Of a stretch of 64,000 nt of DNA, positions 1 to 64,000 are shown one piece after another. Within the stretch, counting starts at the first letter, position 1. Each line of letters starts with the position of its first letter. The stretch is from Pseudobdellovibrionaceae bacterium (GTDB taxonomy: Bacteria > Bdellovibrionota > Bdellovibrionia > Bdellovibrionales > Bdellovibrionaceae): the NCBI GenBank assembly GCA_039810425.1, contig JBDHWW010000003.1:64001-128000 (forward strand), read 5' to 3'. The position numbers and the translations under genes are program-made. Under the pieces are notes generated by a model. The model did not search any database and had not been told where the DNA came from. It saw nothing but the letters and a program-made list of their open reading frames with translations.

Positions 1-3
1 TTT

Positions 4-690
4 TCACTGGAAAGACCTCATGCCCTTCAACTTCTTCGAAACAACATCTTTAACCCCGCGGATCGAAAACTCTTCCTCATCTTCCGCATCCATGGTCGCG
101 TCCGGGGCCGTCTTCGCCGCCGGCGTGTACTTCGTTGCAGGTACGTTCGCGAAAGTGTCCGCGAAGTTACCGCTGTGAATTTCCTCTGGAACCTCGTCAT
201 CCAACAAAGCCAAGGACTTGATCATATTGATGTTCTGGTCTGTCACGCCGATCAGGATGCTTTCACCTGCAACGCGAATGATTGCCAATGACTTCTTTGG
301 ACCCAAATAGTGCTGAGTCAGCACCTTAATTTCGTTATTCTTACCGGCCGCAAAACTCGTCTTAGAGTATTTGCGCATGTAAATATAGGCGCCTGTGCCA
401 AGAACACCCATCATTGAAACAATCAGAATCAATCTGAAAATAGGGGAACCATCCTCTGAAGCTTTCTTGGGGGAACTCAGGTTCAAAGGAATTTCTGATT
501 CTTTTTTGCTTTCAACAACCGCATCTTTATTCTCGGCCGTCGTACCCACTGCCACCGGCGCGGTCTCCGTTTTCGCAGCTTCAGCCACCGCCACGGTTTC
601 AGCCACGTTTGCGGGTTCTTTTGCCGAAACCGTCAAACTAACCATTAATAAAGATGCAACTAGTAACAAGCGCATGAATACCTCGTTCAT
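4..690 (-). CDS. fliO: Flagellar biosynthesis protein FliO/FliZ
   Basis: One TM helix followed by IKVLTQHYLGPKKSLAIIRVAGESILIGVTDQNI (FliO signature); directly downstream of fliN. Confidence 0.85.
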   Translation of the reverse strand: MNEVFMRLLLVASLLMVSLTVSAKEPANVAETVAVAEAAKTETAPVAVGTTAENKDAVVESKKESEIPLNLSSPKKASEDGSPIFRLILIVSMMGVLGTGAYIYMRKYSKTSFAAGKNNEIKVLTQHYLGPKKSLAIIRVAGESILIGVTDQNINMIKSLALLDDEVPEEIHSGNFADTFANVPATKYTPAAKTAPDATMDAEDEEEFSIRGVKDVVSKKLKGMRSFQ

Positions 691-1094
691 TATTTCAACT
701 GCTCAATACGTTCGGTCGGGCTGATGATATCTGTCAGACGCACGCCGAATTTTTCATTGACTACAACTGCTTCGCCGCGGGCGATGAGCTTTTCGTTCAC
801 ATAGACTTCCATCGGCTCACCGGCCAGTTTAGCAAGTTCGATCACACTTCCTTGAGTGAGATTCAACAACTCGCTCACAGGCATTTTCGTGCGGCCCAAT
901 TCCACTGTCACGCGAAGTGGAATATCCAAAATTAATTGCAAGTTTTTATCTTTCGGTCCACCGGCGCCGCCACCGCTCATACCGCCGGCACCACCACCTC
1001 CGCCCGTATCGCCCCCGCCTTTACCCGCGAGCGCATCGTTCATTGCGGCGGCTTCTTCCGCGAGCTGATCGGCTAGATTCTCTAAATCGTTCAT
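690..1094 (-). CDS. fliN: Flagellar motor switch protein FliN
   Basis: SpoA domain LILDIPLRVTVELGRTKM...GEAVVVNEKFGVRLTDI. Confidence 0.97.
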   Translation of the reverse strand: MNDLENLADQLAEEAAAMNDALAGKGGGDTGGGGGAGGMSGGGAGGPKDKNLQLILDIPLRVTVELGRTKMPVSELLNLTQGSVIELAKLAGEPMEVYVNEKLIARGEAVVVNEKFGVRLTDIISPTERIEQLK

Positions 1095-1106
1095 GATGGC
1101 ATCCCC

Positions 1107-2111
1107 CTATTTCTCAATTGGACGTGTGACTTGTACTGCCACCGTTCCGTGATGAATTCCGTAGTAACCTTTAAACTTTTTAACATTCTCAATTTGAATA
1201 TCGATTTCACCGGTCGCATCCTGGTCCAGAGGAATCACGTCACCGATTTTCATACCCATCAAATCCTGAAGTAAAATCTCTGTTTGGCCGAGGTTTACTT
1301 TCACTTCACAGTTTGTTTCCAACAATTGCTCTTTGATGATCGCCGTCCAAAGTTTTTTATCTGTTTGATCAGACTCAACTTGGAAACCTGATTGGAGTTT
1401 TTGCTTAATAGGTTCGATGGTTGCGTAGGGAACGACTACTGATATAGTTCCTGTCGCATTTTCCAATTCCACGTCGAAAGTAGAAGCAATAACCACATCT
1501 GTCGGGGGAACGATACCGACGAACTGGGGGTTCACCTCAGTACGTACGAAAGAACAGTCAATCTTCTCAACCGAAGCCCAAGCATTTTCCAAATCATTGA
1601 TTGCGAGCTCCACGACCTTTTTAACAATCGAAAGTTCGATCTGTGTAAATTCCTTGCCGTCGATTTTAGTATAGGGGCGGTCCGCGCCGCCGAAGAAGCT
1701 GTCCACCAAAGCGTAGGCAAGTTTACTTTCGATCACCATCAAAGCCGAACCACGAAGAGAACCGAAACGCAGAACCGACATGCATGTCGGCATCGGCAAA
1801 GTATTGATAAACTCGCCGAATTTCAAAAACTCAGTGCTTGTGAGCGTAATGGAGGCAATCTTACGCAGCGTTGATGACAACGAAACGCGGAAGGCGCGCA
1901 TGAATTTCTCGTAGATAACTTCGAGTTGCGGCAAGCGACCGCGGATAATACGGTCTTGGCTCGTTAAATCGTAGTTAACGACGTTCTTGCCGTCTGTCGC
2001 CTTGACCGAACCGGAGCTCTCCGTTTTCGGCGTATCAGCGGTCGTCACCTCACCATCGGAGACGGCGGCTAAGAGCGCATCTACTTCACTTTGTGACAGG
2101 ACCTGATTCAT
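1107..2111 (-). CDS. fliM: Flagellar motor switch protein FliM
   Basis: N-terminal CheY-binding VLSQSEVDALL, central FFGG, EVNPQFVGIVPP, C-terminal SpoA domain. Confidence 0.97.
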   Translation of the reverse strand: MNQVLSQSEVDALLAAVSDGEVTTADTPKTESSGSVKATDGKNVVNYDLTSQDRIIRGRLPQLEVIYEKFMRAFRVSLSSTLRKIASITLTSTEFLKFGEFINTLPMPTCMSVLRFGSLRGSALMVIESKLAYALVDSFFGGADRPYTKIDGKEFTQIELSIVKKVVELAINDLENAWASVEKIDCSFVRTEVNPQFVGIVPPTDVVIASTFDVELENATGTISVVVPYATIEPIKQKLQSGFQVESDQTDKKLWTAIIKEQLLETNCEVKVNLGQTEILLQDLMGMKIGDVIPLDQDATGEIDIQIENVKKFKGYYGIHHGTVAVQVTRPIEK

Positions 2112-2120
2112 GTTCGACCT

Positions 2121-2666
2121 CTAGTTATAGATAAATTCAGTGAAGAACACGTTAGAGATCTTTCCTTTCACCAGGAAAGAATTGATGGTGTCCTTAATTT
2201 CATTTCTGAGATTGTCTTTACCTTCTCGAGTCGAAACTTCCTCGTAGGTCTTGCTAGAGAGAATGATGATAATAATGTCGCGTACTTGAGCTTTGCGCTT
2301 GTCGATCTCTTCCTGAACCGCGGGGCCCCTTACTTCAAGCTCGATGCTTACGCTAGCAAGCTTTCGGCCCTTAGAGCCTGCAAGATTGATGATGAACTTC
2401 TCTAATGGAATGATTTGACCGACGAATTTCTTTTCTTCGGTATTTTCTTTTTCATGATCTTGGGCTTCTTTTTCGCCCTTAATCACTTGCTCGATTTTAG
2501 GTTCTGCCGCTTCTTTTTGTTTGCCTTTATAAAGCATGAAGCCCACGCCGGCGACCACCAACATGTTAATAACTGCCAGGGCAATCAGAATGATATTGTT
2601 TTTCCCGCCACTAGATGGCGCCGCTGCTGGTTCTACTGCCGCTGCCGCCGCTTTTTCCTCTGCCAC
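2121..2666 (-). CDS. fliL: Flagellar basal body protein FliL (start moved to GTG at 2666)
   Basis: TM helix plus FIINLA...VRDIIIIILSSKT...VFFTEFI; AAGGAGG RBS before GTG 2666; the longer ORF-track start runs into the sigma54 promoter. Confidence 0.92.
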   Translation of the reverse strand: MAEEKAAAAAVEPAAAPSSGGKNNIILIALAVINMLVVAGVGFMLYKGKQKEAAEPKIEQVIKGEKEAQDHEKENTEEKKFVGQIIPLEKFIINLAGSKGRKLASVSIELEVRGPAVQEEIDKRKAQVRDIIIIILSSKTYEEVSTREGKDNLRNEIKDTINSFLVKGKISNVFFTEFIYN

Positions 2667-2713
2667 TTCATCCTCCTTGATGAATAGACACACCGATCTC
2701 AGTAAGTTATTAA

Positions 2714-2728
2714 GCAACGTTAGTGCCA
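2714..2728 (-). promoter_or_regulatory. Sigma54 (RpoN) -24/-12 promoter of fliLMNO
   Basis: Minus strand reads TGGCAC-TAACG-TTGC, an exact match to TGGCAC-N5-TTGC, about 50 nt upstream of fliL. Confidence 0.85.
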
Positions 2729-2858
2729 ACGCGACATCGGTCTAGTCGAGTCACGGTTTTGGCATGTCAGATAGAACTAATGAAATCTGGGAAATTTTTG
2801 CCGCTCGATCTGGACCCGGCAAGCTCCAAAATCCCGATAGGCAGAGTCAGCCTTTTGA

Positions 2859-2873
2859 CGGCAAATTTTGCCG
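2859..2873. promoter_or_regulatory. Candidate enhancer-binding-protein site for the fliL promoter
   Basis: Inverted repeat CGGCAAA-T-TTTGCCG about 130 nt upstream of the sigma54 site; partial copy at 2789-2803. Confidence 0.5.
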
Positions 2874-3025
2874 CACCAACCTTAGTCGAGGGCGACCAGG
2901 CAAAGAGGCGGGGGGCCTTAATGCCGTGCGAATCACCTGCTCTAAAACGGAGGGCCAAATATATCAAAGAAAAAAATCAACCAACTGAAAAACTCGCTTG
3001 GTTCGGGATTTAATCTTTCAAATGG

Positions 3026-4123
3026 TTAATTCGCAAAAACATCTGCACAGCGGGCGTTGAATGGGTTTTGTATTAGTCCCTTCATAACCGCTTGCGCAAA
3101 CCGCGTTTCAATAAAGGTCGTTATCTTCGTGTTATTCAAGTATACGACAAGGCCGACGATACCAGACGTTGCCAAAGCTCCCCACGGGGACAGGCCATAC
3201 ACGCTCGGGCTAAAAAGCATGGCCGTTGCCGCAAAATAACCCAGAAGAATGGATCGTGTCTCCTGCACTCGGCGGAAAACCCATTTCGAAGCCGGCTGAA
3301 TGCGTTCGTCAATCGAAGCAATATTCTCGGACCAGGCAAAGGATGCCACGCTCGACACTAGGCTCATCATTATCGGCACAGTCAACAGATGCATGTCCAC
3401 TGTTCCATCAACGAGTCGATCGAAGGAGAGGAAAGGAACCCGCGATAAGTTAATTAAACTTGAGAGCGCAAAGCTCGAAGTAAACAGCATACTGACGTCT
3501 GCAAAAGACTTCGCTTTAAGTTGGTCTGTTTTATAAATAAATTTGCTAAAAAATGAATAGAAGGGTTTCGTCGCATGGGACCAGCTATCTTTGTTAAGGC
3601 CGAATGCAACTGCGGTCATTACGGTGAAAACTATATTAGCGGTTCTTTCGAAACTCGAAAGATGGCTCGCATGAATCCATACATAAGAATCGACAAGAGT
3701 ATTAAAGGTTACAATCACGAGACCCCATTTATCGGCTTTCGCCGAAGTGACAACCTTCGCAGGATAAGCTCTTAGCAGCGCCGAGAAGTTCTTTGCCTTA
3801 GATTCTTTTCCCGCACGCGGAAGCGGCATCAACGCCACGTTTTCTTTTTTCAACTGAGCCGTACCGACCAAAATGTCTTCTAGATCCGAAGACACGATGA
3901 CATTTTTATCAGTCTTCTCAACGTGTTTTTTAATTTGAGCAAGAACCTCGGCCTCAGAGGCCACTTCCGGCAGCTCGACTTGAATATTCGTCGCCGCACT
4001 ACCCGCCCCAACACTGAGCTGTACAGAGATGTCTTCACGAATAGGAATTCTCTGTTGAGCAAACAGAGTCTCGGCAGAAAAGAAAGCCAGCAGAATAAAA
4101 AGCGATGTGCGACGTACAACCAT
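3026..4123 (-). CDS. Hypothetical multi-pass membrane protein with N-terminal signal-like segment
   Basis: 365-aa ORF with hydrophobic N-terminus and several hydrophobic helices in the C-terminal two-thirds; 14 nt downstream of the preceding gene. Confidence 0.7.
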   Translation of the reverse strand: MVVRRTSLFILLAFFSAETLFAQQRIPIREDISVQLSVGAGSAATNIQVELPEVASEAEVLAQIKKHVEKTDKNVIVSSDLEDILVGTAQLKKENVALMPLPRAGKESKAKNFSALLRAYPAKVVTSAKADKWGLVIVTFNTLVDSYVWIHASHLSSFERTANIVFTVMTAVAFGLNKDSWSHATKPFYSFFSKFIYKTDQLKAKSFADVSMLFTSSFALSSLINLSRVPFLSFDRLVDGTVDMHLLTVPIMMSLVSSVASFAWSENIASIDERIQPASKWVFRRVQETRSILLGYFAATAMLFSPSVYGLSPWGALATSGIVGLVVYLNNTKITTFIETRFAQAVMKGLIQNPFNARCADVFAN

Positions 4124-4137
4124 TTTAAGCCACCTAT

Positions 4138-5163
4138 TTATCGAGTAGGACCGTATGGAACTTCAGCCTTGCAACCCATCACATTTTCTTTCAGCCAATC
4201 AACGACATTGGGGTTCGTGTCGTTCGAAGGCACATCGCTCCAAGTGAGCCTTAAGTAGCCGCTATAAATGCGCCCACTCATCAGTTTGAAAATGGCGTCA
4301 AGAGTGATTCGGTCTGTCTTAGCATCAGGAGTTTGCGAATTAAATATTCTCACATTACTCGGTGAAATTCTCCCGGTTGACGTTAGGACCAGGGCTCTTT
4401 GACCAAAGGGTCCTCGATAGTTTCCGATAGCCGCTGTTTCAGAGCTCGGTGGGACAAGAGCATCACTATTGCATCCCGAAATACTTAAGAAATTACCATA
4501 ATCATAAAAGAAGCCTTCTATATTGAGCTTGTCCTTAAGAACACGGCGTACTGCCAATTTGCATTGATCCCGGTCGCCATAGCCGCTAGGAAGTTGAACC
4601 AAAGCGCTCAGACTCGAAAAGTAGGGGCATTGCTCATTTTGGAAATAGTTGGAAATTTCCGAAGGAAATAACGGAGTATCCTTTACGAGGTCGAGGGTTT
4701 TAAAACCTTTTGGCAGCTGAATTTGAATGAGGACTGCATTACCCGGTCCCCCGCCAAAACTATATGTTTCCATTGGATTTTGCGCAGCATAAAAACCCGG
4801 ACCGTACATGTTATTCATCCCATAATTCGGCGTAGATGCAGGACTGCAATCGTCAGGGTTTAAACTTGAATTTTGCGTTGAACAGTAACTTTGAAAAAAG
4901 CGGGATCCTTGATTTCGAACGTAATTATAGCCAGCATAATCGTAAGCGGAAATAGGAGACTTCCAAAGAGCGTTGCGGTTAGTGGCATCGAACCAATGAA
5001 AAACCATGTAAGGCCTTTTCAGTTCATAAACATATTTCGAGAGGTATTGAACAACTTCAGCCTCACTCGCTACACGACCCTGAAATTGGTTTGTGCTATC
5101 AGTTCGCGCAAATGCCACCGAAAAATTCAGCAATAAGCTGGCAAAAAGGATAAGTTTCGTCAT
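4138..5163 (-). CDS. Secreted protein with ADP-ribosyltransferase-fold-like motifs (paralog A)
   Basis: Signal peptide ending in AFA; VFHW...MYGPGFYAAQNPMETYSFG...VLIQIQLPKG...EGFFY...RALVL; paralog of 5197-6294. Confidence 0.6.
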   Translation of the reverse strand: MTKLILFASLLLNFSVAFARTDSTNQFQGRVASEAEVVQYLSKYVYELKRPYMVFHWFDATNRNALWKSPISAYDYAGYNYVRNQGSRFFQSYCSTQNSSLNPDDCSPASTPNYGMNNMYGPGFYAAQNPMETYSFGGGPGNAVLIQIQLPKGFKTLDLVKDTPLFPSEISNYFQNEQCPYFSSLSALVQLPSGYGDRDQCKLAVRRVLKDKLNIEGFFYDYGNFLSISGCNSDALVPPSSETAAIGNYRGPFGQRALVLTSTGRISPSNVRIFNSQTPDAKTDRITLDAIFKLMSGRIYSGYLRLTWSDVPSNDTNPNVVDWLKENVMGCKAEVPYGPTR

Positions 5164-5196
5164 CTTCGTAAATTCCTCTTTCTTCCGTCATCCAAA

Positions 5197-6294
5197 CTAG
5201 GCGCCGCTGAGGTTATTATCGCTAGCGTCTTTTTTCTTGACGTCGTCTTGAGTATTGGAAACATCTGTCGTTGCAGGAATATAAGGAACATCGTCTTGGC
5301 AACCAACTAAATTGTCTTTCATCCACGTTGAAATGTTTCGATCAAGGTCGGCAGCCGTAATGTCTTTCCAAGATTGAAAAAGGCTTCCACTGTAAGCCGA
5401 ACGGAAGGCATTGAAAACACTCAGGATCAAAGCCCGCTCAGCTGTCGCATCCGTGGTTTGTTCGTTATAAACTTTCACGCTGTTCCGTGAAATCTTCGCA
5501 GGATTCGCGAGGATGAAAGCACGACCGTTGAATGGGCCTTGATAGTTTCCAATCGCAGCGGTCTCTACGCTGTTTGCAACCGGCTGCCTATTGCACTCTT
5601 GAAAGTCAATTGCTGAGTAACTATAGAAGAACCCATCCATTTTAAGCTGGTCTTTCAAAATACGACGAGCCGTCATCAAGCAGGAGTCCGAGACAATGTA
5701 ACTGTAATTAGTGTAACCAACTTGAAGCAAACCTGAGATATTTTGAACTGCCACAGAACAGCTAGCCTGAAGGAAGAAGTTTGAAATTTCTCGTGGAAAC
5801 AGTTGGTTATCTTTTGCAACGTCCATCACGCGGTAACCCCGTGGCAATTGAGTTTGCATAAGGACCCAATCGGAGCCGTAACCGCCGTAAGAGAAAGTCG
5901 CGACGGGGTCGATCGAGTTATAGAGAGCCGGGCCGTACATATTAAGTGCGCCATATTTTAAATCAGTCAAATCACCGCAGTCTTTTGGATTGGCGCTTGG
6001 GTTCCTGAATGAACAAAAGGATTGGTAATAGCGGTTGCCAAGGTTTTCAAGATGGTCGTAACCAGAGGGGCTGTTGGAAGCTAATGGACTTGTCCAAACA
6101 GCATTGCGGCCCCTACCATTGAACCAGTGGAAAACCATGTAGGGCTTTTTCAGCTCGTACATATATTTAGCTAAGTACTGAACCACTTCGTTCTCATTAG
6201 CCACTCGTCCTTGAATATTCGCCGAGGTTTGGGCAAGGCCTGTAGATAGGCTCAACACAAGGCCAGCTAAAGTGACAAATTTTGTAATTCTCAT
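5197..6294 (-). CDS. Secreted protein with ADP-ribosyltransferase-fold-like motifs (paralog B; start 6294 or 6306)
   Basis: Signal peptide ending in GLA; VFHW...MYGPALYNSIDPVATFSYG...VLMQTQLPRG...DGFFY...RAFILANP. Confidence 0.6.
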   Translation of the reverse strand: MRITKFVTLAGLVLSLSTGLAQTSANIQGRVANENEVVQYLAKYMYELKKPYMVFHWFNGRGRNAVWTSPLASNSPSGYDHLENLGNRYYQSFCSFRNPSANPKDCGDLTDLKYGALNMYGPALYNSIDPVATFSYGGYGSDWVLMQTQLPRGYRVMDVAKDNQLFPREISNFFLQASCSVAVQNISGLLQVGYTNYSYIVSDSCLMTARRILKDQLKMDGFFYSYSAIDFQECNRQPVANSVETAAIGNYQGPFNGRAFILANPAKISRNSVKVYNEQTTDATAERALILSVFNAFRSAYSGSLFQSWKDITAADLDRNISTWMKDNLVGCQDDVPYIPATTDVSNTQDDVKKKDASDNNLSGA

Positions 6295-6365
6295 GACTAT
6301 ATCCATCCTTTAAAGCCGTTTGTTCGATCTGGGATCTCCCGATTCTGTTTTGTAAAAAAGTAAAA

Positions 6366-6380
6366 GCAACGAAGGTGCCA
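6366..6380 (-). promoter_or_regulatory. Sigma54 promoter of the 6294-3026 operon
   Basis: Minus strand reads TGGCAC-CTTCG-TTGC, an exact consensus match, about 70 nt upstream of the start codon. Confidence 0.8.
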
Positions 6381-6429
6381 GTCCTCAGGCTCGTTAACAA
6401 CTCACTCCCAATTGACGATAAGAAGACTT

Positions 6430-8016
6430 ATGAAAACACAATTTTTAGTCCTTCTAATTCCGTTGTTGCTTACAACGTTGTCCCAGGCATCGGACCTGCC
6501 GGCGGCCCTTGTGCCACTTCAGGAGAAACTCTTTCAGACCTCTTATAAGAGCTTCGCCAAAGACTTTAGAACGGCCCATCCCGAGTATAAAATCCCAGCA
6601 GAGGCTAAGGCCCCCGTTTTCAACCCCAAGCTTTCCCGCAACGAGTGGTTGGATCTCTATATAAATACGCTGTTGGCGCAGATTTCTGTTCCGAAGGATC
6701 ACGTGGAGGCATTTAAGGGTTCCGCAAAAGAGATGTTTACGTCTTACTCTCGCAATGTCGGTTTTGCCCGGGTTCCCTTCTTATCCGTTGAGAGCGAACG
6801 TCTTGCGGCGGCAAAGGGCTCGGGTAAAGCAAAGGCCGTGAGGCCGACGACTCTGCCTGAGAGCTACCTTCCGAATCACACGATGGATATGGTTGGATAT
6901 GTAAATGAACGATTCTCGGCGATTCTACAGGACTTCGTGAAGTCGCAAAAGACCCCTCTCTATTTGCACGATAGCAATTGCGCTGATGCTTACGCATTTC
7001 AGCGGAGCGAAGGTTTTAATCAAGCGGTTCGTTTCATGGGCGCGCGAGATAATTCCAATAGCCAATACTTCTTTGCCGTGAATCCGAAAACGTCGGCGTA
7101 CCGCTTCGCGGTTTGTGATTTGCGTGGCCAAGACGACGTCACTCGGATCGTGGCATTGTTAGGCCCGATCTTTAACAAAGCCGGAGCCACTATGGTTTTG
7201 CATCAAGTAAAAGCTCCGATCTTGGCATTCAATAGCAAGGGTCGTGCCTTGAAAGTCCGCTCTCGTGAAGACCGCGTCGTACTTGGTTTTCAGAATACGA
7301 TTTGGTGGGAGTTCTACACCACAAATAAGGAAGATTGGCAACGTATTCCGCTGACGGACGAGGGAACCGATGTTTCACTCTTTGAAAATAAGCGCACAGG
7401 CGCGAATATCATTAGCGTAGAAAACGTCTATGGCGACGACATTGTTGAAGCTCTCGATATCCTTTACAAAAAGGGCTATCGTCGTTTCATCTATATGGGA
7501 AGTTGCGGGGGCTTGGATCCTGAATTCAAAATCGGTGATGTACTGATTCCAAATCGCTTCCTGGATAAAGACAACAAAATCATTGAGTTCAAAAACTCAG
7601 CCGGCCAGAAATACCTAGCTTTGCCAGGCGCTGGGAATATCATTCGTGACACAATTCAAGGCTGGGTGCCGACTTTGGCGGTGGAAACAAAAGATCACAT
7701 GATGGATATGCAAAAGAAAGCCCAAGCGATCGATATTGAAAGCCTTTATTTTGGAAAATTCTTTAATTCTCATGAAGCACTGGAGCAATCCTTGCTAGTC
7801 ACTGTCTCAGACACTCCCCTCGGTCATATGACTTACGAACAAGAAAATGTGACTCGTGGAATTCCAATGAAGAGCATCAAAAGACTTGTGCCACAGATTT
7901 TCGTAACAAAAGTGGAAAAAGAAGACGGGGGAAAACGAGCCGTCGCTTCGAGAAAAGCCACGACCGAGCCACCTGTTATTTGGCTGGGACCGGATCTCTA
8001 TGAGAAGTCCTGGTAA
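6430..8016 (+). CDS. Exported protein with C-terminal nucleoside phosphorylase/nucleosidase (PNP_UDP_1-like) domain
   Basis: Signal peptide MKTQFLVLLIPLLLTTLSQA; YMGSCGGLDPEFKIGDVLIP...AIDIES...VTVSD follows the NP-I family pattern. Confidence 0.65.
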   Translation: MKTQFLVLLIPLLLTTLSQASDLPAALVPLQEKLFQTSYKSFAKDFRTAHPEYKIPAEAKAPVFNPKLSRNEWLDLYINTLLAQISVPKDHVEAFKGSAKEMFTSYSRNVGFARVPFLSVESERLAAAKGSGKAKAVRPTTLPESYLPNHTMDMVGYVNERFSAILQDFVKSQKTPLYLHDSNCADAYAFQRSEGFNQAVRFMGARDNSNSQYFFAVNPKTSAYRFAVCDLRGQDDVTRIVALLGPIFNKAGATMVLHQVKAPILAFNSKGRALKVRSREDRVVLGFQNTIWWEFYTTNKEDWQRIPLTDEGTDVSLFENKRTGANIISVENVYGDDIVEALDILYKKGYRRFIYMGSCGGLDPEFKIGDVLIPNRFLDKDNKIIEFKNSAGQKYLALPGAGNIIRDTIQGWVPTLAVETKDHMMDMQKKAQAIDIESLYFGKFFNSHEALEQSLLVTVSDTPLGHMTYEQENVTRGIPMKSIKRLVPQIFVTKVEKEDGGKRAVASRKATTEPPVIWLGPDLYEKSW

Positions 8017-8039
8017 ACGGGGCGGCCAGGCCTCTGCTT

Positions 8040-8690
8040 TTAAAAAGTCCCGACGACTTCTTTCAGCCGCTGGAACGTCACCACGTCATTCAAATCAGAT
8101 GAAAAGAAAAACTTTTTGAAACCGGGTGGCACCGGATACTTCCCGGTTTTTAAAACATCCAAGACATACATGCTGCCAAGCTCCTGACAAGCCAGTGATC
8201 CGGCAAGGGCGGGATCAGACAAGCAGTAAGTCGGCATTGAGCCGATACAAATCAGCGCATTGGCCATTTCTCGGTCCGTCTGACAGTAAGCTGGCTGAAC
8301 GCGGGCGCAAGCCAAATCATTGGCGAACTTGCGATCGGTCTGGCAATACGACGGCATGCTACCAGCGCAAGCCAATGAATTCGAGTGCTCTGGTTTTGTC
8401 TGACAGTATACTGGATGGGCGCCAATACATGCGCCGTTGTTCGCAAAAGATTCATTGTTTTGGCAGAAATCCGGTTTAACTCCAGCACAGGAAAGCAAAT
8501 CGGCGGTGCTGTTATCTGAGATGCAATAAGAAGGTCTCGCTCCAATACAAGACAGATTATCGCCGGCAGATTTATCGGTGATACAGAACGAAGGCGGAAT
8601 CGCTCCATGCACAGGGCGTGGGATCAAGACAGTGGCAAGAAATAATATCAGTCCAATTTCTACGAAGAACCACCAAGAATGCCGTTTCAT
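8040..8690 (-). CDS. Exported cysteine-rich tandem repeat protein
   Basis: GGAG RBS before ATG 8690, signal or anchor helix, then seven 20-aa repeats with two Cys each. Confidence 0.75.
   Translation of the reverse strand: MKRHSWWFFVEIGLILFLATVLIPRPVHGAIPPSFCITDKSAGDNLSCIGARPSYCISDNSTADLLSCAGVKPDFCQNNESFANNGACIGAHPVYCQTKPEHSNSLACAGSMPSYCQTDRKFANDLACARVQPAYCQTDREMANALICIGSMPTYCLSDPALAGSLACQELGSMYVLDVLKTGKYPVPPGFKKFFFSSDLNDVVTFQRLKEVVGTF
8175..8594 (-). repeat. Seven degenerate 60-bp (20-aa) coding repeats, consensus P-x-[YF]-C-x11-C-x-G-x-x
   Basis: PSFCITDKSAGDNLSCIGAR / PSYCISDNSTADLLSCAGVK / PDFCQNNESFANNGACIGAH / PVYCQTKPEHSNSLACAGSM / PSYCQTDRKFANDLACARVQ / PAYCQTDREMANALICIGSM / PTYCLSDPALAGSLACQELG. 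Confidence 0.9.
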
Positions 8691-8728
8691 AACTCCGCCC
8701 TTCCCCAATCACAGGCGGGCGGCAATTC

Positions 8729-9580
8729 TTAATCCGTTTCTTCGCTCAGATAAGGCGCCAGTGTTTTTTGAAGTTCAGCAACAACATTGGCATTGCCCGC
8801 GATGATTGAGTTCTTATACGGATTATACTTCTTTCCGCGGTAAGTGACCACTTTTCCACCGGCTTCCTCAACAAGTAACATGCCGGCGGCGCTGTCCCAA
8901 GGCTGTAGGTTTCTTTCCCAAAAACCATCAAACACACCACGCGCCACCAAAGCCAAATCATAGGCGGCCGCACCCGGCCTGCGAACGCCACGGCACTTAT
9001 AAACAATGTCTGAAAAAATTCGCAATTGCTCTTCGATGACTTTTTGTTTTTCAGCAACGAAACCTGTCGCAAGAAGCGCATCCTTCAATCCCGAAGCGGA
9101 ACTGATCTGCAATCTTTTTCCATTCATAAAAGCGCCTTGCCCGCGAACGGCGGTGTAGGTCTCACCCATCTTTGGGCAGTCGATGACGGCCACTTGAATC
9201 TCGCCGTTAATCTCCAACCCCAAGCTGATGCAAAAAATCGGGAACTGATGAATGTAGTTCGTCGTTCCGTCGAGTGGATCAAGAATCCAGCGGCCCCGCG
9301 CACCCGCAGAGGTGAGCTGGACTTTGGCCCCTTCGTAGCTCGACTCCTCGCCCAAAAATTCAATACTAGGAAAATTTTTCCTCAAATAATCCGAGATTAC
9401 TTTCTCGGATTCCTTATCTGCTTCGCTCACCAATCCAGCCTGAAATTTTTCAGAAATGTGCTGTAGATTGCCTATATATTTGAGTAGGACCTCGCGGCCA
9501 AGTCGACAGGCCTTAAGTCCCACATGCAGGGCTCGCCCCAAATCTACTGAATTTGCATTGTTTTCCCCAGATGTTTCCAC
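8729..9580 (-). CDS. suhB: Inositol monophosphatase family protein SuhB
   Basis: LGEE, WILDPLDGTTNY, RRPGAAAYDL and WDSAAG motifs. Confidence 0.92.
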   Translation of the reverse strand: METSGENNANSVDLGRALHVGLKACRLGREVLLKYIGNLQHISEKFQAGLVSEADKESEKVISDYLRKNFPSIEFLGEESSYEGAKVQLTSAGARGRWILDPLDGTTNYIHQFPIFCISLGLEINGEIQVAVIDCPKMGETYTAVRGQGAFMNGKRLQISSASGLKDALLATGFVAEKQKVIEEQLRIFSDIVYKCRGVRRPGAAAYDLALVARGVFDGFWERNLQPWDSAAGMLLVEEAGGKVVTYRGKKYNPYKNSIIAGNANVVAELQKTLAPYLSEETD

Positions 9581-9701
9581 TACGAAGGCCTTTCCTAGAC
9601 TGGTCCTTTATTGACCGACTTTTTGCCTAACGCTAACATAAATATAGAGTCAATGGAATGACTCCAATTCAACTTTTAAGCTACCCCAAGGGGATTCATA
9701 A

Positions 9702-10472
9702 ATGGGCGCAAAAACGGACGTGATTGTTAAATTGGTTCTCGTGTTTTTTATTTCGTTGTTGTCATTTTCCATCGGTACCTTCGTCGGTAAGAAGTACAGC
9801 GATAATCAACACAAACTTGCCGCCTTAGAACCAGGCAAAAGTGAACATGGTTCACGCGAAGTCGCTTCTGAAAATGAACACGGCGGTTCAGGTGTTGCGG
9901 CAAAAGCTGGAGAAGGCATGAGCGATGAAGAAATCGCGAAATTGGCTGAAGAATTCGTGGCAGACGATACAACGGCAACAACCGCCGCATCCAGCGAGGA
10001 AGCAAAAACAGAAACCGGCCATGGTGCGAAAGCAGAAAAAACCGTTGCAAAAGAAGAGGCTCCCGCGGCTAACGCAAAAACCCGTTCACTTGAAAAAGCA
10101 GAGCCTTTGTCCGCAGCAAAAAATATCGCTCATGGTAAAGCTGCGACCGCTGCTGTTGCTGAAGAGAAAAAGATCGAAAAAGACACGCGCGTGCCTTCCA
10201 GCATTCCTAAAGATGTTGGCCAGTACTCTACAGGTAAATTCACGGTTCAGGTCGGTTCTTACGCAAAGGAAGAAGAAGCCCAGAAAATCGCCGGCGATTT
10301 GAAATCTAAAGGCTTCAGCGCTTTCTACATCCCAGCAAACGTAAAAGGCCAAACTTGGTTCCGCGTCAGTGTTGGTTTGTTCGCGACCCCGAAAGAAGCG
10401 CAAGACTACAGAACAGAGCTCATGAGCAAAGCAAAACTTAGCACAGCTTTGGTTCAGAAAATCATTCAGTAA
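9702..10472 (+). CDS. SPOR domain membrane-anchored protein (FtsN/DedD-like)
   Basis: N-terminal TM helix, low-complexity linker, C-terminal FTVQVGSY...WFRVSVGLF SPOR motif. Confidence 0.85.
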   Translation: MGAKTDVIVKLVLVFFISLLSFSIGTFVGKKYSDNQHKLAALEPGKSEHGSREVASENEHGGSGVAAKAGEGMSDEEIAKLAEEFVADDTTATTAASSEEAKTETGHGAKAEKTVAKEEAPAANAKTRSLEKAEPLSAAKNIAHGKAATAAVAEEKKIEKDTRVPSSIPKDVGQYSTGKFTVQVGSYAKEEEAQKIAGDLKSKGFSAFYIPANVKGQTWFRVSVGLFATPKEAQDYRTELMSKAKLSTALVQKIIQ

Positions 10473-10491
10473 GATTCATTAAATCTAAAGC

Positions 10492-10526
10492 AAAAAAGCC
10501 CTTGGCCAAAACCGAGGGCTTTTTTT
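10492..10526. terminator. Bidirectional rho-independent terminator
   Basis: AAAAAAGCCCTTGG-ccaaaa-CCGAGGGCTTTTTTT between convergent genes. Confidence 0.8.
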
Positions 10527-10563
10527 GTCCAAAAACCTCTTGGCCAAAGATCAAAATACTTTT

Positions 10564-11124
10564 TTAAAACTCTACCCCAAGACGCAGGAGCATGCCCAGC
10601 TGAGGATTGGGGTCAAAGTTTTTTCCGGCCATGACGCGGCCTTCGAAGCTCACGAGAACGTAACGGAAAAGCAGGCTCTGGGCACCGGCGGAAACTCCGC
10701 CCATCATTTGCAAGCCCGTAGAATCTTCTGAACTTCCACTGCCGGCAAGGGTCGTCGTCACTTTCTCGGTATAGCCGCCAGCAGCACCTGCGGCGAATAA
10801 GTCCAGCATTTCAAAGTTTATGAGATTTTGCTTCCACCAAAAAAGAAACTCTTCGTGGCTGCGATCCAAAGCTAAAGCGGCATTCCCCGTTTTTTCATCA
10901 AATTTGGAGTATTCAAAAAGAACCGTCGACGGACCTTTGCGCACGCCGAAAGCCAAACCAAACGGATGACGATCCACCATCTGCTGAGTCGCATCGCGCT
11001 CCCAGCGGATTTCGCCATTGAGTGGAAAAATATCATAGCGCCAGGGAACCGCCGGAGTGGACGCCGCCGCTTGTGCGTGAGCGACTCCCAGCATTACCAA
11101 GATGGCAACAACAAAGGCTTTCAT
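10564..11124 (-). CDS. Small outer membrane beta-barrel protein
   Basis: Signal peptide, alternating beta-strand pattern, C-terminal RLGVEF (terminal Phe). Confidence 0.7.
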   Translation of the reverse strand: MKAFVVAILVMLGVAHAQAAASTPAVPWRYDIFPLNGEIRWERDATQQMVDRHPFGLAFGVRKGPSTVLFEYSKFDEKTGNAALALDRSHEEFLFWWKQNLINFEMLDLFAAGAAGGYTEKVTTTLAGSGSSEDSTGLQMMGGVSAGAQSLLFRYVLVSFEGRVMAGKNFDPNPQLGMLLRLGVEF

Positions 11125-12533
11125 GACTCGCCACCCACAGCCACCGGAAAAGGCTTGATCGTCGCGGATGGCTTTGGGCGATCTTCTTCAGAAGGACGCA
11201 AAGAAGCGGGCGCGGCCTTTACCTTGCCGTGATCCGTGTCATTGGATTTGTTAACGATTTCATCTAAGAAATCTTTCTCGTCACTATGAATACCATCGAC
11301 GGAACTCTTCAGCATCGTGAAGAAGTGTTCCGGGCTGAAGTATTTACGGTCCCGGTACTTCAAAATTTCGGTTCTCAGGCTTGGCAGAGTCTTAACAATC
11401 GCCATTGCCACCAGCTTCCGGGCCTCGATCGAGGTCAAACCTCGTGAAGTCTCGACCACCTTGGCAAAACGCTTCAAGGTACGGGCATAGTCCGTTCCAA
11501 GGCAGTAGGCAACGCGGTCACCGCCACAGGGATTCTTGGTCCCATCAAAGAAGTTTTGCACCTTTGCCATCGCCAATCGCGCGCTGAAATCCTCTTTATT
11601 CGGGAATTTATAGTCCGCGACTTCTTTCTCGGTCAGATCCAAAGTGCGGTCTTTTTCTTCTGAAGGCAATGAGCGCTTCAAGAAGTTCGCATCGCCCGTG
11701 TAAACCCAAGCCCAGAAGTCGGCGAGGCCTTCATTCACCCCGCGCGAGAACACTCTGTGGTATCTCTCGATTTCGTCATTCGGCGTTTCAACCTTCGCAA
11801 TATTCAAAGGCTCACCAACAATCGCGCTTCCCAAAACAGCTTCACGGACTTTTTTCCCATGCAGAGGTTTTGTTTCTTTATCAAACATCTCTTTTTCGAC
11901 AAGTTTGTAATAGAGCGAGTGGAAATGCTCATGGGCCAGGATACCGGCATTCACCGCGATCGGCAGATTGTTCTGAGTATAAGGCACCACTAAAATCGCA
12001 TCCGTCGGGCCATCGTAAAACGCATTATTCGCATCGAAATTGTCGCCACGGCGGTAGCGAACAGCCACACCCACATCGCGCGGCCATGTATTCACGCCAC
12101 CCGCACCGACTTCGGCGTCCAAAGCCGCCAAGTTTTGCAAGTGGTTATAAATCACCGTCATCTGCTGGGAAAGCTCGTCAGCCGCAACATAGAGATCACC
12201 AGATTTGATAAAACGAGTTTTTGGCTGGATGCCAGTGATTTTACCCTGAACAGCAGAGGGGAAAATATAAAATTTAGCAAATTGACCGTTAAATTCGTAG
12301 AGAGAAGTAATGCCCTGAAGAGTCACCTCTTGAAGGCTGTAATCGCCCCCTTCGGCGGCGACTGGAATACGCGTTTTGACGTCTCCAGACACTTTGCTTG
12401 TATCCGGCTCCCGGTTACAACCCACATTAGTGGCAACGAGAGCGATTCCCAACAGAGATTGCAAAAGGCCCATTCCAAAAAGCTTCACAAAAAGGTCTCC
12501 GGCGACTATAAGTTTCAGGTACCCACTCAGCAA
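11121..12533 (-). CDS. Secreted or lipoprotein zinc metalloprotease, thermolysin/fungalysin (M4/M36)-like; true start probably slightly downstream
   Basis: NNAFYDG, HEHFH (HExxH) and NEGLADF third ligand; possible lipobox NVGC. Confidence 0.7.
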   Translation of the reverse strand: MLSGYLKLIVAGDLFVKLFGMGLLQSLLGIALVATNVGCNREPDTSKVSGDVKTRIPVAAEGGDYSLQEVTLQGITSLYEFNGQFAKFYIFPSAVQGKITGIQPKTRFIKSGDLYVAADELSQQMTVIYNHLQNLAALDAEVGAGGVNTWPRDVGVAVRYRRGDNFDANNAFYDGPTDAILVVPYTQNNLPIAVNAGILAHEHFHSLYYKLVEKEMFDKETKPLHGKKVREAVLGSAIVGEPLNIAKVETPNDEIERYHRVFSRGVNEGLADFWAWVYTGDANFLKRSLPSEEKDRTLDLTEKEVADYKFPNKEDFSARLAMAKVQNFFDGTKNPCGGDRVAYCLGTDYARTLKRFAKVVETSRGLTSIEARKLVAMAIVKTLPSLRTEILKYRDRKYFSPEHFFTMLKSSVDGIHSDEKDFLDEIVNKSNDTDHGKVKAAPASLRPSEEDRPKPSATIKPFPVAVGGES

Positions 12534-12583
12534 TTGACAAACTGCGTTATATATACCCTAACCCGCGCTGGAATTCCTTAAAA

Positions 12584-14854
12584 ATGGATATTTTTGCAAA
12601 AATCACCCAACACTTAAACCCTCCCCAAAAAGATGCCGTTGAGACTTTAGATGGTCCTATATTGATTTTGGCGGGTGCCGGCTCCGGAAAAACCCGGGTT
12701 TTAACCAATAGAATGGCCAATATTATCGCCCGGGGAGCCGCCAGCCCCGACGAAATCCTGTGTGTGACCTTCACCAACAAGGCCGCCAAAGAGATGGAGC
12801 ACCGGATTTATAAGACCCTGTCCGACATCGGCGCCCCGATCCGTAGCCAGCTCTGGATCAGCACCTTCCATAGTTTCTGCGTCAGAATCCTGCGCCAACA
12901 CATCACGCTTTTGGACTATAAAAACGGCTTCGGCATCTATGATTCTTCAGACCAGTTGAGCCAGATCAAAAAAGTCATGAAGATTCTGAACATCAACGAC
13001 AAGATGTACCCGCCAAAGAATTTCCAGGGCCGTATCAGCGACGCCAAGATGCTGGCACTGACGCCGGACGAACTCAAAAAAGCCGGCCGCCCGATGATGG
13101 ATCCAAAGACACTCGAAGTGTATAGCCTGTATGAAACCGAAATGAAAAAGGCCAACAGCCTGGATTTCGACGACTTGTTGTTAAAGACCTACGAACTCTT
13201 CCGCATGTATCCGGACATCCTTGAGTCTTACCAAGACAAGTTCAAATACATCATGGTGGATGAATATCAGGATACGAACCGTATTCAATACCTCCTCGTG
13301 CAAATGCTCGCGAATAAGCACCACAATCTCTGTGTTGTCGGCGACGAAGATCAGTCGATCTATAGCTGGCGGGGCGCGGATATTTCGAACATCCTCAACT
13401 TCGAAAAAGACTTCCCCGAAGCCAAAGTCGTTAAGCTGGAAGAGAACTATCGCTCGTCGAGCAACATTGTGACGGCGGCGACCCATGTGATTAAGAACAA
13501 CACCCAACGTAAAGACAAGACGCTCTTTACCTCAAACCCTGACGGTGACTTGATCCAGGTCCGTGAAGAAAAGAACGAATACGATGAGGCTCGTTTCGTC
13601 GCAAAGACCATTCAGAGCATGATGGACGCGGGCGAAGGCTCGTACAATGACTACGCGGTTTTCTATCGCACCAATGCCCAGTCGCGCGTGCTCGAAGAAC
13701 AGCTCCGCACCCTCGGAATTCCCTATCGCCTGATCGGCGGCGTGAAGTTCTATGAGCGCATGGAGATCAAAGACATTATCTCTTATATGAAGCTGGCCGT
13801 GAATCCGGCCGACGATGTCGCGTTCAAACGTGTGATCAACGTCCCTGCCCGCGGCATCGGCAAAACCACCGTCGACAAACTCGAAGAGTTTGCGATTGAG
13901 CACAAGCTGAGCCTCTCCATCGCGGCCCAGAAAGCGGTCGACACGAAGCTCTTTAATGCCGGCACGACGTCCAAAATCCGCCGCTTCCTCGAAATCACGG
14001 AAGAACTGCAAGTTTCAGCGGGCCAGTTCAAACTGCCTGAGTTTTATCACATCCTCTTGGACCGCACGGAATACGTCAATGCACTGAAAGCTGAAGATTC
14101 ACCGGAAGCCCAGGCCCGTATTGAAAACTTGGATGAGTTGGACAATGCTATCACTCAATTCGTGAAAGAACGTGGCGAAGAAAGTTCGCTCTTGTCATTC
14201 CTTGAAGAGATGGCCTTGGTGGCTGATGTGGACTCATTGGATTATGAGGTCAATGCCGTCACACTGATGACTTTGCATATCTCTAAAGGTTTGGAATTCC
14301 CTTATGTCTTTGTCGTCGGTCTTGAAGAGAACCTCTTCCCGAGCAACCGCGGCGTGGATGAGTCGGGCAATGAAGATGTTGAAGAGGAGCGACGCTTGGC
14401 TTACGTGGGCATGACCCGTGCGCGCCAGAAGCTTTGGATGACTTACACCCGTGTCCGCCGCGTTTGGGGGCAGGAGCAGTTCAATCCGCCGTCGAGATTT
14501 ATAAAAGAAATTCCGCAAAAGCTCGTTGAATTTAAATCCGCTATCGATGCTCCCCGCTTCTTGTCGCGCTATGGTGCCTCGGGTGGTGGCGATTATGACG
14601 ATGCGGTTGCACATTCTCCTAAATTCCGTCAAAGCAAGACGGATTATGATTCACAAAGCTTTCCCGACTATGACGAAGACGGAGGCAAAGGCAGCAGTTA
14701 CCATAAGGGCATGCGCGTGCGTCATCCAACCTTCGGCGTCGGTTCGGTATTTGCAACCGAAGGTGCGGGCGATGATCTTAAGGTGAGTGTCATGTTCGCG
14801 GATCAGACGGTGAAAAAGTTTATCGTCAAATACGCTCGCCTGGAAAAAGTTTAG
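12584..14854 (+). CDS. pcrA: ATP-dependent DNA helicase PcrA/UvrD
   Basis: LAGAGSGKT, TFTNKAA, VDEYQD, VGDEDQSIYSWRGA, TLHISKGLEF, EEERRLAYVGMTRA; C-terminal Tudor-like RVRHPTFGVG. Confidence 0.97.
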   Translation: MDIFAKITQHLNPPQKDAVETLDGPILILAGAGSGKTRVLTNRMANIIARGAASPDEILCVTFTNKAAKEMEHRIYKTLSDIGAPIRSQLWISTFHSFCVRILRQHITLLDYKNGFGIYDSSDQLSQIKKVMKILNINDKMYPPKNFQGRISDAKMLALTPDELKKAGRPMMDPKTLEVYSLYETEMKKANSLDFDDLLLKTYELFRMYPDILESYQDKFKYIMVDEYQDTNRIQYLLVQMLANKHHNLCVVGDEDQSIYSWRGADISNILNFEKDFPEAKVVKLEENYRSSSNIVTAATHVIKNNTQRKDKTLFTSNPDGDLIQVREEKNEYDEARFVAKTIQSMMDAGEGSYNDYAVFYRTNAQSRVLEEQLRTLGIPYRLIGGVKFYERMEIKDIISYMKLAVNPADDVAFKRVINVPARGIGKTTVDKLEEFAIEHKLSLSIAAQKAVDTKLFNAGTTSKIRRFLEITEELQVSAGQFKLPEFYHILLDRTEYVNALKAEDSPEAQARIENLDELDNAITQFVKERGEESSLLSFLEEMALVADVDSLDYEVNAVTLMTLHISKGLEFPYVFVVGLEENLFPSNRGVDESGNEDVEEERRLAYVGMTRARQKLWMTYTRVRRVWGQEQFNPPSRFIKEIPQKLVEFKSAIDAPRFLSRYGASGGGDYDDAVAHSPKFRQSKTDYDSQSFPDYDEDGGKGSSYHKGMRVRHPTFGVGSVFATEGAGDDLKVSVMFADQTVKKFIVKYARLEKV

Positions 14855-14925
14855 TCTTGACTGTACCCACAGCTGTGACAAAGTTTTTGTTATTCATTTT
14901 TAAATAACAACTAAGGAGTCATGCA

Positions 14926-15504
14926 GTGAGAAAGTTCGTTCAGAAGGTAATTGCAGCTACGGTCGTGATCGCATCTGCTTCAACCGTCTACGCACAATAC
15001 GGATCTCGTGGTTACACTGGTTCTTCTACTTACGGTTCATCCGTGAGCTTCTCTAGCCCGAACGAAATCATTCTCAACTTGCCTGGCGTAACCACCAACG
15101 GCAGCCTGCAGTCTGGCAAGCAATGTAAAAATTGTGACCGCCAAACGGTCATCACTATTGGCGGCAACTACCTCCGCACTATTAACGCTAACATCCAAGC
15201 AGGTGCGCAAGCTCAAATCCAGTCTTTCAGCGAGACCTTGCTAACCCTCGTGGCTTTAGGTGTTTATAACTTCGATACGACATTCAAAGACGCGTTCTTC
15301 GCTCAAGGCGGCCTTGGTATCTATCCAGTTATTAAGGACAATGGTACTGGCCATGAAAGCAAGTTTGGCCTTATGATTGGTGGCGGTAAACGCTTCCCTC
15401 TTTGGGGCAACGTAAACTACATCCCCTCTGCCTCACTGGTGAAACGCGGTGACTTGGATATCGGCTTTGATATCGAGTTCTTGAACTTCTCTGTCATGTT
15501 CTAA
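14926..15504 (+). CDS. Outer membrane beta-barrel protein
   Basis: AAGGAG RBS, signal peptide, beta-strand pattern, terminal Phe (FSVMF). Confidence 0.65.
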   Translation: MRKFVQKVIAATVVIASASTVYAQYGSRGYTGSSTYGSSVSFSSPNEIILNLPGVTTNGSLQSGKQCKNCDRQTVITIGGNYLRTINANIQAGAQAQIQSFSETLLTLVALGVYNFDTTFKDAFFAQGGLGIYPVIKDNGTGHESKFGLMIGGGKRFPLWGNVNYIPSASLVKRGDLDIGFDIEFLNFSVMF

Positions 15505-15619
15505 GACGAAACTGGATCTAAATGCGGATTGAAAAAGGGACCTATAAAGGTCCCGGCAGTCGGTGGCGCCCTGTTTCAGCACTTGTTTCTAGTCCTTTAC
15601 GTCGTCTAAAGTCTTCGGA

Positions 15620-16057
15620 ATGACGAAATATCTTTTACCTCTGCTTTGTGTTTTCCTTTGTTCCTGCGCGAGTATCATGGGAAAAATTCTGGAAGAGCCT
15701 AAAGTGAGTCTCGCGGGAATCTCCGTCAAAGATGCTGACCTGAACGGCGCCACACTCGTCTTTGATATTGCTGTCGAAAATCCCAACAGCGTTGAAATCA
15801 AAGTTGATAGCGTCAGCTACAAAGTTTTTCTGAACAATAGAGAAATCACCCAAGCCTCAACGGACAAAGCGATCGAGATTGCCGGCAAGTCCACGGGCAA
15901 TTTTAATTTGCCACTGCCCATTGAGTACCGCAAAGTTTTTAGCGACCTTAAGGAGTTGCTGTTCTCGGAGTCTGCCTCCTATAAGATCGAAGGCAGTGCC
16001 AAAGTAAATTTGTTTTCGATTCCATTTTCCAAAGAAGGCCATGTAAAGTTACGCTAG
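15620..16057 (+). CDS. LEA_2/WHy domain lipoprotein
   Basis: Lipobox LCSC; VENPN motif typical of LEA type 2. Confidence 0.8.
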   Translation: MTKYLLPLLCVFLCSCASIMGKILEEPKVSLAGISVKDADLNGATLVFDIAVENPNSVEIKVDSVSYKVFLNNREITQASTDKAIEIAGKSTGNFNLPLPIEYRKVFSDLKELLFSESASYKIEGSAKVNLFSIPFSKEGHVKLR

Positions 16058-17241
16058 CGCTTGGCGCTCTTCAGCTCTTCCCACTCTTCTTGATACACCT
16101 CGAAATCAAGTGGTTTCACAATTCGATTCGCCGGTGGACTCACATAGTCGGCTTCGACGCCGTCCCAGCCACGGTAGCTGCGCTTTTCAAGCGAGTATGA
16201 GGTCTCAAAATTAGGGACGTAATAAGCCTTACCGCCACCATCAGGAATATCCACGGATAGATTCGGCATCGCAAGACCGGACAGATTTCCCCAAAGCTCT
16301 TTTTGAATCTCGAGAGAATCTTCGATGCTCGTACGCAAGTGATCCGTTCCACGTGATGGATCACACTGGAACATGTAATAGGGCTTCGCACGCAGATACA
16401 GCAATCGGCGCGATAGAGCTTGCACGATCGCCGGATGATTGTTCACGCCGTTCAATAGCACCATCTGATTCATCACCGGTATGCCGTTGTCCACAAACAT
16501 CTCAACAGAAGCCGCCGCCTCTTCGGTGATTTCACGCGGATGATTGAAATGCGACATCAAAAACACCGGCTTATGTTTCCTCAAGATTTTTACGAGGTCC
16601 TCACTCACGCGCATGGGGCACACCACCGGCATGCGAGTTCCCACACGGATAATTTCAACGTGATCAATCTTACGCAAATCAAACAGCGTTCGATCCAATT
16701 GGGCATCACTGACTGTTAGCGGATCCCCACCGGACAGGATCACTTCGCGAATCCCCGTATGGGACTTGATATACGCTAAGGCCTCCGTGTACTCGTTTTG
16801 TTTAATGAACGCCTGCTCTTGGCCGGTGAAGTGTTTACGAGTGCAATAGCGGCAGTACACGCTGCAAATATCAGTGATCAAAAACAGCGCGCGGTCCGGA
16901 TAACGATGAATAATTCTTGGCGCGGGAGTATTTCGGCGCTCGGCCAAAGGATCGAGCATCGCCTGCGTTGGCGTCGCAAGCTCCAGAGTGTTCGGCATCA
17001 GGATTCGGCGAACCGGGTCAGCAGGGTGCGCACCAGCAAGGCTCGCATAGTACGGCGTCGTGCGGATATTAAACATCTCCGCACCCTCACGAAAGGCTTC
17101 ACGCTCTTCCAAACTTAAATCAAACATCGCCGCAAAATCCGCCTGGGATTTCAAGCTCTTTTGCAACTGCCAGGTCCATCGGCTCCAATCAGAAGTGGCG
17201 ATAGCGTCAGGTTTTGGAGCTCGATTAAATTGCAGTTTCAT
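16054..17241 (-). CDS. KamA family radical SAM enzyme (lysine 2,3-aminomutase-like)
   Basis: HRYPDRAL, CSVYCRYCTRK, ILSGGDPL, NQMVLLNGVN, PDGGGK (PLP lysine). Confidence 0.9.
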   Translation of the reverse strand: MKLQFNRAPKPDAIATSDWSRWTWQLQKSLKSQADFAAMFDLSLEEREAFREGAEMFNIRTTPYYASLAGAHPADPVRRILMPNTLELATPTQAMLDPLAERRNTPAPRIIHRYPDRALFLITDICSVYCRYCTRKHFTGQEQAFIKQNEYTEALAYIKSHTGIREVILSGGDPLTVSDAQLDRTLFDLRKIDHVEIIRVGTRMPVVCPMRVSEDLVKILRKHKPVFLMSHFNHPREITEEAAASVEMFVDNGIPVMNQMVLLNGVNNHPAIVQALSRRLLYLRAKPYYMFQCDPSRGTDHLRTSIEDSLEIQKELWGNLSGLAMPNLSVDIPDGGGKAYYVPNFETSYSLEKRSYRGWDGVEADYVSPPANRIVKPLDFEVYQEEWEELKSAKR

Positions 17242-17498
17242 AGGCGCTTTCAGTCCTTTGCGTGGAGGTCTTTATAACAAACCTAAGACCCTTAAACCAC
17301 AGTGATTTTCGCGTTTTCCTAAACTGAGACACCAGAAGTTCAACAACTGTCTAGGCTCGTTTCAAACCGAGACAAGACTTTTTCACTTGAAAAACCAAAG
17401 GCTTAGAGCGGTTTCGCAGCTGGAGCACGTTGGCGTGGGCCTCGCTTTACACATTGTTAGCAACAAGGGCCAAGATGGCTCATTTTTAGGAGGATGAT

Positions 17499-18881
17499 AT
17501 GAAAAAACTCACAGATACCCAAAGAAAGTGGGCTCTGACGGCATGTTTAGCTTCCGTACTTAGCTTCAACATGGTGTTAAGCCTGTCCGGTTCCAGTTAT
17601 GGTTCGATGAGCCTGGCTTCAACTGAACCACGATACGTATCGATAATCTCTAATAAAGGAGAAAAACTCGAAGTTAAGTACGTAAAAGGCGAAAAAGGTG
17701 AAGCCATCGCGTACATACCCAAGAAGTCGGAGAGCGGCTGGTGCTATGATTGCGGCGAGAAATATCTCTTGCCAAAAAATTTCGATTCAAACACCGAATC
17801 ACTGGAAGCAGCCCTTCGCATTGCGATGACCGAACGCAACGAGGCCGCAAAAGACACCTCTAAAGAAAAAGATTTGGATGCAAAACCAGCTAAGGAGGTC
17901 GCTGAAAAAGCTCCTCTTCGCCCTGAAAAGGAAGAAGACGACTTCACGGCTCTTCGCGAGCGTTGCGACAAGAAAGACGACGGCGACGAAAAAACTCATT
18001 GCTATGCAAGTGGCTTGACGACGCTTTTGACAAACAAAAAGAAAACTTATGACCGCGATGAAGTTTTGGACCTCTATCGCACAAAGATTGAGCGGGGTCT
18101 CAAAGCTGCTTTGATGGATATTTCCGACCTCGTTCCAAGCAGAAGAAGTCTTGGCCGTAATAACTTCGACTTCGACTTCGACTTCGACCTCAACACTCGT
18201 CGTAACGACGCTCAGAAATTGATTGAGGACATGACCGCGAAAATCACTGGCCGCTATAACTACCTTCGTGAAAGTTTGACGAAATTGGCAGCAAACTCCG
18301 TGTTACAAATACAAGAAATTGCCCAAATGAAGTTGAAGCAGGCTGATCAACTCAAAAATAGAGACCCACAAACTGCATTGCGCTTGCAACAAGAGGGTAC
18401 GGCGGGTCTCCACGCAGCGAACCAAGTTGCTAACAACTTTGGTGGTTCATTGTACGACAGTTTAGAAAGTGCTCGATGGAGCACTTTCATTACGGGCAAT
18501 CAGTTCGATAGCTTGTACTATACAAACTACGCTGATGTTGTGAACCAAGCGATCCGTGGCTTGGCTCAAAATCCGTTGAACTACAATCTTCCAAACGTCA
18601 CTTTGACTGATGGTTCGACAATCGTTGATCAAAATGGTCAAACATACATTGTGACTTCAACGAACAATCGTAACAACACGACGATTCAAAGTGGTGGCCG
18701 TAATATCACGGTGATGATGAACAACTTAACGCCAGCAAATGTCGTGACCGCGATGACTCCGCGTCTTGCTATAAACGGCATTGGTCAGCCAGGCTCTGCA
18801 ACGATCCACGCGATCCAAGGTGTCTCTGCCCCCGTGAATCAAACGACATTGCCGGCCATCCGCGGCGGTCGTGGATACTAA
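17499..18881 (+). CDS. Hypothetical exported or anchored protein
   Basis: AGGAGG RBS, N-terminal hydrophobic helix, CxxC (WCYDC), helical core, low-complexity Asn/Thr tail. Confidence 0.75.
   Translation: MKKLTDTQRKWALTACLASVLSFNMVLSLSGSSYGSMSLASTEPRYVSIISNKGEKLEVKYVKGEKGEAIAYIPKKSESGWCYDCGEKYLLPKNFDSNTESLEAALRIAMTERNEAAKDTSKEKDLDAKPAKEVAEKAPLRPEKEEDDFTALRERCDKKDDGDEKTHCYASGLTTLLTNKKKTYDRDEVLDLYRTKIERGLKAALMDISDLVPSRRSLGRNNFDFDFDFDLNTRRNDAQKLIEDMTAKITGRYNYLRESLTKLAANSVLQIQEIAQMKLKQADQLKNRDPQTALRLQQEGTAGLHAANQVANNFGGSLYDSLESARWSTFITGNQFDSLYYTNYADVVNQAIRGLAQNPLNYNLPNVTLTDGSTIVDQNGQTYIVTSTNNRNNTTIQSGGRNITVMMNNLTPANVVTAMTPRLAINGIGQPGSATIHAIQGVSAPVNQTTLPAIRGGRGY
18165..18188 (+). repeat. In-frame hexamer microsatellite (TTCGAC)x4 encoding FDFDFDFD
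   Basis: ttcgac ttcgac ttcgac ttcgac read directly from the sequence. Confidence 0.9.
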
Positions 18882-18922
18882 TTGAATTGCTTTTAAAATT
18901 GAAAGCATGAATGTGTCATCCT

Positions 18923-18947
18923 CGCCGAGCTCAGGAAGAGCTCGGCG
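18923..18947 (+). terminator. GC-rich hairpin after gene 17499, probable terminator
   Basis: CGCCGAGCTC-aggaa-GAGCTCGGCG with a weak U-tract. Confidence 0.5.
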
Positions 18948-19047
18948 CCTCTATTTGTGCCGATCCACTTTGGAACCAGCCTGAGTCCAAAAGAGATTTT
19001 TTAAGCTGATTCCCCTAGCGATCTTTCTCGTTTCAGAAAGTTCGCAA

Positions 19048-19458
19048 TTAAACAGCCTTCAAGAAGTAGCCAGTTTGTTTTGTGGTCGCAGCCGTTCTGG
19101 TTTTCTTCATTTTCATGTAGCGTTTGAAATCTTTCGAGTAAGCTTTTTTGAAAGTTGTCTCGTGCTTGTTGAACATTTTATCCAACCAAGTGTAGTAGCA
19201 AGTGTACATGTGGTTAGACAAAAAGTTGCAATACCAAGAGAATGGCATCTGTTGCGTAAAGTTGAATCTTTTAGAGAATGTTACGATCTCTCTATTGAAC
19301 ATGGCCCACCACTTCGTTGCTTCTGTCCTATGTACGAAGTTACCAACCCAGTATGTACGGTTGCCATGTGTAAAGCCCACTTCCCAGCCGTTTCCTACCG
19401 GTTTGAAGTATGATTTAAAAGTATGTGGGCCATATTTATATGTTTTTGTCTTTGTCAT
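19048..19458 (-). CDS. Hypothetical basic, aromatic-rich protein (start moved to ATG 19458)
   Basis: AAGGAAGG RBS before MTKTKTYKY...; 136 aa. Confidence 0.7.
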   Translation of the reverse strand: MTKTKTYKYGPHTFKSYFKPVGNGWEVGFTHGNRTYWVGNFVHRTEATKWWAMFNREIVTFSKRFNFTQQMPFSWYCNFLSNHMYTCYYTWLDKMFNKHETTFKKAYSKDFKRYMKMKKTRTAATTKQTGYFLKAV

Positions 19459-19746
19459 CGTTGCCTTCCTTTTTATTGGCGTTGAAACAGACTCTATCTT
19501 GAGCCCGATTTTTTTTATGCTAAACGACTTTTTTGCGAGCCTAAAACTGGCAGATTTAGGAAAAAAAACTGGGCCGTGGTCGCACCTTTTTTCGACCTGC
19601 ATCAGGACCTTTCTCCCCAGATTATTGTTCGATTCTGTGAAAAAACTATATGCTCTAAATGGTTCTTAATTCAGTGAGTTCTCAGATAGACTTATTGCCA
19701 AAATTCTTTGGACTTAAAAACACATTTTTGATTATAAATAAAGTCT

Positions 19747-19974
19747 ATGTCTGCACTGGCCAACTACTTGGAGACCCTCCGGGTCAAAAAAAATCTCACT
19801 CTTGAGGAATCTGCAAAAAGGTCAAATATGGCCCCTGCATCCTATAGACAAAGAGAAAAACAGCCAGAAAAAGTGCCACTTTATATTTTGGTTTCCATAG
19901 TAAATGCATTGGCTGTGAAGGATGAAGAATTCGTCGAATTCAGTATGCTGACTTCCCGACAATTACGGGACTAG
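19747..19974 (+). CDS. XRE-family helix-turn-helix protein
   Basis: LETLRVKKNLTLEESAKRSNMAPASYRQRE..P pattern. Confidence 0.65.
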   Translation: MSALANYLETLRVKKNLTLEESAKRSNMAPASYRQREKQPEKVPLYILVSIVNALAVKDEEFVEFSMLTSRQLRD

Positions 19975-19994
19975 GGCCTCAAAACCGACGCACT

Positions 19995-20633
19995 TTAGAG
20001 CTCGATAAACTTATTCGACTTCTCTGAGTATTCCCAAAGCTTACCGACTTCGAGATCGAAGTACCAGCCTGACAACGCCAAATTACCCTCGTTCAAACGC
20101 TTTTGAATAAATGGAAATGTCTTCAAGTTTTTCACCGAGACCTTTACAGCCTCAAGCTCACAACAGTGGCAAAACTTTTTGAAATCATGGATAGGAACCT
20201 GCTCAAGAGACTTCTCACGTGCTTCATCGGCAATCGTCACCCACTTACGGATAAATGTTCCTTGATCCGCCTGACTTGGGCCTGCTGCCAACGCCGCAAT
20301 GCCACCACACTGGGCGTGACCCAAAACAATCACATTCTCTACTTTGAGAACGTTCACGGCAAACTCGATCGCCGCGCTCGTACCGTGATGACCGCCGCCT
20401 TCTTCATACGGAGGTACAAGGCTTGCCACGTTGCGGATCACGAAAAGATCTCCGGGTTCCGCCGACAACAAGATCGCGGGGTCTACGCGCGAATCACTGC
20501 ACGCAATCAAAAGCGTTCTTGGGCTTTGCCCTTCGCTGCTGAGATTCAGATAGAGATCTTTCTCAAGTACAAAGTACTTGCGGCGAAATTTTCTAAATCC
20601 ATCAATAAGGTCGAGTTTTTTTGTAAGTGACAT
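19995..20633 (-). CDS. Beta-class carbonic anhydrase
   Basis: IACSDSRV, RNVASLVP and LGHAQCGGI zinc ligands. Confidence 0.95.
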   Translation of the reverse strand: MSLTKKLDLIDGFRKFRRKYFVLEKDLYLNLSSEGQSPRTLLIACSDSRVDPAILLSAEPGDLFVIRNVASLVPPYEEGGGHHGTSAAIEFAVNVLKVENVIVLGHAQCGGIAALAAGPSQADQGTFIRKWVTIADEAREKSLEQVPIHDFKKFCHCCELEAVKVSVKNLKTFPFIQKRLNEGNLALSGWYFDLEVGKLWEYSEKSNKFIEL

Positions 20634-20744
20634 GTTTAAACCGCCCGATTTAAATTACCCGGGAGCTTTCACTCCCGGGTCCTGCGCCATTGCCATTGAA
20701 TCTAAGATGCCTTCACAGTTGTCGTACGAGATGAGTGCAAAATA

Positions 20745-22172
20745 TCAAAAGCTGATAGCGGCTTTCGAGGCAAATCCATATGTGCTCGCGTTTTCAAGGT
20801 TCGCAGAACCGTTCTTGAAAGCCGCGCCTGGGAACAAAAGCCCCAATTGATTCACCCACTGAATTCGTTCCGTGGGCTTGTAAACTAGTTCAATATCCCA
20901 CTCCAAGCCGAGATCCTTTTTGAAATCAGCTTTACCCGTTGGATTCGTCATCAATTGAGCATAAGTCAAAGTGTTATTAAGATCCAAACGGTCGTTCCAC
21001 GCGTAAGAAATTTTTGGCGAGATGTAGATTGCATTGCTGATATACTCATCGTCCAACGAGTTTGCAACATCGTGGTTTACAGTTTCTTTGTATCTATTGG
21101 TTGTAAGGAAATCCGCCAGACCCAAACGATGGTTGAACATCAACATCGCCACATCGTAGTTGCGACTGAACTGATATCCTTCAAACGCGTTTGTTGTCGC
21201 AGGGTCATCACCTGTCGCCATACCCAAACGGATATTCCAATCAAATTTAGAATCTTTGCGAGGGAAGTAAATTTCCGCAGCGATTCCGTAACCATTTGAC
21301 TTGATATCTTCACCCGTTGCATTTTGCGCGCCGACGTTACCACTTGTAAAACCCGCCTCTAATTTGAAAGCGAACTTTTCCCACTCGCGGCCAAGGATGA
21401 AGCTTGTTGTAGAAACGCTGTACTCACCCGTCTTTGTCTGGCCGATTGCCGGCGGACTGTTCAATGGAACATCGTTCGCACCCAAGCTCGCTTTGCGCAC
21501 TTGTTGCATCAAACCGATCATCGAACCGGATTCTTTGCTTTCGTATTGCAAATGAAGGATCGTGTCTTGAACCGTGTTGCCCTGGGATACATTTTCGTCG
21601 TAAACACGGCCAATGATCGGCATCAAGAAGAAGTTGTCAACGATGAACTTGTAACCAACCATGTCTTCCGTATCGCCCCAATGGTCGAACATGCCATTGC
21701 CCGCATTATGAGTAATACCAAGACCGAACTCAAGAGGCGCACGACCCAACACGAGAGCGCCATACTCTTGATTCACGTTCAAGTATAATTGAGAAACGCG
21801 CATCTGTGTGGAAGGATGATTTCTAGAATACACATTGGATTGGCCGGCCGTATTGGTTGCATCCCAGCCCTGGCCCCACATTTGACCGACTTGAGCGTCC
21901 GCATACGCGGGATCTTGATTCGCCAAAACATCAAAGCGGGAAACGATATTCACACCGTCTGTTGCAATGATTTTTGGGCTCAAAGAAAGATAATTCAAAC
22001 CATAGGATTTCATTCCGTAGGGAGTCGCCAGTGTCGGCCGGTCTACTTGGGTCCATTCAAAACGGTACGTCCCTTTCCAATCGATGCTAAGAGCGCTGGC
22101 TGTTGAAGCCGCCACCGAAGTCAAAAGAGCCGCTGCAGAAAGAAGTGCTTTATTTTTCAACGTCATATTCAC
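20745..22172 (-). CDS. Large outer membrane beta-barrel (alginate-export/porin-like)
   Basis: Signal peptide, GRAPLEFGLGI, ATGDDP, DLGLEWD, terminal AISF. Confidence 0.7.
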   Translation of the reverse strand: MNMTLKNKALLSAAALLTSVAASTASALSIDWKGTYRFEWTQVDRPTLATPYGMKSYGLNYLSLSPKIIATDGVNIVSRFDVLANQDPAYADAQVGQMWGQGWDATNTAGQSNVYSRNHPSTQMRVSQLYLNVNQEYGALVLGRAPLEFGLGITHNAGNGMFDHWGDTEDMVGYKFIVDNFFLMPIIGRVYDENVSQGNTVQDTILHLQYESKESGSMIGLMQQVRKASLGANDVPLNSPPAIGQTKTGEYSVSTTSFILGREWEKFAFKLEAGFTSGNVGAQNATGEDIKSNGYGIAAEIYFPRKDSKFDWNIRLGMATGDDPATTNAFEGYQFSRNYDVAMLMFNHRLGLADFLTTNRYKETVNHDVANSLDDEYISNAIYISPKISYAWNDRLDLNNTLTYAQLMTNPTGKADFKKDLGLEWDIELVYKPTERIQWVNQLGLLFPGAAFKNGSANLENASTYGFASKAAISF

Positions 22173-22669
22173 CTTTTTTGAAATGAGCCAAGAACACCGA
22201 GAACATCGCTTTCGCGAAGAATCAGAACATCTTGGTCTTGAACTTTTAGTTTGGAACCCGCGTACTCTGAGAAAAGAACTTTATCGCCGACCTTCAAATC
22301 CATCGGACGAACATGGCCTTTTCTGTTGCGGTGGCCGCGGCCCACGGAAACAACAAAACCCTGCAAGTTTCCGGAAACATCCGCCACTGTGTCAGGGATG
22401 TACAAACCGCCGGCGGTCATTTTTTCGGCACCCGTCAATTGAACCATCACACGGTCGTCCAACGGAGTGACAAAGTTGCTGAAGTCTAATTTCTTCTCTA
22501 TGGGTTTAGAAAAAGGTTTCGCTGAAGCCGCCTTCTTCGCCGTCTTTTTCGGCGCACCCGTTGCTGCCTTTTTCTTCGGCATTGCCTTCTTCGCCGTCTT
22601 TTTCTTGGCAACGGCCTTTTTCGCGGCCGTTTTTTTAACCGGAGCTTTTTTTATTTTACCTTTGGCCAC
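22169..22669 (-). CDS. groES: Co-chaperonin GroES paralog with Lys/Ala-rich N-terminal extension
   Basis: PLDDRVMVQ...TAGGLYIPDT...KVGDKVLFSEYAG...LILRESDVLGV; preceded by about 60 aa of KKTAAKK-type repeats. Confidence 0.9.
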   Translation of the reverse strand: MAKGKIKKAPVKKTAAKKAVAKKKTAKKAMPKKKAATGAPKKTAKKAASAKPFSKPIEKKLDFSNFVTPLDDRVMVQLTGAEKMTAGGLYIPDTVADVSGNLQGFVVSVGRGHRNRKGHVRPMDLKVGDKVLFSEYAGSKLKVQDQDVLILRESDVLGVLGSFQKR

Positions 22670-22928
22670 GTTTAGCCCTTTCTTCTTCGTAGTATTTTCT
22701 GTACATCACGTCCCACTCCGGAGTGCCTTCCATCACATTGCGTTTCAAGGAAGCCACTTTTTCGCGGGCCCGCTGATCGAGAGCTTCGTCGTCTTTGACG
22801 AATTCGGCAATCGCGAGCTTTGCCGCTCGCAAGGCTTGGTCATCGTCTGAGAAGTCCACGATGTCATCGCCCCAAACGCCGTCCGTTACGATGTGTGCCA
22901 GATGATTCTGGCGATCTGCGGAAATCAC
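22656..22928 (-). CDS. DUF507 family protein
   Basis: AREKVASLKRNVMEGTPEWDVMYRKYYEEE. Confidence 0.8.
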   Translation of the reverse strand: MISADRQNHLAHIVTDGVWGDDIVDFSDDDQALRAAKLAIAEFVKDDEALDQRAREKVASLKRNVMEGTPEWDVMYRKYYEEERAKRGQR

Positions 22929-23203
22929 AAGATCACCTTTCTCTCTTTCGCGAGCTTTTGTTTTAGAATGGGAAACATTTTAAAACGCTGAAACTCGCCA
23001 GGATTGCTCTTTTCGAGCTGGTCCAGCATCGCATTGACGTCCTGGTCTAAAGCCGCCTCTCGGTTGTAATCTTCTTTAATGATTTCCACGACTCGAGCAA
23101 GCACAATCTTTTCATCTTCTTTAAAAACAATAAGATTTTGCTTTTTCCACTGAGCCAGAATTTTTTCAGCTAGAGCTTGAATTTGTTGGGAGGATAATTT
23201 CAT
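22925..23203 (-). CDS. DUF507 family protein
   Basis: MKLS..QI..LA...KMFPILKQKLAKERKVIL; paired with the previous gene. Confidence 0.75.
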   Translation of the reverse strand: MKLSSQQIQALAEKILAQWKKQNLIVFKEDEKIVLARVVEIIKEDYNREAALDQDVNAMLDQLEKSNPGEFQRFKMFPILKQKLAKERKVIL

Positions 23204-23212
23204 AATGGTGTC

Positions 23213-25534
23213 ATGCCTCGCCCAGGATTAAAGAACATTTTCATCGTATTTACAATCGTTGTGACGCTCGCAATCATCACTCTGTGCGCGGGTATTTCTT
23301 ACGCTTTCTTCACACTCGAAGACGAGATGAATCAAAAGCTCGAAGCCAAGCGCATCCTCCTCCCAACGGAGTACTATGCCGCCCCATATCGCTTCCACAC
23401 CCCGTCGCTTCAGACCGTGGATAAGTCCGAGCGAGTGCTTCAGAGCCAGAATTATCGCGCCCGCGATTACCAACAACGCCTTTTACCTGGGGACTATCTT
23501 AAGGCAAATGCCCCCGAATGCCGCGCCCTGTTTCGAATTGCCGAGGACGTGAATTTCACCTCTTGCTTGGCCTTCGTAAAAAAGGACATTGATCCTGGCC
23601 AGGCGCAGAATGATGTTCGTATCTTGCTCTTTGACCCCGAAGGCAAAATACAGCAAATTTTTAAGGCCTTTCCTCTCGAGGTTGTTAACCAAGTGCATCT
23701 TGAGGCCCCATTAGTGGCTCAATACGTGGGCATCGACCCTATCATGCAAGAAGAAGCTCCTCTCGGAAAGATTCCCCCGTACTGTTCCAATGGCGTGATG
23801 GCCATCGAAGATCCACGCTTCTTAGAGCATCAAGGCGTCAATTACCGTGGGATTTTCAGAGCCATCATCAAAAATGTGACCTCGGGCCGCATGGTTCAAG
23901 GCGGCAGCACAATCACCCAGCAGTTGGTGAAGAATTACTTCCTGACCAATGAAAAAACCATCAAGCGTAAATTGCAAGAATTCGTTATGGCCTACATGCT
24001 CGAGTCGAAATTTACCAAAGATCAAATTCTCGAAACCTACCTGAATATTATCTACATGGGGCAGAACGGTCCGTTCCAAGTGCGTGGTTTTGGTGCTGCG
24101 GCACGATTCTATTTCAACAAAGACATTTCGACCTTGAATTTAAGCGAATGTGCGTTGTTGGCCGCAGTTGTGAATGGTCCGGGCGTGTACGACCCGTTCA
24201 AGCAACCCGTGAAAGCCTTCAGCCGCCGCGGCCTTGTTTTGGATAAAATGCTGGAGCATCAGTTCATTGCCGCAGCCGATGCCGAGACCGCGAAGGATCA
24301 GCCCCTGCCGACCGCACAGCCGCGCCTGGCGACAGAAACCGCTCCTTACTACCTCGATGCTGTTCGCAAGCAGTTGCAGGCGCAAAACATCGAAATCGCC
24401 GGCGCCAAGATCTACACGGCGATGGATCTCGAGTCCCAGCAATTTGCGCAAGAGGCTTTGAAAAACCATCTTTCCAGATTGGAAGAACAAAACAAACTGG
24501 TGAAGTCGCAAAAAGAAAAGGGCGTCAGCCTCGAAGGCGCGATTCTGTCAGCCGAGGCCAGCACAGGTCTGATTCAAGTGGCCGTGGGTGGACGCAATTA
24601 CCGTCTGACCCAGTTTAACCGCGCGATTGACGGTCACCGCCAAGTGGGCTCAACGATGAAGCCATTTGTTTATTTGGCGGCTCTTGAGTCAAAAGACAAA
24701 AACGGCAAAGACTTTACCCCGATCACACCGGTGAAAGATGAGAAATTCACGGTCAAGTACGAAGGGCAAACATGGTCTCCAAGCAATTATGGCAACGAAT
24801 ACTTCGGCACGGTGCCGATGTTCTTTGCGCTAAAAAGCTCTCTGAATGCGGCGACGGCTTCCATCGGTTTGGAAGTCGGACTTGATAAGATCATCAACAT
24901 TACGGAGTCTCTCGGCGTGACTTCGCAACTAAAACCATTTCCTGCGGTGACTTTGGGGGCGTTCGAGCTTTACCCGAAAGAAGTTCTGCAGGCTTACTTG
25001 GCGCTCTCGAAAATGGGTCAAAAAACGGACGTTAGTTTCGTCGACCACGTTGTGAATATGCAGGGCGAAGAAGTTTTCAAATTCACCCCGCACTCCGAGC
25101 AAGCTCAAGATGCCGTGGCCGTCGCGAGCCTGGTCAGCATGATGAAACAGACGATCGCCTCAGGAACGGCGAAGTATGTGAGCGCCAGTGGTTTTACCCG
25201 CCCCGCAGCTGGTAAAACCGGGACAACTTCTGAGAGTCGAGACGTTTGGTTCTCGGGCTTTACCCCTTATCGCACAACGATTGTTTGGATCGGTTATGAT
25301 ACCAGCACACAAAACAAACTCACGGGTGCCAGTGGTGCCGTGCCTATCTGGACGGATTTCATGAAGCGCGTGACGGTGGATGATCCTCCGGATGATTTTC
25401 CCTGGCCGGAAGACACCGTGAAAGTCACTTTTGATGAAAAGAAACTTCAAGAGATGAACACGCCCATGAAAGAGCCGATGAGTGTTGAACTCGTTTTCAA
25501 AAAAGGCACGGAGCCTGGTATTTTCGGATTTTAG
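23213..25534 (+). CDS. mrcB: Class A penicillin-binding protein (PBP1B-like)
   Basis: Transglycosylase EDPRFLEH, GGSTITQQLVKN, RKLQE; transpeptidase STMK, SLN, KTG. Confidence 0.88.
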   Translation: MPRPGLKNIFIVFTIVVTLAIITLCAGISYAFFTLEDEMNQKLEAKRILLPTEYYAAPYRFHTPSLQTVDKSERVLQSQNYRARDYQQRLLPGDYLKANAPECRALFRIAEDVNFTSCLAFVKKDIDPGQAQNDVRILLFDPEGKIQQIFKAFPLEVVNQVHLEAPLVAQYVGIDPIMQEEAPLGKIPPYCSNGVMAIEDPRFLEHQGVNYRGIFRAIIKNVTSGRMVQGGSTITQQLVKNYFLTNEKTIKRKLQEFVMAYMLESKFTKDQILETYLNIIYMGQNGPFQVRGFGAAARFYFNKDISTLNLSECALLAAVVNGPGVYDPFKQPVKAFSRRGLVLDKMLEHQFIAAADAETAKDQPLPTAQPRLATETAPYYLDAVRKQLQAQNIEIAGAKIYTAMDLESQQFAQEALKNHLSRLEEQNKLVKSQKEKGVSLEGAILSAEASTGLIQVAVGGRNYRLTQFNRAIDGHRQVGSTMKPFVYLAALESKDKNGKDFTPITPVKDEKFTVKYEGQTWSPSNYGNEYFGTVPMFFALKSSLNAATASIGLEVGLDKIINITESLGVTSQLKPFPAVTLGAFELYPKEVLQAYLALSKMGQKTDVSFVDHVVNMQGEEVFKFTPHSEQAQDAVAVASLVSMMKQTIASGTAKYVSASGFTRPAAGKTGTTSESRDVWFSGFTPYRTTIVWIGYDTSTQNKLTGASGAVPIWTDFMKRVTVDDPPDDFPWPEDTVKVTFDEKKLQEMNTPMKEPMSVELVFKKGTEPGIFGF

Positions 25535-26511
25535 ATTTTAATTGTCAGGCCTTCGTAAGCAAAATCCCATTGAACCGCGCTGAGTGCCTCACTGTTTTCT
25601 TTCGCGGCGTTGAGACGCCAGTCATAGTATTCCAGCGTTTGGCGTTTTAACTCTTGCACTTGCTGAATTGTCGCCCCCGGATCGTGATGGGCGAAAAGAA
25701 CTTGCTTAATGCCTTCACGGAAAGCGATGTCGAGTCCCACTTGCGCGGCACTGTGTCCCCAGTTCGCTTTTTCCGCTAACTCCGGAAAAGTGTACTGAGC
25801 ATCGTAGTACATCAAGTCCACACTTTGATAAAGCGGCAGGTCCGGACCCAGCTCTTCACGGGATACGCGAGTTCCTTCAGTATCCACGCAGTGCGAATAG
25901 ACCTTACCATTGCTTTCGATACGGAAACCCCAGCAAGGATCCGGATGGTCCAGCTTATATGGAGTGATCATCATATCATCAATTTCAATCGTCTGCCGAG
26001 GTTGCAATACATGGAAGTGAATCTTTGCCGCCAGTGACTCAAACGGCACGGGAAAGTACGGCTTCATGAAAACACCACGGATGAGTTTCTCCATCTCTTC
26101 CTGAACCGCGTAATAGTGAATTTGCACGCCCGGAACAAAGTGGGGAGTAAAGAAGGGCAATCCGATGACGTGATCCCAGTGAAAGTGGGTCATGAAAATA
26201 TGGAAAGGACCTTTACTCGCTCCGGCTTTACCGCTCATGATCTGCTCACTCAGAGAGCGAATGCCGCTGCCGCCATCAATGATGAGCCTGTTCTTGGGGC
26301 TTTTAACTTCTACACAAGTCGTGGCAGCTCCGTAACCACCCAAATGGGAGGCACCTAAAGAATCAATGTACTTTGAAACTGCAGTAGTATCACGATGGCC
26401 AGCATTGAAAAACCCTCGTAAGAGCCCTTCAATATGATTGGTCCAATCCGATGGAGATGGGGATGAGGGCAATGAACCGCGCACTCCCCAATACTTCATT
26501 GTTAACGACAT
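25531..26511 (-). CDS. MBL-fold metallo-hydrolase
   Basis: WGVRGSLP, IDGGSG, THFHWDH, WGHS, HHDP. Confidence 0.88.
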   Translation of the reverse strand: MSLTMKYWGVRGSLPSSPSPSDWTNHIEGLLRGFFNAGHRDTTAVSKYIDSLGASHLGGYGAATTCVEVKSPKNRLIIDGGSGIRSLSEQIMSGKAGASKGPFHIFMTHFHWDHVIGLPFFTPHFVPGVQIHYYAVQEEMEKLIRGVFMKPYFPVPFESLAAKIHFHVLQPRQTIEIDDMMITPYKLDHPDPCWGFRIESNGKVYSHCVDTEGTRVSREELGPDLPLYQSVDLMYYDAQYTFPELAEKANWGHSAAQVGLDIAFREGIKQVLFAHHDPGATIQQVQELKRQTLEYYDWRLNAAKENSEALSAVQWDFAYEGLTIKI

Positions 26512-26580
26512 ATGGGACTAGAATGACGGGGGAATAGGTTGCTTGCAAATAAAATTTATTGACGGCCTACAAGACTCTAC

Positions 26581-26865
26581 TCAGGTATTTGCCTTGTCAT
26601 AATTCACTTTCAAAAACTTGGACTTAGGTTGAGCCATACATGTTTTAAATGTTCGATCCAATGAGTGTTCGTTCACTCGGCCTTCAATCGAATCGACTTC
26701 TCCCTGTTCAAGCAGCGCAGAGCATGTTCCACAAACTCCTTCCAAACAAGAGTAAGGCGGGTTTATTTGCAGTCTCAAGGCCGCCTCAAGGACAGATTGG
26801 TACTCCGTCATCGTGGCTTCATGCTCTTGACCGTTAATTATGAAAACTACTTTCACGTCAGACAT
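26581..26865 (-). CDS. 2Fe-2S ferredoxin
   Basis: PYSCLEGVCGTC...TC plant-type cluster motif. Confidence 0.9.
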   Translation of the reverse strand: MSDVKVVFIINGQEHEATMTEYQSVLEAALRLQINPPYSCLEGVCGTCSALLEQGEVDSIEGRVNEHSLDRTFKTCMAQPKSKFLKVNYDKANT

Positions 26866-28112
26866 TAGAATGAAAAGGCCGTACCCACGAGCATTGTAAA
26901 CACGTGCTGAGTTACGACCACCTCCTCTGTTGTTTGATTGATTTGCTGAATCGATTTGCCCCGACCGCCAGTGTAGTAACCACCAAACGTATAGTCGATT
27001 TTATCTCCGGACGTAAACGCCAAGTTCGCACTGAATCCAAGTTGGTCCACCTTATCCGGTTGGGCGCCCGCGATTGTCGCATCCGGATTGGGATGTGATG
27101 AGAAGTTCGTGAATGCGCCCATACGTACTTTCAACCAAGGCATCACTCGCTTCTCGACTCCCGCCGAGACATTCCAAATTGCCCGATGCTTCCAATGAGT
27201 CGCAAGGGCTGGATCGTTAAAATCGTTGTACTCCATGGCTTGATAAAGACTCGCATCGGCTGACACGTTTAGATCTTCGCTTTCATGATAAGCCACCCCG
27301 ATAGAAAGCTTGCCGGGAATATTCACATTAGTCTTTTCATCCGGACGATTCACCGTAGTGACCGTGTAAGGATTGGTATCAACCTTCGAAGAAAAATAAG
27401 AACCGCTGCCTTTCACCGTCAGATTCGGTGTCCGTAAACTGGTACCGAAAGACCATTTATCCGACAATTTCCAGTGATACCCAAGAATCGCAACAATGGC
27501 ATTTTCGACCAAGGTTTTCTCTGAGCTGAACAACACCGCTTCGCTGGCCGTTGGGAAACTGCTGTCATTCAGCGAACGCGTATAGCTTCGCGCGGTGTAA
27601 TACATCGTCAACCCCAAAGACTCAGTGTCTGAGATCGGCTTTGCCACCGCAGCGCCGACCCACAAAGACTCATCGACGTAAGCCAACGTCGTGGTATTTT
27701 CAGTACTGGCACGCAAGTCGCCCTTGTAGTTATCAAAATCAGGAACCACGATCGAAAATGCGATCGTATAGCCCGCCCGGCGAATCACACTGCCGGTGGA
27801 GGAGGGGATCGCGCGAAAGAAACCCTGATTGATTCGCAGAGGCGCCTTTGTGAAGTCCTCTTCTTTGCCAAAGGTCGTATCAAATTTTTTGTAAATGCCC
27901 ACGGCGGCTGAAAATGAATGCCCTTGCAAGAAGGCCAGCCCCGCGGGATTGTAATAAGCCAATGCCGACGCATCGCTAGTCATCGCGGTGTATGCTCCCC
28001 CCATCCCCGCCGCCTGATCGCCGATCAAAATGGAATTATAGTTTGAAAAGGCCGCCGTCGCTGGCTGGACCAAAACTAAGAGCAATAAACCGCTGAAGTA
28101 TTTTAATGACAT
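26865..28112 (-). CDS. FadL/OmpP1-like outer membrane transporter
   Basis: AAGMGGAYTA..DASALAYYNPAGL hatch motif; terminal Phe. Confidence 0.75.
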   Translation of the reverse strand: MSLKYFSGLLLLVLVQPATAAFSNYNSILIGDQAAGMGGAYTAMTSDASALAYYNPAGLAFLQGHSFSAAVGIYKKFDTTFGKEEDFTKAPLRINQGFFRAIPSSTGSVIRRAGYTIAFSIVVPDFDNYKGDLRASTENTTTLAYVDESLWVGAAVAKPISDTESLGLTMYYTARSYTRSLNDSSFPTASEAVLFSSEKTLVENAIVAILGYHWKLSDKWSFGTSLRTPNLTVKGSGSYFSSKVDTNPYTVTTVNRPDEKTNVNIPGKLSIGVAYHESEDLNVSADASLYQAMEYNDFNDPALATHWKHRAIWNVSAGVEKRVMPWLKVRMGAFTNFSSHPNPDATIAGAQPDKVDQLGFSANLAFTSGDKIDYTFGGYYTGGRGKSIQQINQTTEEVVVTQHVFTMLVGTAFSF

Positions 28113-28188
28113 TCCCTTGCGTCTCCACTAGCTAGTACTGCAAAATTAAATGATTATTGACGGCAAAAGTCCACCAGAAGGTTCTCCA

Positions 28189-29898
28189 ATGAACTCTCAA
28201 ACTGCAAAAACATCTCCGCTTCGAACAGTTCTGAAAGAACTCGTGCTGCCTTATTGGACACGTTCGGAAGATCGCTGGCGCGCGCGCGGATTGTTGGCTC
28301 TCACTTTGGTGTTGATCGTCGGTATGGTTTACGCCCTAGTTCTACTGAATCGCTGGAATCAAGCGTTCTACGACGCCCTTCAGAACTTGAATAGAGAGGA
28401 GTTCATCAGCCAGCTATGGCGTTTTTTCTTTATTGCGCTTTTTTACTCCGTGATCATGGCCTTGAAGTTCTATGTTTTGCAGAGCCTCGCCATCAACTGG
28501 CGTCAATGGATCACCGAAAAAGGCCTGCACCGCTGGCTCAGCGACAAGAACTTCTATTATTGGCAATTCAGCGGACATGAACACGATAATCCCGATCAGC
28601 GCCTCTCTGAAGATATTCACGAACTCACCGACTTGAGCCTCGAAATCTCAGAGAAGGTGATCCGTGAGTTCATCACCTTTGTGTCGTTCATCGGCATTCT
28701 CTGGAGCCTTTCAGGCTCGGCCAAATTCACGGCGTTTGGTTATAACATTGAGCTTTATCGTTACCTTGTTTGGGTTTGCTTGCTTTACGCGGTGGTCGGG
28801 ACTTTCATCGTTCACAAGATTGGTCATCCGCTTTCAAAACTCAACTTTATGCAGCAAAAACTCGAGGCGGATTTCCGTTACTTCTTGGTGCGCCTGCGTG
28901 AAAACAGCGAAAATGTGGCTTTACTCAACGGCGAAAAAGCCGAACAGCAAAAGCTTTCGACCAAATTCTCCCAGGTCGTGGGTAATTTCAAAGCGCTGAT
29001 CTCGCGCCAGAAGAAACTGATTCTAACGACGAATATTTACGGTCAGTTGGCTTATATCTTTCCGTTTGTGGTTGCGTCACCAAAAGTGTTCACCAAAGAG
29101 ATCACTCTGGGGCAGCTTTTCCAGATCAGCAGTGCCTTTGGCCAAGTGCAAGGGTCGGTCTCGGTGTTTGTGGATATGTATGCGAAGATCGCGCGACTGC
29201 ATTCGGTCGCTCTGCGTTTGGGCGGATTCTTAGGTTTGCTCGAAGAAAATCACGGGCTTCGCGAAAAAGGCCTAAATGGAAAACTCCATGCAACAGAGGG
29301 CGCGGGTCTTTCCGCCGAAGATTTGCGGGTCCTAACGCCACAGCAGCAAACTTTGTTGACCGCCGTAAATCTAAAACTCACCCCAGGACAGAGCTTGCTA
29401 ATCACAGCTCCTTCGGGAAAAGGCAAAACCACCTTGCTTCGCACTCTGAACGGCATTTGGCCTTTCATTGACGGACAGATTCATCTGCCTCGTCACAGCC
29501 ACCGTCTTGTGCTCACACAAAAAGCCTACTTACCGATCGGCACCCTGCGCGCGGCTCTGGCCTACCCGCTTTCCGCCGAAGCCTTCAGCGATCAAGACAT
29601 GGTTACAGCTTTGGCCGGCACGAAATTGAACTCACTCATTCAGCATCTTGATGACGAAGACTACTGGTCGCAACGTCTTTCTTCCGGCGAGCAACAGCGT
29701 TTGGCGCTGGCGCGTGCCTTCTTGCAAAAACCCGAAGTTTTGTTTTTAGACGAAGCCACTTCCGCCCTCGAAAAAGACACCGAAGCCGAGATCTACCAAG
29801 CTCTGATAAAATCCTTCCCCAAGATGATTCTTATCAGCTTCAGTCACGAAGCTGGCCCTCTCGCGGCTTTCCACCAAAAAACTCTGGCATTGCTCTGA
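28189..29898 (+). CDS. SbmA/BacA-like (YddA/ABCD-type) ABC transporter, fused permease-ATPase
   Basis: NRWNQAFYDALQ, DNPDQRLSED, EADFRYFLVRLREN, Walker A APSGKGKT, LSSGEQQR, LDEATSAL. Confidence 0.9.
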   Translation: MNSQTAKTSPLRTVLKELVLPYWTRSEDRWRARGLLALTLVLIVGMVYALVLLNRWNQAFYDALQNLNREEFISQLWRFFFIALFYSVIMALKFYVLQSLAINWRQWITEKGLHRWLSDKNFYYWQFSGHEHDNPDQRLSEDIHELTDLSLEISEKVIREFITFVSFIGILWSLSGSAKFTAFGYNIELYRYLVWVCLLYAVVGTFIVHKIGHPLSKLNFMQQKLEADFRYFLVRLRENSENVALLNGEKAEQQKLSTKFSQVVGNFKALISRQKKLILTTNIYGQLAYIFPFVVASPKVFTKEITLGQLFQISSAFGQVQGSVSVFVDMYAKIARLHSVALRLGGFLGLLEENHGLREKGLNGKLHATEGAGLSAEDLRVLTPQQQTLLTAVNLKLTPGQSLLITAPSGKGKTTLLRTLNGIWPFIDGQIHLPRHSHRLVLTQKAYLPIGTLRAALAYPLSAEAFSDQDMVTALAGTKLNSLIQHLDDEDYWSQRLSSGEQQRLALARAFLQKPEVLFLDEATSALEKDTEAEIYQALIKSFPKMILISFSHEAGPLAAFHQKTLALL

Positions 29899-30017
29899 GA
29901 CCGTTCTTTCACCGTTCACAGCAGAGCCCAGAGACCTATGAAGCTCACGCAGGTCCATTCAGCCAGCGTGAAAATAATGTTGAGCAAGCAAGAATAAAAA
30001 AAGCATCCAACCGGCTG

Positions 30018-30437
30018 CTAACGGAGACGACCGAGGGTCACGCCTGTCTCTTTGGCGATGAGGGCGGCGGAAATTTTCGCAACTCCCCCACCGAAACTCC
30101 TACCCAGCAAAATACAATCTGGCCGGCGCCCCTGCCACTCGGATGCCAAGAACTTTCCGGTACGATAAAGGCCTGACTGAATCTCATCACAAATCATCGG
30201 AATATGGCGCGGTTTAAAAAGAAACCCGACTTTCACCGATCATGCTTTGGCTCGGAGATCATGGCGATTTCCAGACTTTGCTAGCCGTGCCTGAAAAAAT
30301 CTCCGCGAGCTCCCAAGTGGACGCTTTTCCGTGATTGGGCCGCTGGCAAAGCAAAGAACACTATTCGCCTTCGAGCGCCTCATCGAGTCCGTGCAAGAGT
30401 TTAAAAAATCAAATTTGAAGGCCGAAGTCTTCGACAA
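30018..30437 (-). pseudogene. Degraded fragment of a class III PLP aminotransferase
   Basis: ICDEIQSGLYRTG...PDCILLGRSFGGG (catalytic Lys position reads Arg) in a 72-aa ORF; upstream FLNSCTDS resembles the N-terminal NSG.E motif; most of the gene is missing. Confidence 0.7.
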
Positions 30438-30548
30438 AGAGGTAATAGTTACATTGTGCCCCTACACGGGGTTCTGGCGCCAAGTTTGATACTTTATTCT
30501 AACTACTTATTTTTACTTGTCTTTTAAGCGTGGTGGCAAAATAAAAAT

Positions 30549-30564
30549 TGGCCCTTGAATTGCA
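30549..30564 (+). promoter_or_regulatory. Sigma54 promoter of the radical SAM-peptide-HK-RR operon
   Basis: TGGCCC-TTGAA-TTGCA (GG-N10-GC, one mismatch to consensus), about 65 nt upstream of ATG 30630, preceded by an AT-rich tract. Confidence 0.7.
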
Positions 30565-30629
30565 TATTTTTAGCCTTGGAAGTGGATGGTGACATAAGGT
30601 CACCAGTTGGCCACTATTGGGGACGACTC

Positions 30630-31937
30630 ATGGAACTACGACGCTACAAAGACATCCTAGCGCTAAAATCAGAAGAGGGCACTCTTCTGGCGTTTCATTC
30701 GCGCAACATGGAGGTCGCTCAAATCTCAGAAAGCGCCTGGGTGAACATGAACCCAACAACGTTGCTGAATTCGAACCCTTCGAAGGTTGTGCTCCAAGAA
30801 TGCGAAGCCCTCGAAGAGCTCAAAACTTGGAACCAGGAAGACAACGCTCAGGTTAAAACCAGCAAGATCAGCAACAACATCCGCTTTCTTACAATCAACG
30901 TGACTCAAATCTGCAACCTCCACTGCTCCTACTGCGCGGCGGGCGGCGACGGTACGTTCGGCGATAGCATCGCCAAAATCTCTATCGAAAAAACCTTACC
31001 GCAGATCAAGTTCTTCCTCGATCGTTTGCCACAAGGCTTAAGCTTCAACGTAAGCTTCCTCGGTGGCGAGCCTTTGCTTTATGCTGAAGGCCTCGAGATG
31101 ATTGCGAAATATATTGCTGACATCGCCCCTGAACGCAGCGTGAATTACACGATCATCACGAACGGCACATTGCTGACGGACAAAAATGTTGATTTGCTGG
31201 CACGCATGAAAGCCACCGTGACGATCAGCCTTGACGGTCCTGCGGAGATCAACGATCGCATGCGTCCGACCAAGAACGGAACTTCATCAACGGCGATGAT
31301 CGTGAAAGGCCTTGAAAAAGTCCTCGCACGCAAATCAGAATTCAGCCACGTGATGATTCACGGAGTTTTCGATAGCCAAAACATGGCGCTTGTGAAAGCT
31401 TACGAGTTCTATTCCCAATTCAACGTGGACAGCTATGATTTTTCATTCTCGGTTTCTGACAACAATCCCCGCGCGACTCAAGAGTACATGGAACAAATGA
31501 CTCAAGTCGCCGCGCTGGCTTACGCTCAAGGTGGCGAGAGGGCTCTCAGAAAGATCCGCGCGTTTGAACAGCATTTTCAGTCGTTGGACCAACAACGCCG
31601 TACCGAAAACTATTGCGGCGCCGGCAAGTCCTTCTTGATGATTGATGCCCGCAATCAGATCTACACCTGCCCTTGGGATGTGAATGAAAAGAAAGAGCAA
31701 GTTGGCCAAGGAACAGAGTTAAGCGAAAAGGCTTTGGAAGCGTACCAAAAGCCGATTCTCGAACAGAACAAATGTGAAACCTGCTGGGCGCGATTCCTAT
31801 GCGGCGGCGGCTGTATGTTCGCCCATAAGCATGGCTCAGGATCTAAGAACGTTAAAAATACGCTGTTTTGCGAAAGAACAAGATTTATGGTAGCGCTGGC
31901 ATTGATCTACTATGAGCGATGCCGAAGCGCCGCCTGA
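30630..31937 (+). CDS. Radical SAM/SPASM peptide maturase (ranthipeptide/SCIFF maturase-like)
   Basis: CNLHCSYC, FLGGEPLL, TNG, ISLDG; SPASM Cys pattern CGAG...YTC...CETCWARFLCGGGC...C; N-terminal extension compatible with an RRE domain. Confidence 0.9.
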   Translation: MELRRYKDILALKSEEGTLLAFHSRNMEVAQISESAWVNMNPTTLLNSNPSKVVLQECEALEELKTWNQEDNAQVKTSKISNNIRFLTINVTQICNLHCSYCAAGGDGTFGDSIAKISIEKTLPQIKFFLDRLPQGLSFNVSFLGGEPLLYAEGLEMIAKYIADIAPERSVNYTIITNGTLLTDKNVDLLARMKATVTISLDGPAEINDRMRPTKNGTSSTAMIVKGLEKVLARKSEFSHVMIHGVFDSQNMALVKAYEFYSQFNVDSYDFSFSVSDNNPRATQEYMEQMTQVAALAYAQGGERALRKIRAFEQHFQSLDQQRRTENYCGAGKSFLMIDARNQIYTCPWDVNEKKEQVGQGTELSEKALEAYQKPILEQNKCETCWARFLCGGGCMFAHKHGSGSKNVKNTLFCERTRFMVALALIYYERCRSAA

Positions 31938-32001
31938 ACCACAACCACCAGGACATGATGGAGCAATAATGATGAAATTCCTAACTCTACTAAAGGAAAA
32001 G

Positions 32002-32136
32002 ATGATGGAAAAAATAGAGAAAAAACACATTAAGAAGCTGAAGCCACAAACATCTCAGCCTTCGCATTTTGGGCCTGGTAACGGCGGCAATCCGTGCCCT
32101 CCAGTCGGTGGCGATATTATGGTACCAAACAACTAG
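32002..32136 (+). CDS. Putative RiPP precursor peptide (44 aa; alternative starts at 31969/31972)
   Basis: AAAGGA RBS; MMEKIEKKHIKKLKPQTSQPSHFGPGNGGNPCPPVGGDIMVPNN; lies between the maturase and the kinase. Confidence 0.7.
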   Translation: MMEKIEKKHIKKLKPQTSQPSHFGPGNGGNPCPPVGGDIMVPNN

Positions 32137-32155
32137 TTTGAGGAACTGACTAACG

Positions 32156-34033
32156 ATGGCACTTCCTCCTTCGCAGACTAAAACAAAAGGCCCTTTCAAA
32201 GGTGGAATCTTGTATTCCGTCTTGCGCCTTGTTTTGGCTTGCGCGATGGGCGTTTTCATCAGTCAGCTCAAACTCGATTCTTGGGAATCCATGCTCTACG
32301 ACATGCGCGTTCGCTTGTTGCCGGAGCCCGCTCCTTCGGGTCAGATTGAAATGATTTTGACCACATCGCGGACGGTAGAAACCCTCAAAGGGATTCCTAC
32401 TGCGAAGGAGCAATTGGAACTCCTTAAGAACCTCGAACGCGAAGAGCCTCTGGCGGTTCTTTACATCCAAAACCTCGGCGAGCTTGAAGGAAGTGCTGAA
32501 GAAAAAAAAGCCTTCGCCGCTGAAGCTTTGAAGCTCAACAACCTGTACATGGCCAGCCAGGATCTTGAAATGAAAGGCGAAGAGGGAAAGCTCCGCCTGG
32601 CGGAGCCACTCAATACGATTGAACTCTTCCCCGGCCCACGCACCAGTGATGGCGATGTGCTTGCCCAGGATAAGGTGACCCGTCGTATGATGATCACTTA
32701 CCAAGACCGCCAGATGATTCACCCCTTTATTGCCAGCCTTGTGAATCCTGAAGTTTCCAAAAAGGAAAATATCCGCGGTCTGTTTGAGTTCTTTGACTCT
32801 GAACAGGTATATATCAGTTACCGCAAAGCTGACACGTATCCAATGACGGCATTTGAAGACGTCATGGATAAACGTTTTGAACCGGGTCACTTTAAAAACA
32901 AAATCGTTCTGATCGGTAACGATCACGGCGGCTCCGTGCGTGACTACGTGAAGACGCCATTTTCCAAAGACGCGAAGGCCATGACCCTCGTGGAACTTCA
33001 CGCCAATATGCTTGATACTTTGATTCAAAATAAAGCGCCGATTCAGGCGGCCCCCTGGTTGAACGTATTGGTGACGATACTAACGTCCATCATCACCGTT
33101 TACGTTCTCTTCACAATGAAACCAATTCGAAGTCTCACGATTCTGGCGGCGACCGGCGGTGCCTTACTCGTATTCAGTGCGATCGCTTTCTGGCCCATCG
33201 GCTATTGGGTGAAGATGGCGCATCCCTTCCTGGCGATCTTCTTGTGCTATTACTTCTTTATCCCCTACCGCTTGATCATCGAAAATCGTCGCAGTTGGGA
33301 ATACTACCAGAAAAATAAGCTGCTTTCCCAAGTTGAGGAACTCAAAGGCAACTTCATTTCGATGATGTCGCACGATTTAAAAACGCCGATTGCCCGTATT
33401 CAAGGCATGACCGATGTGATTCTCAAGGACCAACAACCCTTGAGCACCCAGCAACGCGAAGCCGTGGATACGATCCGTCATTCCGGTGACGATCTTTTGC
33501 GGTTCATCAATGCGATTTTGAACTACGGTAAGATCGAGAGCCAAGGGGTCCAACTGCATATGCAAAGTCGGGACGTTAATTCATTGCTGAAAGACGTTAT
33601 CCATAAGCATGAGTTCCTGGCTAAGGTAAAACGTATTCCGATTAAGTTTGAATCCGAGCCTTTATTTCCGATCCAGGTGGACCCCGAGCTCATGAAGCAA
33701 GTGTTCTCGAACCTTATAGAGAACGCCATTAAGTACAGCCCTGAGGAATCTCAGGTGCAGGTTCACAGCGAAGAGGTTAACGGCAAAGTGATCGTTCGCG
33801 TCCAAGACAGCGGACCTGGAATTCCAGAGGACGAAGTGAGCAACATTTTTATGAAGTTTTTTAGAAGCAAGAATGCGAAAAGTTCTCCGATTAAAGGATC
33901 GGGACTCGGGTTGTACCTTGCTAAATATTTTACAGAATTGCACCAGGGCAGAATCTTTGTTGAAAGTACCTATGGAAAAGGATGTACTTTTACTGTAGAA
34001 CTGCCTCTGGAACAGGGGAGGTCACATGCTTAG
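32156..34033 (+). CDS. CHASE2-domain sensor histidine kinase
   Basis: DKVTRR, FKNKIVLIG, TPF, VELHANMLDTL (CHASE2), three TM helices, H-box SHDLKTP, NLIENAIKY, DSGPGI, GSGLGL. Confidence 0.92.
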   Translation: MALPPSQTKTKGPFKGGILYSVLRLVLACAMGVFISQLKLDSWESMLYDMRVRLLPEPAPSGQIEMILTTSRTVETLKGIPTAKEQLELLKNLEREEPLAVLYIQNLGELEGSAEEKKAFAAEALKLNNLYMASQDLEMKGEEGKLRLAEPLNTIELFPGPRTSDGDVLAQDKVTRRMMITYQDRQMIHPFIASLVNPEVSKKENIRGLFEFFDSEQVYISYRKADTYPMTAFEDVMDKRFEPGHFKNKIVLIGNDHGGSVRDYVKTPFSKDAKAMTLVELHANMLDTLIQNKAPIQAAPWLNVLVTILTSIITVYVLFTMKPIRSLTILAATGGALLVFSAIAFWPIGYWVKMAHPFLAIFLCYYFFIPYRLIIENRRSWEYYQKNKLLSQVEELKGNFISMMSHDLKTPIARIQGMTDVILKDQQPLSTQQREAVDTIRHSGDDLLRFINAILNYGKIESQGVQLHMQSRDVNSLLKDVIHKHEFLAKVKRIPIKFESEPLFPIQVDPELMKQVFSNLIENAIKYSPEESQVQVHSEEVNGKVIVRVQDSGPGIPEDEVSNIFMKFFRSKNAKSSPIKGSGLGLYLAKYFTELHQGRIFVESTYGKGCTFTVELPLEQGRSHA

Positions 34034-35558
34034 AGTTTTGGTGGTCGATGATGATCAGGGATTAAGACTCTCAGTCAAAACAGCGCTCACGACGTCGAAT
34101 CGTTTTGAAGTTGAAGAGGCCTTTGACGGCCTGAATGCCATCGAGAAAGTAAAGGCACCTGAGAACTCAGGCGTAAAGAAGTTCGATGTTGTTATTCTTG
34201 ATGTCGACATGCCACGTATCAACGGTCTGGAAGCACTCAGACTGATCAAAGAACATGATCCAGGAATCATCGTATTGATGATCACGGCCCATGCAACTTT
34301 AGACCATGCGGTTCAAGCGGTCAAAGACGGCGCTTACAACTATCTTTCAAAACCTGTTTCCGGCGATGAACTCTTGGCCCTGGTGGATAAAGCAGTTTCC
34401 GCGCACACGATGATTTCAAACATCGCGGCATCGGCACCCGTGCTGGTGGAAGCGGGACGCAAGATTATCGGTAACACCCAGCAAATGCAGAAAGTTTTCA
34501 ACATCATTCACCGTCTGGCGAAGGTTGATACTCCCGTGTTGATTCGCGGCGCTTCTGGTTCTGGTAAAGAACTCGTTGCGAAAGCGATCCACTACAATTC
34601 TGCCCGTAAGGATGAAAAGTTCGTGGCCATCAACTGTTCTGCGATCCCGGAGAACTTGTTTGAATCAGAACTCTTCGGTCACGAAAAGGGTTCTTTCACT
34701 GGCGCGGATCAGCGCAAAATTGGTAAGTTCCAGTTTGCGGAAGGCGGAACATTGTTCTTGGATGAAGTAGGCGATATGCCACTCATGATGCAAGTTAAGA
34801 TCTTGCGCGTCCTCCAAGAGAAAATGTTCACCCCGGTGGGTTCAAACCGCGAGATTTCAACAAACGTAAGAATCGTGGCGGCGACAAACCGTCCTTTGGA
34901 AGACATGATCAAGGCCGGCACGTTCCGCGAAGACTTGTTCTATCGCTTGAATGTGGTCCCTATCTTCTTGCCCGCTTTGGCTGACCGCAAAGACGACATC
35001 GAGAACTTGATCAACATCTTCATCAAAAAGTTCAATGCAGCTCATGGCAAACGCATCTCTGGTGTGGCTCCAGATGCTTTGTCAGCGCTCAAGAAATACC
35101 AATGGCCGGGCAACATCCGTGAGTTGGAAAATGTGATTGAACATGCTTTCGTTCTTGAGACCCACAACATGATCACATTGGCGTCACTCCCAGAAGCGGT
35201 TTTGGCCGCAGCGGGTGTAAACTTGATTGATGCGTTGGCTCAGCCTGCGGTTGTTGATACGAAAGCGGCGGCTTCTATGTCCACAGACCTCGGTGACGAT
35301 GAGGATTTAGGCGTTGTTGATAGCGAAGACCTCGCGTTGGACAATGACGAAGGCGAAGTTGCAACTGTTTCTATTTCAGCTGGCAGCCTCGATTTTAACG
35401 CCCAAAAGGAAGCTTTCGAGAAAGAGTTCATCATCAAGGCTCTGAAGACCTTTAAAGGCCGCATCAACCAAACGGCTTTGCATGCTAACATTCCAAAGAA
35501 GACCCTGCTCCGCAAGATCGAAAAATATGGAATCATCGCAAAGGATTACTCTGTTTAA
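34026..35558 (+). CDS. Sigma54-dependent response regulator (NtrC/AtoC family)
   Basis: REC domain (VVDDD, LDVDMP), AAA+ GASGSGKE, ESELFGHEKGSFTGA, WPGNIRELEN, C-terminal Fis-like HTH; overlaps the kinase stop codon. Confidence 0.95.
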   Translation: MLRVLVVDDDQGLRLSVKTALTTSNRFEVEEAFDGLNAIEKVKAPENSGVKKFDVVILDVDMPRINGLEALRLIKEHDPGIIVLMITAHATLDHAVQAVKDGAYNYLSKPVSGDELLALVDKAVSAHTMISNIAASAPVLVEAGRKIIGNTQQMQKVFNIIHRLAKVDTPVLIRGASGSGKELVAKAIHYNSARKDEKFVAINCSAIPENLFESELFGHEKGSFTGADQRKIGKFQFAEGGTLFLDEVGDMPLMMQVKILRVLQEKMFTPVGSNREISTNVRIVAATNRPLEDMIKAGTFREDLFYRLNVVPIFLPALADRKDDIENLINIFIKKFNAAHGKRISGVAPDALSALKKYQWPGNIRELENVIEHAFVLETHNMITLASLPEAVLAAAGVNLIDALAQPAVVDTKAAASMSTDLGDDEDLGVVDSEDLALDNDEGEVATVSISAGSLDFNAQKEAFEKEFIIKALKTFKGRINQTALHANIPKKTLLRKIEKYGIIAKDYSV

Positions 35559-35585
35559 TCAAGTCAAGTATAGTGAGCACATTTC

Positions 35586-35619
35586 AAAACCCGGCCGCAA
35601 GAAAACGGCCGGTTTTTTT
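35586..35619 (+). terminator. Rho-independent terminator closing the operon
   Basis: CCGGCCG-caagaaaa-CGGCCGG-TTTTTT. Confidence 0.8.
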
Positions 35620-35728
35620 ACCTCAACGATGATGAGGCTCAGGTTTCGACAAATAAATAACTAAATTATCATTAGCCCTTCACTTAGTTTCTAGATACGG
35701 TTTAATAGTTAAAACCATAAAAACAAGG

Positions 35729-36859
35729 ATGGCTACAATGAAAACTCTTCTGACACTATTAGGTGCAGCGCTTGTCTCCGCCAGTGCACATGCAAACTCT
35801 TTGGGCTTTGATTTTCGCGGTGATGTTCAAAGCATCGATTACAACGACGCCGCGGGCGCTTCTGACTACACCCGCTTTTACCTGAAAACCGGGCGGTTGT
35901 ACTACAAAGGCACCGTCAATGACCGCTTCAGCTATGATCTCCGCCTGGGTTTCTATAAGCCCGCCGCCGACAATGTTTCAGCCGCAGGAGTGCCCGCCAA
36001 TAGCCGACGCGATTCTGTCAATAGCTCCGTTGAGTATGCCTTCATGACCGACAAGATGAGTGACAACTTTGTCTTATCCATTGGTAAGCTCAATTCAGAA
36101 ATCGGCGGCTTTGAAGGGGCTTCATCCGGCGCGGACCTCTACATGGTTTCTCCTTTTTACCAACACAGTGCTGCTGTCGGCCTGTCGGGCGGCAACATCG
36201 GCATCAACGAATCGGGCACGCGCAATCTTCTCTACACGGCGGGCCTTAAAGGCGATATCAGCTTTTCGGACCAACACATTTACCTGGTAGCGGTGAATAA
36301 TATCACGGATGCGACGGACTCAAGCTCGGCAACCGGCACCTTTAACCAAAATCGTGGTATGATGGGTGTGATTTGGAAAGGCTCTTTCATGGATAAAGCC
36401 CTGACCGGCCTGCTCAGTTACCACACCGTCAGCCCGCAAGGGGCCGGCGCTGGCGGCCAAACAAACCCGGATAATAAGCATGACTTCATTTCTGCAGGCG
36501 CTAAATATGAAGATGCCACTTGGGTCGGCAGCCTTGAGTACAGTACGACGACATTTAAAGACGGAGCCAGTGGCAACAAGGACCAAGTCTATGCGGCCAT
36601 TGCAAAATTTGGCTACAAGCTCGATTCATGGACTCCACGTTTAGAAGTTTTCACCTCTGAGGAAAAACGCGAAGTTGGAGTCACTGAAACCAACAAGTTC
36701 ATGGGGGTCGGCGCGGTTGTTGAATACAAACCCACCGCTGAAAATGTCCGTTACCATTTGGCCTACAATAGCATCACGACAGACCCGGAAACCGGCGATA
36801 ACAAGATCCGAAATGAACTGGTACTGGGCGCACGCCTGTACGGCGATTTCCTGAAATAG
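35729..36859 (+). CDS. Putative outer membrane porin
   Basis: Signal peptide ending in AHA, beta-strand pattern, C-terminal ARLYGDFLK. Confidence 0.65.
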   Translation: MATMKTLLTLLGAALVSASAHANSLGFDFRGDVQSIDYNDAAGASDYTRFYLKTGRLYYKGTVNDRFSYDLRLGFYKPAADNVSAAGVPANSRRDSVNSSVEYAFMTDKMSDNFVLSIGKLNSEIGGFEGASSGADLYMVSPFYQHSAAVGLSGGNIGINESGTRNLLYTAGLKGDISFSDQHIYLVAVNNITDATDSSSATGTFNQNRGMMGVIWKGSFMDKALTGLLSYHTVSPQGAGAGGQTNPDNKHDFISAGAKYEDATWVGSLEYSTTTFKDGASGNKDQVYAAIAKFGYKLDSWTPRLEVFTSEEKREVGVTETNKFMGVGAVVEYKPTAENVRYHLAYNSITTDPETGDNKIRNELVLGARLYGDFLK

Positions 36860-36900
36860 TTGAGCGCGAACTTCCAGGCCGGAGCGATAACTCTTGCTAT

Positions 36901-36937
36901 GACCCACATCTTTTACTGGATGTGGGTCTTATTTTTT
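36901..36937 (+). terminator. Rho-independent terminator
   Basis: GACCCACATC-ttttactg-GATGTGGGTC-TTATTTTTT. Confidence 0.75.
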
Positions 36938-37161
36938 AAAGTAGAGTGTTGGGAGCATACCGCCTCGATTCAACCCTTCCTTGTTGCGAAAACCTGTGAC
37001 TCGTGGGTCAAAGACGTCACCTGAGCAAAGTGACTTTTTAATTCAAGTGAAATACCGCCGGTTATCGCGATGTGTATAAAAATATATTTCGTGAAAATCA
37101 GTTCTGTTGCGGGACTCGAGAATTGACTGAGTGACACAAGGACAATATCTTTCTTTCCCTC

Positions 37162-37647
37162 ATGACGATGAACCCCCTACCACCTCAGGCATATACCAAG
37201 GACACGCTGACAAAAGCCTACATGTGGCTTGTGCATCAGAGTGACGCTATCAAGGAGCTCGCGACGACTCCTGATATTTTGGTCAGTCTTTTTCTCAAGG
37301 CGCAACGGAACGGGGATGAAGCCCTGGAGACTCCGAGCATCCAAAATTTCAAAAAAGAGCTTAAAAGTTTAGCAGGTATGATGGGCGAACTCGACGGTGG
37401 CAAACCTGCGCCCGCCGTTTTTACCCAGCCTCCGCCCCAAACCGCTCCGCAGGTTGTCGTTCAACAAACTAAACAGGTAAATATCCAGAATAATCATATG
37501 CCTATGGATCTGGCTGGACAGATGGATGCAAAAAGCCGCGCGATGATTGCCGAAGTCCGCGAACAGTTAAATTTGAGTTCAGACCTCGAAGTCATCCGCC
37601 TTTTGGTCTCATTGGGCTATCACAAAGCCAAAAACCTCTATTCTTAA
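37162..37647 (+). CDS. Hypothetical cytoplasmic protein
   Basis: 161-aa ORF with two helical domains joined by a Pro/Gln linker. Confidence 0.65.
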   Translation: MTMNPLPPQAYTKDTLTKAYMWLVHQSDAIKELATTPDILVSLFLKAQRNGDEALETPSIQNFKKELKSLAGMMGELDGGKPAPAVFTQPPPQTAPQVVVQQTKQVNIQNNHMPMDLAGQMDAKSRAMIAEVREQLNLSSDLEVIRLLVSLGYHKAKNLYS

Positions 37648-37777
37648 GAGGATTCATCCCGACGAAGCTTGGGCGAGGAGATGACCGTCTGCTTCCAATA
37701 CAAAAACTCCAGTCAAATGGCTTAAATATTTAGCATTTTTCGAATATACTGGCCCCTTCAATTTCGAGGAGGCCCTG

Positions 37778-40558
37778 GTGTCTAGCACACTTCCTGACTA
37801 CAAATCCACAGTGCGATTGCCGCAAACTGATTTTCCGATGAAGGGAAACCTTCCGACGAAAGAGCCTGAAATTCTAAAGCAGTGGGATGACAAAAAGATT
37901 TATCAAAAGATGTCGACGAAAAACGCCGGCAAAAAACCTTTTGTGTTTCCGGATGGTCCTCCTTACGCCAACGGTTCGATCCACTTAGGTCATGCACTTA
38001 ATAAAAATTTGAAAGACATCATCGTTAAATACAAAAACATGAAAGGCCAACCGACTGTCTTTATTCCCGGTTGGGACTGTCATGGCTTGCCTATCGAACA
38101 CAAAGTTTTGAAAGACTTGTCCGCGAAGAAGGTCTCAAAGACTGATCAAGAGATCATGGCTCTTTGCCGTGCGGAAGCTCAGCATTGGGTGAATCACCAA
38201 CGCACGCAATTCCGCCGCTTAGGTATCTTGGCAGATTGGGAAAATCCTTATCTCACGATGTCCGCGGACTACGAAGCTGAAGAGGTTCGTGAGTTTGCGC
38301 GCGCTTATAAAAACGGTGATATCTATCGCGGTGAAAAACCGGTTTATTGGAACTGGACTCTGAAAACCGCTTTGGCGGAGGCCGAAGTGGAATATCACAA
38401 CCACAAGAGTCCGTCGATCTATGTGAAGTTCAACATCTCTGACAAAATGACCTTGGAAAAGCTCGGCAACCCGGGCAAACCCACCAGCATGGTGATCTGG
38501 ACAACGACCCCTTGGACCCTTCCTGCGAATTTGGGTATCTCTTTGCATCCTGATTTTGAGTACAGCGTTTTCGACGCGGGCTCTGAGAACCTTGTTATCG
38601 CCAAACCGCTCAAAGAATTCTTTGAGAAGGATACGGGCGTGACTTTGAAAGAAGGCAAGACCGTTAAAGGAAAAGACCTCGAGTTCGGTAAAGCTCGTCA
38701 TCCATTTATGGATCGCGATTCATTGATCATCCTTGGCGAGCACGTGACCGCGGATGCCGGTACTGGCGCCGTGCACACAGCTCCGGGCCATGGTGTGGAC
38801 GACTTTAACGTCGGTGCTCGTTACAAACTCGGTGTTTTGAATCCAGTGAACGATGCCGGCGCTTACACAGAGGAAGTGCCTGAATTCCAAGGCATGAACA
38901 TCTTTAAAGCAAATCCTTTGATCGTAGAAAAGTTGCGCAACTCAGGCCACTTGATCGCGATGAAAGAAATCGAGCATAGCTATCCTCACTGCTGGAGAAC
39001 AAAGACGCCGTTGATCTTTAGAACGACACCGCAATGGTTCATGGGTTTGGATTTGGAACATTCTCAAATCCGCAGGAAAACCATGAAAGAAATCGAAAAA
39101 GTTCAGTTTATCCCTGAGTGGGGCCGCGCGCGCTTCCAAGCTATGATGGAAAACCGTCCTGACTGGTGCGTGAGCCGTCAACGTATCTGGGGTGTACCAA
39201 TCCCGATTCTGATGTGTAAAGCCACTGGTGAACCGTTTGCTGATTACGATGTGATGATGAAAGTTGCTGATATCATTGAAAAACAAGGTGGTATCGAGGC
39301 TTACTATCGTGTGCCGGCTGACGAAATCGTTGGCACGGCTTGGCAGAAATCTCCGCAAGCAAAAAGCGATTCTAAATTCGGCTCTGAAGGCTTCCGCCAT
39401 GGTCGCGATATCTTAGACGTATGGTTCGACTCTGGCATCTGTCACGCGGCTGTACAAAAACGCCGTGAAGGCATGGCTTTTCCCGCGGATATTTACCTTG
39501 AAGGCAGTGACCAGCATCGTGGCTGGTTCAATACTTCGATGTTGTCCTCCATGGCGACTAACGGTCAGTCTCCTTACAAAGCGTTGTTGACCCATGGTTT
39601 CGTGGTGGATTCACAAGGCCGCAAGCAAAGTAAATCTTTGGGCAACGTGATCGATCCGAACGAAGTATCCGCGAAGTCCGGTGCGGAGATCATCCGTCTT
39701 TGGACTGCGTACGAAGATTACGGCAAAGACGTCAGTTGCGGCAAAGAAGAGCTCGATCGCGTGACTGAGACTTACCGCCGCATCCGCAACACCATGAGAT
39801 TCTTGTTGGGCGCAGTGTCTGACTTTGATCCGGCGAAAGACATGATGGATTATGAGAAACTCACGGCGATCGACCAATGGGCGTTGCATGAACTTTATGA
39901 ACTGACGGAGAAAGTAACTCAAGCGTACGACTCTTACGAATTCTACAAAGTTTATCACTTGCTCAATAACTTCTTTACGGTGGATTTGTCCGCGACGTAC
40001 TTGGACGTGTTGAAAGACCGCCTGTACACCTGGAAGGCCGATGGAGTTCCCCGCCGCGGTTCTCAGACGGTGTTATTCTTGACCACGGACTACCTCGTGC
40101 GCATGATGGCTCCGATCCTTTCATTCCTATCCGAAGAAGTTTATGGCTATGTCAAAGGGACTAAAGCGGAGAGTGTTTTCTTGTTGGAGTTCCCGGAAGC
40201 TCCGATGAAATGGAACAACCCGTCCCTAAATCAAAAATTTACGGGCTTGCTCAAAGTTCGTGGCGATGTGCAGAAGGTTCTTGAAAACCTCCGCGCACAA
40301 AAAGTCATTGGCGCGAGCCTAGAGGCATCCGTGACTATTAAGGCGGAAGGCGATCTTTTAAAAGACCTAAAGGGCTTTAAGGATTTGCGTGAATTCCTGA
40401 TTGTCTCTAAAGTAGATGTAGTCATGGGTTCTTACGAAGTTTTGGCGGAGAAGGCTCCTGGCGAAAAATGCGTGCGTTGTTGGACTTACTCGACTGAAAT
40501 CAGTCAGGTTCCAGCAACTCTCGGTATCTGTCCTAAATGCGTTGAGGCACTAACATGA
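37778..40558 (+). CDS. ileS: Isoleucine--tRNA ligase
   Basis: DGPPYANG.HLGH, GWDCHGLP, WTTTPWTLP, EGSDQHRGWF, KQSKS, C-terminal zinc finger. Confidence 0.98.
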   Translation: MSSTLPDYKSTVRLPQTDFPMKGNLPTKEPEILKQWDDKKIYQKMSTKNAGKKPFVFPDGPPYANGSIHLGHALNKNLKDIIVKYKNMKGQPTVFIPGWDCHGLPIEHKVLKDLSAKKVSKTDQEIMALCRAEAQHWVNHQRTQFRRLGILADWENPYLTMSADYEAEEVREFARAYKNGDIYRGEKPVYWNWTLKTALAEAEVEYHNHKSPSIYVKFNISDKMTLEKLGNPGKPTSMVIWTTTPWTLPANLGISLHPDFEYSVFDAGSENLVIAKPLKEFFEKDTGVTLKEGKTVKGKDLEFGKARHPFMDRDSLIILGEHVTADAGTGAVHTAPGHGVDDFNVGARYKLGVLNPVNDAGAYTEEVPEFQGMNIFKANPLIVEKLRNSGHLIAMKEIEHSYPHCWRTKTPLIFRTTPQWFMGLDLEHSQIRRKTMKEIEKVQFIPEWGRARFQAMMENRPDWCVSRQRIWGVPIPILMCKATGEPFADYDVMMKVADIIEKQGGIEAYYRVPADEIVGTAWQKSPQAKSDSKFGSEGFRHGRDILDVWFDSGICHAAVQKRREGMAFPADIYLEGSDQHRGWFNTSMLSSMATNGQSPYKALLTHGFVVDSQGRKQSKSLGNVIDPNEVSAKSGAEIIRLWTAYEDYGKDVSCGKEELDRVTETYRRIRNTMRFLLGAVSDFDPAKDMMDYEKLTAIDQWALHELYELTEKVTQAYDSYEFYKVYHLLNNFFTVDLSATYLDVLKDRLYTWKADGVPRRGSQTVLFLTTDYLVRMMAPILSFLSEEVYGYVKGTKAESVFLLEFPEAPMKWNNPSLNQKFTGLLKVRGDVQKVLENLRAQKVIGASLEASVTIKAEGDLLKDLKGFKDLREFLIVSKVDVVMGSYEVLAEKAPGEKCVRCWTYSTEISQVPATLGICPKCVEALT

Positions 40559-41070
40559 TGAAGAAGAAGTATTTGTATCTAGCCGTTATTACCGGACTCC
40601 TCGTTGCCGCTGACCAGTTGGTGAAAATGTATATCCATACACAATTCCACCTGGGCGAATCCCTCGTGGTGATTCCGAACTTCTTTAACCTGACTTACGT
40701 GCGCAACTTCGGCGCGGCTTTCGGATTCTTGGCTGAGAGCCACCCGGCATTCCGCGCAGCTTTCTTCTTGGCGATGCCGCCGATTGCTTTAGTGATTATC
40801 CTGATGATCCTGCGTGGGGTGAAAGACAACGACACAAAACAGATCATCGCCTTGTCTGCGATTTTCGGTGGTGCAATCGGTAACTATGTAGACCGTTTAC
40901 GTTTCCGGTACGTGATCGACTTCTTGGATTTCCACCTGAACAACAAGTACAGCTGGCCGGCATTCAATATCGCCGATAGTGCGATTGTCTGCGGAGTTGG
41001 CCTATTGCTGTTTATGATGGTCATGGAGGCACGGCAGAAGAAATCCCAAGAAAACGCCGCGAAAGCTTAA
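40555..41070 (+). CDS. lspA: Lipoprotein signal peptidase II
   Basis: DQLVK, NFGAAFG, GNYVDR, VIDF, FNIAD; coupled to ileS. Confidence 0.97.
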   Translation: MMKKKYLYLAVITGLLVAADQLVKMYIHTQFHLGESLVVIPNFFNLTYVRNFGAAFGFLAESHPAFRAAFFLAMPPIALVIILMILRGVKDNDTKQIIALSAIFGGAIGNYVDRLRFRYVIDFLDFHLNNKYSWPAFNIADSAIVCGVGLLLFMMVMEARQKKSQENAAKA

Positions 41071-42506
41071 ATGAAGAAGTAGTGGAAAGACGGCTTGTGT
41101 TCTTTACGGCCGGCCTCGATGTTGAAAAGGCTGATCACTTCAGTTTTGACACCTTTTTTGACATTGAAGATTGTTAAGTCTGAATTCTCGATAATTTGGT
41201 GGAGGCCGCGACCCGCCCCGCCCTTATTGGTATTTAGGGATCCCGCTTTACCTTGGTAGCAGCTCTCAAGGTAACTGATGATGATGTCCTTTGTAAGAGC
41301 ACCGAACGGATCTTCGACTGAAACTGCGATCATTGTGCCATCGAAAGCGTAACGAAGATTGGGTTCCTGGCCCGTCACGAGATTCACTTCTGTTTTCCTT
41401 GGCAAGTGATTGAAGAGTGCCTGACCCTTGTCGTCTGTTGGTGCATCGTAAATTGCGTTCATCAGCATTTCTTCGGCAACCAAGTAAACCCGGTCCAAAA
41501 TGGACGAACGGATGCCACTTTTTTTGAAATGCGCCACCATATCGTCTTTCAGGCTATCGCGGTCTTTGCTGGCTTTGACGCACTTCAACTGAACGTCGGC
41601 CCCCCAAGAAAGATACTTTTCAATACCGAAGATATTCTTATTTAGGACCTTCGTGAGGGTCGTCAAAAGGCTGCGCACCGTAAAGCTGCGATCTTCCGGA
41701 TCACGAGACATGATATTGTCGACAAAAGGAAGACCCTTCATGGTTTCTAAGTTTTCAGTGACATTAGGATTCGTTAACAAAACCAAATGCGAGCTGACTT
41801 TGTCTTTATGAGCTTGAACGAGGATATCCAAGAAAGCTTCTTCGCAGAGAATCACATCGTATTTGCGCTCTTGAATGAAGTTTTGCGCTTCCTCTTTATT
41901 ATTTGCGATATCCAACCGGACACCGGTTCCACCGACGGCCATACGGGCTACAACTTGCTGTTTTTTATCGGACTCAACAAGAAGAACGTGTTTGTCACCG
42001 ACGGCTTGGAGGTCCGCCTGCACGCGCTGAAGCTCGCGATTCGCGATCTCAAACAGGCGCGCTTTTTCATTGGTCCTCATTAGACGTTCAGCGAGAATAG
42101 AAGAATAAAGACGATAGAGAAGAGCATCAAAGTGGTCTCGGTCCTTAGGGTGGACATGGTCAAAGTCTGAAGCTTGAACCGTGAAGCACTCCACGTCATT
42201 CGCCGCGCGCACGGAGGTCGTCGTCGGATTTTCACTGATCACACTCATTTCCCCGATCACTTCGCCGACCTGGTCCAGTTCCGCGACGACTTCACCTGAT
42301 AAAATGATTTCAACTTTGCCCGAGCGGAGGAAGTAAAGAGACTGGTTCGGTTGGCCCTGACGGAGAATGAACTCGCCTTTTTTAAAAGATTTTCCAGTCA
42401 TCATGGTAGATACTTGCAAAAGCAGATCCTCGCTGAAGCTTTTGAAGAAAGCGAACTGTTTAATTTCTCGCGCGACTTCCGCGGGATGTAATCTCATAGA
42501 AATCAT
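41067..42506 (-). CDS. Cyclic-nucleotide-binding signalling protein with REC-like and HATPase-like domains
   Basis: cNMP GEVIGEMS; LLVESD...YDVILCE REC-like region; EEMLMNAIYDAP...DPFG...GAGRGL ATPase lid. Confidence 0.7.
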   Translation of the reverse strand: MISMRLHPAEVAREIKQFAFFKSFSEDLLLQVSTMMTGKSFKKGEFILRQGQPNQSLYFLRSGKVEIILSGEVVAELDQVGEVIGEMSVISENPTTTSVRAANDVECFTVQASDFDHVHPKDRDHFDALLYRLYSSILAERLMRTNEKARLFEIANRELQRVQADLQAVGDKHVLLVESDKKQQVVARMAVGGTGVRLDIANNKEEAQNFIQERKYDVILCEEAFLDILVQAHKDKVSSHLVLLTNPNVTENLETMKGLPFVDNIMSRDPEDRSFTVRSLLTTLTKVLNKNIFGIEKYLSWGADVQLKCVKASKDRDSLKDDMVAHFKKSGIRSSILDRVYLVAEEMLMNAIYDAPTDDKGQALFNHLPRKTEVNLVTGQEPNLRYAFDGTMIAVSVEDPFGALTKDIIISYLESCYQGKAGSLNTNKGGAGRGLHQIIENSDLTIFNVKKGVKTEVISLFNIEAGRKEHKPSFHYFFI

Positions 42507-42597
42507 TATGAATTTTGATTTCTGGGTTGACTAGTTTGCGCTTGAATAATTTTGGAATTGTTTGAAAATTAAGTCCTAGGTCTATCAAGGAGTAAAT

Positions 42598-43368
42598 TTG
42601 TATCCTTCAATTCACTTAGCCGAAGGTCTAGATATTCCAACGTACTTTCTGGTTATCAGTCTGGTCGTCTCGTCCGGGCTTTTCTGGATCGTTCGCCGTA
42701 GCGAGATCTACGGCCTTTCTAAGAAGAATACTTTAGACTTGAGTTTATTGCTCATGCTGTCCGCGTTGTTGGGTGCGCGGGCCTTTCATGTCATTTACGA
42801 GAACTTCGATTTTTACCGTCAATATCCTGTCCGCATTTTCTATCTCTGGGAAGGCGGTTTTGTATTCTATGGTGGTATGATCTTTGCTTTTATCGCGACC
42901 TTTATATATCTTCATCTTATTCATGCGCCCCAAAAAGGCGATTACTTCGATGCTTTTGCCCCGGTCCTGTCCTTCACCTACGGATTTGGCCGCATCGGCT
43001 GCTTCATGGCCGGCTGCTGCTACGGAACAAGCTGCGATCTTCCATGGGCCGTCGCTCATCGCCATCCGACGCAGCTTTATGCCACTTTCTGGGAAATCGG
43101 CGTGATCTTACTCTTATTGGGTCTTGAAAAAAAACCTCGCAACGAACGCCTGAAGGCGCTTTCCCGCCCAGGCGATTTATTCATCTTGTGGTTGTTCTTG
43201 CATGCGATCGGCAGAATCCTGATGGAGCACTATCGCGAAGACTTCCGCGGCGAACAGATTTTGGGTCTGTCGGTCTCCACGGTCTTCAGCTTTGGCTTAT
43301 TGCTCGTCTCAGTGATTCTCTTAGGCGGCTTTGCGAGACGCCGGAGCTTTCCTTTTTTCAGAAAGTGA
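42598..43368 (+). CDS. lgt: Prolipoprotein diacylglyceryl transferase
   Basis: GARAFHV, WEGGFVFYGG, GRIGCFMAGCCYG, HPTQLY. Confidence 0.9.
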   Translation: MYPSIHLAEGLDIPTYFLVISLVVSSGLFWIVRRSEIYGLSKKNTLDLSLLLMLSALLGARAFHVIYENFDFYRQYPVRIFYLWEGGFVFYGGMIFAFIATFIYLHLIHAPQKGDYFDAFAPVLSFTYGFGRIGCFMAGCCYGTSCDLPWAVAHRHPTQLYATFWEIGVILLLLGLEKKPRNERLKALSRPGDLFILWLFLHAIGRILMEHYREDFRGEQILGLSVSTVFSFGLLLVSVILLGGFARRRSFPFFRK

Positions 43369-44859
43369 CGGAACCTCCACGCCGGACGCAGCGCTCTGAG
43401 TCGTGCCACCCAAAACAATTGTATTTAAAAGTACGACCGCATTCTGCATTTGCTTTGCTTGAGCGGCGATTTCCTCCGCAGTTCCGGCGATCTCTTCCGA
43501 CGATGCCGCGTTAGACTGCGAGGACTGATCCAGGGTATTCATCGCTTTATTGATTTGAACTATACCGCCGCTTTGCTCTTGGCTGCTCATGGAAATCTCT
43601 TGATTCAAATCGGCGACCTTCTTAACGGAAACAACGATCTTGGAAAGAACTTCGCCGGAACGATCAGCGATCGCTGTGCCATTTTCAATTTTACTGACGC
43701 TTTCCTTAATAAGACCCGTGATGTCTTTTGCCGCCTCGGCACTCTTATGGGCCAAAGTTCTGACGGCATCTGCGACAACCGCAAAGCCCTTGCCTTGTTC
43801 ACCCGCACGGGCGGCTTCAACCGAGGCATTCAAAGCCAACAAGTTTGTTTGAAATGCAATGTCCTCAATCACTATAATAATCTCTTCGATTTTCTTAGAA
43901 GACTCCGAGATGTCATGCATGGAGGAAATCAGCGACTGGATTTCTTTTTCACCTTCTTGCGCTGAAGCGCTTGAAGTCTGTGACAATGCCGAGGCTTGGC
44001 TTGCATGATCTGATGCTAATTTAATCATGCTGGTCATTTCTTCGAGCGAGGCGGCGGTTTCTTCCAAAGAGACGGCGGTTTCCACAGAGGCTTGCGATAA
44101 GCCGCTCCCCGCTTCAGAAAGCTGATTAATGGCTCGAGAAATTTCCTGGCCGGATGTTTCAAGGATTTTGGCCGTTCCACCAATGGCGGATGAAACACGA
44201 TGTGCAATGACGGCCATCATCGTGAATAGCAGCAAACAAGAGATCGCGCCCACACCGACTATTAATTGTGTCACTCGGGTCGTAAGTTCCTTCTGCTTGA
44301 CATTTTTCTCATCCGACATCGTTTGGTAATGCTTGATGTTTTTCTCGATGGATTTACGGAACTCAATCGACATCTTATGCCAAGGACCGTAGTCGATCAA
44401 AGTACGCGCCTGCGCCTGCGCCTCAGGAGTCTCAATGCCCAGTTTTGTAATCATCTCCTGAGTCGTGTCTATAAACTCTTTCTTATGCGCGGCCACATAG
44501 GAGTAGTTTTCCGTCTCTTGATCGTCGAAAGCACCGGATTCGTATTTAGTTTGGACTTCTTTAAACTCGTCCAAGGCGGCTTGGGCCTTACTAATGAACT
44601 CTTTTTTCCTTGTCGCATCAGTTGCGCCAATCGCCGCCCAGCTGAAGTAACCGACACTCGCACGGAGCGTCGTCATACGGCCGAGTTCATCCATCGTAGG
44701 CACCACGTCAGTATAGGCGTCACTCAGCATATAACTAACTTCAACTAAGCCCTTATAAGAACCGCCAACAACAATGACGAAAGCAATGACCGGCAGAAAC
44801 GCCGTGACTAACAGTTTGCCTTTAAGGCTACGAAACCAAGAAGTATTCAAAGTATTCAT
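43321..44859 (-). CDS. Methyl-accepting chemotaxis protein
   Basis: Two TM helices, four-helix-bundle sensor, IAFQTNLLALNASVEAARAGEQGKGFAVVA. Confidence 0.95.
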   Translation of the reverse strand: MNTLNTSWFRSLKGKLLVTAFLPVIAFVIVVGGSYKGLVEVSYMLSDAYTDVVPTMDELGRMTTLRASVGYFSWAAIGATDATRKKEFISKAQAALDEFKEVQTKYESGAFDDQETENYSYVAAHKKEFIDTTQEMITKLGIETPEAQAQARTLIDYGPWHKMSIEFRKSIEKNIKHYQTMSDEKNVKQKELTTRVTQLIVGVGAISCLLLFTMMAVIAHRVSSAIGGTAKILETSGQEISRAINQLSEAGSGLSQASVETAVSLEETAASLEEMTSMIKLASDHASQASALSQTSSASAQEGEKEIQSLISSMHDISESSKKIEEIIIVIEDIAFQTNLLALNASVEAARAGEQGKGFAVVADAVRTLAHKSAEAAKDITGLIKESVSKIENGTAIADRSGEVLSKIVVSVKKVADLNQEISMSSQEQSGGIVQINKAMNTLDQSSQSNAASSEEIAGTAEEIAAQAKQMQNAVVLLNTIVLGGTTQSAASGVEVPSLSEKRKAPASRKAA

Positions 44860-44883
44860 GATGGATTCTCCAATTCACTTTAT

Positions 44884-44910
44884 GGATCGGCACAGTATGT
44901 AATTTCTTGA
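44884..44910 (-). promoter_or_regulatory. Sigma28 (FliA)-like promoter of the MCP gene
   Basis: Minus strand TCAA-N15-GCCGATCC, compared with consensus TAAA-N15-GCCGATAA. Confidence 0.65.
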
Positions 44911-44944
44911 TTAAAAACCGGTCAAATAAGACCCTCATTAATCT

Positions 44945-47011
44945 ATGAAAACAACATCGTATGGAAATCCGCCCAAAGCCTCAAAATATCCTCAAACATT
45001 CAACCACCATGGCGATCAGCGTGTAGACCCTTATTTCTGGCTCAAGGACGTCAAGCACCCGGAAACAAAACCTTATTTAACGGCCGAGAACGCTCATACT
45101 GAGGCATTCTTCGCGGACCACAAAGACCTTGAAAATAAATTGTATGAAGAAATGAAAGCGCGAATCGCCAAAGATGATTCTTCACCGCCGGCAAAGAGTG
45201 ACGACTATTATTACTACACCCGCACGGAAGGTGATAAGGAACAGGCTATTTACTGCCGTCGTAAAGGGTCGCCAACCGGCTCTGAAGAGATCGTTCTGGA
45301 CTGCAATGAATTAGCGGCGGGCCACAAAAGTTTTTCTCTGGGAATCTATAATGTCAGCCAAAACCACGAAGTTTTGGCTTACGCATCGGACACCGACGGC
45401 GCCGAGATTTACACTCTTTATTTTAAAGATCTCCAGAGTGGAACGCTTTATCCTGAAGTGCTTAAGAAGATCTATTACAGCAGCGCCTGGGCGAATGATC
45501 ATAAAACTTTCTACTACGTCACTCAGGATGAAAACCAACGCCCTGATAAGCTCTGGCGCCACACGCTCGGCACGCCGGTGGAGCAGGATGAAGTCTTATT
45601 TGAGGAAAAAGACAATCAGTACTTTATCTCGTGCGAACTCTCGGAGAATGAGGAGTACGTTTTTCTCAATCGTCAAAGCCATGCGACGTCTGAGTTTTAT
45701 TTCTTGTCCGCGAAAGATCCGAAAGCATCTTTGCAATTGTTCTCGAAACTTGAAGAAAAGGTCGAGTACGATATCACTCACCGCGGAAATTATTTCTACA
45801 TCATGACGAATAAAAATGCGCAGACCTTCAAGCTCTGTCGCACGCCCGTAGGCAGGACTTCCAGCGAAAATTGGGAGACCCTCATTGAACCGACTCCCGA
45901 ACGCACTTTGAGGTCCATTGCCGCATTTCAGGATTTCATGATCGTTTCCGCAACTGAACAAGCCCTGCAGACTTTGTACAAGTTTAATTACGAGACTTTT
46001 AAAATGGAGCCCATCGAATTTCCAGATCCGATTTATCAAGTCGGTCTTGGTTCGAACCTCGAGTTTGCAACAGACTGGGTCCGACTGAACTACAGCTCGT
46101 TGGTACAACCTAATCAGACTTACGATCTGAATATGAAAACCAAAGAGAAAATCGTGCGCAAAGTTCAAAACATCCCATCCGGCTATAATGCGGACGAGTA
46201 CAGTTCAGAACGCGTGTGGGCGACTTCTCACGACGGGATCAAGGTTCCCGTGTCTTTGGTTTACAAAAAATCACTTCGCAAGCAAGGTCCTCAACCAATG
46301 TTGCTGTATGCGTATGGCTCTTACGGCTATTCGATGCCGACGGCGTTTAACGCACAAAAAATCAGTCTGTTGGATCGTGGCTATATCTACGCCATCGCCC
46401 ACATTCGTGGCGGCGCGGATATGGGGCGCCAATGGTACGAAGAAGGAAAGTTCTTGAAAAAGAAAAACACCTTCTTGGATTTTATCTCGAGCGCCGAGTA
46501 TCTGATTCAACATAAATATGCAGAGCCAAAAACGCTTTCGATTATGGGCGGTAGCGCCGGCGGCATGTTGATGGGCGCTGTGGTGAATATGCGCCCGGAA
46601 CTTTTCAATGCCTCTTTGGCGATTGTTCCATTCGTAGATGTTCTGAACACGATGCTCGATGCGTCCTTGCCCCTGACGCAAATGGAGTACCAGGAGTGGG
46701 GAAATCCTGAGACTTCGAAAGAGTACTATGACTACATCAAGAGCTATTCGCCTTATGACAACGTGAAGGCCCAGAACTATCCTAATATATACATCAAAGC
46801 CGGTCTTAATGATCCACGTGTGACTTATTGGGAACCGGCAAAATGGTGTGCAAAATTGCGTGAGACAAAAACAGACCATAATGTTTTGCTTCTAGAAACG
46901 GATATGCAATCAGGGCATGCCGGAGCTTCTGGGCGATTTGAGTATCTGAAGGAAATTGCCCGTCAGTATACTTTTATTTTGGCAACCAGCACACCGGAGC
47001 TCTGCAAGTAG
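44945..47011 (+). CDS. ptrB: Oligopeptidase B (S9A)
   Basis: DPYFWL, GGSAGG, VPFVDV, DPRVTYWEPAKW, GH catalytic triad. Confidence 0.95.
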   Translation: MKTTSYGNPPKASKYPQTFNHHGDQRVDPYFWLKDVKHPETKPYLTAENAHTEAFFADHKDLENKLYEEMKARIAKDDSSPPAKSDDYYYYTRTEGDKEQAIYCRRKGSPTGSEEIVLDCNELAAGHKSFSLGIYNVSQNHEVLAYASDTDGAEIYTLYFKDLQSGTLYPEVLKKIYYSSAWANDHKTFYYVTQDENQRPDKLWRHTLGTPVEQDEVLFEEKDNQYFISCELSENEEYVFLNRQSHATSEFYFLSAKDPKASLQLFSKLEEKVEYDITHRGNYFYIMTNKNAQTFKLCRTPVGRTSSENWETLIEPTPERTLRSIAAFQDFMIVSATEQALQTLYKFNYETFKMEPIEFPDPIYQVGLGSNLEFATDWVRLNYSSLVQPNQTYDLNMKTKEKIVRKVQNIPSGYNADEYSSERVWATSHDGIKVPVSLVYKKSLRKQGPQPMLLYAYGSYGYSMPTAFNAQKISLLDRGYIYAIAHIRGGADMGRQWYEEGKFLKKKNTFLDFISSAEYLIQHKYAEPKTLSIMGGSAGGMLMGAVVNMRPELFNASLAIVPFVDVLNTMLDASLPLTQMEYQEWGNPETSKEYYDYIKSYSPYDNVKAQNYPNIYIKAGLNDPRVTYWEPAKWCAKLRETKTDHNVLLLETDMQSGHAGASGRFEYLKEIARQYTFILATSTPELCK

Positions 47012-47690
47012 CTTCGGTCAGGCAAGCTGCCCCAGCTTTGAAGGTGTCTAACCGGCACTGATCGCTGGGATAAGAGTGGCGATTTAATTCTATCGCGACT
47101 TCGGGCGCAGTTTTCTCAAGAGAAACTGAAACTTGGTCCGGGGTCGCGTACTTCTGGGAAATTAGAAAAAAGCCCAAAGCCGCCAGCTCGATTTTTTGTT
47201 TGAGTTGCACGTTTGTCAGCCTAGGCTGCAGCATTTGGAAATAGCGGGGCAAACATTTCGATGCCGCAAAAAAATCAGACTGCCCTTCGACCGAAGTCCA
47301 CTCGGCATCTATGACGTCTTGGTAAGGTGCTCCGCCGATAACGTGACCGATCTCGTGGCACATCACTGCTGCTAAAATATCTTCTGTCATTTCAGGATTT
47401 CGAATCATTCCACCAAAAACTTTGATCGCGATCACAGGCCCTGCTTCTTCGACAACGCCTGCTCCAAAATACGGCATTTCCCACAGAACTTGAATCATCA
47501 TCGGCTTTTGCGTCTTTTGAAAGGCTTCGACAAAATAGAGCCGGATTAAGTCCGCCGAGATTTTTTCAGCATTGGCTTGAGTCACAGGCCCCACATTGGC
47601 GGCATCTACTGGAATGCTAAAGTACTCCGCCGCACTCGCTGAGGTAAAACTGAAAACCAGCACAATAAGCATGAAGAGTGTTTTTAACAT
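46974..47690 (-). CDS. Secreted zinc metalloprotease (M48-like); start moved to ATG 47690
   Basis: Signal peptide MLKTLFML...ASA; CHEIGH (HExxH), EGQSDFFA, YPSDQCR. Confidence 0.75.
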   Translation of the reverse strand: MLKTLFMLIVLVFSFTSASAAEYFSIPVDAANVGPVTQANAEKISADLIRLYFVEAFQKTQKPMMIQVLWEMPYFGAGVVEEAGPVIAIKVFGGMIRNPEMTEDILAAVMCHEIGHVIGGAPYQDVIDAEWTSVEGQSDFFAASKCLPRYFQMLQPRLTNVQLKQKIELAALGFFLISQKYATPDQVSVSLEKTAPEVAIELNRHSYPSDQCRLDTFKAGAACLTEATCRAPVCWLPK

Positions 47691-48399
47691 CCGATGAATA
47701 TATCTTTTTTGCCGATGGCCGCGGGCAAATTCATCATATTGTGAATTAATTTCCTCTGTGCCTAAAAGTTCCTCAAAGCCGTTTAAAACCCCGCGAACTC
47801 CCTTGATAATTTGATAAAGCCGGAAGGTCCCCCAAGACAAAATCTTAGTAAAAGGGCGAAGATCAAAAAGGCCCTTGAGGGACCTTCCTTTAAACTTTGA
47901 TAATAGGCTCACTGAGAGTAAGAAACTTATAGCATGGGTTTTTCGCATGAATTTTAAAGAGCAGCTCTAACGCAAATCACATTGCCCGTAAGAGCGCCTA
48001 GCCCCTTCGCCCCGAAGCAAAGCTCCACACACAAAAATCACGTCAACAGGAAATTACACAATTATTTTGTATCTGTTTGCAGTGCATTTGACATTGGAAT
48101 GACGTTCGCACTTTAAAAATCTGAAACACTGTTCCCGTTGATCAAAAGGAAACTAATCCTACCACCAATGGAGTCCATTACGGCCATGAAAGCTCTTTTA
48201 CTGATTATTTTCCTTTTCAGCGCTTCCGGTGAAGCCATGGGTTGGTACGATCAGATCCATGGCGTTTTGTCTTTAAAAGACGATACTAAAATCATGGTGT
48301 TGACAGTAACTTCTTGCGGGTAAAGTCTGTTCTTCTAATGAACAAAATAAAATTTAGGTTCCTGGTTCTCACAAAGTTTTTCTTATCTTTGGAGGGTCT

Positions 48400-49860
48400 A
48401 TGAAATCCGGTTTTTCTTTGGTTCTAAGTTCTCTGACGGTCTTGACTCTGACCGCCACTGCCGCCAGTGGGAAGAAAATCGATAGCCTGGAGGATCTCAG
48501 CCGCGATGCCTATATCTGGGGCTATCCGGCAGTCTATTTGAGTAAAGCGCGCGAAGCGATGCTCAGCAAAACCAAAGGTGGTCTGGAATCTATCAATCAC
48601 TTTTATCACTCCAGTAAAATTCCTGACCCGTTTGTTGGCCACTTTTTAAATGTGAATCCCGAGAATCTCTATAGCTGGGCCTGGGTTGACCTGAGTAAAG
48701 AGCCCTTGATCATGACCCATCCGGCAATCAGTGCCCGGTACTATTCAGTGCAGTTCGTAGATGCCTATTCCACCGTATTTCATGCGATCAGCAATGTGAA
48801 CTTTGGCGAAAAAGCAGGAACCTTTATTTTAACCGGACCAAGCTGGAAAGGCGAGGCGCCGAAAGATCTTCATCAAGTGCGCGCTTCGACGCCTGAAGTG
48901 CTGATCGTTGCGCAGACCTTTGTGAAAGATGCTAAAGAGCTTTCGAGCGCCGCAAAACTTGCGAGTCAGCGCCAACTGATTCCACTTTCAAGCTGGCAAA
49001 AAGGCATTCAAGTAGATACTTTTAAAGGCGCTTATCCAACGGCGCCACTGAAAATCAGTAAAAATATCGCCGCTAGCGGCACCCAATTCTACGAAGAGCT
49101 TCGCCGGGTTGTGGAAAAAAATCCACCGCCCACTCAAGCGAACGTAAAAGAATTCAATCGCTTTAAACCACTTGGTTTGCAAGATGAAGCAACACTACAG
49201 GCGGCTTTAGCCGGCGAAACCACCGGAAAAATGATGGAGCACGGACTCTTCGAAGGCGAGCGAGAAATTCAACAGCGCCTTGCGACCGGCTTTGGTGCTA
49301 GAATCAATGGCTGGGTCTATGAGCTGAAGGCTCCTCCCTTTACCGATGACTACATGATCAGAGCTGCGGCATCACAGAGATATCTCTTTTCACAGCCTCC
49401 GGAAGAAAGCGTGCAAATGGCCCTTGAGGCCGACAGCGAGGGCCGCCAGCTCACCGGGAGTTATCGCTATGTGCTGCACTTTGAAAAAGATGATTTTCCA
49501 CCGGCCCGGTACATGTGGTCACTCCGAGTGCACGAGCTCAAGAGTAAAAACCTCGATGATTTAAGCCGGGCGATTTCTTTCTTGAACGACAAGTCGTCGT
49601 CGCTCAAATACAATATGGACGGCTCGATGGATCTGTTGCTGCAAGAGGAAAAACCGGCCAAAATCTATCGTTCCAACTGGCTTCCTATCACCAGCAATGC
49701 GAATTTCTACGTGGTATTGACGCTGTATAACCCCAGCAATTCAGTGCTAAACCGCAAGTATATTGCACCTTCTCTGGTGCGAGTGGATGAGAGCACCATT
49801 CCTAAGCAGCGCGTGACTCACACAATGATGGCGGATGCCACAGAGCCTGTTTCAAAGTGA
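48400..49860 (+). CDS. DUF1254/DUF1214 domain exported protein
   Basis: AYIWGYP, LYSWAWVDLSKEP, RYYSVQFVDAY, DSEGRQLTG...Y, NWLP, LYNP. Confidence 0.85.
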   Translation: MKSGFSLVLSSLTVLTLTATAASGKKIDSLEDLSRDAYIWGYPAVYLSKAREAMLSKTKGGLESINHFYHSSKIPDPFVGHFLNVNPENLYSWAWVDLSKEPLIMTHPAISARYYSVQFVDAYSTVFHAISNVNFGEKAGTFILTGPSWKGEAPKDLHQVRASTPEVLIVAQTFVKDAKELSSAAKLASQRQLIPLSSWQKGIQVDTFKGAYPTAPLKISKNIAASGTQFYEELRRVVEKNPPPTQANVKEFNRFKPLGLQDEATLQAALAGETTGKMMEHGLFEGEREIQQRLATGFGARINGWVYELKAPPFTDDYMIRAAASQRYLFSQPPEESVQMALEADSEGRQLTGSYRYVLHFEKDDFPPARYMWSLRVHELKSKNLDDLSRAISFLNDKSSSLKYNMDGSMDLLLQEEKPAKIYRSNWLPITSNANFYVVLTLYNPSNSVLNRKYIAPSLVRVDESTIPKQRVTHTMMADATEPVSK

Positions 49861-49939
49861 GACGGGCTCAAAAAGGGCACTCTTCTCAAGAGTTTGACAG
49901 GTAATTTTTCCTCACTCCCCCCTAAATTGTCTCTGTCTG

Positions 49940-49955
49940 TGGCACAGGCTCTGCT
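49940..49955 (+). promoter_or_regulatory. Sigma54 promoter candidate for lipoprotein 50025
   Basis: TGGCAC-AGGCT-CTGCT. Confidence 0.6.
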
Positions 49956-50024
49956 ATTGACCTCATATGTAGGCTTCTAATGAAGAAGCGTAATAACCAT
50001 GGCCGCCCTGAAAAAGAGGACATT

Positions 50025-50774
50025 ATGAAAAATTTCATTTTCTTAATCGCTGGTTTTCTAGTTTCCGCTTTCATCGTTGCCTGCGGCTCAGGAAGCAGCG
50101 ATAACAACGGTGGCAACCCCACAGTCCAATGCCCGGCTGGAACCACCTTCCAAAACGGCTACTGTGTTGGACCTAATGGCAATGTGATACAAACTGGATC
50201 CGTCGGTTTCTACTCAGAAAACTGGTACAATCGATCTTTGACGGTGAGTTCCGGCAATGGGATGAGAGAATTCCTGAAAAATGCCATGGGCGTATGTGAC
50301 CGCAACCACTCTGACGGCGGCCTTGCGGACTGTTCCGCGTGGTTGTCAGGTTCCTTTGATGTCGTGATGCAATCTCCGAACACACAAACAAACACGGTTC
50401 AAGTGACTTTCAGAGCAAAACCAAAAACAAGTCCGTATGGTTACTATTCATACTCATTCCCATCAGGAGGTCAGTTGGCGGGTGCGCTGTTAGGTTTCCC
50501 AGTTGTATCAAACCCGAGCGCTGTTCGAAATCCTTTGCAGCTCAATCTGACGGTGTCTGTAACGAATAACTACCAAGGCTTTGAAACACGCGGCTACGGC
50601 GACTTCTACACAAATGCCAACAGAAGCTTGATCCAAATTCAAGTTGCTAAAGGAAAACTTGAAGATCCAAGTTTCGATTATCGTATCGCATACCGCGGCG
50701 AAATTATTGTTACGGGAACTTTTGTCCGCTGCAACACTGCAGATTGCGGATTGTCCTCTCCTATCGGATATTAA
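50025..50774 (+). CDS. Hypothetical lipoprotein
   Basis: GAGGA RBS, lipobox IVAC, six further Cys, beta-rich. Confidence 0.75.
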
Positions 50775-50839
50775 TTCGGGCGCTGTGCGCAGGATGCGGA
50801 GGGCCCGAGGCCCGCAACTTGCCTTGGCCCGGAGCTGAC

Positions 50840-51073
50840 ATGAAAAAAGAAAATCAAAACCATTTTAACCCTAAACGCAAAATCAAATGCCCACAATGTG
50901 GGCGTTTGACGGTTTTCTCCTCTGAAAATCCCTTTCGACCTTTCTGTTCTGAACGCTGCCGCATGATCGATCTCGGACAGTGGGCGGATGAGTCGTATCG
51001 CATTCCGATTGAACAGAGTTCTGTCTCTAGCGAACTCGAGATTCCTGAAGAAGATGCTGATAATTATCAATAG
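50840..51073 (+). CDS. yacG: DNA gyrase inhibitor YacG
   Basis: CPQCG...[31 protein letters not shown] before ATG 50840. Confidence 0.92.
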
Positions 51074-51168
51074 GTCTTACTTTTTGATGTTGACGAATTC
51101 TTGTTTTTGTCTTTTCATTGTGCTCATTAGAGGAAGAGTTAACAACATTGACACAATGAGGAGTCAAA

Positions 51169-51441
51169 ATGAACAAAGCTCAATTGATCGAAAAGATCGC
51201 TACTGAAACTAAAACTTCTAAAGCTCAAGCTGAAGCAATCTTGGATTGCGCTATCGAGAACATCAAAAAAACTGTTAAAAAAGGTGATGATGTAAAACTC
51301 GTTGGTTTCGGTACTTTCACTAAAGCTAAACGTAAAGCTCGCACTGGTCGCAACCCACAAACTGGTAAAGCGATTAAAATCCCAGCTTCTTGGGCTCCAA
51401 AATTCCGTGCTGGCGCGGAATTCAAATCAATGGTTAAGTAA
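51169..51441 (+). CDS. hup: DNA-binding protein HU
   Basis: MNKAQLI...VKLVGFGTF...ARTGRNPQTG...PKFRAG. Confidence 0.97.
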   Translation: MNKAQLIEKIATETKTSKAQAEAILDCAIENIKKTVKKGDDVKLVGFGTFTKAKRKARTGRNPQTGKAIKIPASWAPKFRAGAEFKSMVK

Positions 51442-51463
51442 TTTATTACTGACTAATGATTCC

Positions 51464-51495
51464 AAAAAGGATCGCGAAAGCGATCCTTTTTTTTT
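51464..51495 (+). terminator. Rho-independent terminator after HU
   Basis: AAAAGGATCGC-gaaa-GCGATCCTTTTTTTT. Confidence 0.9.
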
Positions 51496-51609
51496 GGCGC
51501 TAACGCAGGCGCACAAAGAGCCCGCGCGAACACCAGAGGCCTCATGAAAATCGCCATCCTTGTGACTGGAACACTCTTGTGCTAGCCTCATTTCACCGAG
51601 GAATTCATC

Positions 51610-52584
51610 ATGAAGAAAATTGGCGTATATACATCTGGCGGAGACGCTCCTGGCATGAATGCGGCCATTCGAGCAGTGGTTCGGATGGGAATCGCGAAGG
51701 GCCTTGAAGTCTACGGAATCTTTCACGGTTACGCCGGTATGATCGAAGGAAACATTTCTCAACTGCAGCTGCGTGATGTCGCCAATATTATTCAGCGCGG
51801 AGGGACCGTTTTAAAAACCGGCCGCTCTGCCGAATTCATGAAACCGGAGTACCGCAAAAAAGCGGCCGACAGTCTCCGCACACAGGGAATCGAAGGTTTG
51901 GTGTGCATCGGCGGTGATGGCTCTTACCGTGGGGCCCATGCACTTTGGGAAGAACATAAAATTCCTGTTGTCGGTATTCCCGGCACCATTGATAACGATA
52001 TTTTCGGCTCTGATAACACCATCGGCTTTGACACGGCAGTAAATACCGCTCTCGATGCGATCGATAAAATCCGCGACACGGCCGCCAGCCATGACCGCCT
52101 ATTCATTGTTGAAGTGATGGGCCGAAACTCCGGTCACATTGCTTCTCATGTGGGCCTGGCCGGTGGTGCGGAGGAAATCTTCACACCCGATGCGAACACC
52201 ACTGTTGATAAAGCTGTGGAAAGAATTAAAGCGTCCATGAAACGCGGAAAAACCAGCTCGATTATCGTGGCTGCAGAGGGGCAAAAGCCCGGCCGAGCTT
52301 ACGATTTGGCCGAAGCCATACGTAAAAAATCGGGTCTTGATGCCAAGGTCTGCATTCTTGGTCACATTCAGCGCGGTGGCAGCCCGACGGCGAGTGACCG
52401 TATTCTGGCTTCACGCATGGGAGCGGCCGCGATTGAAACGCTGCTGGCAGGCCAATCCGACGTCATGGTCGGGACTGAAGCTGATAGATTGATCACGATG
52501 TCTCTGGAAATCGTGACCAAATCAGAGAAAAAGAGCACGAGTTCGATGGATCTCGTGAATCTCGCGGTGGCGCTGTCGATTTAG
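51610..52584 (+). CDS. pfkA: ATP-dependent 6-phosphofructokinase
   Basis: TSGGDAPGMNAAIR, GGDGS, PGTIDND, EVMGR, LGHIQRGG. Confidence 0.96.
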   Translation: MKKIGVYTSGGDAPGMNAAIRAVVRMGIAKGLEVYGIFHGYAGMIEGNISQLQLRDVANIIQRGGTVLKTGRSAEFMKPEYRKKAADSLRTQGIEGLVCIGGDGSYRGAHALWEEHKIPVVGIPGTIDNDIFGSDNTIGFDTAVNTALDAIDKIRDTAASHDRLFIVEVMGRNSGHIASHVGLAGGAEEIFTPDANTTVDKAVERIKASMKRGKTSSIIVAAEGQKPGRAYDLAEAIRKKSGLDAKVCILGHIQRGGSPTASDRILASRMGAAAIETLLAGQSDVMVGTEADRLITMSLEIVTKSEKKSTSSMDLVNLAVALSI

Positions 52585-52755
52585 CCGCTTTCTTGGCGGT
52601 CCTCCGGGGCCATCAGGTTCTTGTGTCTCGGGATACGCACGCACTTTTTTGGTACTTGCACATACCTGCTCCTTCTTGGTCTCAGCGTAAATAAAAATTG
52701 ACCGAACCTCTTGTGATTGCAATTATTTGCAATATAGAAACAGGAGTCTAAAAAT

Positions 52756-53877
52756 ATGAAAAAAATGATCGTCGCTCTCCTCATGGTTTTGCCGTTGATG
52801 GGTGCCTGTACTAAAAAAAGCAACGAAATCCTTGTCGGGGAATACGGTTCTTTGACTGGTAACGACGCCACGTTCGGCCTTTCCACGAACAAAGGCTTGC
52901 GCATGGCCTTTGAAGAAATAAACGCTGCCGGTGGAATCAATGGCAAAAAAATCAAGCTTATCACTATTGATGACCAAGGCAAAAGCGATGAAGCGGCCGC
53001 GGCCGTAACCCGTTTGATCACTCAAGATAACGTTGTTGCGATTATCGGTGAAGTTGCCAGCGGGCGCTCTAAAGCCGGTGCTCCGATCGCTCAAAAGCAC
53101 CAGATCCCGATGATCACTCATGCTTCAACAAATCCAACGGTGACTCAAGTGGGCGATTATATCTTCCGTACTTGCTTCATTGATCCATTCCAAGGTTTTG
53201 TGGTTGCCAAATTTGCCAACCAAAACTTGAAAGCTAAAAAAGCAGCTGTGCTTCGTGATGTGAAATCTGAATACTCTGTGGGTTTGGCCGATGTTTTCGT
53301 GACTGAGTTCAAAAAAATGGGCGGCGAGATCGTAACAGACTTGAGCTATCAAGGAAACGATATCGATTTTAAAGCCCAATTGACTCAAATCCGCTCTAAG
53401 AATCCAGATGTGATCTTTATTCCTGGTTACTATACTGAAGTGGGTCTGATAGCGCAGCAAGCACGTCAGCTTGGCATCAAGGCAACCTTGCTAGGTGGTG
53501 ACGGCTGGGATTCTGCCCGTTTGAGCGAAATCGGTAAAGACGCGATCAATGGCAGCTACTACTCAAATCACTACACGACTGAATCCACGGATCCATTGGT
53601 TGTGGATTTCGTTAAAAAGTTTAAAGAGAAATACAACGAGACTCCGGATGTGATGGCGGCCTTGGCATACGATGCTGGCAAGATCTTGGCGGCGGCAATG
53701 GCTCGCACGAAAGAAGTGACTCCTAAAAACATCCGCGACGAAATTACTAAAACCAAAGATTTCCCCGGTGTGACTGGAAAAATCAGTTTGAATGCTGACC
53801 GCAACGCGGATAAGAGCGCCGTGATCGTGCAAGTTCAAGGTCCTGAGCGTAAATACGTCACCACGATTGCTCAGTAA
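52756..53877 (+). CDS. livK: Branched-chain amino acid ABC transporter substrate-binding lipoprotein
   Basis: Lipobox MGAC, EEINAAGGING, FRTCFIDPFQG, DFKAQLTQI; first gene of the liv operon. Confidence 0.88.
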   Translation: MKKMIVALLMVLPLMGACTKKSNEILVGEYGSLTGNDATFGLSTNKGLRMAFEEINAAGGINGKKIKLITIDDQGKSDEAAAAVTRLITQDNVVAIIGEVASGRSKAGAPIAQKHQIPMITHASTNPTVTQVGDYIFRTCFIDPFQGFVVAKFANQNLKAKKAAVLRDVKSEYSVGLADVFVTEFKKMGGEIVTDLSYQGNDIDFKAQLTQIRSKNPDVIFIPGYYTEVGLIAQQARQLGIKATLLGGDGWDSARLSEIGKDAINGSYYSNHYTTESTDPLVVDFVKKFKEKYNETPDVMAALAYDAGKILAAAMARTKEVTPKNIRDEITKTKDFPGVTGKISLNADRNADKSAVIVQVQGPERKYVTTIAQ

Positions 53878-53885
53878 GGATCGGC

Positions 53886-54788
53886 ATGCAGGATTTCATT
53901 CAGCACTTGATTAACGGCATTAGCCTCGGAAGCATTTACGCATTAATCGCTCTTGGCTATACGATGGTGTATGGAATCATGCAGATGATCAACTTCGCCC
54001 ATGCAGATGTTTACATGGTGGGCGCGTTTACCGCGTATTATACGGCAAAATGGATGGGCCTGGAAAATTCGCCCGGCCTTTCCACTTTTGCGATCTTGTT
54101 GGCCGCGGCCATGGTTGTTTGCAGCCTCTTGGGGGTTGCGATTGAACGCTTTGCTTATCGTCCTCTCCGTCACTCTCCGAAGCTGAATGTTTTGATTACT
54201 GCTATCGGTGTGAGTTTACTTTTAGAATTTTCTGGCCAAGTTATTTTTGGCGCCGATCCCAAAGTCTTTCCTGAAGTCATGAAAGATTTTGTGATCAGCA
54301 GCTTCGGCGGCATCGACTTGAAATCGTCTGATATCACCGTTCTCGGAGTCAGCCTCATTGCCATGGTGGCTTTGACCTTCATCATTCAGAAAACTAAAAC
54401 CGGACGCGCAATGCGCGCTGTGAGCACAAATGCCCCGGTAGCAGCGATGCTTGGAGTCAATACAAATAGAATTATTTCTTTCACTTTCATCGTGGGCTCT
54501 TCGCTTGCCGCGATTGGCAGTATCCTTGTCGGCATGAAGTATCCCAAGATCGAGCCGCTCATGGGAATGATGATCGGGATGAAGGCTTTTGTGGCCGCAG
54601 TTCTCGGCGGCATCGGCAATATCCAAGGTGCGGTTCTCGGCGCATTGATCATGGGGCTTTCGGAAGAAATGGTTGTCGCTTACTTATCCAGTACGTATCG
54701 TGATGCTTTGGCTTTCGGTATCTTGATCATTATCCTGATTCTGAAGCCGGCAGGCCTTCTCGGAAAGTACACGGTGGAAAAAGTATGA
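53886..54788 (+). CDS. livH: Branched-chain amino acid ABC permease
   Basis: GSIYALIALGYTMVYG..INFAH, GRAMRA, KAFVAAVLGG. Confidence 0.93.
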   Translation: MQDFIQHLINGISLGSIYALIALGYTMVYGIMQMINFAHADVYMVGAFTAYYTAKWMGLENSPGLSTFAILLAAAMVVCSLLGVAIERFAYRPLRHSPKLNVLITAIGVSLLLEFSGQVIFGADPKVFPEVMKDFVISSFGGIDLKSSDITVLGVSLIAMVALTFIIQKTKTGRAMRAVSTNAPVAAMLGVNTNRIISFTFIVGSSLAAIGSILVGMKYPKIEPLMGMMIGMKAFVAAVLGGIGNIQGAVLGALIMGLSEEMVVAYLSSTYRDALAFGILIIILILKPAGLLGKYTVEKV

Positions 54789-55750
54789 TTCGCGCTTTTA
54801 AAGCCCCTCTGGCTTCGCTAATCATATTACTTGTTCTTGGTTTGATTCTCGATTTTGGTTTTAACGCCTATATTCAACTGATGACTCTGTTTGTAATCAT
54901 CAATGCGATCATGGCCATGAGTCTAAACCTCGTCAATGGTTATACCGGTCAGTTTTCCCTGGGCCACGCGGGCTTTATGGCGATCGGTGCTTATGTGGCT
55001 GCTTTCTTGAGCACCACCTACCCGTTCTTTGCCACTCCGTTTGGGATCATTTTTACTTCTATCGGTGGCGGTTTACTGGCGGCCTTTGCGGGCTGGCTTG
55101 TGGGCCTGCCTTCTTTACGCTTAAAAGGCGACTACCTTGCGATCGTAACCTTGGGCTTTGGTGAAATCATTCGCGTCGCACTTTTGAATATGGAATCGCT
55201 GGGCGGCGCGCGCGGGATTTCGGGTATTCCTTCCTTTCCGAATTTTCTCACAAGCTATAGCTATGCAACTATTTGGGCTTTGATTTGTTTTTTTGTGATT
55301 TGGCGCTTGGTTCAAAGCAGCCACGGCCGGGGGTTCTTGAGCGTACGCGAGGACGAAATCGCCGCCCAAGCCATGGGCATCAACACGACGCAAATGAAAG
55401 TGCGTGCTTTCGTTCTTTCAAGCTTCTTTGCCGGTGTGGCCGGTTCTTTGTTCTCATACGTCACTAATTTCATTAGCCCTTCGACGTTTACATTCCTATT
55501 GAGCGTGAATGCGGTCATCATGGTGGTTCTCGGTGGCATGGGGAGTATGACGGGCTCGATTGCCGCGGCGGTGTTTATTACAGCGATGCCGGAGCTTTTG
55601 CGCTCTTTGCAAGACATTACCAGCATTGACTTGCGCATGGTGATTTATTCTTTATTGCTGATTCTCGTAATGATTCTTCGACCTAAGGGCCTCTTCGGCG
55701 AAAATGAAATTACCGACATTTGGAGAAAATATGTCCGCAAATCTGCTTGA
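54785..55750 (+). CDS. livM: Branched-chain amino acid ABC permease
   Basis: GYTGQFSLGHAGF, LRLKGDYLAIVTLGFGEI, REDEIAA. Confidence 0.93.
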   Translation: MIRAFKAPLASLIILLVLGLILDFGFNAYIQLMTLFVIINAIMAMSLNLVNGYTGQFSLGHAGFMAIGAYVAAFLSTTYPFFATPFGIIFTSIGGGLLAAFAGWLVGLPSLRLKGDYLAIVTLGFGEIIRVALLNMESLGGARGISGIPSFPNFLTSYSYATIWALICFFVIWRLVQSSHGRGFLSVREDEIAAQAMGINTTQMKVRAFVLSSFFAGVAGSLFSYVTNFISPSTFTFLLSVNAVIMVVLGGMGSMTGSIAAAVFITAMPELLRSLQDITSIDLRMVIYSLLLILVMILRPKGLFGENEITDIWRKYVRKSA

Positions 55751-56501
55751 AGTGAAAAACATCACCATGCAGTTCGGCGGCCTGAAGGCCGTGGAATCGC
55801 TTTCGTTTTCAATTCCAAAAGGACAGCTGGCTGGTTTGATCGGCCCTAACGGCGCTGGTAAAACAACGGTTTTTAATATGCTGACCGGTGTTTATCAGCC
55901 AACAAAAGGTGAAATCCTTTTGAATGGCCAGAACCTTGTCGGCAAGAAGCCTTACCAAATTTCCCACTTGGGGATGACCCGCACGTTTCAGAACATCCGC
56001 TTGTTTAAAAACCTGACCGTGCTAGAAAACGTTTTGATTGCGACGCATCAGCACGTCAGCTATGGCTGGCGCGATTCTGTTTTGCTGAACAAGAAATTCC
56101 AAATACAAGAAGCTGAAATGCATGACAAGGCGAGGTCGTTGTTAAAAATCTTTCATCTTGAAAGCAAAGCTCGGGAAAAGGCCGGTTCACTGCCTTATGG
56201 TGAACAGCGAAAACTGGAGATCGTGCGCGCGATGGCAACCGATCCAAGCCTCATTTTGCTGGACGAGCCCGCCGCTGGCATGAATCACTCTGAGACCCAT
56301 CATTTAATGGAGACCATCGCTAAGATCCGTCAAGATTTCAAACTGACGATTCTTTTGATTGAACACGATATGAAACTTGTCATGGGTATTTGTGAAAATA
56401 TCACGGTGATTGATCATGGAGTCAAAATCGAAGAAGGCGTGGCCAAGAAGATCCAAACTTCAGAAAGAGTGATTCAAGCCTACCTAGGGGTTGAAGCATG
56501 A
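55731..56501 (+). CDS. livG: Branched-chain amino acid ABC ATPase
   Basis: FGGLKAV, GPNGAGKTT, LPYGEQR, LDEPAAG, IEHDM. Confidence 0.94.
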   Translation: MSANLLEVKNITMQFGGLKAVESLSFSIPKGQLAGLIGPNGAGKTTVFNMLTGVYQPTKGEILLNGQNLVGKKPYQISHLGMTRTFQNIRLFKNLTVLENVLIATHQHVSYGWRDSVLLNKKFQIQEAEMHDKARSLLKIFHLESKAREKAGSLPYGEQRKLEIVRAMATDPSLILLDEPAAGMNHSETHHLMETIAKIRQDFKLTILLIEHDMKLVMGICENITVIDHGVKIEEGVAKKIQTSERVIQAYLGVEA

Positions 56502-57211
56502 GCCGCGTCCTAATGAGTGTCCAGCATTTGGAAGTCTACTACGGCGCCATTCACGCGGTGAAAGGCCTTGATTTTGAAGTCCATGAAGGTGAAATCGTTT
56601 CTTTGATCGGCAGCAATGGGGCGGGCAAAACCACCACCCTGCGTGCCATCTGCGGGTTGGCAGAGGCTCAAGGCAAAGTGATACTCGATGGAAAGCCTTT
56701 ATTGGATATCCCCGTGCATGAGCGTGTTCACCATGGAATCGCACAATCCCCTGAGGGGCGCGGTATTTTTCAGAACCTCACCGTGCTTGAGAATTTGCAA
56801 ATGGGTGCTTACTCGCGCAAAGACAAGCCACAAATCCTTAAAGACCTTGAGTATTGCTATACGCTCTTTCCGCGCTTGAAAGAACGTGTACACCAGGTGG
56901 CCGGAACTCTTTCTGGGGGCGAACAACAGATGCTGGCGATTTCACGCGCCATTATGTGTAAACCGAAATTGTTGCTGCTGGATGAGCCTTCTTTGGGCCT
57001 GGCTCCCAAGATCGTTTCTCAGATCTTTGAGATTATTAAAAAGCTCAACTCCGGAGGCATGACGATCTTGCTGGTCGAACAAAACGCCAATCAAGCGTTG
57101 AAGATCGCTCATCGTGCGTATGTGCTTGAAACCGGCCGTATTACTCTCAGCGGCTCGGGCCAGGACCTTTTAAAGAACGATGAAGTTCGTAAGAGCTACC
57201 TCGGCGTCTAA
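56498..57211 (+). CDS. livF: Branched-chain amino acid ABC ATPase
   Basis: GSNGAGKTT, PEGRGIF, LSGGEQQMLA, LDEPSLGLAP, VEQN. Confidence 0.95.
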   Translation: MSRVLMSVQHLEVYYGAIHAVKGLDFEVHEGEIVSLIGSNGAGKTTTLRAICGLAEAQGKVILDGKPLLDIPVHERVHHGIAQSPEGRGIFQNLTVLENLQMGAYSRKDKPQILKDLEYCYTLFPRLKERVHQVAGTLSGGEQQMLAISRAIMCKPKLLLLDEPSLGLAPKIVSQIFEIIKKLNSGGMTILLVEQNANQALKIAHRAYVLETGRITLSGSGQDLLKNDEVRKSYLGV

Positions 57212-57270
57212 CCGATATTTTTTTGCAAACCCGGCCATCTATTCAGAACAGAGCTCTTTCACTCGGCCGG

Positions 57271-57687
57271 CTACTGGATTTCCGTCTTTTCGACGATGCC
57301 CCAAGTGCCGCCCGTCTTTTTCAGCTTCAGGTTGTAATGCTTGGTTTCCATTTTTTCAGCGATTTTAGCTTTCCAGTCTTTGCCAGAAATAGCCACGAGC
57401 TCAGGATAAACGGACTTCGAGAACGTCACAACCGTAAGTTTTGCGGTGGCATCATTGTCGCCTTGCAACTCAACGTCGCTGACATCAATTTGCGTATTCA
57501 ACTTAATGAAATCAGCAAAAATTTTCTGCTGTTCTTGATCGGCGAAGGTTGTTTTCGCGGCGCTTTGAGCTTCATTATCAAAGGCCTCTGCAGACATCAC
57601 TAAAGCGCGGTTCTTCACGCCCATTTTAGTGCAGCCAGTGAAAGCCAAAAGAAAACCCATCGAAATCAGTGCAATAAGCTTTTTCAT
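57271..57687 (-). CDS. Hypothetical lipoprotein (possibly NTF2-like)
   Basis: Lipobox FTGC; C-terminal LKLKKTGGTWGIV. Confidence 0.7.
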   Translation of the reverse strand: MKKLIALISMGFLLAFTGCTKMGVKNRALVMSAEAFDNEAQSAAKTTFADQEQQKIFADFIKLNTQIDVSDVELQGDNDATAKLTVVTFSKSVYPELVAISGKDWKAKIAEKMETKHYNLKLKKTGGTWGIVEKTEIQ

Positions 57688-57732
57688 GGCCCCAAACTAG
57701 GCCTATCCGGGGGGATTTTCAAGCGACAAAAC

Positions 57733-57767
57733 AAAAAAACCCCTCGAGTCATCACTCCCGAGGGGTT
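57733..57767 (-). terminator. Rho-independent terminator after flgE
   Basis: Plus strand AAAAAAACCCCTCG...CGAGGGGTT gives a hairpin plus U-tract on the minus strand. Confidence 0.75.
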
Positions 57768-57810
57768 GAGGTCATTACTTACTTATTACCTACGAACTAT
57801 GTGCTGCTCA

Positions 57811-59094
57811 CTATCTCTTCAACTGAATCACTTCGTTCAGCAATTCGTCAGTCGTCGTGATCGTTTTCGCGTTGGCTTGGAAGCCACGTTGGTTTTGGAT
57901 CATGTTTACGAACTCTGTTGCCAAGTCGACCGTAGAACGCTCCAGAGACTTCGCGAAGAGCTTACCGCGGCCTGAAGAACCTGGAGCGCCCATTGATGGA
58001 CCACCAGAATCACGGGACTCTTTCAAGCGGTTGTTACCAACTTTAAAGAGAGCTTCTGGATTCTCGAACTTGGCCAGTGCGATCTGTGCCAAGTCAGAGG
58101 CCTGGCCGTTTGAGTAAACTGCCGTCAAATTCCCTTCGTCATTGAAAGACAATGAAGTGATCGTACCGGCCGCCGCACCATCTTGATGCCAGCTGATCAA
58201 GTCAGAGTTCTTACCGTACTGCTTAGTACCGTCCAGACCCTTGCCGCCTTCCGCAATCGCATCACCGAAGTTTAATTTAATTTTTTGATTTTGCAGGGCG
58301 CCGCCTTTGAAGTTGAACTGAGAGTCCGTCACTTCTTGGCTGTCAAGTTTGCCGTCAACCGTGAATTTCAATTTACCTTCACAAACTTGGGACAAAGCAC
58401 CCTCTTCACCACCAGAAACCTCTTTGCCGTCAACCATGCCGTGGAAAGACCATTCTCGGTCCGCTGTCTTATTGAAGAACATGCTGAGCAAGTGCTTGTT
58501 ACCCTGCGAATCGTACATCTCAACGCCCGTAGAGTAGTGAGACGTCGAATACGGATCTTTGCTATCGAATTTCTTAGTGGCCTCCATGCGGGAATCCAAG
58601 TTCAGATCCAACTTCACTTCCGTTGTGCCTTTTGCCGGAATGAGAGCGCGTGGGAACTTGATATCAGCCATTTTGTTCAAGATATTGCCTTTTTCGTCCG
58701 CTTGGAAACCTTGAACACGTTGATTGTCATTTGTTACGAGGTAACCTTCTTTATCAAAGTGGAAAGAACCATCACGAGTGAATGAGTCACCATCCGAACC
58801 ACGAACTTTGAAGTAACCGTCGCCAGAGACCGCCAAGTCAGTAACCTTTTCCGTCGCATCCACGTTACCTTGGGAAAGGATGGGATTCACCGCGCCGATC
58901 TTCACACCACGACCGATTTGGTTACCGCCGAGAATACCTTTTAAGTTCTTAGAGATAATATCTTGGAATTCCGCGCGGCTTGCTTTGAAGCCAATCGTAT
59001 TTGCATTGGCGATATTGTCAGAGATGACCCCCAAGGCTTCACCTTGAGCGGACATACCAGAGACACCTGTGTACAGTGATGAAAGAATACCCAT
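57811..59094 (-). CDS. flgE: Flagellar hook protein FlgE
   Basis: SLYTGVSGM...ISDNIANANTIGFK, DLAVSGDGYF, LERSTVDLATEFVNMI..QRGFQAN. Confidence 0.97.
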   Translation of the reverse strand: MGILSSLYTGVSGMSAQGEALGVISDNIANANTIGFKASRAEFQDIISKNLKGILGGNQIGRGVKIGAVNPILSQGNVDATEKVTDLAVSGDGYFKVRGSDGDSFTRDGSFHFDKEGYLVTNDNQRVQGFQADEKGNILNKMADIKFPRALIPAKGTTEVKLDLNLDSRMEATKKFDSKDPYSTSHYSTGVEMYDSQGNKHLLSMFFNKTADREWSFHGMVDGKEVSGGEEGALSQVCEGKLKFTVDGKLDSQEVTDSQFNFKGGALQNQKIKLNFGDAIAEGGKGLDGTKQYGKNSDLISWHQDGAAAGTITSLSFNDEGNLTAVYSNGQASDLAQIALAKFENPEALFKVGNNRLKESRDSGGPSMGAPGSSGRGKLFAKSLERSTVDLATEFVNMIQNQRGFQANAKTITTTDELLNEVIQLKR

Positions 59095-59226
59095 ATGACC
59101 TCCATGTCATTCGACGTCTTCATTCGGAATCCGTCGTATTTTGGAGGGCCCCCTCAATGAGGTCCGGCCCTATTATTAAATTTTTCTCAAGCCAGCGATA
59201 TTCGACCGCCCGCCTGTTTTCTTATT

Positions 59227-59652
59227 TTACATTACAATCGTGCTGTCGATGTTTGTGAACACGTTCTCTTTAAGCGCATTCTTATCCATCACGGTCACGA
59301 CTGTATTGTTCTTCACACTCACGATCAAAGCTGAATCGTTCATCAAGATCAGCGAGTCTTTAGAACCTTTTGCAGCTGCCTTGCCAACCGCTTCACTCAG
59401 TCTTGAGATATCCTCAGGACTGAAAGTGATCCCACGCGTTCTCATTCTGTCCACCGCGTGATTTGAAAACTTAATCCCTTCCTTGATCGCCGTTTGCGCG
59501 GCTCCTTGTTGAGCGGGGCCCTGTAAATTGCCCAAACTGTTCAAGGTGTCTTGGAAGGAAGGCCCGACATTTTTTCCTACAGGGGACTTGAGTCCTCCCG
59601 TGGTCGTCGGCTGTGTTAAGCCTTCAAAGCCTTGTAGCTTCTTCAAGTCCAC
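59227..59652 (-). CDS. Flagellar operon protein (TIGR02530 family)
   Basis: IKFSNHAVDRM..RGI...KAAAKGSKDSL...VSVKNNTVVT...NVFTNIDS; lies between flgD and flgE. Confidence 0.88.
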   Translation of the reverse strand: MDLKKLQGFEGLTQPTTTGGLKSPVGKNVGPSFQDTLNSLGNLQGPAQQGAAQTAIKEGIKFSNHAVDRMRTRGITFSPEDISRLSEAVGKAAAKGSKDSLILMNDSALIVSVKNNTVVTVMDKNALKENVFTNIDSTIVM

Positions 59653-60687
59653 TTACTTCATCTCCTTCGTTAGCTTCGCCATCATCTCTCTGGAGAGCCC
59701 CACATTATCCATGATGTTGCTCTTCATCGGTGCGGCGGTGTTAGCTGCAACAGAAGGAGCTGCTTTGGTCGCAGACTCTTTACTTGCCTCTTTTTTAGTT
59801 TCTTCTGTTGGAGCGCCTTTCTTCAAGTCCTGTGCAGTAACATCTGTCACTTTCTGGTCGTTACTCATAAGGCTTGGGTCTGTAATCTTACGAACGTCGC
59901 GCATTTTTATCGATTGATTCCCGACCATTAGCACAGGGCCCTCAGGCGTGTAGTTGATACCCGTGATGATTCCATCGAAATCCGTTTTCACTGCAATCTT
60001 CTTTTCGCCTTGCTTGGCTTCGACCGCAAAACGATAGTCACCAGGATTCTGGTTCACGCCTTTGTCATTCTGACCATTCCAAGAAATTTTGTTCTCACCT
60101 TTCTTGAGGCCCTTCAGGTCGTAAGAGCGAACCACTTCACCATCCCCGTTGTACACCTTAACATTGACGTCAGTAGCATCCATCGGCAGATTGAATTTAA
60201 AATCATGGTCTTTGTCATTCACGTTGCGAGTCACTTTCGATGAATCACCCGCCACCGCTTTTCCTATCAGGTTCAGCGCTTGATAGTTCTCTTGCGGCTT
60301 CATGCCGTTTTTCATCTCGCTCAATGTCGAATTCATATTCTGCATTTGCTCAAGACTTGAGAAGTTCGCCAGCTGCGCCGCCATTTCATGGCTCTTCAAA
60401 GGATTTGTCGGATCCTGATTTTTCATCTGGGCAATCATCAATTTGAAAAAAGCGTCTTTATCCAATTTGTCATTGCCGGCCGTTCTCATTTTCTTGGCAG
60501 GATCCACCCAATTTGGATCCGCCAATTTGTTGAGCATATCTCCGACATTGCCATTTTGATCACCAAAGGCTTTTTGCTGGTCACCAACAGATAAATTACG
60601 GGTCTGATTATTCATCTCCGCCGTTGGCACCGTCCCTTGGATGTCACCAAACGCCTTCGTTCCTAATTTCACTCCCATTGTACCCAT
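59653..60687 (-). CDS. flgD: Flagellar hook capping protein FlgD
   Basis: LDKDAFFKLMIAQMKNQDPTNP..AAQLANFSSLEQ; FlgD Ig-like SWNG. Confidence 0.95.
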   Translation of the reverse strand: MGTMGVKLGTKAFGDIQGTVPTAEMNNQTRNLSVGDQQKAFGDQNGNVGDMLNKLADPNWVDPAKKMRTAGNDKLDKDAFFKLMIAQMKNQDPTNPLKSHEMAAQLANFSSLEQMQNMNSTLSEMKNGMKPQENYQALNLIGKAVAGDSSKVTRNVNDKDHDFKFNLPMDATDVNVKVYNGDGEVVRSYDLKGLKKGENKISWNGQNDKGVNQNPGDYRFAVEAKQGEKKIAVKTDFDGIITGINYTPEGPVLMVGNQSIKMRDVRKITDPSLMSNDQKVTDVTAQDLKKGAPTEETKKEASKESATKAAPSVAANTAAPMKSNIMDNVGLSREMMAKLTKEMK

Positions 60688-60713
60688 TTAAAACCACCCT
60701 TCCTTGGATGTTA

Positions 60714-62606
60714 TTACGCTACGAGATTCAGGCCCTTACCTTTGCCAGCCGCCGCGTATTTATTTACGCTCGCAGTTTCAACCGGCTCGATGCCTTTATC
60801 AGAACGTGGACGCGGGTAGCCCCTCAAGCTTGGAATATCTACGAATGAACTGCGGTCTTGGTTGCCCGAGCCGAAGTTGTCACCGAAATTATTCCAGAAC
60901 TGGCGAGTTTGTTCTCGCGAGCCAGAGTTATTCTGATTCATCTGGTTTTGCGCACTGTTGTCGGTATTGGCATTACCCACAACATCTATCTTAACATGAT
61001 CCATCGAAAGTTTGTGAGCCGCCAAGCTATTTTTCAGATCGGAAAGGCCGCTTTCCAGAGTTTTCTTGGCCTCTTGCGTATCTGCCGCCATCTGAACATT
61101 CACCTTGCCGTCTTGAACCAGGACTTTCATATTGATCTTGCCCAAACCCTCTGGAGTCATCTCGACGTTCATCTCACCGCCACCCTTTTTAATCAGGTAT
61201 TGGGCTTGATCCATAATCTGCTTGATGTTGGCTTCATTCTCCGTTTTCGTCGCTACCGGGGCAGCTTGGGCTCCTGCGACCGCCACACTCCCCACTAAAG
61301 CTTCTTGCTTCAACGGAACGTGCTGAGATTGAAGTCCTTCCAGTCCGAGAGTTTGCTTAAAGTCAGCCTTCTCTGCAGATTTGGTTTTTGCTTCGAGCCC
61401 CCCTTTCGCAGTCCGGGCTGCGGAAGGATGACCTTCGCCTTGCCCTTGCATATTCTGCTGAGAATTCTTGCCAAACTCAAACCCCTTGGCTTGGTTTTGC
61501 GATGTGGCCTCGATGCTTGTCGCATCGGCTTTCATCGGCATTCTACCATGAGCGTTCTCGCTGCTTGGCGCGGCGCTGGATGTGTCCTCAAATTCTGAAG
61601 CCATATCCGTCATCTCGGCACGTCCCTTTGCCGCACGAGCCGTCGCAACGAGAGCGGCCAAGGCCACTTCTGGAGAGTTATCCCCCTCGCTGGTCTCCAT
61701 CGTGCTCTGCGCCGCCGGGTTTTGCAATTCCACGACCGGCTGTTGCGGGCGCTGATTCATCAGGCTCTCATCAATCTGCAAACCTTGCGGCTGCATGATC
61801 TTGTCCTGAATACTCATCTGCGCGAGTTTGTCTGCAAGGGGCGTGTCCATGCCTGTCGCGACATGATCCACGGCCCCACCCTTCATCCAAAACTTCTGAT
61901 TCATGCTATCAAGGGACTGATTCAAAGCATTGCGCTTATCCTGAGCCGACGCAAACCGGTCGCGCGAAAGCCCCATGGTGGCCGTCGCCCCGCCGAACAT
62001 AGGTTGCGTCGCCTGCTCAGGTTTCTGAGGTCGTGGTTCCACCTTGGAAATTTGCGCAAGTTGAGCAAGCAAACCCATATACATAGACTTGGCCTGATCT
62101 TCTTGTTGATCATCCAAATCCAACTGGCCAATCACTTGGTCCGCTGTCGCTTCTGGGGATTCCACTTGGTCATCAGCTTTGAGATTTGCCATCGCCTCCA
62201 CGATCTTTGTGGGAGGGACACCGAATTCACTCTCGAAAGAGTCCATGAAGTTCAGTATCGCATTTTCTCTCTGACTAGTCCCTTTGCTTTTCTTTTGTAC
62301 CCCGTTATCTTTTGTCGCCGCTACTTTTTCGGCCTTCTCATCTGATTCTCGTCGCTCAGCTCTCGGTGGTCTCTCTGCCGTATCCGTCTTATCGGCTTTG
62401 AGTGGAACTCTTTCGCGCATCGGAACTTTTTCGTCCCTGTCTTTGGCTTTCGGTGCAACCGGTGCTGTTTTTGCACTCAGTACACTGCCAAAGGAATCAG
62501 ACCCGGCTTTCTTCTCGTCTCTTGGGTTCTGCGCTTTCGCGCTCTCCTCAGGAGCCTTGAAGTCGGCGACACCCTTTAAGGGGGGTCCGACAATTGATGG
62601 TAACAA
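60714..62606 (-). CDS. fliK: Flagellar hook-length control protein FliK
   Basis: Long low-complexity N-terminal region; MTPEGLGKINMKV...LKNSLAAHKL C-terminal domain; upstream of flgD. Confidence 0.88.
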   Translation of the reverse strand: MLPSIVGPPLKGVADFKAPEESAKAQNPRDEKKAGSDSFGSVLSAKTAPVAPKAKDRDEKVPMRERVPLKADKTDTAERPPRAERRESDEKAEKVAATKDNGVQKKSKGTSQRENAILNFMDSFESEFGVPPTKIVEAMANLKADDQVESPEATADQVIGQLDLDDQQEDQAKSMYMGLLAQLAQISKVEPRPQKPEQATQPMFGGATATMGLSRDRFASAQDKRNALNQSLDSMNQKFWMKGGAVDHVATGMDTPLADKLAQMSIQDKIMQPQGLQIDESLMNQRPQQPVVELQNPAAQSTMETSEGDNSPEVALAALVATARAAKGRAEMTDMASEFEDTSSAAPSSENAHGRMPMKADATSIEATSQNQAKGFEFGKNSQQNMQGQGEGHPSAARTAKGGLEAKTKSAEKADFKQTLGLEGLQSQHVPLKQEALVGSVAVAGAQAAPVATKTENEANIKQIMDQAQYLIKKGGGEMNVEMTPEGLGKINMKVLVQDGKVNVQMAADTQEAKKTLESGLSDLKNSLAAHKLSMDHVKIDVVGNANTDNSAQNQMNQNNSGSREQTRQFWNNFGDNFGSGNQDRSSFVDIPSLRGYPRPRSDKGIEPVETASVNKYAAAGKGKGLNLVA

Positions 62607-62639
62607 AACACTTCCTCCTTCCTTGGAAAAAGACTCGTT

Positions 62640-63485
62640 CTATTTTCTTTTATACCCTGCAAACTTCTCAGAAAGGCTTTGAGCCTTATCTGGCTTTAAC
62701 AGATTCATTATATCAGCGGCGTTTTTCTTTTTCATACGCCCAAGTATATCCACCGCCAAATCCTCGTCCATCGTCTCAAAGACTTTAGCCGCTTGTGGCG
62801 CCTTCATATCCGAGTACATTTGGACCAAGGTGTCGATTTTCTTGTCGTCGCCTTTTACTTTCTCTTCAAGGACACTCGAGATGCCACGACGTACGTCCTC
62901 AAGATCCTTCAAGCGTTTATCGAGCTCTTCTTTTTGCGCCGTCAGTTCCTGCTCCATGCGATTGAGTTCTTCTTCGCGCTCATCGAGTTCTTTTTTCCTG
63001 TCATTCAGCTTTGAAAGATGATCAATCTCTTCATCGCCAATGGCTTTCTTGCCGCCTTCGGCGAGAACAGCGTCATTCTTCGCAACTGCGGTTCCGCCCT
63101 CAGGATTCGCAGCCGCTTTGTCTTTTGCCTCAGCAGCGGGCTTTGCTTTCGGCGCCTCTTCCGCGTTCGCAGACCCCAAGAATGAAATCTCGATGCGCTT
63201 TACGTAGTGCTCAACGAGTTCGTAGTTTTGAAAACCGTAAGCCGTCACCATCAAACCCATGAACGAAACGCCCATCATCTTCCAAGGAATGGATTTACGT
63301 TTTTTCTTTTTCTTGGTTGCCGTCGGCTTCATTCCCATGCGCAGCTTCAATTGTTTTTCGATATCTTCTTCTGAAAGTTCAAAGTGAACATTGGAAGTAG
63401 AGAACTGACGAGTCGGTCGTGTGACTTCGCCGTCGTTCGCGGCTTTGCGGGCATTCTTGAAGAATTGATCGTATCCAGTTTTCAT
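62640..63485 (-). CDS. MotE/FlbB-like flagellar protein (coiled coil plus MgtE_N-like domain)
   Basis: TM helix, coiled coil, LVQMYSDMKAPQAAKVF..M...AVDILGRMK...AADIM. Confidence 0.8.
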   Translation of the reverse strand: MKTGYDQFFKNARKAANDGEVTRPTRQFSTSNVHFELSEEDIEKQLKLRMGMKPTATKKKKKRKSIPWKMMGVSFMGLMVTAYGFQNYELVEHYVKRIEISFLGSANAEEAPKAKPAAEAKDKAAANPEGGTAVAKNDAVLAEGGKKAIGDEEIDHLSKLNDRKKELDEREEELNRMEQELTAQKEELDKRLKDLEDVRRGISSVLEEKVKGDDKKIDTLVQMYSDMKAPQAAKVFETMDEDLAVDILGRMKKKNAADIMNLLKPDKAQSLSEKFAGYKRK

Positions 63486-63706
63486 TACTTTCAGTTTATC
63501 GTTTGCTCACAATCTCCGCAAAAAATCCGCGCAAGACTCGACCAAATTGTTATTCCATACTCTGTCTATTTTACATCCCACCCAAGGTCTGGGAAAGCTC
63601 TCCCGTGTTGGCTTTCCAAGCCTTTGGTCATTTTATCTGATATCTGTCAGAATTTGCAAGCAAACCAATTAAAGTGTTTTTTAAAAACTACCGAGCAGAA
63701 GTTTAT

Positions 63707-64000
63707 ATGAAAACAACACTCGGCTTAAAGAAACAACTGGTCTTTGGTTTTACCCTTATCGCTCTCTTGGTGACAAGTCTGAGTGGCCTTATCGGCTTTC
63801 TCGGAACGTCGAAAGCGGTCAATGATCTGACGATGTTAGACCTTGAACATCTTTTGGCCGGCAGCGAATCGGCTATTCAGATTTCAAATCAAGAAAATAT
63901 CGATAGCCAAAAAGTTCTGATGGAGTATTGGCTGCCGCAAATTCAGAGCAACCTTGAAATTGCTAAAGAACCCGCGCACACCTATAAAATCACCAATCAA
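63707..64000 (+). CDS. Partial ORF running off the window end; probable chemoreceptor or membrane sensor N-terminus
   Basis: My translation MKTTLGLKKQLVFGFTLIALLVTSLSGLIGFLG...ITNQ is open to the end, with one TM helix then a periplasmic segment. Confidence 0.55.
   Translation, partial: MKTTLGLKKQLVFGFTLIALLVTSLSGLIGFLGTSKAVNDLTMLDLEHLLAGSESAIQISNQENIDSQKVLMEYWLPQIQSNLEIAKEPAHTYKITNQ

Follow-up and report, generated by a model that had tools for sequence, protein, structure and literature searches.

A tandem gene pair from a widespread, likely secreted Bdellovibrionota protein family with a predicted ADP-ribosyltransferase fold

Introduction

Prey shutdown by Bdellovibrio-type predators is usually ascribed to hydrolases. 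Two neighbouring genes of a Pseudobdellovibrionaceae bacterium raise the question whether such bacteria might also export proteins that use NAD+, as a preliminary description of the locus read both products as secreted paralogs with the motifs of an ADP-ribosyltransferase (ART). The genes lie in the 64,000-nucleotide stretch of DNA that was analysed (the window), and the organism is presumably a predator, since its taxonomic family has genomes with proteins named Bdellovibrio bacteriovorus or Pseudobdellovibrio. An exported NAD+-using family, if true, would extend the predator toolkit by covalent modification or by depletion of a cofactor. In addition, the mode of action of ARTs lacking a catalytic Glu is named as unresolved in the accessible portion of PMC10789625, and an invariant predicted nicotinamide pocket combined with a selected Ala at the catalytic site would provide a natural test of this mechanism, independent of predation. 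As a family member occurs in a genetically tractable strain, both questions are directly approachable. Judged by titles and abstract openings, full-text searches on Bdellovibrio or Bdellovibrionota together with ADP-ribosylation, ART, Fic or NAD+ glycohydrolase, subscription papers aside, gave no paper on such a family, and neither did searches with accessions and locus tags. It is not mentioned in the main text of the Bdellovibrionota comparative-genomics paper PMC11656739, and the accessible text of PMC3482391 and PMC8120803 does not mention Bdellovibrio.

Results and Discussion

The products of the two genes, P0001 and P0002 (Table 1), are paralogs with 43% identity across 345 columns (E 2e-106). 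P0001 and P0002 each contain all seven motifs of the preliminary description, literally and in the order given there, as well as the six aligned cysteines, at positions 94, 106, 179, 201/205, 231/234 and 331/332. The motifs are specific for a small subclade, each being present in just 3 to 10 of 142 family members. The genome holding the window (3.54 Mb, 149 contigs) contains no other copies of the family; a weak tblastn match on contig C2 (E 0.018) was considered as a third copy and rejected as not belonging to the family. On one side of the pair are genes of presumed flagellar switch type and on the other genes of suhB, SPOR and helicase type; flagellar and helicase identities were assumed from the sequence. 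A transcript search for the locus returned scattered short contigs from runs that were probably of DNA.

Table 1 Features of the gene pair, its surroundings and related loci. Positions are those of the window or, where an L number is given, of the respective locus.
Feature	Position	Strand	Remarks
Gene of 365-aa protein	3026-4123	minus	leader, moderately hydrophobic helices; 14 bp downstream of P0001, co-oriented
P0001	4138-5163	minus	intact ORF, 341 aa, hydrophobic leader, predicted ART fold
P0001 Ala257	4393-4395	minus	putative catalytic-Glu position, last core strand
P0001 residues 242-253	4405-4440		near-subclade insert
P0001 residues 121-137	4753-4803	minus	G-x-G-h-Tyr125...Thr133..Phe136-G, aligned with PARP13/PARP12 motif; predicted nicotinamide pocket
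P0001 His56	4996-4998	minus	first-strand polar residue, H/N/S/R across family
P0002	5197-6294	minus	intact ORF, 365 aa, P0001 paralog; alternative ATG at 6306
P0002 Ala259	5518-5520	minus	putative catalytic-Glu position
P0002 His matching P0001 His56	6127-6129	minus	identical residue
Gene of phosphorylase-like protein	6430-8016	plus	leader, divergent orientation, nucleoside phosphorylase/AMP-nucleosidase-like C-terminal domain
Gene of leader protein	8040-8690	minus	many short Cys repeats (C-x-G-x-x-P-x-x-C-like); no family at cut-off
Fic genes	L003 2625-3611; L010 2677-3822; L032 2533-3672; L047 505-1629; L056 4350-5468; L101 4103-5338		among others
Broken ART relative	L003 1450-2628		internal TAA
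Lipoprotein-like genes (~430 aa)	L006 204-1487; L008 204-1535; L010 143-1495; L046 1735-3024; L084 7300-8580
Long ART fusions	L094 2833-8273; L095 2791-5733; L099 4797-6707; L107 2426-5815; L108 3065-6085; L111 2407-4968; L112 3221-5956
RES-domain gene	L125 1322-1744		contig C149 of the window genome

A word-index homolog search retrieved two proteins and an exhaustive search 181 clusters (50% identity, E <= 0.001). P0001-P0003 and 139 further sequences from the best 150 of these clusters were combined in an alignment of 142 sequences (A1), which omitted 10 listed matches, mostly short. Within the order, the A1 profile matched in at least 46 of 301 genomes and, within the phylum, in at least 64 of 401, the window genome included; these are lower bounds, with four to six candidates scored per genome. 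When all GTDB species genomes were scanned with a sequence pattern, 74 matches were obtained and nine loci confirmed, all from Bdellovibrionota lineages, and family members named elsewhere are labelled Bdellovibrio, Pseudobdellovibrio, Bacteriovoracia or Bdellovibrionota. Viral contigs gave 17 pattern matches and no confirmed relative, and no relatives were found on plasmids. These searches suggest that the family is limited to Bdellovibrionota, the one phylum covered by the profile searches. A distant group with P0157 of B. bacteriovorus (CAE80589.1) is homologous (hhalign probability 99.9%). In a 95-domain tree built with a quick method, members from the taxonomic family of the window genome were scattered over several clades. 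Among the 95 members scanned, no Pfam family matched at cut-off, the sole ART-related row being PARP for one member (E 0.019, below cut-off). NCBIfam, PHROGs and PADLOC gave no match at cut-off for the P0001/P0002 family, a PDB search with a single sequence gave no relevant match, and the ESM Atlas matches, all below 0.9 (exotoxin A 0.88, ART-PolyVal 0.87), are leads only. P0001 and P0002 belong to an unnamed, widespread Bdellovibrionota family of probably secreted proteins for which an ART fold is predicted.

The ART fold proposed in the preliminary description is supported by structure-prediction matches (Foldseek, VIA) and profile alignment, and the predicted structure contains the split beta-sheet ART core. 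The top Foldseek matches of P0001 were MbcT and NatT (E 8e-3 and 5.6e-2), the top VIA match of P0157 was MbcT, and the best sequence match of the family was PARP13 (HMMER). Based on alignment and strand order, the predicted nicotinamide pocket was assigned to the motif G-x-G-h-Y-x-[AS]-x-[DN]-P-x-x-[ST]-x-x-[YF], present in 112 of the 142 sequences of A1. In P0001 numbering, G121, G123, Y125, D129, P130, T/S133 and Y/F136 are each kept in at least 133 of them, with the strand-2 Tyr (Y125) in 140 and the second aromatic residue (Y/F136) in 136; P0001 itself carries Asn at residue 129. The spacing of Y125, a hydroxyl at +8 and an aromatic residue at +11 presumably matches that of PARP1 and diphtheria toxin. 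Y220 and Y/W222, on the strand before the last core strand, are conserved too. Position 56 on the first strand is nearly always polar (N69/H53/S15 in A1; H60/N16/R10/S7 among the broader 95) with at least 21 changes on the tree. In the column assigned to the catalytic Glu by HMMER alignment to the region-3 residue of PARP12/13, Ala was found in 133/142 and 75/95 sequences and Glu, Asp or Gln in 0/95, in agreement with the earlier remark that the usual catalytic Glu is not evident. Of the assignment to the H-Y-E type, the fold and the Tyr are supported; the His is present in P0001 and P0002 but is not constant across the family, and the best structural matches include RES-type NAD+ phosphorylases as much as H-Y-E toxins. 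An NAD+-cleaving activity of some kind appears quite probable. Right before the last strand, P0001 carries an insert of the near subclade (E-T-x-x-I-G-x-Y-x-G-P-F), which most family members lack. The Glu of this insert might extend into the active site and play a local role; as a family-wide substitute catalyst it was rejected, since it is confined to the near subclade.

With a variable residue in place of the His (H/N/S/R) and Ala in place of the catalytic Glu, the family is neither canonical H-Y-E nor RES; by its predicted fold it falls in the ART superfamily, but outside the canonical H-Y-E, R-S-E and RES families. The ARTD/H-Y-E clade (diphtheria toxin, Pseudomonas exotoxin A, PARPs) has a catalytic Glu and H-G-[ST] on the first strand, whereas the family has the last-strand Ala and H/N/S/R followed by W/Y; moreover, most members lack a B/translocation domain, and the family differs from that clade by large helical inserts and a structural identity of about 10%. 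Closest within that clade are its Glu-less members PARP12 and PARP13. The R-S-E (ARTC) signature, namely Arg on strand 1, Ser-Thr-Ser on strand 2 and E-x-E, is absent, with Arg in just 10 of 95 members, Tyr on strand 2 and no Glu. The polymorphic-toxin ARTs (Tox-ART-HYD1/HYD2/HYE1/PARP/RSE; accessible part of PMC3482391) and the Glu-less divergent ARTs Arr, Tpt1/KptA, CC0527 and AcrIF11 share with the family an ART fold with a non-canonical triad and conflict-type evolution (arrays, fast divergence); further such triads are tabulated in the part of PMC8120803 that was available. However, 0/95 family members match the Pfam families of these two groups, and no Rhs/T6SS/T7SS carrier or immunity gene was seen beside family genes. 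The family has a signature of its own, [YF]-[HNSR]-[WY] / GxGLYxAxDP / Y-x-[YW] / A-h-h-h.

The RES domain (MbcT, NatT, ParT; PF08808), which gave the top Foldseek and near-top VIA matches, resembles the family in its small region-3 residue (MbcT Gly152) and in the layout of its third strand, after which come 'LD' and an inserted helical region. MbcT, with Gly at this position, is a highly efficient NAD+ phosphorylase (accessible part of PMC6436930). These similarities favour an alternative in which the pair encodes secreted NAD+-destroying enzymes (glycohydrolase/phosphorylase), whose action would break down the energy metabolism of the prey and/or supply the predator with nicotinamide and ADP-ribose. 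The phosphorylase-like protein encoded next to the pair, whose N-terminal ~280 aa are without known family, would then catalyse a downstream salvage step; its relatives flank ART genes in the loci L058, L059 and L093, and in L044 a more remote relative is found at a distance of two genes. On the other hand, the full-length gene is present in only 2 of 401 genomes, both times beside ART arrays and both times in seeds. Compared to the R, Y, E, D and S conserved in a RES profile of 17 sequences, the family has mostly H/N on the first strand, Y/F in place of the Glu on its helix and Y/W in place of the Ser (Y/W222 by motif), so that the R-E-S residues are replaced; 0/95 members match PF08808, and the weak hhalign match has a probability of 1-3% (E 0.014). 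RES proteins are also cytoplasmic, whereas the family appears to be exported with disulfides, and no Xre antitoxin was seen beside family genes in the neighbourhoods examined. Finally, a small-molecule NADase would have less cause for five diverging copies, and we regard this alternative as unlikely. The window genome additionally contains an ordinary RES-domain gene, unrelated to P0001 and P0002.

The absence of the catalytic acid, the frequent Asn or Ser in place of the first-strand His and the best sequence match to PARP13, which is inactive, would be in line with pseudoenzymes like PARP13 or RCD1, i.e. dead ART folds that bind, outside the cell, either a nucleotide or a partner on a surface. 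The low NAD+ content of the periplasm and the low expression of the B. bacteriovorus member point in the same direction. We consider such a function quite improbable, because the stacking Tyr, the hydroxyl-bearing residue 133 and the aromatic residue that follows are near-invariant in sequences that are only 11-14% identical per column, which is the pattern of an active NAD+ site, because the small Ala is itself under strong selection and because the repeated linkage to Fic genes with an intact motif points to conflict enzymes. Loss of the Glu need not end activity either, since MbcT is active with Gly and acidic acceptors can stand in for the enzyme Glu in some PARPs (accessible part of PMC10789625). 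As to the B. bacteriovorus member, P0157 is likely Bd2806, judged from its length of 303 aa and the sizes of the adjacent genes. In the portions of the sources available, Bd2806 was called silent both in the attack phase and in the growth phase (RPKM 3.0 and 11.1; PMC3627812) and is a borderline member of the predatosome (1.33/1.23-fold in the 240-gene sheet, where the t-test value is printed as 0.10; PMC2797640). A proteome of 2,195 proteins does not list it among its Bd280x rows (PMC12546842). It is also not among the 140 followed-up Tn-seq genes listed by HD100 name. These data lend weak support at best to a prey-directed role and speak against a central part in the killing of E. coli, for this distant member only and with no direct bearing on P0001 and P0002.

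The signal peptides and disulfide-dependent export suggested earlier gain support from the whole family. By a hydrophobicity heuristic, an N-terminal hydrophobic stretch was called in 120 of 135 full-length members compared to 3 of 135 for an internal control window. The cysteines 94 and 106 co-occur (both in 28, neither in 113 and a single one in 1 of 142 sequences), as do 179 and 201 (63, 27 and 5 of 95 sequences, respectively); 231/331 is the sole pair that the distant group conserves strongly, and the number of cysteines is even in 126 of 135 mature proteins. From the co-occurrence and the even counts we infer three disulfides (94-106, 179-201 and 231-331). As noted before for the pair alone, no dedicated immunity gene was found in the family neighbourhoods, and no small immunity-like gene recurred when the neighbours of ART genes were clustered.

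We tentatively prefer the reading, somewhat short of an even chance, that P0001 and P0002 are Sec-exported, disulfide-locked, Glu-less mono-ADP-ribosyltransferases that bind NAD+ and act on attacked cells. They would be exported by Sec, fold with disulfides in the periplasm and be released into prey; periplasmic folding would spare the cytoplasmic NAD+ of the producer, which may explain the lack of immunity genes. NAD+ would be held by the polar first-strand residue together with Tyr125, Thr/Ser133 and Tyr/Phe136, and ADP-ribose would be passed to an acidic acceptor (a Glu/Asp side chain or a phosphate), in which case the enzyme would need no Glu because the acceptor itself is acidic. Paralog arrays with variable loops would widen the target or prey range.

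Arrays of two to five ART copies recur among the loci of relatives. The flanking genes of the pair recur at 86-87% identity on the metagenome contig L058, but with five ART copies, of which copy 1 is the closest to P0002 (about 74-75% identity). The body of P0001 is closest to copy 5 (61%) and its first 45 residues to copy 2. P0001 is therefore likely a chimera that took its 5' end from the latter and its body from the former, which suggests contraction of the array by recombination. With dN/dS estimates of 0.18-0.24 for the ART genes versus 0.09-0.11 for flanking genes, based on one pair each and on dS values close to saturation, the pair appears to be constrained by purifying selection and to evolve faster than its surroundings.

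The gene of the 365-aa protein is likely in the same operon as the pair. The protein ends in C-x-x-x-F and has no Pfam, NCBIfam, PHROG or ESM Atlas match. Within the order, its family was found in 26 of 301 genomes, and it lies beside ART genes in 3 of 12 loci checked, all three being seeds; it is not an obligatory ART partner and was rejected as cognate immunity gene for the same reason. The VASEAEV stretch common to P0001 and the 365-aa protein was rejected as a shared motif, as it is not kept in relatives of the latter. In one subclade, ART or ART-Fic genes repeatedly have as neighbour a lipoprotein-like gene of ~430 aa that looks TPR-like by eye; the one scanned had no Pfam or NCBIfam match.

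The commonest ART neighbour is a Fic protein with leader, cysteines and an intact motif, HPFxDGNGRxSR being invariant or nearly so. A Fic profile matched in 29 of 401 genomes of the phylum, namely 21/64 with and 8/337 without ART. After 55 Fic rows had been merged to 50 and three fragment rows dropped from 106 ART rows, 20 of the 50 Fic loci, in 17 genomes, were located at most 6 kb from an ART match; eight of these genomes had supplied seeds and nine, spanning four families, had not. Kinship among genomes inflates any test of this association. Since no such Fic gene was found in the window genome and 80 of 103 ART matches are not near one, the link is frequent but optional. The prediction of an ART-Fic complex for one locus gave no answer (score 0.00).

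The Fic neighbours score best, far below cut-off, with XopAC/AnkX-type effector models. This would fit active ART toxins deployed with secreted Fic proteins against eukaryotic grazers (protists) or other environmental organisms, and so would the patchy, paralog-rich distribution and the silence of the B. bacteriovorus member on E. coli, which would agree with another trigger; toxins without immunity genes are regarded as likely anti-eukaryote (accessible part of PMC3482391). Most members, however, lack a receptor-binding or translocation domain, the family is seen only within a phylum of bacterial predators, and export plus disulfide folding already accounts for the missing immunity, so that we judge such a target to be rather improbable. 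A broader reading, which is plausible yet doubtful, is an unrecognised arsenal of exported nucleotide-using toxins in Bdellovibrionota, consisting of a new Glu-less ART clade structurally between the diphtheria-toxin-like and RES proteins together with the co-encoded Fic and phosphorylase proteins, that would ADP-ribosylate prey or drain its NAD+. If true, it would provide a concrete mechanism for silencing invaded prey, with a member in the laboratory model B. bacteriovorus.

The Fic family itself is unnamed and likely secreted, has conserved Cys pairs and up to four matches per genome, and may by itself be regarded as a candidate family of predator effectors. In locus L003 (genome G023), an ART relative is broken by an internal TAA into pieces of 211 and 155 aa next to an intact Fic gene. 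Finally, some ART members are 590-1130 aa long, their ART domain being joined to large regions without known family that could be delivery or targeting parts, and in a few of these fusions the last-strand Ala is replaced by Trp.

Follow-up and report, generated by a model that had tools for sequence, protein, structure and literature searches.

A candidate self-activated sigma-54 two-component operon with a radical SAM RiPP pair in the Bdellovibrionales

Four genes encoding a radical SAM/SPASM maturase, a small peptide, a CHASE2 sensor kinase and an NtrC-type regulator lie on one strand of a 64,000-nt stretch of DNA (the window) from a Pseudobdellovibrionaceae bacterium (assembly GCA_039810425.1, contig JBDHWW010000003.1, positions 64,001 to 128,000), as confirmed from the open reading frame list and the sequence. 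On balance, the unit is best read as a self-activated sigma-54 two-component operon of the Bdellovibrionales, the first two genes of which would constitute a new radical SAM RiPP pair. No published description of this operon was found in the literature. The operon would join the orphan sensor domain CHASE2 with a modified peptide that has not been described before. To our knowledge, the timing of growth, septation and exit of Bdellovibrio inside its prey is largely unknown; for the model strain, B. bacteriovorus HD100 (Bd3357-Bd3360), the analysis supplies a parts list that comprises the promoter, a 16-nt candidate activator site, the maturase and a peptide from a family of 38-55 aa.

In the proposed mechanism, the CHASE2 kinase would detect a cue encountered in the periplasm as the predator grows inside prey, and would phosphorylate the activator, which in turn would bind the conserved 16-nt block and fire its own operon in a positive autoregulation, so that the sensor system would have the maturase and peptide as an integral output. 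The N-terminal domain of the maturase would bind the Lys-rich leader of the peptide and the enzyme would act on the single Cys in GxGCxPxG. A first-pass annotation of this DNA had described an autoregulated peptide-signalling circuit; its conserved unit, promoter and peptide stand and its self-activation is plausible, whereas the sensing of the peptide by CHASE2 finds no support in the comparisons made.

Gene layout and distribution

The tight packing of four co-oriented genes in the first-pass annotation, with gaps of 64 and 19 nt and an overlap of 8 nt, is borne out at every junction, as is the terminator that closes the unit (Table 1). The 64-nt gap between maturase and peptide is counted from the in-frame ATG 32002 and becomes 31 nt with the longer 55-aa form. 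For the maturase, ATG 30630 was taken rather than TTG 30555 of the listed open reading frame, the chosen start (MELRRYKDIL) being conserved genus-wide.

Table 1. Features of the four-gene unit, in window coordinates
Feature	Position	Strand	Remarks
Candidate upstream activator site, 16-nt block AGTTACATTGTGCCCC	30447..30462	+	102 nt before the -24 element; dyad-like
Predicted sigma-54 (-24/-12) promoter TGGCCC-TTGAA-TTGCA, TGGCCCTTGAATTGCA	30549..30564	+	66 nt before maturase ATG; position conserved in relatives
Palindrome GGTGACATAAGGTCACC in 5' leader	30586..30604	.	Conserved across genus with paired changes
Radical SAM/SPASM peptide maturase, CteB-like, 435 aa	30630..31937	+	ATG 30630 to stop 31937
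Precursor peptide	31969..32136	+	55 aa; 44 aa from in-frame ATG 32002
CHASE2 sensor histidine kinase, 625 aa	32156..34033	+	19-nt gap after peptide gene
NtrC-type response regulator / sigma-54 enhancer-binding protein, 510 aa	34026..35558	+	8-nt overlap with kinase
Intrinsic terminator, end of unit	35591..35619	+	CCGGCCG-loop-CGGCCGG (7 G-C pairs), then T7

The operon is near-universal in the family. Of 36 genomes in the own family, 34 have a maturase orthologue; in a phylum-wide sample 43 of 301 genomes do, and just one of these lies outside a single order. The first-pass annotation had suggested looking for the four-gene order and the promoter in relatives, and both are conserved there: among the fetched loci the kinase follows the maturase-peptide pair in 36 of 37 (the 37th is cut), the regulator follows the kinase in 32 of 37, and the promoter is found in 26 to 33 of 38. 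In the named loci, a set that overlaps the fetched one, the kinase follows the peptide gene in 76 of 80 and the regulator follows the kinase in 64 of 80. Two loci (L134 and L138) have an inverted regulator and still keep peptide and kinase adjacent. The flanks have conserved genes for a PBP1-type enzyme and a metallo-beta-lactamase-fold protein, together with p161 and ileS. In the 6 kb around the loci, neither an exporter nor a leader protease is conserved.

In the phylum sample, genomes with the kinase in the order (n=57) outnumber those with the maturase (n=42), about 15 of the 57 having an orthologous kinase without a maturase. Ten fetched loci and seven more carry the orthologous kinase-regulator-p161 set without the maturase or a Cys-containing peptide, and the maturase-less kinases keep 85% of 25 conserved periplasmic CHASE2 columns, with D49, D165, R176 and R177 present in 10 of 10. 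In one own-family locus that has lost the maturase (L058), a Cys-less, Gly/Asn/Pro-rich small ORF lies at the same place (3346-3474) and may be a decaying remnant. The maturase-less relatives are natural controls with which to tell a peptide signal from a peptide output.

The kinase has the domains of a CHASE2 histidine kinase: CHASE2 (Pfam 6.8e-23, 82 bits against a cut-off of 26.3, residues 29-313), flanked by hydrophobic stretches read by eye from the translation, then HisKA and HATPase_c, with an SHDLKTP H-box in which H406 is invariant. No reported ligand for CHASE2 was found in the literature. The regulator is of the NtrC type, matching Response_reg, Sigma54_activat (9.9e-73), AAA_lid_14 and HTH_8, with scores of 96.7, 243.8 and 26.8 bits for REC, Sigma54_activat and the Fis-type HTH, all above cut-offs, and with a GSFTGA loop of the GAFTGA type. 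It scores below the NCBIfam equivalogs for AtoC (417 vs 714 bits) and NtrC (416 vs 559), and is annotated 'probable ZraR' in the model strain. The genome of the window encodes 11 full-length Sigma54_activat proteins, this regulator included.

Promoter, upstream block and expression

The sigma-54 promoter proposed in the first-pass annotation is present as a GG-N10-GC element of the TGGCAC-N5-TTGCW type, at a conserved distance from the gene and in a genome with rpoN. Taken singly, the match is not significant, TGGC-N7-TTGCW occurring three times in the window against 1.76 expected, a count reached by 25 of 100 shuffles; it is the conserved position in relatives that argues for a real promoter. 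In 26 of 38 loci the 150 nt preceding the maturase start contain a strict TGG-N9-TGC (background 0.028 per 150 nt), and under relaxed matching seven further loci have GG-N10-GC plus TTGC, giving 33 of 38 where about one is expected; the upstream region has no sigma-54 motif in the other five. Across the matching loci the motif sits 30-140 nt 5' of the maturase gene, and a promoter match occurs in 69 of 78 named loci. The motif is essentially missing before the internal genes (peptide 0/37, kinase 1/36, regulator 0/33), and in maturase-less loci it precedes the kinase in 10 of 17.

The 16-nt block upstream of the promoter is an invariant core in the alignment of the seven-member genus and was recovered de novo by Gibbs sampling. 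Its position weight matrix (PWM), which was trained on the same sites that it scores, gives 10-25 bits at -90..-119 in just 34 of 101 loci; for shuffled sequence the 99th percentile is 7.4 bits. The maturase-less loci are independent of the training set, and 8 of these 17 have a block of at least 8 bits in the 450 nt before the kinase, where 0.09 is expected per locus. The copy described here is the best PWM match in its whole genome (23.6 bits), and among 79 matches of at least 13 bits it alone has a sigma-54 motif about 100 nt downstream; two weak matches (13.8 and 13.4 bits) also have TGG-N9-TGC downstream, at +68 and +70. We infer that the encoded regulator is the protein that binds the block. 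The palindrome in the 5' leader scores 7.9 bits with the same PWM. The dyad element has a second preferred position, +30..+51 relative to the -24 TGG, where it scores 8 bits or more in 10 of 33 loci, drawn from several genera; the palindrome could be another copy of this element or could form a hairpin in the RNA.

The model-strain copy is Bd3357-Bd3360; a named B. bacteriovorus locus (L081) shares 90% clusters with CAE78160-CAE78163, the product names of which match those of Bd3357-Bd3360. In an array study, the four genes are raised 1.6-, 2.2-, 2.2- and 3.0-fold, in gene order, on bdelloplast entry, and no rise appears for host-independent growth (PMC2797640). RNA-seq values from a second study go from attack phase to 3 h of growth as 0.7 to 41, 2.6 to 26, 1.3 to 34 and 4.4 to 88 RPKM, the underlying reads being low (3 vs 52, 1 vs 3, 8 vs 63 and 22 vs 132) and three of the four genes being flagged below that study's own expression threshold (PMC3627812). 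A proteome study has Bd3357, Bd3359 and Bd3360 detected, with the regulator maximal at 3 h (log2FC 1.96) and a maturase change, log2FC 0.27, that is not significant (PMC12546842). The regulator shifts more than the maturase in both the arrays and the proteome; a single transcript does not predict such unequal change, and an additional internal promoter or differential stability may be responsible.

The maturase and its peptide

The maturase matches Radical_SAM (Pfam 7.9e-18, 65.6 bits against a cut-off of 29.5) and has an intact CX3CX2C motif (C95/C99/C102, invariant in 32 sequences). Its seven SPASM cysteines (C329, C347, C382, C385, C391, C395 and C414; CX2CX5CX3C plus the upstream Cys set) are also invariant, which is the pattern for two auxiliary clusters. 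The top NCBIfam models are nif11-type, PapB and SCIFF, all far under their cut-offs, and the enzyme is neither the SCIFF equivalog TIGR03974 (139.3 vs 425 bits), the PapB equivalog NF047865 (161.9 vs 340) nor the anaerobic sulfatase-maturating enzyme (anSME) TIGR03942 (88.9 vs 349). By profile search of the PDB, the nearest solved structure is 5wgg/5why, which we take to be CteB (5wgg 1.7e-47, 165 bits; anSME 6.5e-21, 78 bits). The AlphaFold model (pLDDT 91.8) points the same way, Foldseek superposing it on 5wgg over the full length including the N-terminal domain (TM 0.79) and on anSME over about 380 columns (TM 0.66). CteB and the related ranthipeptide maturases PapB and QhpD make thioether-type modifications; the PDB title of 5wgg/5why says just thioether formation in sactipeptides. 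By kinship with CteB, the product here is most likely a thioether from the single Cys to a nearby residue.

The adjoining precursor, with its conserved leader and core, is as expected beside a peptide maturase, and the first-pass annotation was right to count it as a gene. Of 38 loci, 37 have a homologous small ORF and the remaining one is cut by a contig end; differences by codon position within the genus number 191/83/453, a third-position bias indicating that the ORF is protein-coding and under selection. The window peptide combines a Lys-rich leader containing KHIKKLKP with a Gly/Pro core, GGNPCPPVGGD, that holds the sole core Cys; the family consensus is KHIKKxKP for the leader and GxGCxPxG for the core. 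Every one of the 37 peptides has exactly one Cys in its last 30 residues, followed by Pro at +2 in 35, and at +4 by Gly in 26 and by Arg or Lys in 6 (CIPVR, CLPIR, CIPMK). Among the 37 cores no acceptor residue is conserved beside the Cys, and some cores stop 3-4 residues after it. The peptides are highly basic and Gly/Pro-rich and show no visible secretion signal; no Pfam or NCBIfam family was matched, and all database relatives are named 'hypothetical protein'. Judged by sequence, the one-Cys GxGCxPxG peptides are a new precursor family for radical SAM enzymology.

Rival readings and relation to known systems

Oxidation of the Cys itself, as by anSME, would yield a reactive peptide aldehyde with no cross-link. 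In favour of this formylglycine-type chemistry, Cys and the Pro at +2 are the sole invariant core features and, with the occasional Arg or Lys at +4, echo the sulfatase motif C-x-P-x-R, no acceptor side chain is conserved, some cores end soon after the Cys, and anSME is the second-best structural match. The reading is nevertheless unlikely: the maturase is much nearer the thioether-forming 5wgg/5why, the PapB, SCIFF and QhpD models (162, 139 and 122 bits) outscore the sulfatase maturase model (89 bits), the +4 residue is predominantly Gly and not Arg, and the maturase has a leader-binding type N-terminal domain that anSME is without. As for regulation, self-activation by the encoded NtrC-type regulator, put forward in the first-pass annotation, is plausible and probably correct, the conserved block staying with the kinase/regulator pair also in loci that have no maturase. 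Were the promoter fired by another enhancer-binding protein, the operon would be a target in a cascade, and the genome does encode 11 full-length sigma-54 activators, with the 16-nt block not tied to the encoded one. Yet the block is the genome's top match and sole high scorer with a suitably placed sigma-54 motif, it goes with the kinase/regulator pair in maturase-less genomes too, and the encoded regulator is the only DNA-binding protein always encoded beside it, all of which makes a foreign activator quite improbable.

Feedback of the modified peptide on the kinase, the boldest claim of the first-pass annotation, is the less probable outcome. Stated in full, the claim would have a thioether- or aldehyde-modified peptide exported into the bdelloplast or medium, where it would accumulate, bind the periplasmic CHASE2 domain of the kinase encoded by the adjacent gene and drive its own synthesis, as a self-amplifying signal of confinement, density or progeny number, or prey state, with maturase-less lineages back on a second, ancestral cue. 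If true, CHASE2 domains would gain their first known ligand, and Gram-negative bacteria their first radical SAM RiPP autoinducer linked to sigma-54. The order of enzyme, peptide, kinase and regulator, which is the layout of peptide-pheromone operons, is kept behind one promoter across the order, peptide-kinase adjacency outlasts inversion of the regulator, and induction inside prey fits a confined-space signal. Core and CHASE2 distances correlate over 32 complete loci (r 0.46; partial given the regulator 0.30, p 0.0005), and core and maturase distances are uncorrelated once CHASE2 is controlled for. The co-variation, which the first-pass annotation had proposed as a check, is however lost once the own genus is reduced to one representative: r falls to 0.15-0.24 with that reduction or with ranks, and the partial correlation given the cytoplasmic half of the same kinase is then 0.05-0.12 and not significant. 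An autoinducer receptor is expected only with its signal or co-varying with it, but the orthologous kinases without a maturase keep their CHASE2 residues, no exporter or protease is conserved nearby and the peptide lacks a visible secretion signal, so the closed loop is doubtful. A peptide never exported, modulating the kinase or the regulator within the producer or serving as a redox or cofactor-like molecule, would suit the missing export functions, the basic, Gly/Pro-rich composition and the Cys-less ORF kept after maturase loss in L058; but that ORF may be decaying, many other RiPP clusters have no transporter close by either, and this reading is very unlikely.

On the favoured reading, a self-activated operon with a RiPP pair as output, parts of the unit resemble several known systems. 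The best match to the maturase in sequence and fold is the group of SCIFF/thermocellin (CteA/CteB; 5wgg/5why), PapB and QhpD, which share CX3CX2C, the seven-Cys SPASM domain, a leader-binding type N-terminal domain, a small precursor gene adjoining the enzyme, and Cys as the residue acted on. Unlike SCIFF, with its six-Cys precursor, the precursor here has one Cys and differs in leader (KHIKKxKP) and core (GxGCxPxG), the hosts are aerobic Gram-negative predators and not Clostridia, and the maturase is fused into a CHASE2/sigma-54 two-component operon. With anSME (PDB 4k36-4k39; target C-x-P-x-R) the maturase shares the SPASM fold, and the cores share Pro at +2, with Arg/Lys at +4 in a minority. 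It differs from anSME in being closer in sequence to CteB-type enzymes, in having as its substrate a dedicated peptide with a leader and not a sulfatase, and in the dominance of Gly at +4 of the cores.

The agrBDCA loci of Gram-positive peptide quorum sensing likewise place processing enzyme, peptide, kinase and regulator in one autoregulated unit. The likeness drawn in the first-pass annotation holds for this gene order but not for protein families: by Pfam the operon has no AgrB protease, HPK10 receptor or LytTR regulator, and Radical_SAM, CHASE2/HisKA and Sigma54_activat/HTH_8 stand in their places. Self-activated NtrC-family operons of the glnA-ntrBC and zraSR type have in common with it the REC-AAA+-HTH_8 regulator with a GAFTGA-type loop, a HisKA partner, the -24/-12 promoter and a dyad-like site about 100 nt upstream; the operon described here differs from them in that its sensor is CHASE2, without a known ligand, and in that it carries a RiPP pair.

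Organization and conservation of the operon

The four genes are co-oriented in the window, according to both the ORF list and the sequence, and the operon noticed in the first-pass annotation, with its promoter and precursor peptide, is confirmed as real and conserved. The peptide gene is followed after 19 nt by the kinase gene, which overlaps the regulator gene by 8 nt. The gap between maturase and peptide is the annotated 64 nt when counted from the in-frame ATG at 32002, and 31 nt from the start of the longer form at 31969.

Features of the operon and its surroundings, in window coordinates
Feature	Position	Strand	Remark
SbmA/BacA-like ABC transporter	28150-29898	+	fused ABC_membrane_2 + ABC_tran; directly upstream of operon
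72-aa ORF fragment	30018-30236	-	class-III aminotransferase profile positions 224-275 of 403, E 1.9e-10
Candidate activator site	30447-30462		16-nt block
Sigma-54 promoter	30549-30564		TGGCCCTTGAATTGCA
Radical SAM/SPASM maturase gene	30630-31937	+	Pfam Radical_SAM; ATG start from genus alignment, not TTG of ORF list
Precursor peptide small ORF	31969-32136	+	longer form, starting behind GGAG-N5
CHASE2 kinase gene	32156-34033	+	Pfam CHASE2 + HisKA + HATPase_c
NtrC-type regulator gene	34026-35558	+	Pfam Response_reg + Sigma54_activat + AAA_lid + HTH_8
Strong terminator	35591-35619
Porin-like outer-membrane gene	35729-36859	+	weak Porin_O_P match, below cut-off
p161, hypothetical protein	37162-37647	+	Bdellovibrionota-specific

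Both the gene order and the promoter are kept across relatives. Of 36 other genomes of the same family, 34 have a maturase orthologue, as do 43 of 301 genomes in a sample of the phylum, all but one of the 43 within a single order. The kinase gene follows the maturase in 36 of 37 fetched loci, the 37th ending at a contig edge, and the regulator gene comes next in 32; the regulator is inverted upstream in one of the remainder, three are cut, and one has no regulator in the 1.5 kb left. A second set of 80 named loci, overlapping the first, has the kinase after the maturase at 76 loci and the regulator at 64, and is labelled Bdellovibrio, Pseudobdellovibrionaceae or Bdellovibrionales except for one contig labelled Streptomyces. 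That contig (L100, a Streptomyces griseus MAG) bears a typical Bdellovibrio-type maturase-kinase locus at 48% identity, with no regulator found downstream, and is probably mis-binned. Three loci (L133, L134, L138) are rearranged such that the regulator, with p161, or the kinase together with the regulator is inverted upstream of the maturase, the parts still being linked.

The conserved flanks are housekeeping genes, namely a PBP1-type enzyme (50 loci), a metallo-beta-lactamase-fold protein (49), p161 (following the regulator in 45 of the 80 named loci) and ileS, and they include no exporter or protease. The upstream ABC transporter, of a family known for peptide uptake, was rejected as an exporter or system component because its adjacency is limited to the genus (four of six other genus loci, and just L071 of the 80 named loci). 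The aminotransferase fragment, which looks like a pseudogene remnant, lies in the 650-nt spacer that separates this gene from the operon. Downstream, the porin-like gene separates regulator and p161 in the window's genus only, and elsewhere p161 directly follows the regulator. The p161 protein matches no Pfam family, and the Atlas returns Bdellovibrionota hypothetical proteins only; the gene is also found in loci that lack the maturase, and it may belong to an ancestral kinase-regulator unit or may simply be syntenic with ileS.

Promoter, candidate activator site and expression

Taken alone, the promoter match does not exceed chance expectation, with 3 matches in the window versus 1.76 expected. 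Two more matches of the form TGGCAC-N5-TTGCT, on the minus strand at 2713-2728 and 6365-6380, are nearer the sigma-54 consensus than the operon's promoter. Across loci, 26 of 38 have a strict TGG-N9-TGC motif at a distance of 30-139 nt ahead of the maturase start; the background is 94 matches among 501,092 strand-positions, equal to 0.028 per 150 nt. Seven further loci have GG-N10-GC with TTGC, and five have no sigma-54 motif before the maturase. The looser GG-N8-T[TG]GC is found within 200 nt in 69 of the 78 named loci having enough upstream DNA, where chance would give, by our own arithmetic, about 0.1 per locus. Conserved internal sigma-54 promoters were rejected, a motif preceding the peptide gene in 0/37 loci, the regulator in 0/33 and the kinase in 1/36. 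The predicted promoter is thus conserved before the maturase only. The genome encodes rpoN and 11 full-length sigma-54 activators.

Two features stood out in the alignment of the genus: an invariant block that precedes the -24 element by approximately 102 nt, and a palindromic sequence within the 5' leader. Gibbs sampling of 101 upstream regions, no two identical, recovered the block; its PWM consensus is AGTTTCATTTTGCCCC, which takes a dyad-like form (GTGTCA-N-TGACAC) in other genera. Scores of 10-25 bits at -90 to -119 in 34 of the 101 loci, against a shuffle 99th percentile of 7.4 bits, are circular because these sites trained the model. Free of this circularity, the window's block is the best PWM match in its whole genome; of 17 maturase-less loci, 8 have a match of at least 8 bits in the 450 nt that precede the kinase gene, versus 0.09 expected per locus; and the same element recurs in 10 of 33 loci at a second fixed place, +30 to +51 from the TGG. 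The block in the window is also the sole high-scoring match that is followed, after about 100 nt, by a sigma-54 motif. A wider regulon was rejected, since only two weak matches (13.8 and 13.4 bits) among the other genome matches of at least 13 bits have TGG-N9-TGC in the 56-186 nt that follow, at +68 and +70, and a 19-mer search with up to 4 mismatches returned the site itself only. The leader palindrome, at 7.9 bits with the block PWM, is possibly a second copy of the dyad; a family-wide RNA hairpin in the leader was discarded, the fold not being conserved outside the genus. The operon's own regulator is the one DNA-binding protein whose gene always accompanies the element, which argues for self-activation. 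The proposal that the NtrC-type regulator activates its own operon is therefore plausible, by way of this conserved candidate cis element.

Expression can be followed in Bdellovibrio bacteriovorus HD100. In a named B. bacteriovorus locus (L081), the four encoded proteins share 90% clusters with CAE78160-CAE78163, whose names (heme biosynthesis; a 38-aa uncharacterised protein; sensory transduction histidine kinase; probable ZraR) agree with those of Bd3357-Bd3360, the model-strain maturase, peptide, kinase and regulator, in published tables. In array data, Bd3357-Bd3360 were up 1.6-, 2.2-, 2.2- and 3.0-fold on bdelloplast entry, and the tabulated values show no rise in host-independent growth (PMC2797640). 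RNA-seq gave RPKM values in attack phase and 3-h growth of 0.7 and 41, 2.6 and 26, 1.3 and 34, and 4.4 and 88, respectively, from few reads (PMC3627812). In proteome tables, the maturase, kinase and regulator were detected and the peptide was not seen; the regulator peaked at 3 h (log2FC 1.96, FDR 6e-16), the kinase was up 0.86 and the maturase was barely altered (PMC12546842). The operon is therefore expressed and, according to these tables, rises inside prey. The regulator swings more than the maturase in all three data types, which a single transcript does not predict; an additional promoter inside the operon, or differential stability of its parts, may lie behind this. A passage of the array paper names Bd3359 and Bd3360 as predation-induced two-component genes, with maturase and peptide unmentioned there (PMC2797640). 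Full-text literature searches turned up no published account of the operon, and among the papers that they listed none dealt with CHASE2 together with a radical SAM enzyme or RiPP.

The kinase and its proposed ligand

The first-pass annotation held that the CHASE2 domain senses the modified peptide. Orthologous loci with kinase, regulator and p161 do exist that lack both the maturase and a Cys peptide: 10 fetched, from other families except for one from the same family, plus 7 more. Orthologues of the kinase N-terminal half (E <= 1e-40) are present in 69 of the 301 phylum-sample genomes; within the order the count is 57 versus 42 for the maturase, and in one family 13/18 versus 5/18. A strict sigma-54 motif lies 47-333 nt before the kinase in 10 of the 17 maturase-less loci, and thus the sigma-54-driven kinase/regulator unit is a constant chassis to which the RiPP pair is a variable front end. 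Maturase-less kinases keep 85% of 25 conserved periplasmic columns versus 94% of 87 cytoplasmic ones, and D49, D165, V174, R176, R177, A283 and N284 are retained in 10/10. The lack of an exporter or protease among the conserved flanks also counts against sensing of the peptide. The receptor-ligand claim is not supported by the available tests, and is weakened by these natural relatives without the maturase. Covariation of peptide core and CHASE2 sequences, a further expectation of that claim, is not robust. With all 32 complete loci, CHASE2 distance is the best correlate of core distance (r 0.46; partial 0.30 given the regulator, p 0.0005), but the values fall when the genus is cut to one representative or ranks are used (r 0.15-0.24; partial given the kinase cytoplasmic half 0.05-0.12, not significant).

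One maturase-less locus, L062, carries at 431-1930 (-) another ORF, of 499 aa, with a radical-SAM-like Cys motif; this ORF, on the strand opposite to the kinase and 1.5 kb upstream of it, was missed by the usual maturase query.

The precursor peptide and the expected maturase chemistry

By a rule-based search, 37 of 38 loci have a small ORF separating the maturase gene from the kinase gene; the remaining locus is truncated by the contig end. When the 37 peptides are anchored on Cys, each core has this single Cys, followed by Pro at +2 in 35 and by Gly (26) or Lys/Arg (6) at +4, and preceded by Gly at -1 in 19 and at -3 in 23; the alignment consensus is M...KHIKKxKP...GxGCxPxG. Within the genus, differences at codon positions 1, 2 and 3 number 191, 83 and 453, a pattern that shows selection on the encoded protein. 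This is a genuine peptide with a family of its own; it matches none in Pfam or NCBIfam, and its 17 relatives in a 5.8-billion-protein collection are named at most 'hypothetical protein'.

Two loci (L032, 2560-2832; L056, 2560-2825) have tandem precursor genes with differing cores between maturase and kinase. In a maturase-less locus of the same family (L058, genome G019), a 42-aa Cys-less, Gly/Asn/Pro-rich ORF at 3346-3474 occupies the precursor position between sigma-54 motif and kinase, and could be a precursor that has decayed or been repurposed. K-rich small ORFs in maturase-less L063, L064 and L065 were dismissed as precursor homologues, the likeness being too weak.

Invariant features of the maturases are a CX3CX2C motif and seven Cys residues towards the C terminus. 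The best curated models (nif11-type, PapB, SCIFF, CcpM, QhpD) score 122-162 bits, all far below their cut-offs, and the sulfatase maturase model scores 89 bits. Oxidation of the Cys is kept as a rival to thioether formation: the cores have no conserved acceptor residue in the Cys-anchored comparison of the 37 peptides, and the C-x-P motif resembles a sulfatase target. A PDB profile search ranks 5wgg/5why first (1.7e-47, residues 26-424), with anSME at 6.5e-21. The confident AlphaFold model (pLDDT 91.8) superposes on 5wgg over its full length, N-terminal strand-helix domain included (TM 0.79), whereas its core alone matches anSME (TM 0.66). With 5wgg/5why as the closest match by both profile and predicted fold, leader-guided thioether formation would be the expected reaction at the single Cys of the peptide.

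Follow-up and report, generated by a model that had tools for sequence, protein, structure and literature searches.

The stretch of DNA analyzed here, the window, comprises 64,000 nucleotides of contig JBDHWW010000003.1 from a Pseudobdellovibrionaceae bacterium. On its forward strand it carries a four-gene unit in the order sigma-54 promoter, radical SAM (rSAM) enzyme, peptide, CHASE2 histidine kinase, sigma-54 activator and terminator. The first gene (30630..31937, +) encodes a radical SAM/SPASM peptide maturase, 435 aa from the ATG at 30630, with Pfam matches to Radical_SAM and Fer4_12. It is followed by the gene of a putative precursor peptide of 44 aa (32002..32136, +) and by that of a membrane-bound histidine kinase whose sensor is a periplasmic CHASE2 domain (32156..34033, +; Pfam CHASE2, HisKA and HATPase_c). 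The kinase gene overlaps the gene of an NtrC-type response regulator (34026..35558, +), which has REC, sigma-54 AAA+ and Fis-type HTH domains (Pfam Response_reg, Sigma54_activat and HTH_8). An intrinsic terminator (35591..35619, +), consisting of a 7-bp all-GC stem (35591-35612) and then TTTTTTT, closes the unit, and no terminator-like site was found between the peptide and kinase genes. A search of 29800-37800 against Rfam returned nothing credible.

Upstream of the maturase gene lies a sigma-54 (-24/-12) promoter, TGGCCCTTGAATTGCA (30549..30564, +), of the form GG-N10-GC with TTGCA, which is kept in 7/7 loci of the genus. Of 30 loci, 18 have the strict sigma-54 pattern in the 600 nt upstream of the maturase. 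The background, counted on the loci's own sequence, amounts to 86 matches in 825,598 scanned bases, which predicts about 0.06 per window of this size. When sites were scored with a PWM, the best one in the upstream window outscored the rest of the locus in 24 of the 30 loci, and in the 12 loci outside the PWM training the upstream site was best in 7. About 100 nt upstream of the promoter we found a conserved non-coding block, GACAA..GTAATAGTTACATTGTGGC (30433..30462, +), with a core that is invariant in 7/7 genus loci and flanks that cannot be aligned. A related block, recognized by eye, is found in about 12 loci of the Bdellovibrio group, 107-186 nt ahead of the maturase start; a scan allowing up to 4 mismatches gave matches in 32 of 95 loci, some of which lie elsewhere or on the opposite strand and are due to chance. 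We consider it a candidate UAS for the operon's sigma-54 activator. The operon's 5′ leader also holds a palindrome, GGTGAC-ATAAG-GTCACC (30588..30604, +), which may act as an RNA hairpin or as an operator and whose arms covary within the genus (GGTGAC/GTCACC, AGTGTC/GACACT and AGTGAC/GTCACT).

The conserved -24/-12 promoter and a Sigma54_activat protein are found in one and the same operon. Maturase, peptide, CHASE2 kinase and sigma-54 activator would be carried on a single sigma-54 transcript, activated by the operon's regulator. Because all four genes would be transcribed from this one promoter, the regulator most likely controls the peptide, and we infer that it switches on peptide production and, with it, its own operon.

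The peptide gene was pointed out in an earlier note, made from the letters alone, as a 44-aa ORF with one Cys and a SCIFF-like KHIK leader. Translation of 31912-32136 (+), a frame of 74 residues, confirmed this ORF: its last 44 residues are MMEKIEKKHIKKLKPQTSQPSHFGPGNGGNPCPPVGGDIMVPNN, which runs from ATG 32002/32005 to the TAG at 32134-32136. The leader KKHIKKLKP is encoded at 32020-32046 and the codon of the Cys, at the head of the core C-P-P-V-G, at 32095-32097. Besides its single Cys, the window peptide contains NPCPPV between two GG pairs, a single His-Phe pair and an Asp six residues past the Cys. The gap from the maturase stop to the ORF is 32 nt for the long form and 65 nt for the short one.

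The note had left the start ambiguous between two sites, and the DNA does carry the GGAG 5′ of ATG 31969/31972 and the AAAGGA 5′ of ATG 32002/32005 that it described. We favor the 43/44-aa form as the more likely one, because the AAGGA-type Shine-Dalgarno before the ATG-GAA-AAA start (32005) is kept in 7/7 genus members, while the upstream ATG (31969) is present in 6/7 and preceded by a clear Shine-Dalgarno in some only. The 55-aa form that begins at 31969 is a possible longer peptide. A third start, ATG 31912, was rejected, as the additional N-terminal stretch overlaps the maturase and shows no conservation. Peptides from other genera have their Met between 0 and 10 residues ahead of K-H-I-K.

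Public sequencing data contain some pieces of the unit. One run includes the entire window and may be its source. A metatranscriptome-library contig of 213 nt is identical to 31898-32110 and spans the maturase stop and both candidate starts, and a second RNA-library contig is identical to 32501-32731, inside the kinase gene. Such contigs can derive from DNA, so they give a weak hint of expression only, and the parts of the window left uncovered by them carry no information. DNA or probable-DNA sequencing runs contained short pieces of the window only.

We searched 61 related genomes for the maturase and found it in 40, including 34 of the 36 genomes of the same family; in nearly every one of these loci a similar small ORF follows it. 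After larger regions and 80 named loci from the public genome collection had been added, the set comprised 130 maturase loci, which are not all independent because several genomes were fetched twice. A match to the peptide profile lies between maturase and kinase in 127 of the 130, the three misses being two contig ends and one divergent C-P-E variant. The earlier note had made its claim depend on a conserved ORF beside homologous maturases, and with the ORF in place in these 127 loci the claim is not refuted on this point. Altogether the 130 loci yielded 92 distinct C-terminal sequences and, after start assignment, 81 distinct full peptides. Most copies are preceded at the usual distance by a Shine-Dalgarno (GGAG, AGGA or GAGG), and three loci (L013, L047 and L111) contain a tandem pair of peptide genes.

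Selection on the peptide was assessed within the genus, where all 21 pairwise comparisons gave a pN/pS of 0.04-0.33 with pS reaching 0.96 and synonymous sites close to saturation. In 31 kinase loci that have no maturase (132 kb, both strands), the peptide profile gave no match at E<1. Our results showed that the peptide gene is real, that it is under purifying selection and that it is strictly linked to the maturase. Among 1.84 billion representative proteins, the profile retrieved 39 cluster representatives at E<=1e-3, all of 30-68 aa and with the same motifs and layout. A word-indexed search with the window peptide returned 11 close relatives, labelled "hypothetical protein" or without a name. 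The peptide matched no Pfam or NCBIfam family, and its profile matched no chain in the PDB.

Alignment of the family showed a leader of the form x-K-H-I-K-K-[VIL]-K-P, so the KHIK part singled out by the earlier note is indeed a conserved leader. In the 67 peptides in which the His is present (67/67 by definition of the set), Ile follows at +1 in 61, Lys at +2 in 58, at +3 in 56 and at +5 in 48, and Pro at +6 in 51. The distance from this His to the Cys has a median of 22 residues and falls between 18 and 24 in 54 of the 67. The core reads G-x-G-C-x-P-x-(G/R/K). Counted over 92 sequences aligned at their last Cys, Pro occupies +2 in 89, which is the sole near-invariant core position besides the Cys itself; 57 sequences have Gly at -3 and 41 have it at -1. 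Position +1 is aliphatic, Pro or Lys, position +3 is V, T, L, S or I, and position +4 is G in 45, R in 14, K in 9 and N in 6. Of the 81 full peptides, 77 have exactly one Cys.

A second family of the order (f6) has a peptide with an MKH[IV]KK or MKNIKK leader in 12/12 maturase loci. Six of these peptides matched the profile at E<=0.01, four at E 0.018-0.39 and one at E 2.7, and all were read by eye. Seven of the 12 end in C-P-E-(L/I/R), with Glu and not Pro at +2. In the peptide of locus L151 the corresponding residues are C-E-I.

These counts bear directly on the more specific proposals of the earlier note. It had proposed to check whether KHIK, Cys and Asp are conserved beside maturase homologs. 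KHIK and the Cys are, and the Asp is not: an Asp follows the Cys in 30 of 81 peptides. The Cys-to-Asp or Cys-to-Asn ring that it suggested is further contradicted by the C-terminus, which lies exactly 4 residues past the Cys in 40 of 92 sequences and 3 residues past it in 3. The aromatic crosslink through His/Phe fares no better, as 15 of 81 peptides have His or an aromatic residue in the spacer that separates leader and Cys. GG as a cleavage site is at odds with its presence before the Cys in 26 of 81 and with a cassette that has no C39-peptidase exporter. All three readings were rejected because of this poor conservation, the Asp, His-Phe and GG of the window peptide being features of the genus. 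The C-x-P motif and the sigma-54/CHASE2 operon setting were absent from that earlier reading of the ORF.

The maturase has an RRE-like domain at its N-terminus, a CX3CX2C motif and a SPASM domain with seven Cys. Ten Cys are invariant in an alignment of 20 sequences, at 95/99/102 and at 329/347/382/385/391/395/414. Its best NCBIfam matches are the nif11-peptide maturase (TIGR04064, 161.7 bits against a cut-off of 518.7), PapB (NF047865, 161.6 against 340), the SCIFF maturase (TIGR03974, 139 against 425), CcpM and QhpD, all far below cut-off, and the TIGR04280 ("geopeptide") model matched weakly with 111.8 bits. Since it falls below every NCBIfam cut-off, the maturase belongs to no named family and its reaction is therefore not readable from homology.

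Comparison with structures gave a closer relative. Against all PDB sequences, the maturase profile matched CteB (5WGG/5WHY) with an E of 1.3e-49, followed by TigE (2.5e-22) and anSME (3.5e-21). An AF2 model of the maturase (pLDDT 89.8, pTM 0.90) had 5wgg_A, again CteB, as its best Foldseek match, with TM 0.79/0.78 over the full length including the N-terminal domain; anSME matched the core only (TMq 0.65). On the strength of this model, the maturase is assigned to the CteB-type fold. The enzyme thus has what is expected of a ranthipeptide or sactipeptide synthase, namely the SPASM type, an N-terminal domain of leader-binding type and homology to thioether synthases. In such products the Cys sulfur is bonded to a carbon of a second residue, C-alpha in sactipeptides and C-beta or C-gamma in ranthipeptides. 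The gene pair agrees with this, as the precursor adjoins the maturase in the 127 loci and is absent from the 31 kinase loci without it. The nearest characterized enzymes are SCIFF/ranthipeptide synthases, and the claim of the earlier note that this is a precursor-type peptide tied to a SPASM maturase holds. The neighboring radical-SAM enzyme almost certainly modifies the one-Cys peptide.

The same data weigh on another reading, in which the ORF encodes a small protein that is not modified, or is an upstream ORF. It would then do no more than tune the kinase, at the level of translation or of activity, and the rSAM enzyme would have some other substrate. Small proteins that modulate sensor kinases are known, and the stop of the ORF lies 20 nt upstream of the kinase start. 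However, the presence of the ORF tracks the maturase and not the kinase, which argues for a substrate relation; it is the amino-acid sequence that is conserved, more than an open frame; and a leader with a short core next to a CteB-type enzyme with an RRE-like domain fits a RiPP pair. We regard this reading as very improbable.

SCIFF/thermocellin precursors are about 45 aa long and their leader begins with M-K-H-I-K. CteB/CteA and Tte1186/Tte1186a are the best relatives of the present pair in both sequence and fold, with the same RRE, radical SAM and 7-Cys SPASM layout, and they likewise have a short precursor with a K-H-I-K-type N-terminal leader and no protease or exporter in the cluster. 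SCIFF peptides differ in having six Cys, whereas this family has one Cys, the core G-x-G-C-x-P and no conserved Thr acceptor. They also belong to Clostridia, whereas this family is found in aerobic predatory Bdellovibrionales, inside a sigma-54 two-component operon. The SCIFF model TIGR03973 did not match the window peptide and matched 1 of 47 family members at E=0.1; in the window's own genome it gave no match reaching the cut-off and none at this locus. Membership in SCIFF was rejected on these grounds, that is, one Cys versus six, no TIGR03973 match and a maturase far below the TIGR03974 cut-off. Two reviews, PMC8326336 among them, describe for CteB a leader bound as a beta-strand on the RRE and one SPASM cluster with an open iron, at which the substrate Cys is bound in the crystal. 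According to them, a single thioether in the product joins a Cys to C-gamma of a Thr, namely Cys32-Thr37 in vitro and Cys32-Thr34 (i+2) in vivo. We propose for the present peptide, too, a single thioether ring a few residues wide.

Our best explanation, to which we give a probability of about 0.6, is that the ORF encodes the precursor of a new RiPP of ranthipeptide-like type, whose single small thioether ring lies at C-x-P and whose production is controlled by the two-component system. From the likeness to CteB we infer that the Lys-rich leader (K-H-I-K-K-V/L-K-P) would dock on the N-terminal RRE-like domain of the enzyme. The ruler of about 22 residues between leader and Cys would then bring the lone Cys to the open iron of SPASM auxiliary cluster I, which, as in CteB, would have three protein Cys ligands only. 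There, a neighboring residue would lose a hydrogen to the 5′-deoxyadenosyl radical, and closure of a single, very small thioether ring would follow. The preferred link would run from Cys(i) to residue i+2, which is the Pro, or Glu in the C-P-E variant. We favor this link because +2 is the sole near-invariant position and because CteB links i to i+2 in vivo.

The conservation of the Cys and +2 alone, with no further acceptor residue, speaks against the thioether reading as a whole. The Pro as acceptor has its own difficulties, since 3 of the 92 main-type peptides have no Pro at +2 and L151 reads C-E-I; we also know of no precedent for a thioether to proline. An alternative ring would be a backbone C-alpha link from the Cys to +3 or +4, which would explain why side chains are tolerated at those positions. 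According to reviews, other SPASM enzymes, PapB/freyrasin, QhpD and NxxcB, link the Cys sulfur to C-beta or C-gamma of a nearby Asp, Glu or Asn. The Glu acceptor of QhpD substrates is also offered by the C-P-E variant. In contrast to the substrates of these enzymes, the present family has no C-x3-D or N-x-x-C motif, and acidic or amide acceptors are missing in most members.

The near-invariant Pro can also be read in another way. The enzyme anSME converts Cys to formylglycine via abstraction of a C-beta hydrogen, at the sulfatase target motif C/S-x-P-x-R, and has extra Cys ligands. The C-x-P-x-R/K/G core of our family presumably resembles this motif, with the Pro two residues past the Cys in both, and anSME is a SPASM relative. 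The lone Cys might accordingly be oxidized to formylglycine in an anSME-like manner, which would give an aldehyde peptide and no crosslink, in keeping with the fact that no other acceptor residue is conserved. The core of the 92 sequences fits in part: Pro is almost always at +2, whereas Arg at +4 is a minority state (14/92, against 9 Lys and 45 Gly), and the C-P-E variants do not fit C-x-P-x-R. As for the enzyme, anSME is a clear relative, but the E values and TM scores given above place the maturase much closer to CteB. The fold match to anSME is limited to the core and leaves out the N-terminal leader-binding domain, and anSME acts on folded-protein precursors and not on leader peptides. 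In the profile alignment, the maturase family and CteB have a single Cys before the SPASM core, where anSME has three. We hold oxidation to formylglycine to be unlikely, and keep the small thioether ring as the preferred reading.

The cassette is largely restricted to one order. In a phylum-wide sample the maturase family was present in 43 of 301 genomes, almost all of them in Bdellovibrionales, and the single match outside the order is a contig-end fragment. Named records come from Bdellovibrionaceae and Pseudobdellovibrionaceae, including strains of B. bacteriovorus. The kinase lies directly downstream of the peptide gene on the same strand in 127 of the 130 maturase loci, and the regulator follows it in 18 of 20 long loci, one of the others having a divergent upstream copy and one being cut by a contig end. 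The genes that flank the cassette vary between genera. An SbmA-type ABC transporter at 28150-29898 was considered as an exporter and rejected, as it stands beside the cassette in 2 of 3 same-genus loci and in 0 of 17 loci of other genera.

The kinase is more widespread than the maturase, with orthologues in 54 of the 61 relatives versus 40 of 61. In 10 of 11 loci without maturase, the kinase-regulator pair stands alone behind unrelated genes, and the eleventh is cut off by a contig end a short way upstream of the kinase; six or seven of the ten have a sigma-54-like site in front of the kinase gene. The f6 family gave the same picture: the kinase was found in 38 of 61 genomes and the maturase in 13, the kinase adjoins the maturase in 13/13, and it occurs alone in 25 of the 38 kinase-bearing genomes. 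Among 20 kinase-only loci of f6, 10 have a promoter-like site, which in 9 of the 10 lies 60-110 nt before the kinase and so leaves no room for a peptide gene. An older link between peptide and kinase had been suspected from Cys-less ORFs before the kinase (Lys-rich in L055, L056 and L057, Gly/Pro/Asn-rich in L051). It was rejected: these ORFs are probably due to chance, as in the 20 f6 loci just described 9 of the 10 promoter-like sites leave no room for a gene, and the peptide profile found no match in the 31 kinase loci without maturase.

Co-inheritance is thus one-way. The rSAM-peptide pair was never found without the kinase among the loci examined, whereas the kinase-regulator pair often lacks it, in f6 and in several other families, and therefore the two-component system does not need the peptide. 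Wherever the maturase-peptide pair occurs, it is an addition at the 5′ end of this operon.

A peptide gene next to a sensor kinase and a response regulator is also the arrangement of peptide-pheromone cassettes, which raises a further idea. The modified peptide could be an autoinducer that, once released from the cell, binds to the kinase at its periplasmic CHASE2 domain and raises its own operon via the sigma-54 activator, giving a peptide quorum or self-signaling loop in a predatory bacterium. This would extend our best explanation and does not contradict it. The order peptide, kinase, regulator behind one sigma-54 promoter, kept in 127/130 loci across differing flanks, is consistent with the idea, as is a maturase-peptide pair that always stands beside the kinase, in f6 in 13 of 13 cases. 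PMC8326336 describes radical-SAM RiPPs under signaling control, and a table there lists quorum sensing as the role of SCIFF in Clostridia, citing Chen et al. 2020. In agr and in the shp/rgg-controlled streptide system, too, a modified small peptide lies beside its modifying enzyme and a signal-transduction pair. Unlike those cassettes, the present one has no exporter, no protease and no dedicated processing gene among its conserved members, pairs a CHASE2 kinase with a sigma-54 activator and has a kinase pair that often occurs without the peptide. Many kinase-regulator pairs have a sigma-54 promoter directly before the kinase, which leaves no space for a peptide gene, as in the 25 of 38 genomes of f6, and G019, a genome of the window's own family, has one as well. 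The leader, moreover, is not a secretion signal. Because the kinase is so often found without the peptide and no exporter is encoded, a role of the peptide as kinase ligand is a tentative suggestion that we consider less probable than not by some distance.

Full-text literature searches returned no description of the cassette, although supplementary tables of surveys may list such clusters as "ranthipeptide", and the surveys of biosynthetic gene clusters that touch on Bdellovibrio give counts of cluster classes only, in the parts that concern this genus. The single-Cys peptide family of Bdellovibrionales is previously unnamed, and in the literature searched neither the family nor its chemistry is described. 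The system is best read as a radical SAM/SPASM RiPP of ranthipeptide type outside SCIFF. A stronger version would make it a RiPP class of its own, with a CteB-like enzyme that builds a three-residue ring from Cys to Pro (or Glu) and a product that is the self-made ligand of the CHASE2 kinase. We think this improbable; if true, the Cys-to-Pro ring would be a crosslink known from no natural product, and the peptide would be the first ligand of a CHASE2 sensor and part of the first peptide signaling loop in predatory Bdellovibrio, B. bacteriovorus included.

Bdellovibrio serves as a model predator and is a candidate "living antibiotic", and the maturase cassette is present in nearly all sampled genomes of the family. 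The peptide, found even in B. bacteriovorus strains, has so far been annotated as "hypothetical protein" or not at all. Having a lone Cys, an invariant Pro and, in many cases, no more than four residues past the Cys, it is close to the simplest substrate conceivable for a CteB-type enzyme, and would offer a clean system for asking what such enzymes need and which carbon they attack. To our knowledge, no ligand of CHASE2 sensors has been reported. The fixed pairing of the peptide with a CHASE2 kinase and a sigma-54 activator may therefore provide a testable lead on the input or output of these sensors.

Two non-coding elements were found upstream of the maturase gene. The first is a palindrome, GGTGAC-ATAAG-GTCACC (30588-30604), situated downstream of the sigma-54 promoter and ahead of the maturase start. 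Comparison of the loci of the genus showed that both of its arms have altered while their symmetry is retained, and it could be either an RNA hairpin or an operator. The second is an invariant block at 30433-30462, set in upstream DNA that is itself unalignable. A related block, roughly TGTAATAGTT.C.TTTTG.CCCCA (an approximate consensus, read by eye), is present at about a dozen loci of the Bdellovibrio group, 107-186 nt 5' of the maturase start.

The peptide gene varies among the collected loci in both sequence and number. In L145-L150 and L156 (f6, a second family of the Bdellovibrionales), as well as in L122 and L123, we detected variant peptides ending in C-P-E-(L/I/R), where Glu replaces Pro at position +2 of the Cys and the MKH[IV]KK (or MKNIKK) leader is retained. 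At three other loci (L013, L047 and L111), a single maturase gene is followed by a tandem pair of peptide genes whose cores are unlike each other. In a metatranscriptome library from wastewater, one 213-nt contig matches window positions 31898-32110 without a mismatch; this segment takes in the maturase stop codon and the greater part of the peptide gene.

The cassette itself is also rearranged or incomplete in some genomes. The kinase gene lies upstream on the opposite strand in L124, and in L040 the regulator gene is upstream of the maturase and divergent from it. Locus L051, from a 99% complete genome of the window's own family (G019), keeps the kinase-regulator pair but lacks both maturase and peptide. 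In the interval separating the kinase gene from a sigma-54-like site, it carries a 42-aa Gly/Pro/Asn-rich ORF with neither a Cys nor a KHIKK leader; this ORF might be a remnant or replacement, or have arisen by chance.

Two neighbouring genes were also noted. On the forward strand, some 650 nt before the operon begins, 28150-29898 encodes an ABC protein whose membrane domain is of the SbmA/BacA type, and among the loci compared its linkage to the operon is seen only within the same genus. Downstream of the regulator, also on the forward strand, lies the gene for a 161-aa protein (37162-37647) that gave no match in Pfam or NCBIfam. This gene directly follows the regulator, or is found close downstream, in most loci, whether the maturase is present or not.
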